The notes under the pieces were generated by a model. That model was not told the origin of the DNA. It saw only the letters and a program-made list of their open reading frames with translations, and did not search any database. Below, piece by piece: positions 1 to 64,000 of a stretch of 64,000 bases of DNA; position 1 is the stretch's first letter; every line of letters starts with the position of its first letter. The stretch covers positions 76,448,001 through 76,512,000 of the forward strand of contig NC_086097.1 in the NCBI RefSeq assembly GCF_963921235.1, read 5' to 3'. Source of the DNA: Mobula hypostoma. Taxonomy: Eukaryota. Both the position numbers and the translations under genes were made by a program.

Positions 1-1599
1 ACGTATGTCACAGTATCCAAGACATGTTTTTAATTGGTTACAGGAGGCTTGATATTAACCTGAAACTAGGATTCCTAATAGAGGGGAAAATGAAACAAAA
101 ACTTATGCTTTCATCTTGAACTCCTGTCTTCATGTCCTCCCTCGACCGAGGAATTTTAAGTCTTTTGTGGATACCTACCTTTAAATGCCCACCCCTACTT
201 AAGTGTAGACTGATAATGTGACACATTTCCCATTCAATCAGTCAGTAGGCTCCTTGCGCAGGTCCAGTCAAACAAGAGCTTAACAGAAACTAATAAATTC
301 AACCTTGCAATTGAAAAACACTTCAAAAGCACAAAGGTGCAAAACTCACAGCACACCATTCCTACTACCTTAAGCCATGACTGGGAGAACACTTACTAAT
401 GCTAATTTATGAGTAGGTTTGTCCTGTAAGCTCAAATATATTAGAAACAAGATTAAACAGAGACACAAGCGTCTGCAGATGAAACTGTTCCAATTAATTT
501 CAACTTGTACTCTTGCTGATGGCAAATACAAGGACTTCTAACACAGTTTCCCAAGTTGTTAATCAGATTCCACAACTTTGCATTTTGCGACGCACAATTT
601 ATAACTGCATGAAGAATCAGCTTCTCAGATTCAGAAAAAAATCAGTTTTATTAATAAGATTAAGTCACATCATGCTATTTTACCATTTCTGTCTCTCTCT
701 CTCCATTGGTATTGCCTGACCTAATGATCATTTTCAACATTTTCTGTTTTAGTATTGAACTACTCCAAGATGGTTTATCTACTTAGGAAGTTCATTGTGC
801 TTTAGAAACTAATTAGCATGGTTGCGTATGTCACTAATCCAATAAATCTTTAATGGTACAAGTGAAAAAAGCTGTGAAAAATGCTGCAAGTACCAAGGAA
901 CTGAATGAAGTGTGGCACAAACGTCACAACCTTTTTCCACCTGAAACTCTCTTTCCTTGACAGAACTCATAATAGGTGGCCTGTACTGGGATTCCTATCT
1001 TGAACATGAGAATATCATGGCTTGTCCAAAGTAGCCAACTGACGAAGCTGGTTTTCATTTTTCTGCAGCGAATTGAGAGAATTTTGCAGAGACAGAACTG
1101 GTGGTATTCTTACAGAGCCTTGATGTGTCTGCTATATGCACCTCAGAATGCATTTCACTTTCAGTACATAGCCAACTTTTTCCACAATTCTAATAATGCA
1201 GACAAAAGGAATACTTTGCCAGTGTTTTTGAATATTTAAATGTTTCAATCATCTTTTAGACTTGTTGTCCGTTATTCACTTACCCTGCAGTTTAAGAAAA
1301 TTGACTAATACTTTCCATGTCAAAGGTAACTTAGTATCTGGCAAGTATAAATTCAGAAGGGAATTAAAATTTCTTATTTTGGGAAATCTTCACTTCTTTA
1401 CATTTAAAATTTCTCTTTTTATTTTGAGCCTTAATTCTAAAATCAGTGAATTGCATATTGTCATTGTGGAATATTACCTGGCTAGATTTCTTCATAGTAC
1501 AGCAGCTACATACTAAGATCTATTGAGTAAGGATACACAGTCTTAAAAATGCAATTTCTCTGTAAATGAAAGCAGTGGTCCACATATGAAAAGCTGAAA

Positions 1600-2050
1600 G
1601 AAGCAGCAGAAGGTTGTAAATATAGTCAGCTGCACCTTAGCCAACAAAGTACCCAGGACATCTTTCGGGAGCAGTGTCTCAGAAAGGCAGCGTCCATTAT
1701 TAAGGACCTTCAGCACCCAGGGCATGCCCTTTTCTCACTGTTACCATCAGGTAGGAGATACAGAAGCCTGAAGGCACACACTCAGCGATTCAGGAACAGC
1801 TTCTTCCCCTCTGCCATCCGATTCCTAAATGGACATTGAAGCTTCAGACACTATCTCACTTTTTTAATATGCAGTATTTCTGTTTTTGCACATTTTTTAA
1901 TAATATATTCAATATACATTATTTATTTATTTATGTTTTATTTTATTTATTTTTTTTATCTCCCTCTCTGCTAGATTATGTATTGCATTGAACTGCTGCT
2001 GCTATTTCACGTCACATGCCGGTGATAATAAACCTGATTCTGATTCTGAT
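1600..2050 (+). mobile_element. Rex1/Babar-like LINE 3' fragment
   Basis: Encodes HPGHALFSLLPSGRRYRSLKAHTQRFRNSFFPSAIRFLN. AT-rich 3' UTR ending aataaa(CTGATT)n. Confidence 0.7.
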
Positions 2051-2984
2051 CTTCCTTTTTTATTCAATGTTAAAAAGGTTCGTGCAATGAATACGCTTCA
2101 ATATGTTCAAGTAATGGAACTGATCATATAATTGCCTAATCATATGATCAAGCCTCAGGTATACTGCCAAACTTTGATTTATTTGTATATTTGAAAGATG
2201 CAGATACGTGAAAATTGCTTTTCCTCTTATGTTCAGGCCCAAAACAAGAGTCAGGTTACTAACTAGTAGCAGAAGCCAAGATGCAAGACACAGTCAAATT
2301 TGGGTCCTATTATGAACTCAGCAGATCATTTACTGGAGTTAACTTACTTGGGCTGAGATTATACAGTATCTTAAGATGACTGTGGATCTATACCAACCAA
2401 CCTCCCACTACTTCTGCCTTGTAATAAACAATTCCAAATTATTGCTGGGAACATTTTTTTCATTTAAATGGCCAATTGTACAACACAATTTTTTTTAACA
2501 AAAATACTCAACCATACAGATATTTTCTTGGCATCAGACAATAACTGAAAAATACTTTAATATGATTTGGCAAGTATTGATCCATCATAGCACTTTGCAT
2601 TTTTGGCTAGCTGTATGCTTGACCTTGTCTGCCTGGAGTTCTTGGAAAATGCAACATGTTATGCTAATTAATGGGTGAATTAACTTTAGCCAAATAGGAC
2701 AACCGCAAACTTGTTTCTGAGTTGTCTCAGAGCCATACAAGCATTTGATTGGAGACAAATAACTTTTCCTCTGAAAAAGTAATTTCCTTTAAAGGATGCT
2801 AAAATGTGTTTAAATGAATAATGCAATTGAAGAGGCACAAGCTTTATCACAAGTTGAGAGTTCTCCTGTAGGATAATATGAATTTCAATTACTTTAGTTC
2901 TGTACATGAACAGAAGGTAGTCATTTACAATGACATAATAACTCAGGCAAAATTTTAACAATTCTTGATATATATATTTATTAT

Positions 2985-3245
2985 TTTTTAAAATTTATTG
3001 AGATACAGCACAGAGCAGGCCCTTGGAGCTGTGCCACCCAGCCTCCTCTGATTTAACCCTAGCCTGATCATGGGACAATTTACAATGACTAATTAACCTA
3101 CCAACTGGTATGTTTTTGGACTGTGAAAGGAAGCCAGAGCACCCGGAGGAAACCCACGTGGTCATAGGAAGAACATACAAATTCCTTACAGACAGTGGCA
3201 GGAAATGAACCCAGGGTGCTGGTCCTGTAAACCACTGTGCTAGCA
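2985..3245 (-). mobile_element. tRNA-derived SINE (HE1/V-SINE-like)
   Basis: Minus strand reads tRNA-like head (agcacagtggt..gggttcatttcc), then core tgggtttcctccgggtgctctggcttcc, then aataaa tail. Confidence 0.65.
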
Positions 3246-3589
3246 TGCTTCCCAGAATAGACAGCACCTTTCAAAAACCTGCTTGCTCCCCATTTATCTA
3301 ACCTGCTGACGTGGGACAGAAACTTAATAGGCTGAAACTGTTCTACCTTGTGATGTGCCCTCCTTAATCATTTCAAGCAGCAAATGAGCACATCCTTCCT
3401 CCATAGTTTAACCCCAAACTCAGATGAAGAAAATATTAAAGGTGTTTAACTATTTTGAAAGTAAATGTATTGCTAGGCCTAGATAAAATGTATGCCAGAG
3501 AAGCAAGAGCTGAAATAATGGAAAATGTTGATGAAAATTTTTCTCGTCTTTCTGGCTTCAGGTATGGTGCTGAAGAACTTGGAGAATGC

Positions 3590-3975
3590 TTCCATTGTAG
3601 TAATATTAAAATAAGAATGGATAATCTAGTAATACCAGATTAGAGAGGCTTATCTAAGAGTTGGAAAAACAGAAAGGAAACATATGTGAGGTGTAGCATA
3701 AATTATTACATTGAGATTAATCAAGGACAGTCAGGATAGATTTGTGAAACAAGCCATTTCATCAACTTGGTTGAATTTTTGAGGTGATAAGAAGACTCAA
3801 TATCGGCAGATGATTTGATGTGATCTATATCAATAATGGGCAACTTTTAGACAATGCTGCAGACAGCTGACTAGTCAGAAAAGTGAAAGTCTATGGGATC
3901 AAACGAAAGAGGGCAACATGAATGCAAAAGTTATTAGTGGCAGGAAGGAAAACAATGTTCAAGAGGCATTTTGGG
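3590..3975 (+). mobile_element. Old CR1 LINE RT fragment
   Basis: Degenerate match to the SQHGFVK / NLIEFFEEVT / VDVIY segment seen in the younger CR1 copies. Confidence 0.5.
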
Positions 3976-4189
3976 TTGAATTAATCTGACTTAAATGTGC
4001 ACGAAATGTAATATGACGCATTTTATATATGAAACAAGAAGGAAAAACTGAATTCCCAGTATATACCTCTTCTTAAAACAAAATAATGAAGCTTAAAGTT
4101 CAATGTAAGAGCATTGCTGAGACCTCCACTTTGATTAAACTCTCTACCATCACAATCTCCCAACACCTTCACCTTCCCTGAAGGACCTC

Positions 4190-4755
4190 AGAGCAAGATT
4201 GTTTTATCAGAGGGACAATCACAAGGAAAGTGCACCTGCTTCTTTACTTTCTTGGGAGGTTAAAAGGTTCAGCTTATCATAGAACACTAACAAACTTCTT
4301 CAGATGTACCACTGAAAGTTTCTTGACTAGTTGCATCATGGTCTGGTATGGCAATTCGAAAGCAAGGGGACAAAAGAAGCTGCAGTGTGCAGTGGACTCT
4401 GCCCAACACATCACAGGCATATCCCTAACGACCACTGATAGTGACCACAGGAAGCTCTGCATCAAGAAGGCAAGATCTATTATCAAAGATCTCTTCAAAC
4501 ACTCAGTTCTTAATCCAACCAGCAAAACTATAATAACTACAGTTTAGCAACAGTATGAGTACTTTGATATGAAAGTGAACTTTGTTTTTTTTGTACTAAT
4601 TAGTTTCTTGTAGATTTGTACATAGTTTAAGTTTAATTTATGCTGTTCTTGTGAATGCTGCTAATATGGTGCTGTATGCCTGTGATGGTCCTGAAAGTTT
4701 TTGATTGTACCTGTACCTATACATATAACAGTAAACCTTGACTTTTGACTTTGAG
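4190..4755 (+). mobile_element. Rex1/Babar-like LINE 3' fragment
   Basis: ORF 4230-4547 contains LTNFFRCTTESFLTSCIMVWYGN..KKLQ. Tail (CTTGA)n. Confidence 0.6.
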
Positions 4756-5329
4756 GAGAAGCACTACAGACATCTTTCCTTGCCAGCAATACATTCCACT
4801 GATCTCACCAGAGGGAAGGAGACAGTCTGATCTACAATGTGAAATCTAAACTAGTCAAACCAAGTGAACTATATTACAGATAGATTGGCTGCATTCCTAT
4901 CATTTAGTGCTGTTTCCTGGGTTCAGGCACTTCCAAAGCTGGATTGAGGACAATGCTTTACTTTCACTAATATGAGACTGTTTTGACTTCTCCACTTCAA
5001 ACTTAACTAAATGAGATACAATTGTTGGAGAACTTCAGAAACCAGATGATATTTTTTATCTATTGGACAGCACTAATAAAAAGTATGACAAACGATACTC
5101 AACAGATAAACTAGATCATTATTCATATCAACCTGTAATATTAATTTAGCTATTCTCTCCTCATAGCCCCTGCCTGATTTTTTGTTCATTCTGAGTATTC
5201 TCCCCTTGGTTTCAGGTTCCCATAACACCTCTGACCTGAATTTTACATCCCCTCTCTTTAACTTCCTTCATTAATCTATTTACCGGATGGCCCACTAAGA
5301 ATTGAAATCACCAGAGCAACACTAGTCTC

Positions 5330-5540
5330 ACCCAATTTGAGATATTCTTTGTCTTATCATTTCTTCCCCACCCTCTCTGCAATTAAAAACCTGCTCATTT
5401 TCTTGATTTTCCAGTTCTGATGAAGAGTCTTCAACCAAACGCATGCACTGTTTCCCTATCCAAAGATTCTGCCTCAGTTCCCACATGTTCCAGCATTCTG
5501 TTTTTATTTCAGATTTCCACAATCTGCATGCTTTTTTTGT
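5330..5540 (+). mobile_element. Degenerate Penelope-like terminal remnant with decayed hammerhead core
   Basis: ccagttCTGATGAagagtc.. followed by ccagcattctgtttt..ttccacaatctgca, similar to the termini of the younger copies. Confidence 0.45.
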
Positions 5541-5669
5541 TTTCAGAGTATTATTATTCTGAACTGATCTCATTAAAGCTTTCTTATTTCATGAAAATGT
5601 ATTTAACAAACATATAAATTTCCTTTTCCTGATACACAGCTTAAAATTAATACATTAATAATTAAAATA

Positions 5670-8600
5670 GAGTTCTTCAAAGTTTCCTTAATCAATACAT
5701 GGAGGTCCCAACTAAAGAGGGTGTGATACCAGATCTCCTGTTAGGGAATGAGATAGGGCAGGTGACAAAAGTTTGTCGGGGAACACTTTGCATCTAGAGA
5801 TCATGATGCCATTAGTTTCAAGATAATTATGGAAAAGGACAGGTCTGGTCCTCAGGTTGAAATTCTAAGTTTGAGAAATGCCAATTTTGATGATGGAAAA
5901 AAAAAAGAATCTGTAAAGTGTAGATTGCCCCATCCTCCCACTACCCTACCAGGGGTAGGGTTCTTCTTATCCTCACCTACCACCCCAGCAGCCTCCATGT
6001 CCATGACATAGTTCTCTGGAACTTCTGCCATCTCCAACGGGATCCCACCACCAAGCACATCTTTCCCTCCCTCCCTCCCCAACTTTCTGCTGTCCACAGG
6101 GATTACTCCTAATGTGACTCCCTTGTCCATTCAGCCCTCCCTACTGATCTCCCTCCTGGCACTTATCCTTGCAAGCGGAACAAGTGCTATGCCTGCCCCT
6201 TCACCTCCTCCCTCACTACCAGTCAGGGCCCTAAACAGTCCTTCCAGGTGAAGCAACACTTCACTTGTGTCCGGTGCTCCCAGTGTGGCCTCCTGTATAT
6301 CAGTGAGGCCAGGTGTAGATTCCCTCTGTCACCTTATCTCTTTGACTGCCCATTGCCTCCCTCTGGTGCTCCTTCCCCCCTTTTCTATCTTCCATGGCCT
6401 TCTGTTCTCTCATATTGGACTCCCCCTTCTCCAGCCCTGCGTCTCTTTCACCAATCAGCCTCCCAGCTCTTTACATCATCCCTCCCCCTCCCAGTTTCAC
6501 CCATCACCTTGTATTTTTCTCTCCCCTCCTCCACCTTTTAAATCTACTCCTCATCTTTTTTCTCCAGTCCTGCCGAAGGGGCTTGGCCCAAAATGTCAAC
6601 TGTACCTTTTTTTCCGTAAATGCTGCCTGACCTGCCGAGTTCCTCCAGCATTTTGTGTGTGTAAGTGCAGACTGGGCCAAGCTGTTTTTTGGCAAAGGTG
6701 TTCTTGGTAAGTGGGAGGCCTTCAAAAGTAAAATTTTGAGAGACTGGAGTGTGTATATTCCTGTCAGAATAAAAGGCAAGGACAACAAATTTAGGGAACT
6801 TTGGTCTTCAAGAGATTTTGAGGCCTGGTTAAGAAGAAGGTGGTGCATAGCAGGTAATGGCAGGAAGGAACAAAGGAGGTATTTGAGGAGTATAAGAAAT
6901 GTAAGAGAACACTTAAGAAAGAAATCAAGAGGGCTAGAAAGCATGGGATTGCTCTAGCAGATAAGGTGAAGGAGAATCCCAAAGGCTCCAAAAGACTTTA
7001 AGAGCAAAAGGGCTGCAAGGGACAAAATTAGTCCTCTGCAAGATCTATGTGTGGAGATGAAACAGATGGGGGAGACCTTAAATAGATTTTTTGCCACTGT
7101 ATTTCCTTGGGAGATAAATACAGAATCTATAGAAGAAAGGAAAAGCAGCAGCGAGGTCATGGACTGTATATGGATTATGGAGGAGGGAGTGTTTGCTGTC
7201 TTGAGGCAAATTGGGGTGGATACTGCAGGTCCCCAGAACCTGACAAGGTGTTCCCCAAGACCCTACAGGAGGTTAGTGCAGAAATTGCAGGGTCCCTAGC
7301 AGAGATATTTAAAATGTTACTAGTCATGAGTGAGGTGCCAGTTGATTGGAGGATAACTAATTTTGTTCCATTAGGAAAGGCTCTAAGAATAATCGGGGAA
7401 ATTATAGGCTGGTAATCCTAACATCAGTAGTGGGGAAGTAATTGAAAGGTATTCTAAGGGACCAGATATGTAAGTATTTGGATAGACAGAGACTGATTAG
7501 GGAAAGTCAAACACACGGCTTTGTGCATGGTAGGTTGTATCTAACCAATCTTATAGAGTTTTTTGAGGAAGTTACCAGGAAACTTGATGAAGACAAGGCA
7601 GCGGAAATTGTCTACATGGACATTAGCAAGGCCTTTGACAAAGTACCACATAGAAGGTTGGTCAAGAAGGATCAGTTGCTTGGCATTCAAGATGAGGTAG
7701 CAATTCAGATTAGACACTGACTTCATGGGAGAAGTCAGATAGAGCAGGCAGATAGTTGCCTCCTTGACTGGAGGCCTGTGATGAGTGGTGCGCCACAGGG
7801 ATCAGTGCTGGGTCCATTGTTGTTTGTTATCTATATCAACGATTTGAAGGATAATATAGTGAACTGAATCAGCAAATTTGTGGATGACACCAAGACTAGG
7901 GTGTTGTGAGAAAGACTATCAAAGCAGGCAGCAGGATCTGGATCAGCTGGAAAAATTGACAGAATAATGGCAGATGGAATTTAAAGCAGACAAGTGTGAA
8001 GTGATATTTTGGGAGAACAAACCAGACTAGGACTTACACAGTGAATGGTAGGGCACTGAGGAGTGGAATAGAACAGAGGGAAATGGGAATACAAATCCAT
8101 AAGTCCTCGAAATTGGTGTCACTGGCAAACAAAGTCATAAAGAAAGCTTTTGGCACATTGGCCTTCATAAATCGAAGTATTGAGTACAGGAGTTGGGATG
8201 TTAGGTTGAAGTTGTATAAGACATTGGTGAGGGCTAATCTGGAGTATTGTATACAGTTTTGGTCACCTACCTACAGGAAAGATGTCAATAAGACTGAAAG
8301 AGTGCAGAGAGAAGTGCAAGAATGTTGCTGAGACTTGAGAATTTGAGTTATAAGGAAAGATTCAATAGGTTAGGACTTCATTCCAAAGAGCACAGGAGAA
8401 TGGGGGAAGATTTGATAGAGGTATATGAAAAGATGAGGTGTATAGATAGGGTAAGCGAAAACAGTCTTTTGCCACTGAGGTTGGGTGAACCAGAACTAGA
8501 AGTCCTGGGTTAAGGATAAAAGGTGAAATGTTTAAGGGTAACATGAGGGAGAACATCTTCATTCAGACGGTGGTGAGTGTGGAATGATTTGCCAGTGGAA

Positions 8601-8670
8601 GTTGTAGATGTAGGTTCTATTTCAACATTTAAGAGAAATTTGGATAGGTACATGGATGGGAAGGGCATGT
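5670..8670 (+). mobile_element. CR1 LINE ORF2 (decayed), interrupted by a Penelope-like insertion
   Basis: Fragmented ORFs with [24 protein letters not shown] and LEYCIQFWSP motifs. Confidence 0.9.
5928..6660 (+). mobile_element. Internally deleted Penelope-like element nested in CR1
   Basis: CKRNKCYAC linker, GIY-YIG remnant and pyrimidine-rich tail. Degenerate hammerhead at about 6565-6602. Imperfect TSD gtaaagtgtagattg (5913-5927) / gtaagtgcagactg (6661-6674). Confidence 0.85.
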
Positions 8671-10499
8671 GTTCTATGACACTATAATTAAATTTAATTA
8701 TACTTCCTTTTGTACACCCTCACAAGGAGACCATTTGGGCCAAAGAGTCTCTGCCAGCTCTCCCATGAATGCCATTCTCTCACTAATTTTCCCTATGCTC
8801 TATTCAATCTCACAATCCTCCTGATCCCTTTCCCGCACCCCCACCCCCATCCTCAATGATTCTCCAACCACTTTGCAAGGATTAGGGGTAATTTGCAATA
8901 GTCAGTTCACCTATCTTCTACATAAAACTGGATCAACAAGGAGAAAGCTAAAGGGCCACAGGGATAATGTGAAAGTTCCAAAACACACAACACTAAGGGA
9001 CAGAATCAGATCTGGGTACCTGGAGCTGTGAAGCAGCAACACTACCTGATAAGACACTGGATCAAACATCAACCTGTTAAAGCAGCAGAAATTCAGTACG
9101 GTGAATGCTCACTGCATTAAATACATTAATAGTAGCAGACAGGAAATATAATAACCAATGACAACAGAAAATATAGTTCTCCATCTTTGTCTAACACATT
9201 ATACTGTTAATTGTTTCTCAGATTCTGCATAGGAGAATTTGTTTTTGGTGAAATAGAGCCAAGCATGTGGCCACATTTTAGATGCCCACTAGCAGCTTGT
9301 CAATGTGGCTGTGTTGAGTAAGATTGATTTCTATAAATGAGATAGATTGAATCTGAATTAAGCTACAAATAACATTAATCTTTACATTTCAAAACTTAAG
9401 TGAACAAATGCCAATCCTCACAAGTGAGAATTGACAGACATGTTTTAGGGCTGTTATATACCAAAGTGTTTGAAATAGTTTCTTTAATATCTACGCAAAA
9501 CAATCCCACTATCACCTCACCCAGTATAAAGAAGCTTCAGCTTTTTTGCATTATACTCAATGAATACATTTGGTTCGGCACTCACTACTTTTCTAGTCTC
9601 TCTATTGTCAAATTGTAACACAATACAGTATGTGCCCCTTTCTTGCATCTTAACCTATGGTAATTAGAGACCGAGGGATCTGAAATCAGAGTAAAGAGGA
9701 AAGGCAACAGATTGCCTCCTTAACCAGACTGAATTCTCCTCACTTAGCCATGCAAGACGTTGAAAGTGGGGCTGCATAGTTGCATAGCTGTGCCTTGACT
9801 GAAACACGTAAATTGCTAAGGGATCTTTCTAGCGTTAATGTGGAGAGAATGACTTGTGAAAGCATGTAGAATTTGGGGCCAATATTTAGAAGGGGATCAA
9901 TTCTTTTAGCCTCTAGGTGGTATGAATCTTTGAATGTTCTTCCTCAATAAAAGGTGTCCTTGAATATTCCTAAGCCAAAAACAGATTGGTTGATTAGTTC
10001 TTGATAAGCAAATAGGGACAGTGGGGTGGGGGGAGATTACCAGGCATAGGAAGAATTGAGGTTATAACCAGATCAGTTATTGTCTTATGGTATAGCAGAG
10101 CAGACAAGAGGAACCGCTCCTGCAAATTCACATGTTCATCCTTTCACTCATTCAAGGAAAACGGAACACACAACACAGCAGTAAACTGGAAGTGAGCATA
10201 CACCTAATTACTACCACATAAATATAGAAGAGAGCATACTAGAGGTAAAGTGGATTTTGAGGAACCTGGCCATTAAGTGTGGCGGAGAAAGTGACTTTGC
10301 GAAAGCTACTTGGTGATACAAATAAATACCAGAGACTGAAGTTCAATAACTACTGATAAATTATGGCAAATTCAACATCCTTATCTCAATGGCACCTATT
10401 CATATTTTAAAAGATTTAACATGGCCAGCACGGTTGCGCTGCAGTGACTAGATGTCACAGGATTTGAATCCTCTTGAGGAAGTAGTGTAGACAACCACA

Positions 10500-11845
10500 G
10501 GCACACCAAGCACCAGTCCAAGTACTCCCAGCTCAGTCAACTCTGAGGCTGACGTATGCAGACGTTTCCAACAAGTGGACAGTTGCAAGGCTGCAGGACT
10601 GGACGGCATATCAGGGCAAGTACTCAGGATGTGTGTAGCACAACTGGCAGGTGTGTTTACTGACATTTTTAATCTCTCCCTCTCCCAGTGTAGAGTGCCC
10701 TCCTGCTTCGAATTATCCAGCATTGTCACTCTACCTAAAAATACCAAGGTAACATGCCTGAGTGACTGGTGTCCTGTCGCACTCACCTCAATAATAAGCA
10801 AATGCTTTGAGAGGCTGGTCAAGTATTACATCTGCAGCAACCCACCATCCAAACTGGACCCCCTACAATTCGCCCACCGACACAATAGATCGACAGACGA
10901 TGCAAAAGCCACTGCTCTACATACCGTCCTTACAGATCTGGAGAAGAAGGATGCTTATGTGAGAATGCTGTTCTTGGACTACAGTTCAGAATTCAACATC
11001 ATAGTTCCATCCAGGCTCGACAAGAAGCTCAGAGACATTGGCCTTGACCCTGCCTTGCGCAGCTGGATCCTGGACTTCCTGTCAGATCACCGGCAGTTGG
11101 TAAGAGTGGGTTCCCTCAACTCCACTCCTCTGACTCTCGATACAGGAGCCCCTCAGTGCTGTGTACTAAGCCCCCTTCTTTACTCCCTGTATACCTATGA
11201 CTATGTCACCTTCCACAGCTCTAATTTGCTAATTAAATTTACCGACAACACTACATCACTGAGGACCTCGCGTGGTCTGTACATACCAGCTATGTGGTGA
11301 AAAAGGCACAACAGCGCCTCTTTCACCTCAGACGACTGAGGAAATTTGGTATGGGCCCCCCAAGTCCTAAGAACTTTCTACAGGGGCACAATTGAGAGCA
11401 TCCTGACTGGCTGCATCACTGCCTGGTATGGGAACTGTACTTCCCTTAATCGCAAGACTTTGCAGAGAGTGGTGTGGACAGCCCAGAGCATCTGTAGTTG
11501 GTTGTGAACTTCCCATGATTCAGGACATTTACAAAGACAGGTGTATAAAAAGGGTATGTAGGATCATTGGGGACCCGAGTCACCCCAACAACAATCTATT
11601 CCAGCTGCTACCATCCCGGAAACTGTACCGCAGCATAAAAGCCAGGACCAACTGGCTCCGGGACAGCTTCTTCCACCAGGCCATCAGACTGATTAACTCA
11701 CGCTGACTTGAGTGTATTCTATGTCACATTGACAGTCCTATTTATTATAAATTACTATGATGGCACATTGCACATTTAGATGGAGATGTAACAAAGAATT
11801 TTACTCCTCATGTATGTGTAGGATGTGAGAAATAAATTCAATTAA
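10500..11845 (+). mobile_element. Rex1/Babar-like LINE, 5'-truncated RT with internal deletion
   Basis: ORF 10575-11300 has PVALTSIISKCFERLV, LDPLQFAHR, LFLDYSSEFN and IKFTDNT. It jumps by deletion to ITEDLAWS, then C-terminal LRDSFFHQAIRLIN and an aataaa tail. Confidence 0.85.
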
Positions 11846-13719
11846 AAAAAAATAAAACAAGAGCAGATGGTGGTGGTAATGTCAGTGTCGGACAGCCAGT
11901 GTCAACATTGCTTCTGTGAACACAGATACAGTATGACAAGGCTATCAATAAAAAAAGAGAAGTTGATGAACAGCAAAAAAGATGCAGAGCATTGCCAACC
12001 CTTCTGAACACACTGAGCACAAAGTCTTGGCCCTGATCTCAAGTGGGATGATGATGAGCAGTTGGATGATGCCTTCCTTCTCAGAAACAACTAATGTTGC
12101 TTTCACCCACAATTGGCATCACTTTCACAAAATATAACCATGGGCACACAGACTTTTCTGACAACTGCATGCTTCAATGAGATAACAGGTATGTGTCTCA
12201 CAACGGTGCAGCAGACAACGTGTCAAAATTCTTTCCGACAAAGTGGTGAACCAAGTGAGAGATAATGGTGAAAGACATAGAAACAAGAACTGCACATGCT
12301 GTGCAGACCGGAAGAATCTAATCTGACAGGCATCTTAATAACACAGAGTACTGATGTACTTCAATGTCTCAGTGAATTTGGCCTCTTACAACATTCATTA
12401 TTATTGCATCTACAACTTTAGAACTTGTTAAGCACTTACAGATCAAAAACATGTCTCCAAACATTGGCTGTCAGTATCAGAAGCTAGAATTTTTTAAAAG
12501 AACTAATTGTACCTTCAATTATCACTCATAACATGTTTTTGAACTCAGCCTAGGTTAATATAGTCCAGATGCACAGCAAAAAGTATGCTATTGCTAAAAT
12601 TATTAAGGTGCCATAAAAATTGTTGCAAGACATAAATGGTTATGTGGGCAGACTTCAAAATATATACAAAGGGTAGTTAATTGAAATCCTGACAGTATTG
12701 TAAGTTAATGTGGTGACAAGATAATGTTCAGGCACAGTTGCACTGATCAACTGATTGCTAATTGGCAGTGCTAAGACATAAATCCCCCACACATACTTGT
12801 AAAGCACGCATGGGAGACTAAATCAGTTTTCACCTCAAGCAGTTTAATATATTTCATAACTGATTACAATTAACTATTGAAATATTTTGGTAATTTTTAC
12901 TTCAAAATAATAGATGATTATTTTCAATGGATTGAAGGCTCAAGGTATCTTTTTTCTGTTAAATTTATTCGAAACCTCCTCCTTTAAAACACATCCAACA
13001 CATTTTTAAAATAGAGAGTTCTAATCTCATACTAAAAATAAAGTTAGCTGTTTCATTAATTCAATTTTCCTTTTTGCATAGGTAGGTTTGTCATTTTATG
13101 ACAACCAATTTAAATACCAAATAAAGTGGAATAGTATTTCTAAGGGAACTGAATGAACATTGACCGGTTCAACTTATCGCCAATATTTTTATAAGGTTTT
13201 AATTTGTCCTCTTTTGGAACCACAGAATTACAAATAGATTATTAAACAACTATGAGTTTTCTTAAGAGAATATCAAATTCATTATAAATTTTCTATGTTT
13301 CTTCAATATTGATACTTCTGCTGTTAATGGATTAATACAATTAGTTATTTGAAAAAAATCCAAATCATTCAGCATGAGCACTTAAAATCTGCTGCACTTG
13401 TGAAGTCCAAAGTAATTCTTTTAAAGCATGAAGGACTGACAACTGTGTATTTTATACATATACATTTTAGTGCCAGAGTAGGCTGTTTATTTCAAACAAT
13501 ACATACTGCTAAGTATTTAGTAGAGTAAAACATTGCTATCAGTTGATCAGTTAATATTCTGTCCAAATCTCCTTTCTACAAACATCACAGTAGGTAAATT
13601 CAGATTTAGTTGGCCAGACCACTATTACCTGCTGTGCCCGCTCTCAATTAGCTCCTTTAAGTGGCTACGTGTCAGAAAATACATCTTAGTCTCATTCAGA
13701 AGTAATTAGAAATTCTTAC

Positions 13720-13781
13720 CTGTAATTTTTCTATTTCGTTCTTACACTCTCGCTTCAAATATAAAATAGCAGCATGATATT
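13720..13781 (-). CDS. FMN1: Formin-1 internal exon, 62 nt (EYHAAILYLKRECKNEIEKLQ)
   Basis: Acceptor ttttacttgtattcacag| and donor CAG|gtaaga. The phase-1 start completes a GAA codon with the previous exon. Matches recalled formin-1 EYQAAILHLKREHKEEIENLQ. Confidence 0.95.
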
Positions 13782-15064
13782 CTGTGAATACAAGTAAAAA
13801 TTTAATTGATTTAGCTAGTAATGTATACAACAGAATAATAATACTTTAAATTATGTTTCTTCAAAAGCTGGTTTAATTTAAGTTTTTTAACTACCTATAT
13901 ATTTGAAAGATGAATGTACTCAGAAAGTTGCTATTTCTGCAAAACTATAGTGGAATTCACTTGCAGGAGATTTGATGAAGAAGATATTGAACAGGAGAGG
14001 AATGTACAGAGAGTGACTGCAGTTATGGAACGTTTATTTAACTTAGAAAAAAACTCTAACCTCTTCTATTGCAAGACATTATAATTACTATGTGTACCTT
14101 TGAATAGTTCAGTATTCAGCATGAAGACTAAATCACGTTGAAAATCCATTTTAGTGTAATTCCCCTTAGGCAATAACACAAAACTGGTGATATTATATGC
14201 TCAGACAGCATTTACCTTCCATTGATCAGAATATTCAGATGTTTTTAAGTGCAGAAGAAGTCAACTGTCAATCTGCTAAAGTGGGTAAAGTGGAGAGCTA
14301 CATTTCCCTTTAGGCAGACATTATTTTCACAGATTCATCTGTTAAAGTAAATTATGTACCAATTATGTTTATCTTGCTGATGCTTCCCAAGTTCATTCTA
14401 TCCTCCATTCTCCATCCTGATATACAACTGAAAGCTAATTTTCTGGAGCTTCTTTTTCTATTTGCTATTGATGACTAAAAGTAGGACACAATATCCATTC
14501 AACGAGCTACTGGTTTTAAAGGGAACACAGCAGAAAATTGAATGCTATCGCCCTCTGCTGGTTGCAGGATTTATCTTTTACAAAGGTGAATATTTCTTCA
14601 AAGTAATTTATAACAAGCCAATGATTATTTGTACTATATTAACATGCACAGTCTTCTCTTACCATAAACAATTTAAGAAATCATATAGGAATTATTTTGC
14701 TGCAAATTTAAGAGAAGAAATGTTCTTCCTTGGAAGATTATTTTCATGTTAGGTTAATTTTTCAATTCATTTTGTATTATGAGTTTTTCTATCTATGTTC
14801 ACCAGGACTTTTTAAAATCAGTGTGCCTGTTGCTTTGTGCTTCAGCAAATCATCTCTCACATGTATTTGAACTTGAGGCATGCTTTCTCCCACATACAGG
14901 GAAAGATGATTTAAATAATCACAAAAATAAAACCTAATGATAATATTTCCACACAAATATTTTCTATCTGCACTTCCTTTTGCAATGTTGCAAGATACAT
15001 ACACTATTAAGTGCTTGCAACAAATCTTATTTGAACAGAATCATTAATTCAGTTGTTACACTTG

Positions 15065-15375
15065 AGAATCAGAATCTGTTTTATTATCACTGACTTACGT
15101 CATGAAATTTTTTGTTTTGTAGCAGTAGAAATACAGTGCAAGGCAGTAAAATACTACAAGTTACAAAGTAAGTAAGTAGTGCAAAAGACAAATAAAAAGA
15201 TAGCATTCGTGGGTCATTCAGAAATTTGATGACAGAGGGGAAGAAGCTGTTCTTAAAACATTGAACATATGTCTTCAAGTCCCTTTACCTTCTCGCCAAT
15301 GGTAGTAATGTGAAGAAGGCGTGCTCTGGATGTTGAGATCCTTAGTGATGGATTCAACTTCTTGAGGCAGCATCA
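15065..15375 (-). mobile_element. Rex1/Babar-like LINE 3' fragment
   Basis: CFKNSFFPSVIKFLN and a (GATTCT)n tail. Confidence 0.65.
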
Positions 15376-15544
15376 GTCATTAAATAAAATTATACACTTA
15401 GCCATTTAAAGGGATATTGGTTGGAGACAGGTTTTAAGAGGCTTCTGAGAGAGCACTGGCATTATTGCATAGAGGTACCAAAGGCATGTGTGAAAGTTTC
15501 GCTGCATATGAACTCAAGTGGGTCACAGTCGAGTGATGTCATCA

Positions 15545-17995
15545 GACCATAAGATTTAGGAGAAATATGTCTGCTTCATTATTTCATCATGACTGATCCA
15601 TTTTCCCTCAAACCCCAGTCTCCTACCTTCTGCCCGTATCCCTTCATGCTCTGACTAATCAAGAACTTATCAATCTCTGGCTTAAGTATCTCCAATGACT
15701 TGGCCTCCACAGCTACCTGTGGCAACAAAAGCACAAATTCATCACTCCCTGGCTGAAGAAATTCCTCTTCATCTCTGTTCTAAAAGGACACCCCTCTATT
15801 CCAAGTCTGGGTCTTCTGGTCTTAGACTGCCCCACCACAGGAAACCTCCTCTCCATATCCACTCTAATGAGGCCTTTTAATATTAAGTAGATTTCAATGA
15901 GGTCACCTTTCATTTTTTTCTAAATTACAGCGAGTTCGTGCCCAGAGCCATCATTTGCTCCTCATATGACATGACTTTCAATCACAGAATCATATTTGTG
16001 AACCTCCTTTGAACCTTCTCCTATGTCATCCCATCCTTTCTTTGACAAAGAGCCCCAAGCTGCTCACAGTACTCCAAGTGCGGCCTCACCAGTGCTTTAT
16101 AAAATCTCAACATTACAACCTTGCTTTTATATCCTAGTCCTCTTGAAGTGAATGTTAACATCACATTTGCCTTCCTCGCTACCGACTTAACTAGCAAAAA
16201 AAACCGTTAGGGAATCCTCCATGAGGACTTTCGAGTCCCTTTGCACCTCATTCATTCAGGATGTATATTGTATACATTTCTCTGACATTAAATTGGACCT
16301 TTGAACCTCAGATTTTTGAATTTTCTCTCCATTTAGAAAATAGAAACCATAGAAAAACTACAGCACAGAAAAAGGCCTTTTGGCCCTTCTTAGCTGTGCC
16401 GAACTATTTTCTGCCTAGTCCCACTGAGCTGCACACGGACCATATCCCTCCATACACCTCCCATCCATGTATCTGTCCAATTTATTCTTAAATGTTAAAA
16501 AACCCACATTTACCACCTTGTCTGGCAGCTCATTCCACACTCCCACCACTCTCTGTGTGAAGAAGCCCCCCACAATGTTCCCTTTAAACTTTTCCCCCTT
16601 TACCCTTAACCCATGTCCTCTGGTAGTTTTCTCCCCTTGCCTCAGTGGAAAAAGCCTGCTTGCATTCACTCTATCTATACCCATCATAATTTTATATACC
16701 TCTATCAAACCTCCCCTCATTCTTCTACGCTCCAGGGAATAAAGTCCTAACCTATTCAACCTTCCTCCGTAACTGAGTTTCTCAAGTCCCGGCAACATCC
16801 TTGTAAACCTTCTCTACACTCTTTCAACCTTATTAATATCCTTCCTGTAATGTGGTGACCAAAACTGAACACAATACTCCAGATTCGGCCTCACCAATGT
16901 CTTATACAACCTCATCATAATATTCCAGCTCTTATACTCAATACTTTGATTAATAAAGGCCAATGTACCAAAAGCTCTCTTTACAACCCTATCTACCTGT
17001 GATGCCACTTTTAGGGAATTTTGTATCTATATTCCCAGATCCCTCTGTTCTACTGCACTCCTCAGTGCCTTACCAAATAGTCTACCTTTTATTTCTTCCA
17101 CCAAAGTGCATGACTATACGCTTCCCAACTCTTTATTACATTTGCCATTTCATTGCCCTGTCTCCTAATCCAAGTCCTTCTGTAGCCTCTCTGTTTGTTC
17201 AAAACTATCTATCCATCTACCTTCATATTTCCGTGAACTTGGCCACAAAGCCATCAATTTCATCATCTAAATCACTGACATATAATGTGAAAAGAAACCC
17301 CTGTGGAACACCACTAGTCACCAGCAGCCAATCAGAAAAGGCTCCCTTTATTCTCATTCTTTGCCACCTGCCAATCAATCCTCTATCCATGCTAGTATCC
17401 TTCTTGTAATACCATGGGCTCTTAACTCGTTAATTGGCCTCTTGTGTGGCACTTTGTCAAAGGCCATTTGAAAATCCAAGTACATAACATCCACCGATTC
17501 TCCTTTGTCCATCCTGCTTGTTATTTCTTCAGAGATTTCCAACAGGTTTGGCAGGCAAGATTTTCCCTTAAGGAAACCATGTTGACTTTGGCCTATTTTA
17601 TCCTGTGCCCTCAAGTACCACAAAACCACACCCTTAACAATCAACTCCAACATCTTCCCAACCACTGGCCTATAGTTTCCTTGTCTCTGTCTCTCTCCCT
17701 TCTTGAAGATTGGAGTGACATTTGGAATTTTCCAGTCCTCCGAAACCATGCCAGAATCTAGTGATTCCTGATCTCTTCAACTACTTCTTTCAGAACCTTG
17801 TGGTGCATACCATCTTGTCCAGGTGACTTATGTCCCTTCAGACCTTTCAATTGCCTAAGAACCTTCTTCATAGTAATGGCAACTTTATATAGTTCTGCCC
17901 CCTGACTCTCTCGAACTTCTGGCATATTGCTAATGGCTTCCACAGTGAAGACTGAAGCAAAAAACTTGTTCAGGTCATCCGCCACTTCTGTGTCT
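15545..17995 (-). mobile_element. CR1 LINE (decayed), host of a second CR1
   Basis: RT fragments WKIPNVTPIFKKG, SQHGFLKGKSC, AFDKVPH and GDLIEIY. Confidence 0.85.
16344..17074 (-). mobile_element. Younger CR1 3' fragment nested in CR1
   Basis: ORFs 16415-16798 and 16814-17008, with a ttctatggtttc tail. Host sequence resumes after a 6-bp duplication aaatag (16338-16343 / 17075-17080). Confidence 0.8.
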
Positions 17996-19604
17996 GCAAA
18001 GGGATATCCCACATTTCAAACTCAGTCTTGCACTTGAACCGAGTGTGCAGAGAGACATAGCCAGTAATAATGACATGAGAGGGAAGGATGTGGCAAATAC
18101 AGGTAGGTGATAGGTGGAACCAGTCAGGAGGGAAGTGACAGGTGGATGGAACCAGGTGGGGGAGAGGGAGGGGTGTTGTTGAGAGACAATGGCTTGAGGG
18201 TGGTAGATGGAGACAGATAAGGAGAAAAAGGTGGGGTAGATGGAGCTGGCTTGGGTGAGGCAAGGGAGGAGATTGAGACATTTGGAAGGTGATGAGTGGA
18301 TGCAGATGCTGAAGTCTGATAAGATGATCAGTGGAAGTAGATAAGGGAGAGATGAGAGGCAGACAGAACTGGGGGTGGGGGGGGTGTAAAATAAAAAGGA
18401 GCAGAGGATGTGGGACAGCTGCCTCGAGGTCTTCAATACCCATGAGTCTGAAATTTCAGTTCATCTAGTACTGTACCTGATAACAAAGAAGCAATCTGAC
18501 AAATAAGGTTTTTGTACCTAGCTGCCAATTCTGTGGTATTGAAGAAGAGCATTTTCGGACTTGTAGGGTAAACCCGAGCAGATCTTACAATCTGATACTA
18601 TGTTTTAAAGAATGAAAAGGTAAATATTTTTGATGTTTACTTCTCAAAGTACTAAGGGTAATTTTAATCCTTCTTACTGGATCAACAACTAAAGTACTAT
18701 ATGTCATTTAACAGCACAGGAAATTCCAGTCTTCGGTTTTAATTGGTAATGAGGACAACCAGCTGACTATAAGTATCTTTCCCAGGAGGTGTAACAACTT
18801 ATGAATCAAGATCAGGCATAGGGCACTCTGCACTTTCAACCCATAACAGTATTTAGCCTTTCACAGTAAAGGTTCAGACTCTCCAAAGACAAATTCACCC
18901 CCAAGACCCTTTACATATTAGGAAATCATATGGTTATAAATCGTAGAAACTATTGACTTAAGAGGATTTAACGCAAGTCCCAAAGCTAATTATTGTGGTT
19001 TCAGTTCTCGAACAGCAGGTGAAGTTCTACTTCACAATGTTAACCACAATCTCAGCAACCTTAGTTACAGCTGCATAGTACCCAGTATAAATAAAGAACG
19101 TTTGAAATGTACCAACTAAAATTATTGCATTCTGTCCAAATTCAACTGGGTTATATTCATGCTTTACTTATCTAATTTATGCATTGGATATCAAATACTG
19201 TTTTGCACCAATGCAAAACATGTAGTAAACCCTGTCTAACTGAAAACAAAAAAGGGTTAATTTCTCATGCCTATTTCATGACTCCTTGCAAGGTATATTA
19301 ACAAGAGTTAGCTATAATCAAATGACAGATCAGAGAATATTTCAGGCATTTATCACAATGTAGCTCTCGGCGCCTGCTCACCTCTAAAACACAAGAGGTG
19401 CTGCACCAGAACAAAAGCTTCACCAATGAAATAGATGGCTGATTAGCTAAAGGGACAGAGTGACACAGCAGCCTCATCACCTGGCAATCATCTTAATTTC
19501 TTCTTGTGATGTGAAGGTCTACTGTCACCCTTACTTCACTGAGCACAGGAAATATGTGAGGGACCCAGGTCCCCCGCCATCTCAAGGAAGGTACACACGT
19601 ACAA

Positions 19605-19940
19605 CTCGAGTTGCTTGTTGCTCTTGTAATCCAGGCTCAATTCTGACATGTGGTGATGCCTGTGTGGAGTCTCCGTGTTCTCCGTGATTACATGCGCCTC
19701 TTTCAATTGTCCTGGTTTCCTTTCACATTCCAAAAATGTGAGGTTTGGTAGACCGCAGGACTAAATTAGTCACTGCAAATTGCCCCTGGTGAGAATAGAG
19801 TCCAAGAAAGGTTGATGGGGATGTGGGCGAGATTAAAGTGGACCAAGTGTAGGACTGGTGCAAATGGGTATTTGATGGTCAGTGTGGACTTAGTGAGTGA
19901 AAGAACCTGTTCTGTACTACAGCGCTCTGTGAGTCTCCGA
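19605..19940 (+). mobile_element. tRNA-derived SINE with CR1-like tail (HE1-like)
   Basis: Degenerate B-box ggctcaattct, core tgtgtggagt..ggtttcctttcacattccaaa, and 3' gatggtcagtgtggactt..cctgttctgtact resembling CR1 3' ends. Confidence 0.6.
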
Positions 19941-20084
19941 TCATTTACATGCAATATGCAAAGAATAAGTAGGTATTGGTTGCCTCATGAAATGAAGTGT
20001 AAGTAATTACAAGTACAGTGACAAATTTACCCCAACAAATTTTAAACAAGATTGTCAAAGAGAATACAATCTCCAAATTTATTT

Positions 20085-20450
20085 AAGTTCACAGGATCTC
20101 AAGGAAATTCACAGGCTAGACAGTGAAGATATATACCCTGACTGAGGAGTCTAGGACCAGTGGTTATAGTTTCAAATTAAGGAGGAAACCATTTAGGACT
20201 GAGAAGAGGAGAAACTTCTTCACCCAGGTGCTGGTGAACCCTTAGAATTTCCTATCTTGGGGGACTGTAGAAGTTCAATTCCTGCATTGATTGAAAATAC
20301 AGATTGATAAGATTTCTGAAAATTTAGGATGCTAAGGAATATGGAGATTGTATTGGAAAATGACACTGGGGTAGAAGATCAGCTACAATCTTAATGTATC
20401 CAAATTAGAGCTGAAGGGTGGATGGCTGACTGTGTCCATTTCTAATGTGC
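20085..20450 (+). mobile_element. Old CR1 3' fragment
   Basis: ggagtctaggaccag..aaaccatttaggactgag..aaacttcttcacccag matches the CR1 ORF2 C-terminus. Confidence 0.6.
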
Positions 20451-21649
20451 TTCGGTAGCCTATGACAAGATTATTCAGACCAAATAGTCTGTGCTGGTGA
20501 TAATGTCCTATATTAGCATCCTCTTACTGTCTATTGTCAAGATTTATTTCAGAAATTATAACAAATTTTCCTGGTTTATATCAGAACTGCCCAAACCTAA
20601 TGCAAGTCCACCATTCTGTAAAGTTAATTCTGGATTTCTCTCTCTAAATGTCAGGGCTGCTGCACATTTTTAACATTTTATATCAGTTTCATTACAGATT
20701 CCCAACATCTGAAGTGCTGGCATCTCACAGTTCGGACTCTGATTTTTTTTTATCCCTTCTCTTCCCTTTTCATTCACTTCTCCCTTTTTAAACTTCCTCA
20801 ATTTTCAACATCACTTCTGATACTGAGCATCTTTGTGTCTCCACAAACTTTCCTGGCTTTTTCTTCTAATCTGCAACTTGAAAAAAAAAGTTTGATTTCT
20901 ATTTTTCTTGGTTCTTTTGAACCAATAACTTTATTTCACTCTTCACAGATGACACTTTATCTGTTGAGCAGTTTGAAGATTTACTGCATTTTTAAAAGAA
21001 AGTTATATTCCCCTTTTTGCTTGCCTAGCTTCCACTATAATGCATTGATGTTGGTAGCCTCTACAGCAGTAAGCTCCATAATTTAACTATTTTCTGGGTG
21101 AGAAACAAAAATCCTGAATTCACTATGAGATTTTGTAACGGCCACTTATGGTTCCAGTACAAGTCTCCTTCAAGAGTAAAAGCTGGCTCCAAGTCTATGC
21201 TATAAAACCCTTCACTGTTCTAAAGAGCTCACTGAAAAGAGTTACAGCTTGATAGGCAAAATCTCTGGTGTAGACCATAGTCCCTATAAATCTCTTCTAC
21301 ACTGTCTCCAGAGTATTGTTATCCTTTTCCTAATAAGGGAACCAGAACTAGAAATAATTCTAAATGTGATCAAAAGTCCAATGAATCCTGGTGGAAATGA
21401 ACTCCAGTACATCACTTTCCATTTCTGGCCCTACTAGGTATAGAACAATATTTGATCCTTTAAGTTCTCAATTTCAAACTCTTATTTTTTTGCTCTTTCT
21501 TCCCATTAAATGTAGCACCACACGCTTTCCGACACTAAATTTCATTTTCCCCCTTAACAAGCCTATTCTACAAATGTATCAACAAATATGCAATTGGTCA
21601 GCCTCAATATTAGTAATAATTTCTCACCCCCCATTCACCACCATAACCT

Positions 21650-23085
21650 TCATGCACGCATCCTGAGCTCGTTGACTTCATTAACTTTGCCTTCAACTTT
21701 CACCCTGCCCTCAAGTTTACCTGGTCCATTTCCGACACCTCCCTCCCCTTTCTTGATCTTTCTGTCTCTGTATATGGAGACAGCTTATCTACTGATGTCT
21801 ACTATAAGCCTACAGACTCTCACAGCTACCTGGACTATTCCTCTTCTCACCCTGTCTCTTGCAAAAATGCCATCCCCTTCTCGCGATTCCTCCGTCTCCA
21901 CTGCATCTGCTCTCAGGATGAGGCCTTTCATTCCAGTACGAAGGAGATGTCCTCATTTTTTAAAGAAAGGGGCTTCCCTTCCTCCACCATCAACTCTGCT
22001 CTCAAACGCATCTCTCCTATATCACGCACATCAGCTCTCACCCCTTCCTCCCGCCACCCCACTAGGGATAGGGTTCCTCTTGTCCTCACCTACCACCCCA
22101 CCAGCCTCCAGGTCCAACATATTATTGTCCGTAACTTCCTCCACCTCCAATGGGATCCCACCACTAAGAACATCTTTCCTCCCCCCGCCCTCTGCTTTCC
22201 ACAGGGATCGCTCCCTACGCGACTCCCTTGTCCATTCGTCCCCCCCATCCCTTCTCACCGATCTCCCTACCGGCACTTATCCTTGTAAGCGGAACAAGTG
22301 CTACACATGCCCTTACACTTCCTCCCTCACCACCATTCAGAGCCCCAAACAGTCCTTCCAGGTGAGGCGACACTTCACCTGTGAGTTGGCTGGGGTGATA
22401 TACTGCTCTTGGTGCTCTCGGTGCGGCCTTCAATATATTGGCGAGACCCGACGCAGGCTGGGAGACAATTTCACTGAACACCTACGCTCTGTCCACCAGA
22501 GAAAGCAGGATCTCCCAGTGGCCACACATTTTAATTCCACGTCCTTTTCCCATTCTGATATGTCTATCTATGGCCTCCTCTACTGTCAAGATGAAGCCAC
22601 ACTCAGGTTGGAGGAACAACACCTTATATTCTGTCTGGGTAGCCTCCAACATGATGGCATGAACATTGACTTCTCTAACTTGCGTTAATGCCCCACCTCC
22701 CCTTCATACCCCATCCATTACTCATTTATTTTTTATTATTATTAATTTTTTTTCTCTGTCTCCTTTTTCTCCCTCTGTCCCTCTCACTATACTCCTTGCC
22801 CATCCTCTGGGCTTCCCCCCTCCCCCTTTCTTTCTCCCTAGGTCTCCCGTCCCATGATCCTCTCATATCTCTTTTGCCAATCAACTTTCTTGCTCTTGGC
22901 TCCATCCCTCCCGCTCCTGTCTTCTATCATTTTGGATCCCCCCCTCCCCCTCCCACTTTCAAATCTCTTACTATCTCTTCCTTCAGTTAGTCCTGACGAA
23001 GGGTCTCGGCCCGAAATGTCGACTGTACCTCTTCCTAGAGATGCTGCCTGGCCTGCTGCATTCGCTAGCGATTTTTATGTGTGTT
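21650..23085 (+). mobile_element. Penelope-like retroelement (Neptune-type): RT C-terminus, Cys-rich linker, GIY-YIG endonuclease and terminal region
   Basis: Reads ..FHPALKFTWS..LPFLDL..VYYKPTDSHSYL..SSHP. After a frameshift it reads CKRNKCYTC..GVIYCSWCSRCGLQYIGETRRRL..EHL..VATHFN..LRLEEQHLI, with stop at 22688. Confidence 0.9.
22984..23025 (+). ncRNA. Minimal type-I hammerhead ribozyme in Penelope terminus (most intact copy)
   Basis: Stem I AGTC (22989-92) / GACT (23021-24), CTGACGA (22993-99), extra A, stem II GGGT-ctcg-GCCC, GAAA (23013-16), T, then GTC with predicted cut after 23020. Confidence 0.75.
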
Positions 23086-23239
23086 TCCAATTGACCTTCT
23101 GATTGCCATGTTTAAATTGTTTCATATTCAACTATCTTGATCGAGCGAGGATCACAACAGTGCCCTAGTTACTACAGGTATGTGGGCATCAAGCAAATTG
23201 CGGCAGAAGTATATGAAGATCCCAGAATGCATTCTCATT

Positions 23240-23540
23240 AATTGATTAAATACTTTATTGTCGCCAAACAATTAATACTAGAATGTACAATCATCATAGC
23301 GATATTTGATTCTGCGCTTCCCGCTCCCTGGATACAAATCAAAAGTAAATATTAAACATTTAAATTATAAATCATAAATAGAAAAATTAGAAAAATGGAA
23401 AGTAAGGTAGTACGAAAGAACCGAGATGCAGGTCTGGATATTTGGAGGGTACGGCCCAGGTTCGGGTCAGGATCCATTCATCAGTCTTATCACAGTTGGA
23501 AAGAAGCTGTTCCCAAATCTGGCTGTACGATTCAAGAGGG
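23240..23540 (-). mobile_element. LINE 3' end (Rex1/Babar-like, distinct subfamily)
   Basis: Minus strand encodes RTARFGNSFFPTVIRLMN, followed by aataaa. Confidence 0.55.
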
Positions 23541-23654
23541 GTACAAGAGATTATGTAACATCAGGGAAGGGCAATGTCAGAAGGACAACCTTCCAAAGGG
23601 TTTGCAATCCTATGGAAGTATTCTCCATTTGTTTGGTGAACCTTTCTACATGCG

Positions 23655-24645
23655 AGACACACAAAATGCTGGAGGACGTAGCAGGCCAGGCAGCATCTAT
23701 GGAAAAAAGTACAGTCGATGATTCAGGCCAAGACCCTTCAGCAGGACGGGAGTAAAAAAGATGAGGAGTAGATTTAAAAGGTGAGGGGGGGGGTTAGGGG
23801 AGAGGGAAACACAAGGTGATAGTTGAAATCAGGAGGGGGAGGGATGAAATAAAGAGCTGGGAAGTTGATTGGTGAAAGAGATACAGGGCTGGAGAAGGGG
23901 TGATCTGATAGGGTAGGATAGAAGTCCATGGAAGAAAGAAAAGGGGGGAGGAGCACCAAAGGGAGGCGATGGGTAGGCAAAGAGATGAGGTGAGAGGGGA
24001 AAAAGGAGATGGGTAATACTGGAAGCTCAAAAGATTGATGTTCATGCCATCAGGTTGGAGGCTACCCAGATGGAATATAAGGGGCTGTTCCTCCAACCTG
24101 AGTGTGGCCTCATCGCGAAAGTAGGAGGAGGCTATGGATTGACATATCGGAATGGAAATAGGTGGCTACTGGGAGATCCCACTTCTTTTGGCAACCCATT
24201 TTAATTCTACTTCCCATTCCCATATGTCAATCCATGTCCTCCTCTACTGTTGCGATGAGGCCACACTCAGGTTGGAGGAACAACACCTTATAACCCATCT
24301 GGGTAGCCTCCAACCTGATGGCATGAACATCGATTTCTCAAACTTCCAGTAATGCCCCCTCTCACCTTAACTATCTCCCATCCCCTTTTCCCTGTCTCAC
24401 CTTATGTCCTTGCCTGCCCATCACCTCCCTCTGGTGTTTCTCTCTCTCTCCCCCACCTCCTCCCCTGCCCCCACCCCCGCTACCTTTTAAATCTACTCCT
24501 CTTTTTGCTCCAGATTTGCCTCTTGGCCTGAAATGTTGACTGTAATTATTTTTTCCCATGGATGCTGCCTGGCCTGCTGAGTTCCTCCAGCATTTTGTGC
24601 TTGTTACTTGGATTTCCAGCATCTGCAGATTTTCTCTTGTTTGTG
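23655..24645. mobile_element. Penelope-like fold-back (inverted 3' ends)
   Basis: The minus arm (about 23655-24185) and plus arm (about 24190-24645) both encode EEQ.LI.HLGSLQPDGMNI and end in the shared terminal motif. Confidence 0.85.
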
Positions 24646-25942
24646 ATTGGATGAAGCCAAGCTGACCTATTCCTGATTGGAACGTACATGGATCATAATA
24701 CAGAAAGGATAAGAAGTACACAAACTAATATACATGCTCAAGGAAGCTAAACATTGATTGCAACCTATCAGTACAGATTTATTTCACCTGTTGGAACTTG
24801 AGCTTCTGATCTGCATTTGTCTATTTTCGATGCTGCTGGTGGATGGTGAGAAATGAATGTGATGAATGATAATCCCTAAAGTATTGTTGACTGCATGGAA
24901 TAGGTTCAATAAATCACTTGATCTTTCCCTGGCATTGTTTTTGTGTATTCATCCAGCTAAACCAAGCACACCCCTATTCACCTCTTCCATTGGACTAGAC
25001 TTGTACTGACATCACAAGTCTGAAATCAGCACACAATGATTCCTTCAGCTAAATATGCACAGCATAAATTCAGAAGTGCACAGTAACTAGATTCCATGAT
25101 GGAGGTAATATTATACTACTATTCTCCAGTGAGATTCCAGGTATGCTGTTTTTGCACCACAGTATCAGTTTAGTTGTGGAATAAATTAATAGCAAGACAT
25201 AGGAGGAGTTCATCTATGTTTTAAGTTGAATTTGGAGTGTTCTGTAAACAGTATTTATAACACCAATACTACCTTCTGTTGCATGCTTTTCAGAGGTGGC
25301 TTACTCCTCTCAAATATATTCCAAGGAATGCCAGCAATTAAAATCTGTCATGACCGCATTCTGACATTAGCTTTGTTCTATCAATCATATCAGATTACTT
25401 GTAGCTATTTACGAATGAGTACTTTGTAGCTACGTAGTTGACGGTGGTCTATCTAACATCTGGTTTTGTGTGCTGTATGTTACCCTAAGTGAGACTACAT
25501 ACAATAAGCTTCTTTTCATGTAGGAATAGACTTTTATTATCTACTGTTCAATCAGCATAATTTGACAGATGTTAATAACTTCTGCTCATTCTGAATTCCA
25601 ACATGTGAAATTTTTCTTTTCTTTGGCAAACATTTCAATGTCGAATGTTATTTGCCTTTAAAGTTCACAGGACTGGAAAGGATTGGTTGTAATTGACGAA
25701 AACAAAAAAAAATCATTTTATCCACACACAATCTCTGAGTGAATAACGGAGGATTAAGAGTTCACCAAAGCACATTAATTAGAGCAGAATGTAATAAATC
25801 TATGATGAGATCATTATTTATTGATTAATCAATGTTAATCTTGATAGTAACCCTTGCAGTACAGAGTTGTGAAGCTTTACACCAACTGCAAGCTGTAATT
25901 TCATAAATTTGAAGACAAAAAGACAACCAAGTATGAATAGTA

Positions 25943-28810
25943 AACATAGAAACATAGAAAATAGGTGCAGGAGTAGGCCATTCGGCCCTTCGAGCCTGCA
26001 CCGCCATTCAGTATGATCATGGCTGATCATCCAACTCAGAACCCTGCACCAGCCTTCCCTCCATACCCCCTGATCCCTTTAGCCACAAGGGCCATATCTA
26101 ACTCCCTCTTAAATATAGCCAATGAACTGGCCTCAACTGTTTCCTGTGGCAGAGAATTCCACAGATTCACCACTCTCTGTGTGAAGAAGTTTTTCCTAAT
26201 CTCGGTCCTAAAAGGCTTCCCCTTTGTCCTCAAACTGTGACCCCTCGTTCTGGACTTCCCCAACATCGGGAATAATCTTCCAGCATCTAGCCTGTCCAAT
26301 CCCTTTAGAATTTTATACGTTTCAATCAGATCCCCCCTCAAACTTCTAAATTCCAACGAGTATAAGCCTAGTTCATCCAGTCTTTCATCATATGAAAGTC
26401 TTGCCATCCCAGGAATCAATCTGGTGAACCTTCTTTGTACTCCCTCTATGGCAAGGATGTCTTTCCTCAGATTAGGGGACCAAAACTGCACACAATACTC
26501 CAGGTGTGATCTTACCAAGGCCTTGTACAACTGCAGTAGTACCTCCCTGCTCCTGTACTTGAATCTTCTTGCTATAAATGCCAGCATACCATTCGCCTTT
26601 TTCACCGCCTGCTGTACCTGCATGTCCACTTTCAATGACTGGTGTATAATGACACCCAGGTCTCGTTGCACCTCCCCTTTTCCTAATCAGCCACCATTCA
26701 GATAATAATCTGTTTTCCTGTTTTTGCCACCAAAGTGGATAACTTCACATTTATCCACATTAAATTACATCTGCCATGAATTTGCCCACTCACCCAACCT
26801 ATCCAGGTCACTCTGCATCCTCTTAGCATCCTCCTCACAGCTAACACTGCCACCCAGCTTCATGTCATCCGCAAACTTGGAGATGCTGCATTTAATTCCC
26901 TCATCTAAGTCATTAATATATATTGTAAACAACTGGGGTCCCAGCACTGAGCCTTGCGGTACCCCACTAGTCACCGCCTGCCATTCTGAAAAGGTCCTGT
27001 TTATTCCCACTCTTTGCTTCCTGTCTGCTAACCAATTCTCCATCCACATCAATACCTTACCCCCAATACCGTGTGCTTTAAGTTTACACACGAATCTCCT
27101 GTGTGGGACCTTGTCAAAAGCCTTTTGAAAATCCAAATATACCACATCCACTGGTTCTCCCCTATCCACTCTACTAGTTACATCCTCAACAAATTCTATG
27201 AGATTCGTCAGACATGATATTCCTTTCACAAATCCATGCTGACTTTGTCCGATGATTTCACCGCGTTCCAAATGTGCTGTTATCATATCTTTGATAACTG
27301 ACTCTAGCAGTTTCCCCACCACCGATGTTAGGCTAACCAGTCTATAATTCCCTGGTTTCTCTCTCCCTCCTTTTTTAAAAAGTGGAGTTACATTAGCCAC
27401 CCTCCAATCCTCAGGAACTAGTCCAGAATCTAAAGAGTTTTGAAAAATTATCACTAATGCATCCACTATTTCTTGGGCTACTTCCTTAAGCACTCTGGGA
27501 TGCAGACCATCTGGCCCTGGGGATTTATCTGCCTTTAATCCCTTCAATTTACCTAACACCACTTCCCTACTAACATGTATTTCCCTCAGTTCCTCCATCT
27601 CACTGGACCCTCTGTCCCCTACTATTTCCGGAAGATTATTTATGTCCCCCTTAGTGAAGACAGAACCAAAGTAATTATTCAATTGGTCTGCCATGTCCTT
27701 GCTCCCCATAATCAATTCACCTGTTTCTGTCTGTAGGGGACCTACATTTTTCTTAACCAATCTTTTTTCTTTTCATATAATCTATAAAAGCTTTTACAGT
27801 CAGTTTTTATGTTTCCTGCCAGTTTTCTCTCATAATCTTTTTTCCCCTTCCTAATTAAGCCCTTTGTCCTCCTCTGCTGAACTCTGAATTTCTCCCAGTC
27901 CTCAGGTGAGCTACTTTTTCTGGCTAATTTGTATGCTTCTTCTTTGGAATTGATACTATCCCTAATTTCCCTTGTCAGCCACGGGTGCACTACCTTCCTT
28001 GATATATTCTTTTGCCAAACTGGGATGAACAATTGTTGTAGTTCATCCATGCAATCTTTAAATGCTTGCCATTGCATATACACTGTCAACCCTTTAAGTG
28101 TCATTTGCCAGTCTATCTTAGCTAATTCACGTCTCATACTTTCAAAGTTACCCTTCTTTAAGTTCAGAACCTTTGTTTCTGAATTAACTATGTCACTCTC
28201 CATCTTAATGAAGAATTCTACCATATTATGGCCACTCTTACCCAAGGGGCCTCTCACGACAAGATTGCTAATTAACCCTTCCTCATTGTTCAATACCCAG
28301 TCTAGAATAGCCTGCTCTCTAGTTGGTTCCTCGACATGTTGGTTCAAAAAACCCATCCCGCATACATTCCAAGAAATCCTCTTCCTCAGCACCCTTACCA
28401 ATTTGGTTCACTCAATCTACATGTAGATTGAAGTCACCCATTATAACTGCTGTTCCTTTATTGCACACATTTCTAATTTCCTGTTTAATACCATCCCCAA
28501 CCTCACTACTACTGTTAGTTGGCCTGTACACAACTCCCACCAGCGTTTTCTGCCCCTTAGTGTTATGCAGCTCTACCCATATCGATTCCACATCTTCCTG
28601 GCTTATGTCCTTCCTTTCTATTGCGTTAATCTCTTCTCTAACCAGCAACGCCACCCACCTCCTTTTCTTTCATGTCTATCCCTCCTGAATATTGAATATC
28701 CCTGAATGTTGAGCTCCCATCCTTGGTCACCCTGGAGCCATGTCTCTGTGATCCCAACTATATCATATTCATTAATAACAATCTGCACTTTTAATTCATC
28801 CACCTTGTTC
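25943..28810 (-). mobile_element. Young CR1 LINE, ORF2 from the endonuclease to the 3' end, with a few stops and frameshifts
   Basis: DIVGITETWL, VIMGDFN, AILDWVL, SGHNMV, RT with FADD, and a (TTTCTATG)n tail. Confidence 0.95.
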
Positions 28811-29224
28811 CAAATAGTGTTCTACATAAGCCACAGGAACATATCTGACTCTAATCTAGAGGTTTAATGGTGCCTAATATATTGTGAGGGGTGACAAAAG
28901 GTTGGTCAGATGATGTTTAAAGCATGGAAAAATGTGAAGTTCAGGGGAAACTCAGAACATGAAGATAAATGGCTACAGGCACAACCAAATACATATGATG
29001 GAGTGAAGTGAAGAAGGAAAAACACAAAAGGGAAGAGCTACACAAGTTTAAAGCCTATGGCCAGGTCTTACTATATATTCTACAACAGATTAAAAAGAAA
29101 ATGTACCCAGTCAAATTCAAATGTAACTTTAAGGTCTGAATTTGTTATGAGGTTTGATTTATGCTTTTAACGTGCAGTTGAATGTTGTCAATATAGAAAA
29201 TTCTGTTGGTATTTTCAGTTAGAG

Positions 29225-31770
29225 TCATAAAATCATAGAGCACTACAGAACGGAAACAGGTCCTTTGGCCCATCTAGTCCATGCTGAACTATTATTTTGG
29301 TAGTCCCATCGACCGGCACTTGGGATAGCCCTCTATATCCCTCCCATCCATTCACTTATCCAAACTTCACTTAAATGTTGAATCAAACTCACATCCACCA
29401 TTTCCACTGGCAGTTTGTTCCACACTCTTATTAACCTCTGAGCAAAGAAGTACATCGCCCCACTTGTTCCCCTTAAACATTTCACCTTTCACCCTTAATT
29501 ATGACCTCTAGTTCTAATCTTACCTAACCTCAGTGGGGGAAAAAACTGCTTGCATTTACCCTATCTATAGCACTCATAATTTTGTATACCTCTATCAAAT
29601 CTTCCCCCATTCTCCTGCACTTCAGGGAATAATTCAGCCTTTCCCAATAACGCAGATCCTTAAGTGCTGGCAACATCCTTGAAAATTGTCTCTGTCCTAT
29701 TGACTTTTTTTCCTGTAGCTAGGTAATCAAAATCAAACACAATACTCCAAATTAGGCCTTAACAATGGCTCATAAAACTTCAACACAACATCCCAACTCC
29801 TGTACTCAATACTGTGATTAATGAAGGCCGATGTGCTGAAAGCTCTCTTTACAACTCCATTTACTTGTGACACCACTCTTCAGGAATTATGAATCTGTAT
29901 TCCCAGATTCCCCTATTCTCCAGCACTCCTCAGTGCCCTACCCTGGTTTACCCTCCCAAACTACAACACCTCACACTTGTCTGCATTAATTTCCATCTGC
30001 CATTTTTCAGCCTATTTTTCCAGTTGGTCCATATCCTGCTGAAAACTTTCATAGCCTTCCTCATAGTCCACTACACTCTCAATCTTCGTGTTATCCGCAA
30101 ATTTCCTGATCCAGTTTACCACATTATCATCCAGATTGCTGATGAAATGACAAACTGCAACAGACCCAGCACCAATCCCTGTGGCACTCCACTAGTCACA
30201 GGCCTTCAGTCAGAGAGTCAACCATCTATTACCACTCGCTGGCTTCTCCCATGAAGCCAATGTTGAATCCAATTTACTAACTCAACCTGAATGCCAAGTG
30301 ACTGAAACTTCTTGACCAACCTCCCATGCGGAGCCTTGCTAAAGTCCACGTAGACAACATCCACTGCCTTTCCTTAATAAACTTTCCTGCTAACCTGCTC
30401 AAAAAACTCTAAGTTTGGTTAGACACCACCTACCAATCAGTCCATGCTTATCCAAATACTTATCCAGTCCTTTAGAATACTTTCCAATAACTTAATCCAG
30501 TGGTGACTTCAGGCTCACCAGTGTATAATTTTCTTAAACAACATTAGCCACCCTCCAATCCTTTGGCAGTTCACCAGTGGCTAAGGGTGTTTTAGATATC
30601 TTTGCTAGGGCCCCAGCAATTTCTGCACTAGCCTCTCACAAGGACCAAGGGAACACCCCATGAGGCCCTGGGGACTAATCCACCCTTACTTCTATCAAGA
30701 GAGCAAACACCTCCCCCTCTGTAATTTATATGTGGTCCATGACCTCACTGCTGCTTTGCCTCACTTCTACAGATTGTGACTGTCTTGTGTGTAAATAGAG
30801 ATCCCAAAAAAAAATTAAGATCATCCCCACCTCTTTCAGCTCTATAGATAGATCACCATTTTGACATTCAAGAGGACCTATTTTGTCTCCTTGCTATCCT
30901 TTTGCTCCTAATATATCTGTAGAAGCACTTGGGATTTTACTTCACTTTGTCTGTTAGGGCAACCTCATGCCTTCTTTTAACCTCCCTGATCTCCTCCTTA
31001 AGTGTTCTCTTGCAATTTTATACTCAAACACCTCATTTGTTCCTTGCTGCCTATTTCTGCTACGCACCTCCTCCTCCTTCTTCTTAACCAGGGCCTCAAA
31101 ATCTCTTAAAAAACAACACTAAACCTGTTAAACAACACACATAAAAGTTGCTGGTGAATGCAGCAGGCCAGTCAGCATCTCTAGGACCTTACCTCTTCCT
31201 AGAGATGCTGCCTGGCCTGCTGCGTTCACCAGCAACTTTTATGTGTGTTACTAAACCTGTTATCTTTGCCTCTTATTCTCACAGGAACACACCAACTCTG
31301 TACTCTCACTTTTGTAAGCCTCCCACTTAAAAAGCACATCTTTGCCACAAAACAACCTGTCTCACCCCACACTTGCCACATCCTTTAAAATCTCAACCTG
31401 AGGACCAGATCTATCCTTCTCCATAATTATCTTGAAACTAATGGAATTATGATTAGTAGATCCACTGTGATCCTCTACACCTGCGTCTGTCATCTACCCT
31501 GTCCCATTCCCAAATAGGATATCCACTATTGCACTTTATCTTGCTGTGACCTCTATTTATTGATTAAGAAAACTTCCATGAACATATATGACAAACTCTT
31601 TCCCATCCAACCCATTTACAGTATGGGAGTTCCAGTCAATATGTGGAAAGTTAAGATCACCTACTATCACAGCCTAATGTTTCTTGCAACAGCTGTGCTC
31701 TCTCAAAAAATGTGTTCCTCTAAATCCTGCTGACTATTGGGTGGTCCATAACATAACCTTATTTATGCAG
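29225..31770 (-). mobile_element. CR1 LINE (older, decayed)
   Basis: Recognisable gtgactagtggagtgccacaggga and ctgatgggccaaagg-type segments. Interrupted by the hairpin at 31131. Confidence 0.8.
31131..31249. repeat. 119-bp Penelope-derived fold-back hairpin with 13-bp TSD
   Basis: Arms 31134-31186 and 31197-31249 (53 bp, 2 mismatches). TSD actaaacctgtta at 31118-31130 and 31250-31262. Confidence 0.9.
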
Positions 31771-32957
31771 TCATCCCTTTTATTCTGAGGTTGCGTACTT
31801 TGGTCCGAGAATCCCCACGTTAGGAAACATCCTCTCCACATCCACTCTCTCTAGCCCTTTCAGCATTCAGTAGGGTTCAATGAGAACCCCCTCTCCCACT
31901 CATTTTTCTAAATTCCAGTAAGTACAGGCCCAGAGCCATCAAAAGCTCCTCATATGATAAGCCTTTTATTCCCTGAATCATTTTCATGAATCTCCTTTGA
32001 AGCCTATCCAATGTCAGAACATCGTTTCTTAGATAAGAGGGCTAAAGCTGCTCACAGTACTCCAATGAGGCCTCACCAATGCCTTATAAAGCCTCAGTAT
32101 TACATCCTTGTTTTTATACCTGAGTTCTCTGGAATAAATGCTAACATTGTATTTGCCTTCCTCACCACCAACTCAACCTGCAAGTTAACCTTTAGGGAAT
32201 CCGGCATGAGGATTCCCAAGATGCCTTGCACCTCAGATTTTTGAATTTTCTCCCTATTTAAAAAATACTCTATGCTTTTATTTCTTCTACCAAAGTGCAT
32301 GACCGTACACTTCCTGACGCTGTATTCTATCTGCCACTTCTTTGCCCATTCTCTTAATCTGTCCTTCAACGGCCTCCAGGCATCCTTAACACTACCTTCC
32401 CTTCACTTATCTTTTTATCATTTGAATACATGGCCACAAAGCCAGCAATTCTGTCATCCAAATCAATGACATACAATGTAAAAAGAAATGATCCCAACAC
32501 CAACCTCTGTGGAACACCACTGGTCACCAGCAGCCAATCAGAAAAGGCTCCCTCCATTCCCACTCTTTCCCTCCTGCCAATCAGTCAATGCTCTATTCAT
32601 GCTAGTATCATTGCTGTAATACCATTCCTAAGCAGCCTTATGTGAGGCATCTTGTCAAAAGCCTTTTGAAAATCCAAGTACACAACATCCACTGATTCTC
32701 ACTTGTCTATCCAGCTTGTTATTTCCTCAAAGAATTCCCACAAACATATCAGGCAAGGTTTCCCCTCAAGGAAACCAAATTGACTTGGCCCATTTTATCA
32801 TGTACCTCCAAGTACCCCAAAACCTGATCTATGACAATTGACTACAACATCTTCCCAATTACTGAAGTCAGGCTAACAGGCTTATAATTTCCTTTCTTCT
32901 GTCACCCTCCCTTTTTGAAGACTGAAGTGATATTTTCAATTTTGCAGTCCTCCAGAA

Positions 32958-34311
32958 CAATGGTCCCCAACCACTGGGCCTAGGACCGGTACCAGGCCAC
33001 ATAGCATGTGCTACCGGGCCGCGAGGAAAGGATATGATTTGGTGATATGAGTCATCTGCACCTTTCCTCATTCCCTGCCATGCCCACTGTTGAACTTAAG
33101 CACGTGTCATTACCCACGTGTCATCCATGTCAGCGCAGGAAGAAGATCAACTCCTCGAGCTTGCAAATGACGGCGGGCTGAAAAGTATGTTTGACATAAC
33201 ATCTCTGTCGGCATTCTGGATCAAAGTCAAGGCTAAATATCCTGAGATAGCCATGAAAGCACTGAAAACATTGCTTCCATTTCCAACATATCTCTGCGAA
33301 GCGGGGTTTTCTGCAATGAATGCAACGAAAACTAAATCACGGAATAGACTGGACATAAGGAACCCCCTTCGAGTATCGCTGTCTCCCATCACCCCTTGAT
33401 GGGACCATGTTGTTGCAGGAAAACAAGCCCAGGGCTCCCACTGATTCAGCGATATTGGTGTGTTGCAATGATTTTATATGTTCATATGAGGAAAATATGC
33501 GCTGTGTGTTTAATGTCCAAACGTTACTTAAAATGTTATGATGCTATTGACTTATAAGTGATTTATAATTGACTTATCACTATATTCATGGGAGGAAATA
33601 TGTGCTGTGTGTTTAATATTAAATTCGTTAGAGAAATGCCTTTAGAAACGAAATTGAGTGTATTAGCCACTTATAAGTGACTTATAGTTGACTTATCACC
33701 TATATTCCGGTCGTAACTAACAACCCCCCCCCCCCCACACTAGGGTTGCCAACTGTCCCCTGTTAGCTGGGACATCCCTTATATTGGGCTAAATTGCTTT
33801 GTCCAACACGGGACCGCCGTTGTCCCGTCTTTCCCCCGCTAAGGTAGAGCATTCCCATGAAACCTTTCGTGCCGAAATGGCGTAAAGCGCAGATGCAATT
33901 ACCATTAATTTATATGGGAAAAAAATTTTGAGCATTCCCAGACCCAAAAACTAACCTACCAAATCATACCAAGTAACTCATAAAACCTAAAATAACACTG
34001 ACATATAGTAAAAGCAGGAATGATATGATAAATACACAGCCTATATAAAGTAGAAATAATGTATGTACAGTGTAGTTTCACTGAACGGAATCACCAAAAC
34101 CGATTTGTAGAAAAAAAAATCGGCACGTACACGCATGCGTACACAGGTGCCCGTGCAAGGCTTCATGGTCATGGTAGTCTTTCTTGGACAGTGAGAAAAT
34201 TGGTAACCTACCCACCCCGCCACCCCCCCCCCCCCCCCACGGTTGGCCAGTCCACAAGAATATTGTCAATATTAAACCGGTCCGCAATGCTAAAAAGGTT
34301 GGGGACCCCTG
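32958..34311 (+). mobile_element. Non-autonomous hAT (Buster/Charlie-like) DNA transposon
   Basis: TIRs caatggtccccaacc (32958-32972) / ggttggggacccctg (34297-34311). 8-bp TSD ctccagaa / atccagaa. Retains the C-terminal dimerisation-domain sequence FWIKVKAKYPEIA..LLPFPTYLCEAGFSAM..KTKSRNRLD..AQGSH. Confidence 0.9.
33741..34210. mobile_element. Probable second hAT-type MITE nested inside the first
   Basis: Ends tagggttgccaa (33741) and ttggtaaccta (34200-34210). Subterminal gggac/gtccc repeats and C-rich flanks on both sides. Confidence 0.55.
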
Positions 34312-37300
34312 ATCCAGAACCATGCCAGAATATAGTGCTTCTTGAAAGATCATTACTAATGCCTCCACAATCTCTTCAGCTTTCTCTTTCAGAGCCCTAG
34401 GGCGTAGTCCATTTGATCCAGGTGACTTATCTATCATAAGACCTTTCAGCTTCCCAAGCACCTTTTCCATAGTAACAGCAACTGCACTCACTTCTGCCCT
34501 CTGACACTCTCAAACATCTGGCATACTGCTAGTGTCTTCAACAGTGAAGACTGATGCAAAATACTTATTCAGTTCATCTGGCATTTTCTTGTCCCCCATC
34601 ACTCCTTCTCTAGCATTATTTTCCAGTAGTCCAATATCTACTCTCGCCTCTCTTTTACTCCTTATATATCTGAGAAATCTTCTGGTATCCTCTTTGATAT
34701 TATTGGCCAGCTTACCTTCATATTTCATCTTTTTGCTCCTTATGATTTTTTAGTTGCCTTCTGTTGGTTTTAAAAGCTTCCCAATCCTTTATCTTCTCAC
34801 TAATTTTTGCTCTATTATATGTCCTCTCTCTTGCTTTTATTTTGGCTTTGATTTCCCTTGTCAGCCATGGCTGCATCATCTTGTCTTTAGAATACTTCTA
34901 CTTCTTTGCGATCTATCTATCCTGCGCCTTCCAAATTATTCCCCAGAACTACAGCCAATGCTGCTTTGTGGTCAGCCCTGCTAGTACCCCCTTCCAATCA
35001 ACTATCACCAGCTCCTTTCTCATGGCTCTGTAGTTCCCTTTACTTCATTGTAATACTGACACATCTGACTTTACCTTCTCCTTCTCAAATTGCAGGGTGA
35101 ATTCAATATATTATGATCACTGCCTCTTGAGAATCCCTTTACCTTAAACTTCCCAATCAAATCCAGTTCATTACACAACACCCATTCCAGAGTAGCTGAT
35201 CCCTAATGGGCTCAATGTAAACTGCTCTAAAAAGCTGTCTCGTAGGATCCAAAATCAGCAGCAACCTGCATATTGAAATTCCCCATGACTATTGTAACAT
35301 TGCCCTTTGGACATGCATTTTCTATCTCCGATTGTATTTTGTAGCACACATTCTGGCTACTGTTCGGAGGCCTGTATGCAACTCCTGCCAGGGTCGTTTT
35401 ACCCTTGCAGTTCCTTTCTGCAATGATTCTACATCTTCTGATCCCAGGTCTCCTCTCTCTAATGATTTGGTTTCATTTTTTACCAACAGAGCCACCCCAT
35501 CCCCTCTGCCTACCTGCACGTCCTTTCAAACAATGTGAATCCTTGGATGTTAAGCTCCCAACTATAATCTTCTTTCAGCCACGATTCATTGATTCCCATA
35601 ATGTCATACCTGCCAATCTCTAACTGTGCTGCAAAATCATCTACCATATTTTGTATACTGCATGAATGCAAATATAACATCTTCAGTCCTGTATTCATCA
35701 CCCTTTTCGATTTTGTCCCCGCTACATCGCATCTCATTTCACTGACTGCAATTTTGCCCTATCATCTGCCTGTCCTTCCTGACAGTCTCATGAGACACTG
35801 TTTCTGCTTGTATACCAACTGCCCCACCCCATCCTCAGCCCTATCACTTGGTTTCCAATACACCTGCCAAATCCATTTAAACCCTCCTCAACAGTTCTAG
35901 CAAACCTACCTGCAAGGACGTTGGTCTTCCTCTCGAGTTCAAGTGTAACCCGTCCCCAGAAGAGATCCCCATAATCCAGAAATCTGACACCCTGCCCCCT
36001 GCACCAGTTCCTCAGCCACATATTCATCTACCAAATCATCCTATTCTTACCCTCACTAGCGCATGGCACAGGCAGCAATTCAGATATACTACCCTGGAGA
36101 TCCTGCTTTTCAACAAAGCTCCCTAAAATCTCTCTTCAGGACCTCCTCCCTTTTCATACCCATGTTATTGGTGCCAATATATACCAAGACTTCCGGCTGC
36201 TCACCCTCCCCTTTAGAATGCTATAGACGTCCCTGACACTGGCACCTGGGACCATTGGATGTCTTTATCATGCCCCCAGAATCTGGTGTCTACTCCTTTA
36301 ACCACGGAATCCCCTATCACTACTGCAGTCCTTTTATCCCCTTTTCATTTCTGAGCCACAGCGCCAGAGTTGTCTGTGTCTTCCCAAAGCCATGCTGGTG
36401 AGCTAAGAGACCAATGTAAACTATGCCTTAGTGTCATTAAGTGCCAAAAAGAACCAAAGGGGAGTTAATGGGAAAGTGAGTAAGAATAAAGTACGGAGAT
36501 GGACTAAGGAGGAGGAGGAAATTTGATGAGATTGTCTTACTGGGAGTCAGCACAGCCCAATAAGCCAGACAACCTCTTCCTTGCCATAAAAATTTGTAAA
36601 ATAGATAATGCCTGTGAATCGAGGTGCAGTATTTCCAAATGTGGGCATGTAGTGCAAGTTGGCAATATCAGTCATTCAACAGAAAGAGAATATTAAGACT
36701 ATTATTCAAATGATATGGGTTTACAATGTTGATTGCCTGGATATCTGTCAGCAAGAGCTGTACATACAGGTGTTGCTCCACAATGAAGGATCAGTCATGC
36801 TGGTTGAAGTTCATACTTTTACTTAGACCACAAATTTGTACTTTTAGTAATGGGTCTTGATAGAAAGCACATCAGAGAGCAAGACTGATCCATTTGGCCA
36901 GTAGGAGACAACTGATTCACCAAGGCGATGTAGATGAGGTGAAATATATGGACTGCAGCCGCAACAGCATTACCTCTCAGTCAAATAACCCTTGTGCTAG
37001 ATGAGGCCACATGAGTCTTGGGGGAAGAAGTTTTACTGGTGTTACTTCTCGCCATGAATTACTTATAATACATTTCTAAACTCATCCTGCATATATTCAT
37101 GTCTTAAAATACCCATACAACACCAATGCTAAATGTATAATATTGATACATCCTGGCTTCATGGAAGAAATAACATATAAAGCATTACAGGCCAGAGGTG
37201 TTGGGGGGGAGTGGGTCCATGGAGACATTTAATAATGCTTATTCTGAAGAACCACACAAGGCAGTGCATCACTTAGGCACTCTTAAATGAATGAGCATAA

Positions 37301-38059
37301 GTAGTTATATTTCATGCTTGTATTCAATTACTGAAACTTGCTCTAGATGTATTACACATTTCTTAAAATGTGTGCAATATGTTTACAACAAACTGCAGAT
37401 GCTACAAATCCAAAATGCATCCAGAAAATCAGGATGCATCTGTTCAAAGAGAAATAGTTTATCTTTCAGCTGTAATTCTCTCTTCACAATCTATAGAGGA
37501 GTACAGCAGCCTTGTGAGACACTGAGCAATTCTTTTCCAGAGAGTACTTCTCGCCTCTAAAGCACAAAGGAATGGTTAAAAATGTGACCTAAAAAATGCC
37601 TTCTTCAGCAACACATTTGATCAATTTGCAGTAGTGGGAAATCCTATTTGTTACCAAATCAGTAGGAAAGGCAAGTCCAGGAACAAAAACATTCTGCAGT
37701 GACAGAGCTAGGTGGAAAGCAAAAATAAAAAATGCAGATGCTGGAAATTTGATACAAAAACAGAAAGCGTTCAAAATACCCAGCAGGTCTGGTGGTGAAA
37801 ACAGAATATTTTAGGCTGATGGCTGTTTACCATTTTATACACAACACCTATTGCGGCCATTGTGCTATATGCTATCAATATTCCACTTTCCCTTTATTCC
37901 TTTCTCACCAGTCCACCCAGATTCCCTCTCTACCACGAGTCTAGTGAAACAAAAGCCAAAGAACAGGGGTACCTATCTCTGGGAGACAGAAGAGAAACTT
38001 CAGCTGCCAAAAATCAAGGGCAACACACCCAAATTTCTGGAGATACCCAGAAGGTCAGG

Positions 38060-40229
38060 CAGTTCATCCATGCAAGCATTTAAAGATTGCATGGATGAAC
38101 TGCAATGGCAAGCATTTAAAGATTGCATGGATAAACTACAACAATTGTTCATCTCAGTTTGGCAAAAGAATAAACCAGGGAAGGTAGTGCATCCGTGGCT
38201 GACTAGGGAAATTAGGGATAGTATCAATTCCAAAGAAGAAACATACAAATTAGCCAGAAAAAGCGGCTCACCTGAGGACTGGGACAAATTCAAAGTCCAG
38301 CAGAGGAGGACAAAGGGCTTAATTAGGAAAGGGAAAAAAGATTAAGAGAGAAAACTGGCAGGGAACATAAAAATTGAATGTAAAAGCTTTTATAGATTAT
38401 ATGAAAAGAAAAAGATTGGTTAAGACAAATGTAGGTCCCTTACAGTCAGAAACAGGTGAATTGATCATGGGGAACAAGAACATAGCAGACCAATTGAATA
38501 ACTACTTTGGTTCTGTCTTCACTAAGGAGGACATAAATAATCTTCCAGAAATAGTAGGGGACCGAGGGTCTAGTGAGATGGAGGAACTGAGGGAAATACA
38601 TGTTAGTAGGGAAGTGGTGTTAGGTAAATTGAAGGGATTAAAGGCAGATAAATCCCCAGGCCCAGATGGTCTGCATCCCAGAGTGCTTAAGGAAGTGGCC
38701 CAAGAAATAGTGGATGCATTAGTGATAATTTTTCAAAACTCGTTAGATTCTGGACTAGTTCCTGAGGATTGGAGGGTGGCTAATGTAACTCCACTTTTTA
38801 AAAAAGGAGGGAGAGAGAAACCGGGGAATTATAGACCGGTTAGCCTAACATCGGTGGTGGGGAAACTGCTGGAGTCAGTTATCAAAGATATGATAACAGC
38901 ACATTTGGAACGCGGTGAAATCATCGGACAAAGTCAGCATGGATTTATGAAAGGAAAATCATGTCCGACGAATCCCATAGAAATTTTTGAGGATGTAACT
39001 AGTAGAGTGGATAGGGGAGAACTAGTGGATGTGGTGTATTTGGATTTTCAAAAGTCTTTTGACAAGATCCCACACAGGAGATTAGTGTGCAAACTTAAAG
39101 CACACAGTATTGGGGGTATGGTATTGATGTGGATAGAGAATTGGTTGGCAGACAGGAAGCAAAGAGTGGGAATAAACGGAATCTTTTCAGAATGGCAGAC
39201 AGTGACTAGTGGGGTACCGCAAGGCTCAGTGCTGGGACCCCAGTTGTTTACAATATATATTAATGACTTAGACGAGGGAATTAAATGCAGCATCTCCAAG
39301 TTTGCGGATGACACGAAGCTAGGCGGCAGTGTTAGCTATGAACAGGATGCTAAGAGTATGCAGGGTGACTTGGATAGGTTAGGTGAGTGGGCAAATTCAT
39401 GGCAGATGCAATTTAATATGGATAAATGTGAGGTTATCCACTTTGGTGGCAAGAACAGGAAAACAGATTATCTGAACGGTGGCCGATTAGGAAAAGGGGA
39501 GGTGCGACGAGACCTGGGTGTCATTATACACCAGTCATTGAAAGTGGGCACGCAGGTACAGCAGGCAGTGAAAAAGGCGAATGGTATGCTGGCGTTCACA
39601 GCAAGAGGATTCGAGTACAGGAGCAGGGAGGTACTACTGCAGTTGTACAAGGCCTTGGTGAGACCACACCTAGAGTATTGTGTGCAGTTTTGGTCCCCTA
39701 ATCTGAGGAAAGACATTCTTGCCATAGAGGGAGTACAAAGAAGGTTCACCAGATTAATTCCTGGGATGGCAGGACTTTCATACGATGAAAGACTGGATCG
39801 ACTAGGCTTATACTCGCTGGAATTTAGAAGATTGAGGGGGGATCTGATTGAAACATATAAAATTCTAAAGGGATTGGACAGGCTAGATGCAGGAAGATTG
39901 TTCCCGACGTTGGGGAAGTCCAGAATGAGGGGTCACATTTTAAGGATAAAGGGGAAGCCTTTTAGGACTGAGATGAGGAAAAACTTCTTCACACAGAGAG
40001 TGGTGAATCTGTGGAATTTTCTGCTACAGAAAACAGCTGAGGCCAGTTCATTGGCTATATTTAAGAGGGAGTTAGATATGGCCCTTGTGGCTAAAGGGAT
40101 CAGGGGGTATGGAGGGAAGGCAGGTACAGGGTTCTGAGTTGGATGATTAGCCATGATCATACTGAATGGCGGTGCAGGCTCGAAGGGCCGAATGGCCTAC
40201 TCCTGCACCTATATTCTATGTTTCTATGT
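38060..40229 (+). mobile_element. Young 5'-truncated CR1 LINE with an open 587-aa RT ORF (38374-40137)
   Basis: Uninterrupted RT with PQGSVLGP and KFADDTK. Near-identical to 25943-28080 in the opposite orientation. ttctatgt repeat tail. Confidence 0.95.
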
Positions 40230-40315
40230 ATCTATGGAGGGAAATGGACAGTCAACATTTCAGACTGAGGAGGCCTGATGAAGGTTCTCAGCCCAAAACA
40301 TTAACTGCCTATTCC
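40230..40315. mobile_element. Remainder of an old Penelope fold-back split by the CR1 (other part at about 38020-38059)
   Basis: ..aggtcaggcag plus atctatggagggaaatggacagtc rebuilds the terminal consensus. Degenerate CTGATGA..CAAAACATT core at about 40275-40305. Confidence 0.6.
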
Positions 40316-40883
40316 TCAATCACTTTGTATCACAATCAATTGAACTGTTTCTTTGTTCAGACTGGTAAGAGAAGGGGTGAGAGTAGACATGTGGGAAACA
40401 AAGGAGATGCATGTGCGGGCTCCATCAACTTCAGTAGAAGAGAAGGTATTTTCCCAAGGAAGTATATTTCAGAGGTCCAAGGGTAGAAAGCTTCACCTGG
40501 AGAACACATTTGGCAGAGACAATGAGAGAATGGAAGATTGTCTTTACTGGAGGTATAGTTAGGTATAGGTGGATGGAGCTATAGTTAAAGTAGCCATGAG
40601 ATTCCCCAGGTTCATAGTAGATATCAATGGATAGCTTGTGTTCTGAGTAAGAAACAGAAAACCAGAAAAGGAAGAGTCAGATTTAAACAGTTTCTTTCAA
40701 AATCAGAGGAAATCCCAAGACTTTAAAGGCAAATAAATAGTGTAGATAAAGGCAGGTACACAAGATCCTACAGATGACAAAGAAATACCACCAGATAATC
40801 TCCTTTAGAGACACTGAACTTCCCAGATGAGGCCATCCTAGCATTTCAACACTGCAAGAGGAAAACAGTAGAGCTGTTCCTGA

Positions 40884-41115
40884 CATGAGGAAATCTACAG
40901 ATGCTGGAAATTCAAGCAACACACACAAAAAATGCTAGTGAACGCAGCAGGCCAGGCAGCATCTATAGGAAGCGGTACAATCGGTTTTTCGGGCCGGGAC
41001 CCTTCGTCAGGACTAACTGAAAGAAGAGATAGTAAGAGATTCGTCGACTGTACCTCTTCCTAAAGATGCTGCTTTGCTTGTCGCGTTCCACCAGCATTTT
41101 GTATGTGTGAAACCC
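40884..41115. repeat. Penelope-derived fold-back of about 230 bp
   Basis: Minus arm carries a hammerhead remnant (40978-41019). Plus arm starts cgtcgactg at 41042. Duplication gttcctga at 40876-40883 / 41116-41123. Confidence 0.8.
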
Positions 41116-41454
41116 GTTCCTGAGGCAGCTCACCTCAGGAAAGGCACATTTATTATGGATGCAATTGAGTACAGATTCTCAGAGACTTCATCAGGAGATG
41201 AAAATGAATGATATTCACTGATTTATTTGGAACTACTGTCAGGATGGAACTTGCTAAAGCCACGACAGCAAATGGAAAACGTAAACTGAACAACACTGCT
41301 GAGCAGCCAATTAAGAAGACTGCTTAGAAATCCTAATGACTTTAGGTGGCTGTGCAGGTTAGAATCCTCAATGCAGTAAATGCCATCAGGATGTGAACGA
41401 GCACAATTACCCTGATTTACTCAACGCTGCCACTAAGTAGTCAGTAGCCTTACT

Positions 41455-41770
41455 CTATGGAAACAGGTCCTGCCATTCTCTGAGTCCATGCTGACCATTA
41501 AGAACCCATTTATATTAATTTCATTTTATTCTCCACACAATCCTATCAATTCTCTCAAATTATACCACTACTCTGAACTCTGCCCAGGGGTCAATTTACA
41601 GTGGCCATTTAATTTACCAACCTGCAGGTCTTTGATGTGTGGGAAGAAGCACATGCAGCCACGAGGAGACTGTGCAACCGGCACAAAGGCAGTGCCTTAA
41701 GTCAGGATCGAACCTGATTTGATGGAGGTGTGAAGCAGCATGTCCACCAGCTACACCACTGTGCTGCAAA
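41455..41770 (-). mobile_element. Degenerate tRNA-derived SINE
   Basis: Minus head gcagcacagtggtgtagctggt..caggttcgatcct (A/B boxes), with body similar to 2985-3245. Confidence 0.5.
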
Positions 41771-41839
41771 TCTCAGCTATTCAACTACCCAAAGTTATCG
41801 GAACCTAAAGGCTTGCAATTATGCTTATGCAGAATCACA

Positions 41840-42370
41840 GCATTCTTTATATTCCTCAAGCACCTCATATACTCTATGCTGACTATATTTATTGTAGATA
41901 TCTCTCTTTTTCCAAACCAAGTTTCCAATATCCCTTGAAAAGCATGGCTCTTTCAAACTTTTAACCTTTCCTTTCAACCTAACAGGAACATAAAGATACC
42001 GTACTCTCAAAATTTCACCATTAAATGATCTCCATTTCTCTATTACATTCTTCCCATAAAACAAATTGTCCCAATCCACTCCTTCTAAATCCTTTTGCAT
42101 GTCCTCAAAGTTAGCCTTTCTCCACTCAAAAATCTCAACCCTGGGCCCAGACCTAGGCTTCTCCATAATTATAGTGAAACTAATAGCATTGTGATCACTG
42201 GACCCGAAGTGCTCCCCAGCACAAACCTCCGTCACCTGACCTATCTCATTCCCTAACAGGAGATCCAACACTGCTCCTTTTCTAGTTGGTACCTCTATGT
42301 ATTGCTGCAAAAAACTATCCTGAACACATTTTACAAACTCCAAACCATCCATCCCTTTTACAGTATGGGC
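41840..42370 (-). mobile_element. CR1 endonuclease-region fragment
   Basis: ORF 41825-42352 with AVLDLLLGNE and GSSDHNAISF. Confidence 0.8.
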
Positions 42371-42404
42371 TTACTACAAATATCTGCTATATATATATAT
42401 ATAT

Positions 42405-42625
42405 GAATATATGGAATTTGTTGCCACAGGCAGCAGTGGAGGCCAAGTCACTGGGTGTATTTAAGGCAGAGATTGATAGGTATCTGAGTAGCCAGGGCAT
42501 CAAAGGTTATGGTGAGAAGGCGGGGGAGTGGGACTAAATAGAAGAATGGATCAACTCATGATAAAATGGCGGAGCAGACTCGATGGGCCGAATGGCCTAC
42601 TTCTGCTCCTTTGTCTTATGGTCTT
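42405..42625 (+). mobile_element. CR1 3' fragment
   Basis: WNLLPQAAVEAKSLGVFKAEIDRYL and a gggccgaatggcctac tail. Confidence 0.8.
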
Positions 42626-42627
42626 AT

Positions 42628-42672
42628 TTATATATATATATATATATATACACATACACACACACATACATA
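42628..42672. repeat. (TA)n(CA)n microsatellite
   Basis: tatatatatatatatatatatacacatacacacacacatacatac. Confidence 0.9.
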
Positions 42673-43559
42673 CAAATTTGCTCCTCCAATTCTCGCTTCC
42701 TCATTTCAATTTCTACAGGAATGGTTAATTGCACTGAGAACAAAAAATGGAGTTACCAAATAAAAGCAATAAAATGAATACTGAAGAAAAAGATATCAGA
42801 AAAAAATGTGAACAATCCATTGACTGGGTTACTGTCACATGGTCTCAAAACTGAACTGGACCAACAGGCACTGCAGGTTGTTTTCAGCTTTGTGAAACAT
42901 CTAGAAACAGTAGATAGATGTTGCAAACCCAATTCAAAACTTGATACCTTCTATATTTAACTTGTAGATTATGCTGTTGAATACCATTCAAACAGAATTA
43001 ATTTGCCTACACATCAACTTACAAGGTAAAGTACATTGGGCGTTCATCTGATTCGGCTGAATACAAGTTCAGTCACAAAATATTTTCTGTGCAATACAAT
43101 CCAAAAGTAAGTTTAACCAATATAACTCTACTGAGTATTTAATACCTCAATATGGCCCAAAGGTGCATAAATGGATAATATGGATAACATATGGTAGACC
43201 AAAAGGAAGAAGCTATTTGCTCAGTTAGCCAATTAGATAATGCAGTTTAGTATCTACATGCTAGATGGTTCTTCGCAGTGAAGTGTATGTTTCTGATCAA
43301 AAGTCCAAACCATTTTCCACTCAATACATCTTCCCAAATCTGGCACAAGCTACTCATACCATTAAGTGTGGTAGTACTGCACAAAAGGGCTACTTACATT
43401 TTACAGACATGTCACATTTACAAGCTTCAGAGAGTAAATCAAAATCCATACAAACAAATAATTCTAAAATTGCCACACAAATAATTAAATTGAATTTTAT
43501 ATCAATGCGTTTAATAAAGCATCAAGTTGTTTCTTGATCAGTGACTAGTTACTTCTTAC

Positions 43560-43674
43560 CAGCTTCTGTGTATTTTAGCCCCACTTTTTCTTCCTCATCT
43601 TTTGGTTTGGGGGGTGGCCAAATGGCATGAAGTCGTCCACGAGTTCGGTCTTCTGAATCTGATGGAGATAAATC
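43560..43674 (-). CDS. FMN1: Formin-1 internal exon, 115 nt ([38 protein letters not shown]+G)
   Basis: Acceptor ttttaacttttatcacag| and donor G|gtaaga, phase 0 in and phase 1 out. Peptide matches the recalled formin-1 motif [31 protein letters not shown]. Confidence 0.95.
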
Positions 43675-44054
43675 CTGTGATAAAAGTTAAAAGAGAGATA
43701 TTAGAGAAAACACATGCAAGAAAGGTAGATGCCTGGCACAGCTCTTACTTTAATACAATAACGAATCTTATGTTGCATTTCTTTGAAATAGACCTACACT
43801 GTATTTGTTTAATACCCATTTCCCACATTTATTCCTTCCAATTTTGCCACATGTGAAGGGTTAATGATATAGGATACACACAGAGACCGATTGAATTCTG
43901 TTTATCCTACAACTTTTGATTATTTGCGCAGAACATGATGTCAGGCCAGGTCAACTATAAATAGAATATAGCTGGTACCTACTGCTAGATTTAATTTATA
44001 TCTGTATTACACTTTGGAGTTCATACATGATATAGACTTCAGTTCAATGATTCT

Positions 44055-45100
44055 GGGATATAGGACAGAAAACAGGCGCTTCGGTACAACTCATTCAGGC
44101 AAACCAAGTTGCCTAATTGAACCGATCCAATTTACTCATGTTCAACTGATACCATACCAAACTATTCCTATCCAAATATCTTTTTAATGGTATATTTGTA
44201 CCTGCCTCTGCCACTTCCTCTGGCAGCTAGTTCCACAGGTGCATCGCACTATATGAAAAAGACATTCTTGGGTCCCTTTCAAATTTTCTCCCTCTCACTC
44301 TAAACCTTTACCCTCTATCCTCTAGTTTTGGACTCCCCTACCCTGGAGAAAAGACTGTGGCTATTCACCTTATCTATTCCCCTCAAGATTTTATATAGCT
44401 CTATAAAGTTACCCCCGGCTTCCTATACTACAAGAAAAAAAATCCTAGCCCATTCAAACCCTTCAGTCCTGCTAACAGCCTTATAAATATTTTTTTAATC
44501 CTTTCGAGTTTAACTGCATTCTTTCTCAAGCAGGTCACAACCAGATCACCAAATGTGGCCTTACCCATGGCTTGCACAGCTGCAACATGATGTACCAACT
44601 CTTGTACTTAAAAGCCTGACTGATGAAAGCAAGCATGCCAAATGTCTTCTTCACCACCTTGTCAACTTGTACTCATAGGTCTTTCAGTTTTACAGCACTC
44701 CTCAGAGCCTTGCCATTCACTGTGCAAGTATTGCCTTGGGTTGTCTTACCAAAATGCAATACCTCGCATTTATCCAAATTAAATTCATCGGCTATTCCTC
44801 AGCATACTTGCCCAGTCAATCAAGATCCCATCGTAAGATTAAATAAACGTCTTCACTGTCCACCGTATACCCAATTTCAGTATCATCTATAAACTCAGTC
44901 ATCATACCACTTGCATTTTCATTCAAATCATTAATGTAAATGACAAACAAAAGTTGACCTAGCACTAATTCCTGCATTACACCAGTGCTTTATAGGCCTC
45001 CAGACTCAAAAACAACCCTCTGTCTCCCACCAAGAACCAATCTAATTTTGTATCCATTAAATTAGCTCACCCTGGATCCATGTGAGCTAACTTTGTGGTT
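44055..45100 (-). mobile_element. Old CR1 fragment
   Basis: Degenerate ORF2 C-terminal and 3' sequence. Confidence 0.65.
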
Positions 45101-45504
45101 GGAAGGTTATTGATCACTGGTAAATCCCATTAAAAGGAAGTTTTCCCTGTTGGCACTTGATGCATCAATGGGCCAGAACCACTGGTTAACATGTATCACA
45201 AGACAGCTCAGCTCATCTCACTTCTTGAAATCAGGACAAGCTGGAGGTATGACAATACTGAGCTGTAAAAATATCAGCTGCATTTGGCATAACAGACACA
45301 ATTAATGTTGTTGATCCTGACTGGAAAAGTAAATGCAAATGATTTGATTATTTTTCTTTACTTGCTTTTAATCGGTTTGTTATTAATTAACATATTGATT
45401 TTTAATTTTTGCTTAATATTTGCAATTTATCTGTAATTTATTAAATAATTGTTTTGGACTGGATCTATTAGTGAAATTTAAACGCAGAAAGACTTTAGGT
45501 GGAA

Positions 45505-45925
45505 TAGAACATAGAACACAGAACATAGGCTAGTGCAGCACAGTACAGGCCCTTCAGCCCACAATGTTGTGCCGACCCTTAAACCCTGCCTCCCATATAA
45601 CCCCCCAACCTTAACTTCCTCCATATACTTGTCTAGTAGTCTCTTACATTTCACTAGTGTATCTGCCTCCACCACTGACTCAGGCAGTGCATTCCACGCA
45701 CCAACCACTCTCCAAGTAAAAAACCTTCCTCTAATATCCCCCTTGAACTTCCCACCTCTTACCTTAAAGCCATGTCTTCTTGTACTGAGCAGTGGTGCCC
45801 TGGGGGAGAGGCGCTGGCTGTCCACTCTATCTATTCCTCTTAATCTCTTGTACACCTCTATCATGTCTCCTCTCATCCTCCTTCTCTACAAAGAGTAAAG
45901 CCCTAGCTCCCTTAATCTCTGATCA
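45505..45925 (-). mobile_element. CR1 3' fragment
   Basis: MRGDMIEVYK..RVVGAWNALP and a (GTTCTAT)n tail. Confidence 0.85.
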
Positions 45926-47294
45926 CAATGAGCATAAAATTTGATCCGGGTAGTCCAGAGTAGTCCAATTTGAGATGAAAAAAATTAAAGTCAGATGTAT
46001 CAGTATTGAGTGGAGTCAATGGAATTACAAAGGCATAAGAGAGCTACTGTTGAGTGGAAGGAGACACTAGCAAGGATGGTAACAGAACAGCAATAGCTAG
46101 AGTTTTTGGGAGCAATTCAGAAGGCGCAAACATGAAGTATTCTAGAAGGGAGGTGAGGCAGCTATGGCTGACAAGGGAAGTCAAAGACAGCATAAAAGCA
46201 AAAGAGAGGTATATAATATAGCAAAAATTAGTGGGAAGTCAGATTGGGAAACTTTTAAACCAACCGAAGGCAACTAAAAATGCTATAACGAGAGAAAAGA
46301 TGAAATGTGAGGGTAAGCTAGCTAATAATATTAAAGAGTATTCCAAAAGCTTGTTCAGATATATAAAGAGTAAGAGAGGCAAGAGTGGATATCAGACCAC
46401 TGGAAATTAACTCAGGAGAGTTAGCAATGGGGACAAATAAATGGTGGACAAATGAATAAGTATTTTATACCACTCTTCGCTGTGGAAGACATTAGCAGTA
46501 TGCCAGAATTTTGAGTGTAAGGGGGCAGAAGTGTAGTTGCTAATACCAGGGAGAAGGTGCTTGGGAAGCTGAAGGTCTGATGGTAAATAAGTCATCTGGA
46601 CCAAATGGACTATACCCAACACTTCTAAAAGTGGTAGCTGAAGAGATTGTGGAGGCATTAGAAATTATCTTCCAGGCACTAGATTCTGGCACAGTTCCAG
46701 AGGACCGAAAAATTGCACCTGTCACCCCATTCTTTAGGAAGGAAGGGAGGCAGATGATGAAATTATACACCAGCTAGCCAGAGGCTTCTTAACAAGATAT
46801 GTAATTACATATCTGGTATAACAGGAAAGATACCAGCATGGATAGAAAATTAGTTGACTGTTTAGGAGGAAAAGAATGGAAATAAAGGGGACTTTTCCTG
46901 GTTCGTGTCCAAGTCTGTGGACGATTCAAAGATAAGTGGAGGGGCAGGTCCTGTTCAGGAAGCAGAGTCTGCAGAAGAACCTAGAAAGATTAGGAAAACG
47001 GGCAAAGAAGTGGCAGATAGAATATAGTGTAGGGAAGTGTATGGTCATGCACTTTTGTAGAAGGAATTAAGCTGTAGACTACTTTACAAACAGGAAGAAA
47101 ATTCAAAAATCAGGAGGCGCGAAGGTTACATAGGAGTCCTCACACAGGATTCCCTATAGGTTAACTTGCAGGTTGAGTCAGTGGCAAGGAAGGCAAATGC
47201 AATGTTAGCATTCATTTTGAGAGGACTAGGACATAAAAGCAAAGATGTATTGCTGAGGCTTTAAAAGGGATTGGTCAGACAACACTTGGAGTAT

Positions 47295-47573
47295 CTTCCC
47301 CCCCCCCCCTTTTCCTTCTCCCTGGGCCTCCTGTCCCATGATCCTCTCATATCCCTTTTGCCAATCAACTGTCCAGCTCTTGGCTCCATCCCTCCCCCTC
47401 CTGTCTTCTCCTATCATTTTGGATCTCCCCCTCCCCCTCCCACATTCAAATCTCTTACTAGCTCTTCCTTCAGTTAGTCCTGACAAAGGGTCTCGGCCCG
47501 AAACGTCGACTGTATCTCTTCCTAGAGATGCTGCCTGGCCTACTGCGTTCATCAGCAACTTTGATGTGTGTGG
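47295..47573 (+). mobile_element. Penelope-like terminal fragment with 10-bp TSD
   Basis: TSD cttggagtat at 47285-47294 and 47574-47583. Near-identical to 22810-23085. Confidence 0.9.
47471..47512 (+). ncRNA. Hammerhead ribozyme copy with G8-to-A core mutation
   Basis: agtcCTGACAAagggtctcggccCGAAACGTCgact. The palindromic ACGT stem III is intact. Confidence 0.55.
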
Positions 47574-48139
47574 CTTGGAGTATTGTGAATAGCTTTGGGT
47601 CCCTTATGTAAGAAAAGATGTGCTGGCATTGGAGAGGGTCCAGAGGAAGTTCACGAGAATGATTCCAGAAATGAAAGAGTTAATGCATGAGGAGCATTTG
47701 ATGGCTCTGTCTGTACTCACTGGAGTTCATAAAAAATGAGTGAGATCTCATTGAAACCTATTGAATTTCGATGGGCCTATATAAAGCAGATGTGGAGAGG
47801 TTGTTTCCTATAGTGGGGGAGTCTAGGACCAGAGGGCACAGCCTCAGATTAGAGGGATGTCCATTTAGAACAAAGATGAGAGGAATTTACTTAGCCAGCA
47901 GGTGGTGAATCTGAGGAATTCATTGCCACAGATGGCTGTGAAAGCCAAATCTTTGGGTATATTTAAAGAGGCGGTTGCTAAGTTGTGCAGGCAAAGTCTT
48001 GCTTTAGGAATATACATCTTCCTTTGCCGTGCATGGTACTATCACTTTATTAAAAAAATCAGACTTAGTATCTCAAAACTAATCACTCATGTCTGCATTA
48101 TGGACCACAATCTAACTATCTAATGAATAAGCATGAAGG

Positions 48140-48340
48140 ATGTCTGTGCTGGTAGTGTAGTAGTATCCACACCCGGACTTCAGAACAATAGGTCCTGGGT
48201 TCAAAACCAGACGGCTCCTTGCACACTTTCCATCTGTGCCAGGTATGAACATAGAGTGAGCAACTCGGCCTCATAGAACAGACAAACATAAAAGAAACAG
48301 CAAGGTTGCCATCCAATGTGCCGAACAAGGGACGGGGAGG
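48140..48340 (+). mobile_element. tRNA-derived SINE (different family)
   Basis: A-box-like tggtagtgtagtagt and B-box gggttcaaaacc, followed by an unrelated body. Confidence 0.5.
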
Positions 48341-48519
48341 AACTAAGCATAAAGAATACTGGAGCATTATGGTTAACTTGGGAAAATTGAATCTGTGAAA
48401 TATCCTACCATAGAAACAGGGGAAAATAAATAAATAATTTAAAATTTTAATATAGCATCTGATATTGTGGCCATGAAACCATCACATTGTCAAAATCCAA
48501 CCAATACCTAAATGTATTT

Positions 48520-48700
48520 CAGAATCAGAATTAGGTTTAATATCACTGGTATATATCATGAAATTTGTTGTTTGTGGCAGCAGTACATTGCAAAACATAA
48601 AACACATAAATTACAACAAGAAATATATATATATATAAAAAGATTAAATTAATTAAGTAGTGCAAAAAAGAGTGCAAAATAAATAGTGAGGTAGTGCAGG
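48520..48700 (-). mobile_element. Rex1/Babar-like 3' UTR
   Basis: (ATTCTG)n tail and aatttcatgatatat, as in 1980-2050. Confidence 0.6.
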
Positions 48701-48709
48701 TAGTCCAAT

Positions 48710-50110
48710 CACAACAAGAGAAAATCTGCAGATGCTGGAAATCCAAGACAGACAGACGCAAAAGTGCTGGAGGAACTCAACAGGCCGGGCAGCGTCTATG
48801 AAAAAGAGTAAACAGTCGATGTTTCAGACTGAGACCCTTCATCAGAACTGGAGAGAAAAGATGAGAAGTCGGAGTAAGAATATGGGGGGAGGGGAAGAAG
48901 AAATTTGTTAGTAGGTGATAGGTGAAACCGGGAGAGGGGGAGGGGTGAAATAAAGAGCTGGGACGTTGATTGGTGAAAGAGATAAAGGGCTGGAGAAGGG
49001 GGAATCTGATCGGAGAGGACAAAGGCCATGGAAGAAAGGGAAGGGGGAGGAGCACCAGAGGGAGGTGATGGGTAGGTGAAAAAATAAGATAAGAGAGGGA
49101 AATGGAAATGGGGAATGGTGAAGGAATGTGGGGGGAGCATTACCAGAAGTTCGGCAAATCGATGTTCATGCCATCATGTTGGAGGCTACCCAGATGGATT
49201 ATAAGGTGTTGCTCCTCTAACCTGAGTGTGGCCTCATTGTGGCAGTAGAGGAGGCCATGGACTGATGTGTCAGAATGGGAATGGAAAGTGGAATTAAAAT
49301 GGGTGGCCACTGGGAGATCCCACTTTTCCTGGTGGACAGAGCATAGGTGCTTGGCAAAGCAGTCTCCCAATCTACGTCGGGTCTCACCGACATACAGGAG
49401 GCCACACCGGGAGCACTGCATACAGTAGATGACACCAACAGATTCACAGGGGAGGTGTCGACTCACCTGGAAGGACAGTTCGGGGCCCTGAATGGTAGTA
49501 AGGGAGGAGGAGCACCTACGCTTAATCCACCAGAAAAAGCAGGATCTCCCAGTGGCCACCCATTTTAACTTCACTTCCCATTCCCACACGTCAGTCCGTG
49601 GCTTCCTCTGCTACCATAATGAGGCCACACTCGGGTTGAAGGAGCAGCATCTTATATTCTGTTTGGGTAGCTTCCAACCTGATGGCATGAGAAACAATTT
49701 TTTGAAATTCTGGTAATGGTCCCCCTACCCCACCGCCTTCATGATTCCCCATTCCCATTTCCCTCTCTCACTTTATCTGTTACCTGCCCGTTACCCCCCT
49801 TCTGGTGCTCCTCCCCCTTCCCTTTCTTCCATGGATTTCTGTCCTCTCCTATCAGATTCCCCCTTCTCCAGTTTTTTACCTCTTTTACCAACCAACTTCC
49901 CAGCTTCTTTCTTCACCCCTCCTCCTCTTGCAGTCTCACCTATCACTTACTACCTTGTATTTCTTCCTCCCCTCCCCCCACTCTCTTACTCTGACTTCTT
50001 ATCTTTTTTCCAGTTCTGGATGAAGGGTCTCAACCCAAAGCATTGACTGTTTACTCTTTTCCATAGATGCTGCCTGGCCTGTTGAATTCTTCCAGCATTT
50101 TGTGTGTGCT
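48710..50110. mobile_element. Penelope-like fold-back of about 1.4 kb
   Basis: Minus arm 48710-49505 (ORF 49140-49589 with GVIYC..LLYVGET) and plus arm about 49510-50110. Confidence 0.85.
48813..48850 (-). ncRNA. Hammerhead ribozyme copy in the FMN1-sense orientation
   Basis: Minus strand: CAGTT-CTGATGA-A-GGGTCTCAGTCT-GAAAC-ATC^GACTG. Core intact, but stem II is wobble-rich and stem III has a C-A mismatch. Confidence 0.55.
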
Positions 50111-52044
50111 CCTTTGCTATTCCTACCTGGATTTCCCCTTTTAACAGCCTAGCAACCTACTCAGCTCAGACAATAAATGTTGAAATTAAGAAAAGCAATC
50201 TTTGAGACTACCATCAAGCTTCAACACCAGGAAAGCCAAGAGTCACTATAAATATGCATAAAATGCAGCCATATTGGTGAAAATACAAGCCTTTAGGTAT
50301 ATTAATCAAAGGCTAATTACAAAGTTAAGTAAATCACGGCCAAAGGAACAGACCAATATTTTGTAGTCAACTGCATTTCATTTTGAATGATGGACAGTCA
50401 AATGGTCAATTGGGGAAGACAACTCCATCAACGTACCCATCCTTGAGCAGAAAGAAGCTCGACATAATATTGGTAAAATAATTCAGCCAAACTATTGGTA
50501 AATATCTTTAGACAGATGGACCATGCAGATGCTTGAACACTCTTTTCAGTTTAAATCCTCACCATCAGTGAAGCCAGATTTCAAACAACTTAATTCAATC
50601 ATCTTACAACACTGGATGGAGCAATGGCTAAGACTGTCATCGATATCACGGTAACAGTGTTATAGCCTTGTTTTTAAGTATCAGGTACATGCAAGCAAAG
50701 CTATTTCATTGTAGCTATATTACTTGCATCTAACTGACAAATAGAGGGGAAAAAATAACCTCCAATCACCTCACTTTAAACATTAGTCTCTCTGGAACCA
50801 AATATCCAAAGGATAATGACAAAGAAAATGTCATCTTTTATAACTGTATAACTGCAACCTTAACAATTGTTACCATTAGGAAGGAGGTATAGAAGCACGA
50901 AGGCACACACTCAGAGATTTAGAAACAGCTTCTTCACCTCTGCCACCTGATTTCTAAATGGACATTGAATCCATAAACACTACCTCACTACCTCAATTAT
51001 TTTTGTTATGCATTATTTTGAATTTAACTATTATATATATATACACTGCACCTGTAAAAGTTTGCTTATTAACCTACAGTCTTGTATCTAACACAAAGTC
51101 TTGTTCTCCCCCCCACCCACACACACTAATCCTGCAGTCCCTTACTTGAGAAAGAACAGTTTCCATATTTTGCTGCTTGACTTCATACAAAAGATTTAAT
51201 AAATCATAATTGAAGTAGCAGGGAGTATCAAGATTGAAAGAAAACAGAAGACTCTCTGGACCCATGAAAATAATCATTCCGTCTTTAATGGCTGTAATAC
51301 ATATTCACAAAAAGCTCCAGTGAGATCTCTTGTTATTAGCATATGCTGCTCTAAGTGTGTGTTGCACTTTTGGACTTTCCATCCTTTAGTGAGATCTTCT
51401 GCTGAAGTCCTAACTAACCTGTCAGACGAAGGCAGCAGATCCCACTTCATTATTCAGTAAGCAAAGTGTCCACCTGATATCAAAACTGACATTTATCCTT
51501 CAACTTACTCCAGTACAGAAATAATGCACTAAATAGTCTCTGTAATTCTGGAACAAAAACTGATCTTTTGCATTGATCTTAAAATCAATTCCCATACTTT
51601 GTTTTGGGATTGCTAATATAGCAAACAATATTAGTACTTCAGTAGCATCAATGCCATGGGTGTCTGCTGTTCCATAGCATATAAAAAAATAGAAGCAGCA
51701 GCACACCTATCCCCTCAGGCCTGCCCTCTCCCTATTAAACATAATTGTGGCTATCTATCCCAGGCTTCAACCACTCTTCTGTCCCAATTAATTATAGTCA
51801 TCAATTTCCAATGTTTCAAAATGTATCTACCCCCTCTTTAAATATCTCCAGTGATCACGTCTCCGCATCCCTCCAGGGATTCCAGAGATTTGTCACCCTC
51901 TGTAAGAGATCTGCAGGAAGAAATTTCTGTGCACGTCATTTGTAAATGACCATCTTTTAGCCATATCCCCTTGTTTGAGACTCTACCATTAGTGGATATT
52001 TCTCAGCATCTATCCTGTCATGATTGCTTAGGATTTTAGACAGT

Positions 52045-52602
52045 CCAACCTGATTGCTCCTCATTCAAACACTGTCGGACGATGCTGAGGATGTTCTACG
52101 AGTCTGTGGTGGCCAGTGCTATCATGTTTGCTGTTGTGTGCTGGGGCAGCAGACACCAACAGAATCAACAAACTCATTCGTAAGGCCAGTGATGTTGTGG
52201 GGATGGAACTGGACTCTCTCACGGTGGTGTCTGAAAAGAGGATGGTGTCCAAGTTGCATGCCATCTTGGTCAATGTCTCCCATCCACTACATAATGTACT
52301 GGGTGGGCACAGGAGTACATTCAGCCAGAGGCTCATTCCTCCAAGATGCAACACTGAGCGTCATAGGAAGTCATTCCTGCTTGTGGCCATCAAACTTTAC
52401 AACTCCTCCCTTGAAGAGTCAGACACCTTGAGCCAATAGGCTGGTCCTGGACTTACTTCCATCTGGCATATTTTACATTTTATTATTTAATTAATTATGG
52501 TTTTATATTGCTATATCTATACTCTATTCTTGGTTGGTGCAACTGTAACGAAACCCAATTTCCCTCGGGATCAATAAAGTATGACTATGACTACTATGAC
52601 TA
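52045..52602 (+). mobile_element. Rex1/Babar-like LINE 3' fragment
   Basis: RINKLIRKASDVVG..SHPLH..CNTERHRKSFL. aataaa plus (ATGACT)n tail. Confidence 0.75.
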
Positions 52603-53321
52603 AAATGAAATATAGAAACAACTTTTTAGTAACTTCCTCTCAATGTAAGAATTAGCCAAGTGAATCTCTTTCTATTATCTCCAATGCTAGTATATAATTC
52701 CTCAAAGAAGAGCAATAAAGCTGTTTTTTGAACTCCATGGATGACTCACCGACATTCGGGAGAATTGTAACAATACTTCCCTATTTTGAAACTTCAGACA
52801 GCTTCAATAAACACCAATATGCCATCCTTTAGTAAGGTACAAGAAAAACTGATGTCTCAAATTGCACTGTGATCGTTCCTTATTAGAAAGTGGAAAATGG
52901 AAGTGCTAATGACAAATAGATTAACAGGATTTTTCAGTATTTTTACTTCACAAGTAAAATTAGTACGTTGCATATTTTATTTAATGACAATGGTACCAAG
53001 ATGATAAAGGACCAAAGTGACACGTGTGGGATTAACATGTAGCATTAGTGATCACATTTGATCTAAACTAACGAGCACTTGGCTTTCTTCATCTGTTTTG
53101 GTTTTATCACTTTTCAGTTTGTCAATGAGTAGTCAAATCTCACTGAAATTAATTAGTTTCTTAATTGCAACAAAGCTTACCCAGCAAACTTATATATTCC
53201 CTCAAAGTATTATACTGACTAGTTAGTAGTCAAATTAACCAATAAGATGATGACCTCACCCAAAAAGACAATTTCAGTATGTGCATCCTCAGCACATTAA
53301 CCACACCCAATAAATCTAATT

Positions 53322-55303
53322 TAAGCAACATACACAAAATGCTGGTGGAATGCAGCAGGCCAGACAGCATCCATAAGAAGCACAGTTGACGTCTCGGGCC
53401 AAGACCCTTCGTCAGGACTAACTGAAAGAAGAGATAGTAAGAGATTTGAAAGTGGGAGGGGGAGGGGGAGATCCGAAATGATAGGAGAAGACAGGAGGGG
53501 GAGAGATGAAACTAGGAGCTGGAAAGTTAATTGGCAAAAGGGATACGAGGCTGGAGAAGGTAGAGGATCATGGGACGGGAGGCCTAGGGAGAAAGAAAGG
53601 GGGAGGGGAGCACCGGAGGAAGATGGAGAGCAGGCAAGGAGTTATTGTAAGAGGGACAGAGAGAGAAAAAAAGGAAAAAAAAATAAATAAACAAATAAAT
53701 AAATAAGGGATGGGCTAAGAAGGGGAGAAGGGGCATTAATGGAAGTTAGAGAAGTCAATGTTCATGCCAACAGGTTGGAGGCTACCCAGACGGAATACAA
53801 GGCGTTTTCCTCCAACCTGAGTGTGGCTTCATCTTGACAGTAGAGGAGGCCGTGGATAGACATATCAGAATGGGAATGGGACTTGGAATTAAAATGTGTG
53901 GTCACTGGGAGATCCTGCTTTCTCTGGCGGACAGAGCGTAGGTGTTCAACTTGCAAAAATGTCTACCTGGGTTGACTATTCCTCTTCCCACCCTGTCTCT
54001 TGCAAAAATGCCATTCCCTTCTCGCAATTCCTCCGTCTCTGCCACATCTGCTCTCAGGATGAGGCCTTTCATTCCAGGACGAAGGAGATGCCATCCTTTT
54101 TTAAAGAAAGAGGCTTCCCTTCCTCCACCATCAACTCTGCTCTCAAATGCATCTCTCCTATTTCACACACATCTGCTCTCACCCCATCCTCCCGCCACCC
54201 CACTAGGGATAGGGCTCCCCTTGTCCTCACCTACTACCCCATCAGCCTCCTGGTCCAACATACAATTCTCTGTAAGTTCCGCCACCTCCAACGGGATCCC
54301 ACCACCAAGCACGTCTTCCCCTCCCACCCCCGCTTTCTGCTTTCCGCAGGGATCACTCCCTACGCGACTCCCTTGTCCATTCGTCCCCCCCATCCCTCCC
54401 CACTGATCTCCCTCCTGGCGCTTATCCTTGTAAGCGGAACAAGTGCTACACATGCCCTTACACATCCTCCCTCACCACCATTCAGGGCCCCAGACAGTCC
54501 TTCCAGGTGAGGTGACACTTCACCTATGAGTCGGCTGGGGTGATATACTGCGTCTGGTGCTCCCGCTGTGGCCTTCTATATATTGGCGAGACCCGATGCA
54601 GACTGGGAGACCATTTCACTGAACACCTATACTCTGTCCACCAGAAAAAGCAGGATCTCCCAGTGGTCACACATTTTAATTCCACGTCCCATTCCCATTC
54701 TGATATGTCCATCCATGGCCTCCTCTACTGTCAAGATGAAGCCACACTCAGGTAAGAGGAACAACACCTTATATTCCGTCTGGGTAGCCTCCAACCTGAT
54801 GGCATGAACACTGACTTCTCTAACTTCTGTTAATGCCCCTCCTCGCCTTCTTACCCTAGCCTTTATTTATTTATTTGTTTATTTATTTATTTATTTATTT
54901 ATTTTCCTCCCCTTTTTTCTCTCTCTGTTCCTCTCACAATAACTCCTTGCCTGCTCTCCATCTTCCTCTGGTGCTCCAACCCCCTTTCTTTCTCCCTAGG
55001 CCTCCCATCTCATGATCCTCTCCCTTCTTCAGTCTTGTATCCCTTTTGCCAATCAACTTTCCAGCTCTTAGCTTTATCCCTCCCTCTCTTGTCTTCTCCT
55101 ATCATTTCAGATCTCCCCCTCCCCCTCCCACTTTCAAATCTCTTACTATCTCTTCTTTCAGTTAGTCCTGACAAAGGGTCTCGGCCCAAAACGTCAACAG
55201 TCCTTCTTCCTAAGGATGCTGTCTGGCCTGCTGCGTTCCACCAGCATTTCGTGTGTGTTGCTTGAATTTTCAGCATCTGTACATTTCCTCGTGTTTGCGT
55301 TTT
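53322..55303. mobile_element. Penelope-like fold-back of about 2 kb with 11-bp TSD
   Basis: Minus arm 53322-53948 and plus arm about 53962-55303. TSD taaatctaatt at 53311-53321 / 55304-55314. Hammerhead remnants at 53383-53424 (-) and 55159-55200 (+). Confidence 0.9.
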
Positions 55304-56299
55304 TAAATCTAATTCAATGTCACTTTATTACAAATAACACTGCAGAATCCTCAGTGAAGCTTTTTATGAAAAGTATGGATTGAAGGAAATTGATTAGATT
55401 TCAAGTACTTAAACTGCATCTCTTCAGTGTACTAACATGAAAAGGCCACAAGAAATAATTCCTGCATCCAGTGTCAGAAGTGTGCCTTTGACTGTGATTT
55501 GCTTTAAAAATTTGCTAAAGATGGAACCTATGAATTAGCAATCAAACTCATGTATAGAGAGAAGGACAAAGTAAGTGAACATGTTGTGAAGCAGTTATTG
55601 ACCTAAAAATAGTAGGTGGAACACATTTTAATTTCTACCTCATTGTTTGGATCCGGGCTTGACTGAGGCTTTCACTCTACAATCATACATGGAGAATACA
55701 GCAAGGAGCATTAAGTCAGTCATTAAAAACATAAAAATAAAATCAAAAAGGAACATAATTAAAACCACCTGAGTAAAAATAAATTAAAAATGATCCTATA
55801 TGTATAGTTCTGCATTGGGCATCATTAACTGTGAAATTTCCACAGAAATTAACGTAGAAAGAGGATGAGAATTCGAGATCAGACAATCCAGTGGGTGACT
55901 TAAAGCTAATTTACATAAAAGTTCAGGGAACAAGAAAACTGCCAGTGGTTAACTACAGAAAGCCTAACTTTTACAAAGGTATGTGCAATAACATGCAAAT
56001 GGTAAGCATACATTATATTATCATGGCAAACAAGTCAATCTGTTACAATTTGACAAACGCAATATTTATAGATGAGTAACACTTAGAAACAACTCATTAT
56101 TTTTCAAATGGAAAATAATTTTGGTTGTTAATATAACCTCTGTTTTCATAACACGTACTACCTAAATGGCAGATTTTTAAAGTACATATATACTTTTTCT
56201 TACTACACCTGTCCTCAGTAAAGGAGCAGGAGGAGTTAGATTCACATACCAATGTCAAAAACTATTAAAATGAAATTAAACTCGTAATTTTTCCTACAA

Positions 56300-56451
56300 G
56301 CAACAGAAATTCTGCAGATGCTGGAAAACCAAGCAACACACACAAAATGCTGGAGGAGCTCAGCAGGCCAGGCAGCATCTATGGACTGCTGAACGGTCTC
56401 GGCCCAAAACATCGACTGTACTCTTTTCCATAGATACTGCCTGGCTTGCTG
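56300..56451. repeat. Penelope-derived fold-back of about 150 bp
   Basis: cagcaggccaggcagcatctatgga pairs with tccatagatactgcctggcttgctg. TSD atttttcctacaa / attttccctacaa (12 of 13 match). Confidence 0.8.
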
Positions 56452-56642
56452 ATTTTCCCTACAAACCTATTTTGAGATTTTATTATATACCCAACATCAT
56501 GTGTTGATTGTGCTTGTCAAAATCGTCAATCATTTATATTTTCAGAACTCAGACCATTTAAATTTAAACTAGTAACTGTCTGTTAATATTTGATAATATA
56601 ACATAGGCTCTCAAAATATAAGAGTAAAGGGTTTGAACATAC

Positions 56643-58004
56643 GGATTTTCCTTCTGTGGATTCTGCGGGTTTTTTCTGTTCAGAAGATGGCTTTAGGAAT
56701 GATCTTTCAAATATAGCTTTTAAGGATTCCTTTTCTTGCCTTTTTTTCTTTTTCAGGCTTTCCAGATCCAGTGAATTAGCTGTATCTTTTTTGACAGTAC
56801 GGCCCGAGAAAAAGGATTTGAAACTTTCCAAAGTATTCTCACTAGGGGCACGAATAGGTGCTTCAGCTGGTGGTGGTTCTTCTTGTGGTGGTTCTTTTGT
56901 CTTTTCAGAATTCTTAGATTCATCAGCAACATCTGTTTTATCACCCGCATTGGGTGCATCAAAAATTAACTGACTGAGCTGCTCCAAGAGTCCCGAATTC
57001 TTCTTTGGCTCCTGTGGCCTTCCTTCATCTTTTCTCTTTGGTAATGATTCTGCCAAGAGTTTTGCTGTAGATTTTTGTCCAGGTTGAGTCAATTTTAACA
57101 TTGCCAAATCAGTATCCTTTTGTTTAATCTCTGAAATTGTCTCCCTTGTCTCACCTGTAGCACCTTTCTTCAATAAACGCAAGCCACTAAACAGAGGAGG
57201 CATTTGAAAGGCTTTCTCCATCTGTGTAGCAGAACCTTGGGTAGAACTGTTAGAACTGTCAGTCGACATAGGTAATGCCAAATCATTCCCCGACTTAAAT
57301 AGTGATTTTTGTTCTTTTTCGGTATCATTATTGATGTTTTCTGTTTTACCTTCAGGTTTAGAAGTTATCTCGGTCTCCTCTGTTTCAGTAATATCAATGA
57401 TTTCCTGTTGCTGACTTGGTGTAGGAGCCTCATCCTTTTGTAAATTATGCTCTGGAGTGTGCTTTGAATTTTCATTACTTGTCAATGCAACTTCAGTTTC
57501 ACTGATTTGTTTCTTGTCCTCTCCAGCTTCATCCTCTGAGTCAGTATCACTTGTTGTTTGAACCCGAATCACATGCACTTTATCATCCAGGTCTCTGATT
57601 AATGGCTGTGCCAAAGAACACTCAGGTTCACAGGATATTTTTTGCTTTTCGGTACTTTCAATTTGAGTTTCGTCATCTGTTGACTTTTCTCGCTCTGTGT
57701 TGATTTCTTCTGTTTCTTCTTTTGCTTCAGCAACAACCTGCTCATCAGGCTTAGTGGTATCATTCTTCTCCTTATTATTATCAGATGCGGTGTTGGGACT
57801 TAGAGAGCGATAGAAAGTTAATAATGCATTGCCTTGGTCAACTTTTTGTTTTGCTGGTTCTGAGATTGGCTTAGTCCCACTGCGTTGACCCATAAACGGC
57901 ATTTTCATTGAAAATGCAGAGAATAGTGATGAAGCAGCTTCAGGGGCTGGAGCTGCTGAATTTTTGTCCTGATCCATTTCAGCACCACTTATATTTTCTG
58001 TCAT
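56643..58004 (-). CDS. FMN1: Formin-1, large isoform-IV-type N-terminal coding exon (454 codons from ATG 58004)
   Basis: Long non-repeat ORF. Motifs FQMPPLFSGLRLLKKGATGE..TISEIKQKDTDLAMLKLTQPGQKS and LESFKSFF..LESLKKKKRQEKESLKAIFERS resemble the mammalian formin-1 isoform IV N-terminus (recalled). Ends at a phase-0 donor AAATCC|gtatgt (GT at 56642-56641), in frame with the next exon. In-frame TAA upstream at 58049-58047. Confidence 0.9.
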
Positions 58005-61000
58005 ATTGCTACTACTAAGCAAACTTATAACTGCCTTTCTGAAATGTTAAGTAATTTAGCACGTGCCTTACAGCTGCTGCTAATAGATTACTGGTTTTAA
58101 TATACACAATTTCCAAAATCTGTATGATTCTAAAGTGTACTTCAATGTTTGTCCTCCGTAGCCCCAATCACAACTAGTTTATTATATCCCCCAAACTAAA
58201 AAGTAAAATCTGTGAGCACTTAATGAAAATAGGACTTTCAGTCTCCTACAAACAAACTAGCTGTCTGACAGCATCTATATACTAAAGGAATATTGCTGTT
58301 GCTGTGCTTTCTGCTTCAATAATAAGAACAAAAATACATTTTCAGCTACCTCAAAAATCCAACAGATTAATAGAGTTATCCTAATTACATGCAATTTTCT
58401 CTCCACCCAAAATTAAAGTGTAGGAAGAAATACTGAATACCCTGACTGAGAAGGCCTATACCTTCAAACTGAACCTTAAAACTACAAAAATTTGTCAAGC
58501 AAAGTTAAATTCCGATACAAAAGCAGAATGAACTTCTGAGAACATCTTTCCTGTTGTTTCTCCAGTCTTTAAGGTTTCTTCACTGGCATTCCAAAATCCA
58601 AGAGCTCGGCAGGGAAAGATTAAACAGGCTTCGCCAGAGTCTCAAATCACCCATAAAGTTCATACTGGCGTGAAGCTAGAGGGCTGCAGGCCTGAAATCA
58701 CCGGATAACTCTGCATTCTGAACAGAAGTTGAAAATCTAAAGTCTGACAGAGAACACAAGTAACCTTCCTCCTCCGGCGACTTCCAGCCTTCAGCTGGAA
58801 TGCGAGTTTCCGGCTTGACTGTGAACCGTAAAAGCCCACAGAACTGGTTTCATATTTCCAAATCCTTCAACTACTTCCGCAGTCCAGGCAGGTAGTTATC
58901 AAAAACCCCACCCAGTATGAACAGTAGGAGTAGTGAGCAATCTGACAGCAAGCGTAGCTGAACAACTAAAAGTATTTGCTATGTAATCAGAATATGAAGG
59001 ACTACAGCTTAAAGAAGAATGCACAGCAACTCACTTTTTCCCTTTCTGACTCAAAACCACTTAGTTTTTCCAGATCGAATTCTGTGAGCCTCTCTTACTG
59101 TGGAATGACTGATCACATCAGACTACAATATTTTTTCAAAAAAGTTACGTCTTCATAACATCAACAGTAAGAAGTTATAAGAACAGATGAAAAATGCCCT
59201 TAGAATTTGGAATAAGTAAATATAGCTAAATATTCAGACAGTGAATATATGTCGAGTTAGGGGGAATGTTGTTTGTTTATATTATGGGCAGCTCCTGACT
59301 TTGCAAATAGCTGCTAAAGAAAGTCAACATCTGTTAACTGTTAATTCAATAGGACCTACTCTAAAAGAAATAGCCACAGAGAAACAGCTTAAATTTAGAA
59401 CAATATGCAAGCTATATTTCTCAATTCTCTGCTCTTGAACCAGCTTTTGAACAATTATAGTAGATTCTGCATTAACCACATTATCTTCACTTTTGGTTGT
59501 GTAAACAAACTTGCATGGTTATCAGAGCTCAGCTTTACATTAACCAATGCTGGCTGAAAGCTCTTCACTTTTCAAGGATTAAGAATTCTAAATTCAACAT
59601 TATTATACTTTGTAATTATTTCTGCCTTACATCCATATCCAAGTAGCAGAGAGAAAAAAGGTAACTGTAATGCAAGTAATTCAGAGGACTAAAGCGCATA
59701 TAAATGGAAGCTCAATTCAACTTTTTTCAGTTTGGGAAGTGACCGATAGCAGACTTACAGCAGACCTTATGCAAAACAGTGGAAAAAAAAGATGGATAAA
59801 GGAAGTTTTTTGTAAAGAAAAGGACAAAAAGATTTTGTACAGAGTGACAGAGACAGACCAATGGATATGAAATGCAATGCAAACCTGCTTACTGACAGAC
59901 CTAACTGAGCAACCTCAGATAGCCTCATTTCAAAAGGGGTGTTAGTAATTTAAAAATGTTCATTAATTATTAACAATAGCTTGATCTCAATGTTAGCCCA
60001 GAATTCACAGGGTTAGCTTGTAAAAGTAGTGATAGTGAACAGAAACTGAACATCTGATATTGTGATCTCACTGCATATATAATAGCTTCACAGCTGCTCT
60101 CCTGACCAACTCCTTGGAAACATGTAACATTAGACATCAAGTTTATTCTTTTCTTAAACTGAGCAGAATTGTGCCCGTCTTCTTCTTGGTATCTTAGAAC
60201 TGCTTTCAGCTTCCTGCTGTTTATAGATATCTGTCTCCTAATAGGTCCTGGATTTCCATTTTCTGGTAATGATTCCCAAGAGTCACTTCACAGGTGCTAA
60301 TTGTAATGGACCTGGCTGTAGTCCAGACTCTGAACACATTACTGCTCCAGTTTGTTGGAAAGTTACATGTTATCAATGAGACACTATCTTTTAAATATCT
60401 GCTTCTGTTGTTCTGGGGTTAGGCTGATGAAGATTACAAAGCAAGTTATGTGGTAGTTAGTCCCAGTTATTTGAATGTGTCATGGTCTGACTGGCACATT
60501 CCACCTTCCAGATTCACACTCAGAAGTTCATGTAATCCAAGAAGTGCCAGCTCCCGAATCAAAGGTTTTACCACAAGGTCTGCTGCCAGGCTTTCTGGTG
60601 AAATAGTGTTAGCAATGACAAGATTGTGGTCCATGTAACAAGCAAGTCAAAACAACACCTCCATCCGAATTAGCTTTCACTACTCCCTGTTTACCAACAA
60701 TGCTGCTACTAGAGCACTACCATTTTTTCTAAATCAAAGCACTGAAATTATCCAAGTGTTCTGTTTGTTTCCATTCAGGATGCAAGCCAGCAATTTCCTC
60801 CAAAGTTATGACCTATGTATGTGTTTTATTTCCATAGCAGGAATACTTGTTGCTGAGACACTAGATAGGTTCAGTCTTGACAGCAAATTTCACCTCATGA
60901 ATTTTGTGTTGTCCTCTTGCTTGTCATACTTCTCTCAGGGCAGGCTAAGGAGGGAAACCTCACTAAACCCCAAAGGAAAAGCTAAAAGTTGTGGTTAAAA

Positions 61001-61029
61001 ACAAAATCTATGATTTAGTGGTACAAATT

Positions 61030-61250
61030 GTGAAGGTGTGAATACAACTTACTGAAAACTAGTTCTCAGTGCTGTCAAGGCCACCTTTGGCACAAACACC
61101 CAAGGGCCACTCCACTAACAGCCATATTAATGCCAGAGAGATGCCCAGCATCTGCTGGAAGGAACACTTCAAGGAATTTATCAATCATGTACTTATCAGT
61201 CCTTGCACAACACCATCATTTGACAACAAAGATTAATAAGGAGATGCTGT
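61030..61250 (+). mobile_element. Old RTE-like LINE fragment (continues at about 62540-62790)
   Basis: VKATFGTNTQG..WKEHFKE here, and KLFKNVLKASIK..SLA downstream. Confidence 0.45.
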
Positions 61251-62435
61251 AAAACATTGGACCACTTGGACAACAGCAATACCTACGTCAGGCCGCTGTT
61301 TATTGATTACAGCTCAGCATTCAACACCACCGTTCCCTCAGTACTGATCAATAGCCTTTAAATTCTGGACCTCTGTAGCTTCCTCTGCAACTGGATCCTC
61401 GATTTCCTCATCGGGGGACCAGAGTCAGTACAGATTGGAAATAACAATCTCCTCCTCGCTGACAATCAACAGGCACAAGGATGTGTATATAGCCCACTGC
61501 TCTACACTATGGCTGTATGGCTAGGCACGGCGCAAATGCCGTCTATAAATTTGCCGACAACACAACTGGTGTCAGCAGAGTCTCAGATGGTGACGAGGAA
61601 GCATACAGGTGTGAGACAGACTGGCTGGTTGTGTAGTGTTGTCATAACAACAACTTTGCACTCACCATCAGTAAGATTAAGGAATTGACTGTGGACTTCA
61701 GGAAGCAGAAGTCATGCACAGGTCTTCGTCAAGGGATCAGCAGTGGAAAGGGTGAGCTATGTCAAGTTCTTGGGTGTCAACATCTCTGAAAATCTATCCT
61801 AGGCCAATTATGAACACCACAACAGTGGCTATAGTTCATTAGGAATTTGAGAAGATTTAGAATGCTGCCAAGGACTCTAGCAAATTTCTACATGTACCAA
61901 ACAGAGCACTCTAACTGGCATCACCACCTGGTATGGAAGGGCCACTGCACAGGATCAGAAGAAGCTGCAGAGGGGTATAAGCTCTGCCATCTCCATCATG
62001 GGCACTAGCCTTCCCACCATCCAGGATGTTTCAAAAGGCGAAGCCTCAAACATGTGGCACTCACACCCAGGATATGCCCTCTTCTCATTACTACCATCAC
62101 AGGGAAGGTACAAGAGCCCAAAGACACACACTCAATATTTTAAGAACAGCTTCTTCCCTGGCATTCCCATCAGATTTCAGATATACCTCATTATATATAT
62201 TACAAATTTGCCCTTCACTCCACATTGACAAATAGAATACTGTGCAAAAGACTTAGGCACCCTCACTATATATGTGTCTAAGACTTTTTCCACAGTACTG
62301 TGTGTTGTGTGCATGTGTGTGTATATATCTTTTTATAGTTGATAATATATTTTATGTATTGCACTGTACTACTCCTGCAAAATAATAAATTTCATGACAT
62401 ATGTCACCAGTAATGAACCTGATACTGATTCTGAA
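61250..62435 (+). mobile_element. Rex1/Babar-like LINE (decayed RT to tail)
   Basis: [28 protein letters not shown] and FKNSFFP motifs. (CTGATT)n-like tail. Confidence 0.8.
62235..62300. mobile_element. Tiny Tc1/mariner-like MITE
   Basis: Inverted arms tactgtgcaaaagacttaggcac / gtgtctaagactttttccacagta separated by about 13 nt. Confidence 0.55.
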
Positions 62436-63399
62436 AATGTAGACCACTTTTCACACCTCAGGATCAACTCTAAACAAATACAAACATAAGTGCTTGAAAA
62501 TCCAAACCTCAACACCAGCACAACATCATAAAATAGAACTTCCATTTCAAGTTCTACCACTAAGTTTATCAGGTGAACAGAGGAAATTGTTCAAGAATGT
62601 GCTGAAAGCTTCTATTAAAAGATACAAGATCTCCTCTAATTCATAGGAATCCTTGGCCAATGGCAATGGAGGAGGAGCACATGTAATGATATTAACAATC
62701 TCAAGTCTATTCACTTGGAGCTCAAGGAAGCTCTGTGTTAAATGGCAGAAGAGCCACTTTCCCAAAATACCCACTTACTTTCCCAGAAAATCACTGACTG
62801 AACCATCTATGATAGTATACTCGACTCACACATTGGTCTCACTGACCCCATCAAAACCTCCAGAATATGCATGGAAATAAATCATTCTGAATAATAAATA
62901 TTTTCCAAGAGAGAAAAAAAACACTTCTTAGTTAAGGGCTGCCATTACAGCAACACAGTCATATCTTAGGGTTGGGCATTCTCAAAGGCCCAGAAACAGC
63001 AGTAGTTGATGCAGACCAACTTGCAGCTAAATAACAGTGTCTCATGATGGACAAACAGTTCAGAGGAGGCCTTACCTGGGCAAAAGGTATAATTCTGTAT
63101 TATGCCAAAATACCAGTGTCTAAGGAGATTCAGGACATGATGGCAGGTGGAGCACATTAATGCACTTAAAGTGGTAGGGAAATGCAGTATATTTCCACTA
63201 TTTACACCAACCCACATTAATCTTAACTTTTATTCTCCTCAAAATCTCAACAACATCCTCTACTACCCCATTTCCACAGTTTCTGCCACTCATCTTCCAT
63301 TCTGATGAGAGGCCATAGACCCAAAACTCTGTTTCTCTTCCATAAATGCTACGTAACTTGCTGAAGGCAAGACAATGCCTAAATTTCATTTGGAGTTTG

Positions 63400-64000
63400 T
63401 CAACTAAAACTTGAAAACTTCTACAAATGTACCATGGAGAGCATTCTAACTGGCTGCATCACCCTCTGGTATGGGGTAGTGGTGGGGTGGAGGGGGGGAA
63501 GTGAAGCAAGTTGCAGAAACTTGTAAAATTATTCAGCTCCATCATGGGTATTAGCCTCCATAGTATCCAAGACATTTTCAAGGAGTGGTGCCTTAGGAAG
63601 GCAGAGTCCATCATTAAGAAACCCCACCCCTAGAACATGCCCTCTTCTCATTGTACCTCCATCCAGATGGTAACAAAGTGTGAAAGGCACACACTCAGTG
63701 ATTTAGGAACAGCTTCTTCCCCTCTGCCATCCGATTATAAATGGACATTGAACTTGTAAACACTACCTCACTACTTTTTTTTTGCACTATTTTAAATTAA
63801 CTATTTAATATACATATATATGTGTATGCTTACTGTAATATCAGAATCAGGTTTGTTATCACAGGCATGTGACGTGAAATTTGTTAACTTAACAGTAGCA
63901 GTTCAAGGCAATATACAATCTAGCAGAGAGAGAGAAAAAATAAAATGTAATAATAATTAAACAAGTAAATCAATTTATGTATATTGAATAATTATTTTTA
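63400..64000. mobile_element. Two Rex1/Babar-like 3' ends abutting tail to tail (+ 63400-63835, - 63838-64000)
   Basis: ESILTGCITLWYG..FRNSFFPSAIRL on the plus strand, then atcagaatcaggttt (an inverted tail). Confidence 0.7.

What the first reader, a model, noticed from the sequence alone, without database searches (positions are those of the whole stretch)
22984..23025. Family-wide minimal hammerhead ribozyme in the Penelope-like element termini
Seen: a short motif recurs at about 5413, 6565, 22984, 23712(-), 40275, 40978(-), 47471, 48813(-), 50011, 53383(-), 55159 and 56386. Its consensus is AGTC CTGA(C/T)GA A GGGTCTCGGCCC GAAA C GTC GACT. This folds as a type-I hammerhead: stem I AGUC/GACU, CUGANGA and GAAA cores, stem II GGGU/GCCC, and a GUC cleavage triplet. 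Stem III is loop-less and palindromic (ACGU), so it could only form in a dimer. Known: Penelope-like elements carry such minimal dimer-dependent hammerheads in their pseudo-LTRs, and an extra A after A9 is tolerated in some natural hammerheads. Inference: this is a high-copy chondrichthyan ribozyme-retroelement system, with about a dozen copies in 64 kb, that standard annotation would miss. Most copies are damaged at CpG positions.
Basis: partly seen in the sequence, partly recalled or inferred. Interest (0 to 1): 0.8.

Follow-up and report, generated by a model that had tools for sequence, protein, structure and literature searches.

The report
Minimal hammerhead in Penelope retrotransposon ends
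The flagged bases are a real copy of the tiny hammerhead ribozyme motif already known from the end repeats of Penelope-like jumping genes, here in a family with an estimated half-million mostly decayed copies; it likely cuts RNA only weakly, and this lone copy is probably inactive, so the catch is correct but largely ordinary.

Summary
Confirmed but known. 22989-23024 is a minimal type-I hammerhead in the 3' pseudo-LTR of a 5'-truncated Neptune-type Penelope-like element (PLE). All 12 named sites are homologous, but only 2 of 12 keep core and both helices. The genome has 9,811 exact 28-mer matches and an estimated 520,000 remnants. A full-length copy carries one motif per pLTR, 3.5 kb apart. 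This architecture was described in 2014, fish Neptune PLEs included (PMC4209133). Two helix pairs change on both sides in the oldest subfamily, supporting the fold. Evidence for efficient cutting is weak: no pile-up of copy 5' ends at the cut site (0 of 32), 35 of 71 long copies read through it, 21 of 35 young copies have G.U at 10.1-11.1, and one subfamily spread with A6C. Copy 5' ends pile up at the motif's front edge, a likely RNA start. The scan has reported this family and that pile-up many times, in this genome and others. No cleavage or RNA data. New member of a known kind; interest 0.2.

The parts
21648..23085 (+). 5'-truncated copy of a Neptune-type Penelope-like element (last ~1.4 kb of a 3.5-kb unit)
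   Evidence: 89% identical to full-length copy L064 positions 3782-5212
21650..22688 (+). Broken ORF remnant: end of RT/thumb, CX4CxxC linker, GIY-YIG endonuclease; frameshift near 22182-22192
   Evidence: translation, tblastn in two pieces at 88-89%, Pfam GIY-YIG below cut-off, E 0.06
22689..23085 (+). 3' untranslated part of the pseudo-LTR, ending at the short 3' end (about +65 after the cut site, no tail)
22975..22986 (+). Pyrimidine strand predicted to pair with the core and the start of helix II (alternative, off fold) in the young subfamily
   Evidence: folds; not seen in subfamily F2 (n=6)
22989..23024 (+). Minimal type-I hammerhead: helix I 22989-92/23021-24, core 22993-99, extra A 23000, helix II 23001-04/23009-12, GAAA 23013-16, predicted cut 23020|23021; C15.2>U at 23017
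5406..5507 (+). Old, heavily decayed copy
6554..6662 (+). Copy with A6C and G12A
23656..23758 (-). Copy with A6C and A15.1U
24521..24605 (+). Fragment lacking the CUGA half of the core
40270..40316 (+). Decayed copy, G12A, both helices broken
40919..41031 (-). Young copy with U16.1C, head-to-head with a fragment at 41042-41109
47461..47570 (+). Young copy with G8A (CpG change)
48759..48860 (-). Older-subfamily copy, core and helices kept, G16.2A
50001..50108 (+). Copy with one inserted base, G12A and A15.1G
53326..53436 (-). Young copy with A14G; inverted partner of the copy ending at 55261
55147..55260 (+). Young copy with G8A and G12A, followed by the tail
56380..56462 (+). Copy truncated at the front edge, A6C and G12A, in a fold-back
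63286..63364 (+).

Best explanation
The motif is the minimal hammerhead of the pseudo-LTR of a very abundant Neptune-type Penelope-like retrotransposon, and it likely works as a weak, conditional self-cleaver that would need a partner copy and probably the element's own protein, while the RNA that gets copied into the genome is likely mostly uncut. Shown: a full-length unit has one motif in each pLTR, 3.5 kb apart, the first 140 nt before the likely start codon; copies end about 65 or 100 nt past the cut site and carry the motif intact. Inferred: transcription starts at the motif's front edge (about -45 to -30) and reads through to the second motif and tail; reverse transcription starts inside the RNA at about +65 or +100, as shown for the anole element PAc; the downstream motif must stay uncut (or be re-ligated) for that. 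Cutting would be a late or side step: trimming tandem read-through RNA or making unit circles. The 22984 copy is a dead solo end with a weakened helix III and is probably inactive.
For: Element anatomy: (RT with DKG and YIDD, CX4CxxC linker, GIY-YIG; pLTR-ORF-pLTR in L064). Fold under past selection: 2.1-1.1 is C-G in 14 and U-A in 11 of 27 rows, 10.1-11.1 is G-C 9, A-U 9, G.U 9; 0 of 500 shuffles reach the score. Old copies picked by downstream flank alone show U2.1 in 9 of 13 and A1.1 in 8 of 13. Uncut template: 35 of 71 ORF-start-bearing copies run through the upstream cut site and only 3 of 40 nearby ends lie within 2 nt of it, p = 0.17; 0 of 32 solo young copies start within 5 nt of the cut. 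Front-edge start: 11 of 16 solo ends between -300 and +19 lie at -50 to -11. Two 3' ends: 26 of 51 at +56 to +73 and 20 of 51 at +94 to +118. Weak catalyst: the monomer is predicted to bury the core in a helix with the cut triplet; U11.1 in 21 of 35 young copies; A6C subfamily, a change reported to slow cleavage below 0.1 per min in a phage hammerhead (PMC3088659, passage). Literature: monomers inactive, dimers weak (PMC4209133); PAc hammerhead protein-assisted and dispensable for insertion in vitro (PMC11167929).
Against: No cleavage assay and no usable RNA data. The covariation is about two historical events, rows were chosen for intact helices or by a pattern fixing the core and part of helix II, and the 3' partners 1.1 and 11.1 sit in CpG contexts; a search for further helix I variants found only decay, with no excess of paired combinations (16 of 30 U-A, as the marginals predict). 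Core conservation over other motif positions is not significant (p = 0.08). In long copies the fall-off upstream of -36 is not significant (11 of 35 against 3 of 24, p = 0.12). The -50 to -11 window was chosen after seeing the data. The 47-nt motif folds no better than shuffles (z -0.85). A re-ligated circle would leave the same intact junction as an uncut RNA.
Confidence: 0.6

Rival explanations
1. [quoted passage not shown]
For: Two motifs 3.5 kb apart; partial tandem copies with an upstream pLTR of variable length; ligation would restore the intact site, so read-through is expected.
Against: A circle has no 5' end, so it does not explain copy ends piling up at the front edge; no excess of ends at the cut from unligated molecules; lineages with A6C or G.U 10.1-11.1 amplified well; PAc inserts without hammerhead activity in vitro (PMC11167929).
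Confidence: 0.2
2. Catalytically vestigial motif: in this lineage the stretch is kept as a promoter, RNA-start or protein-binding element, and no longer cleaves.
For: Core and helix II changes fixed in successful subfamilies; the block just downstream is as conserved as the motif; 5' ends mark the front edge, where an initiator-like YYAN sequence overlaps helix I (initiator consensus recalled, not from a call); Naiad PLEs thrive without hammerheads (bioRxiv 10.1101/2021.04.23.441226, passages).
Against: Four subfamily majority lines keep all 11 core bases while helix pairs change on both sides; A6C is a natural variant that still cleaves, favouring Mn2+ (PMC7151607, abstract); related PLE motifs cleave as dimers or with protein (PMC4209133, PMC11167929).
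Confidence: 0.17
3. Chance resemblance: a conserved repeat end that happens to match a short descriptor.
For: The motif is short, folds no better than shuffles and has no Rfam match; one ancestral match multiplied by transposition counts once.
Against: It sits where PLE hammerheads are published, with traits not needed by a descriptor (extra base after A9, G10.1-C11.1, palindromic 15.2-16.2), and shows double-sided changes.
Confidence: 0.03

Closest known systems
Minimal hammerheads (min-HHR) of metazoan PLE pLTRs, including fish Xena, Poseidon and Neptune (Cervera and de la Pena 2014, PMC4209133; parts 1-2 of 4 read)
   Same: Type I, no loop 3, palindromic 15.2-16.2, extra base between 9 and 10.1, short helix I, one per pLTR about 3 kb apart, mostly solo motifs on truncated copies, and opposite-strand pairs.
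   Different: Helix II is 4 bp rather than the 7-8 bp of the schistosome families; copy number is higher (about 100,000 descriptor-level copies extrapolated from 24 in 800 kb, against 4,000 and 9,000 reported for coelacanth and Xenopus with a different descriptor); subfamilies with G.U or A-U at 10.1-11.1 and with A6C.
PAc, Poseidon element of Anolis (Frangieh et al. 2024, PMC11167929; parts 1-2 of 4 read)
   Same: Hammerhead at the pLTR-ORF junction, two internal 3' ends 30-40 nt apart (tail), template apparently uncut.
   Different: Here the likely ATG lies 140 nt after the cut site and both 3' ends fall in the 5' UTR; in PAc the ORF starts inside the ribozyme. Neptune-type linker here.
Non-LTR retrozymes (Li et al. 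2026, bioRxiv 10.64898/2026.07.22.740005; parts 1 and 3 of 5 and passages read)
   Same: Type I hammerheads derived from PLE pLTRs; reported in the one chondrichthyan genome sampled, mean unit 363 bp; a rare 358-bp tandem deletion derivative exists here.
   Different: The window copies are dispersed truncated PLE ends, not tandem arrays.
A6C hammerhead of phage Bcep176 (PMC3088659 passage; PMC7151607 abstract)
   Same: The same core change in one subfamily.
   Different: That is a single, fully helical ribozyme; here it is a minimal motif in at least 1,537 genomic copies.

Membership tests
PLE minimal hammerhead (min-HHR) | Core CUGANGA, GAAA and UH in type-I order with helices I and II | tested here: met
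   22984 copy: 11 of 11 core bases, 4 of 4 pairs in each helix; 24 of 35 young copies. The A6C subfamily departs from the core.
PLE minimal hammerhead (min-HHR) | No loop 3; palindromic 15.2-16.2 | tested here: met
   C15.2 in 30 and G16.2 in 29 of 35 young copies; the 22984 copy itself has U15.2.
PLE minimal hammerhead (min-HHR) | Extra nucleotide between 9 and 10.1 | tested here: met
   A in 35 of 35 young copies
PLE minimal hammerhead (min-HHR) | G10.1-C11.1 pair | tested here: inconclusive
   Met in the 22984 copy; C11.1 in only 12 of 35 young copies (U in 21); A-U in 9 of 12 old copies.
PLE minimal hammerhead (min-HHR) | Located in both pLTRs of a PLE | tested here: met
   L064: motifs at 1609 and 5120, ORF between. 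Oldest subfamily: no ORF remnant within 1.5 kb in 12 of 12 loci; linked only by the shared downstream block.
PLE minimal hammerhead (min-HHR) | Self-cleavage as a dimer or with protein | not testable with these tools
   No assay; genomic ends show no trace of cutting.
EN+ Penelope-like element, Neptune type | Single ORF with RT (DKG motif) and C-terminal GIY-YIG | tested here: met
   798-aa open frame in L153; Pfam RVT_1 E 3e-6 and GIY-YIG E 0.002, both under their cut-offs; atlas look-alikes share these domains.
EN+ Penelope-like element, Neptune type | CX2-5CxxC linker before the endonuclease (shared with Nematis) | tested here: met
   CX4CxxC in the window translation; definition from the Craig et al. 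passages.
EN+ Penelope-like element, Neptune type | Partial tandems, inverted copies, optional 30-40 bp tail | tested here: met
EN+ Penelope-like element, Neptune type | RT phylogeny places it in Neptune rather than Nematis | not tested
   No reference set was at hand; no tree built.
Non-LTR retrozyme | Non-coding tandem units each with a hammerhead | tested here: not met
   Window copies are dispersed ends of a coding element; only a rare derivative elsewhere is tandem.

The most novel reading that the evidence does not exclude
The two identical motifs of one transcript are set differently by context: the RNA begins at the first bases of helix I, so the 5' motif can fold, whereas the 3' motif is switched off by the pyrimidine strand just upstream, which keeps the internal priming sites at +65/+100 attached. 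[quoted passage not shown]
Probability: 0.25. Interest if true: 0.5.

Novelty: new member of a known kind. Interest (0 to 1): 0.2.

Why it matters
The class is known, so the catch itself adds a host lineage and a very large copy number. Its use is as test material: the role of hammerheads in PLE transposition is stated as unclear in the literature read, and this family offers subfamilies with different core and helix variants and many mappable insertion ends. Those ends already argue that the copied RNA is uncut and begins at the motif's front edge.

Tried and rejected
Rfam scan: no hammerhead family; 7 sub-threshold matches, the mir-4529 one being a fold-back of this element's end at 31135-31248. 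Sequencing runs: no RNA holder listed; four runs laid were contigs of guessed or unknown kind, so starts, ends, strand and level could not be read, and none of the joints shown had GT-AG ends (8 joints not shown). Pile-up of 5' ends at the cut site: looked for, not found. Further hammerhead families with other helix I pairs: 730 matches, the 100 listed look like decayed or truncated members of the same families; 30 tabulated, no covariation. Within-family core-versus-flank comparison (2 of 315 against 55 of 595) rejected as a test because flank columns include subfamily polymorphisms. Upstream off-switch: clear in young copies (25 of 152 tested; mean helix II probability 0.46-0.58 falling to 0.15-0.18, shuffled flank 0.40), absent in F2 (n=6), inconclusive in F3 (n=3), none tested in F4. 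Cofolding gives an extended inactive duplex and cannot represent the active dimer. A splice acceptor after the cut site was considered; no donor was evident by eye and no RNA support. Literature searches: hammerhead+Penelope+ribozyme (38 papers, 25 listed), hammerhead ribozyme+shark+Penelope (1), Penelope+Chondrichthyes+ribozyme (3), Penelope+pLTR+transcription start+hammerhead (3, 2 listed), hammerhead+A6C+core (5); no listed title or passage read describes this family or the front-edge pile-up. The main supplementary file of PMC4209133 could not be searched, bioRxiv supplements are closed, and repeat databases were not available, so the family may be catalogued already.

Full report
Observation. 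The window carries the motif as described at 22989-23024, and all 12 named sites are homologous. It is far beyond chance: 26 descriptor hits in 864 kb against 0 in each of 20 shuffles, and 9,811 exact 28-mer matches in the 3.48-Gb genome against 0 for the reversed control. In 120 ten-kb stretches taken at round coordinates of large contigs (1.2 Mb, not a formal random sample) 181 copies cover the motif, which extrapolates to about 520,000 (bootstrap 440,000-600,000), and 4.8% of the sample aligns to the element. Quality is poor in the window: only 2 of 12 copies keep all 11 core bases and both helices, and the flagged copy has U for C at 15.2. Rfam does not detect the motif.

What it belongs to. 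The flagged copy ends a 5'-truncated element at 21648-23085 whose broken ORF encodes a CX4CxxC linker and a GIY-YIG endonuclease. Longer copies give an open frame of up to 798 aa with RT and GIY-YIG. L064 is full length: pLTR 1345-1702, ORF, pLTR 4857-5214, with a motif in each pLTR 3.5 kb apart and the likely ATG 140 nt after the first cut site. Young copies end at about +65 (26 of 51) or about +100 (20 of 51) after the cut site, the PLE tail signature that marks two internal start sites of reverse transcription in the anole element (PMC11167929). This is an EN+ PLE of Neptune type by its linker; no tree was built. The host class was not tested.

Is the fold real? Grouping 168 sampled copies by sequence downstream of the motif gave four groups (57, 72, 13 and 6 copies; 20 unassigned or ambiguous) whose majority lines keep the core. 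The oldest group has U-A in place of C-G at 2.1-1.1 (U in 9 of 13, A in 8 of 13). Twelve better-kept old copies found by pattern have A-U at 10.1-11.1 in 9 of 12. On 27 distinct natural rows the named structure is 92% paired, with double-sided changes beyond all 500 shuffles. Caveats: these are about two events, rows were selected for intact helices or by a core-fixing pattern, two of the changed partners lie in CpG contexts, a search for other helix I variants found none, and core positions are not significantly more constant than other motif positions (p = 0.08).

Does it cut? Nothing here shows that. Folding predicts that the monomer keeps helices I and II but buries G5-G8 in a helix with the cut triplet; the helix III duplex is -1.7 kcal/mol for the intact 4-mer and +2.6 for the flagged copy. 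Successful lineages carry weakening changes: U11.1 in 21 of 35 young copies, far above the 10% CpG decay rate, and A6C in 11 of 20 copies with one linker type against 5 of 55 with another (p = 7e-5), with 1,537 A6C matches genome-wide against 834 for A6G plus A6T. A6C is a known natural variant with low activity (PMC3088659) and a Mn2+ preference (PMC7151607). If cut RNA were copied, 5' ends should gather at the cut. They do not: among 71 copies bearing the ORF start (79 loci, 8 dropped as duplicates or tandem partners; 5 of 57 pattern matches not fetched), 35 run through the site and 3 of 40 nearby ends lie within 2 nt of it (p = 0.17); among 32 solo young copies (18 fold-back members set aside) none starts within 5 nt. 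Instead 11 of 16 solo ends between -300 and +19 lie at -50 to -11, the front edge (p = 3e-7, window chosen after inspection). In long copies the matching drop upstream of -36 is not significant (p = 0.12). I saw this pile-up, before consulting the scan's notes, which report the same repeatedly; those notes are not independent support.

Mechanism. Most likely (0.6) transcription starts in the pLTR at the motif's front edge (inferred; a start site in the pLTR is reported for Penelope and Chlamys, PMC8557442), reads through ORF, second motif and tail, and is reverse-transcribed from +65 or +100 while uncut; the ribozyme is weak and conditional, acting late or on the side. In young copies the flank upstream of -40 is predicted to pair with the core and lower helix formation, which would protect the 3' motif, but this was not seen in an older group. 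Rivals are the cut-and-circle model (0.2), a catalytically vestigial motif (0.17) and chance (0.03).

Comparison and verdict. Cervera and de la Pena (PMC4209133) describe these traits and report such motifs in fish Neptune, Poseidon and Xena elements, with monomers inactive and dimers weak. A 2026 preprint includes one chondrichthyan genome among hosts of PLE-derived hammerhead repeats. My searches found no paper on this family, but one supplement and repeat databases were not seen. The finding is a correct identification of a new member of a known kind. The extras worth keeping are the copy number, the front-edge ends and the A6C and U11.1 lineages. Interest 0.2.

Noticed in passing
L198, L199 (junction 1901 to 1544 in L064 coordinates); similar junction in L195: A 358-bp internally deleted unit holding the motif occurs in short tandems; the exact junction has 6 matches at 4 loci on 3 contigs. 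Retrozyme-like; no GT-AG ends, a short microhomology lies at both sides.
   Followed up: partly
window 23025-23040 and all subfamilies: A pyrimidine tract ending in YAG follows the cut site by about 18 nt in every subfamily, like a splice acceptor, then an ATG in a conserved block. No donor or RNA support found.
   Followed up: partly
window 22982-22988: An initiator-like sequence (consensus recalled) overlaps the front edge where 5' ends pile up; older groups have a similar sequence at helix I.
   Followed up: no
window 23018-23023: Positions 16.2 to 1.3 form a six-base palindrome in young copies, and a different six-base palindrome in the oldest group; it drives a strong inactive dimer in cofolding.
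   Followed up: partly
window 31135-31248, 40919-41109, 56334-56462: Short head-to-head fold-back insertions of the element's end; the first gives a spurious sub-threshold Rfam microRNA match.
   Followed up: partly
window 25944-28076 and 38101-40229: An inverted pair of about 2.1 kb at 94-95% identity, 10 kb apart, related to other repeats in the window; probably two copies of another retroelement family.
   Followed up: no
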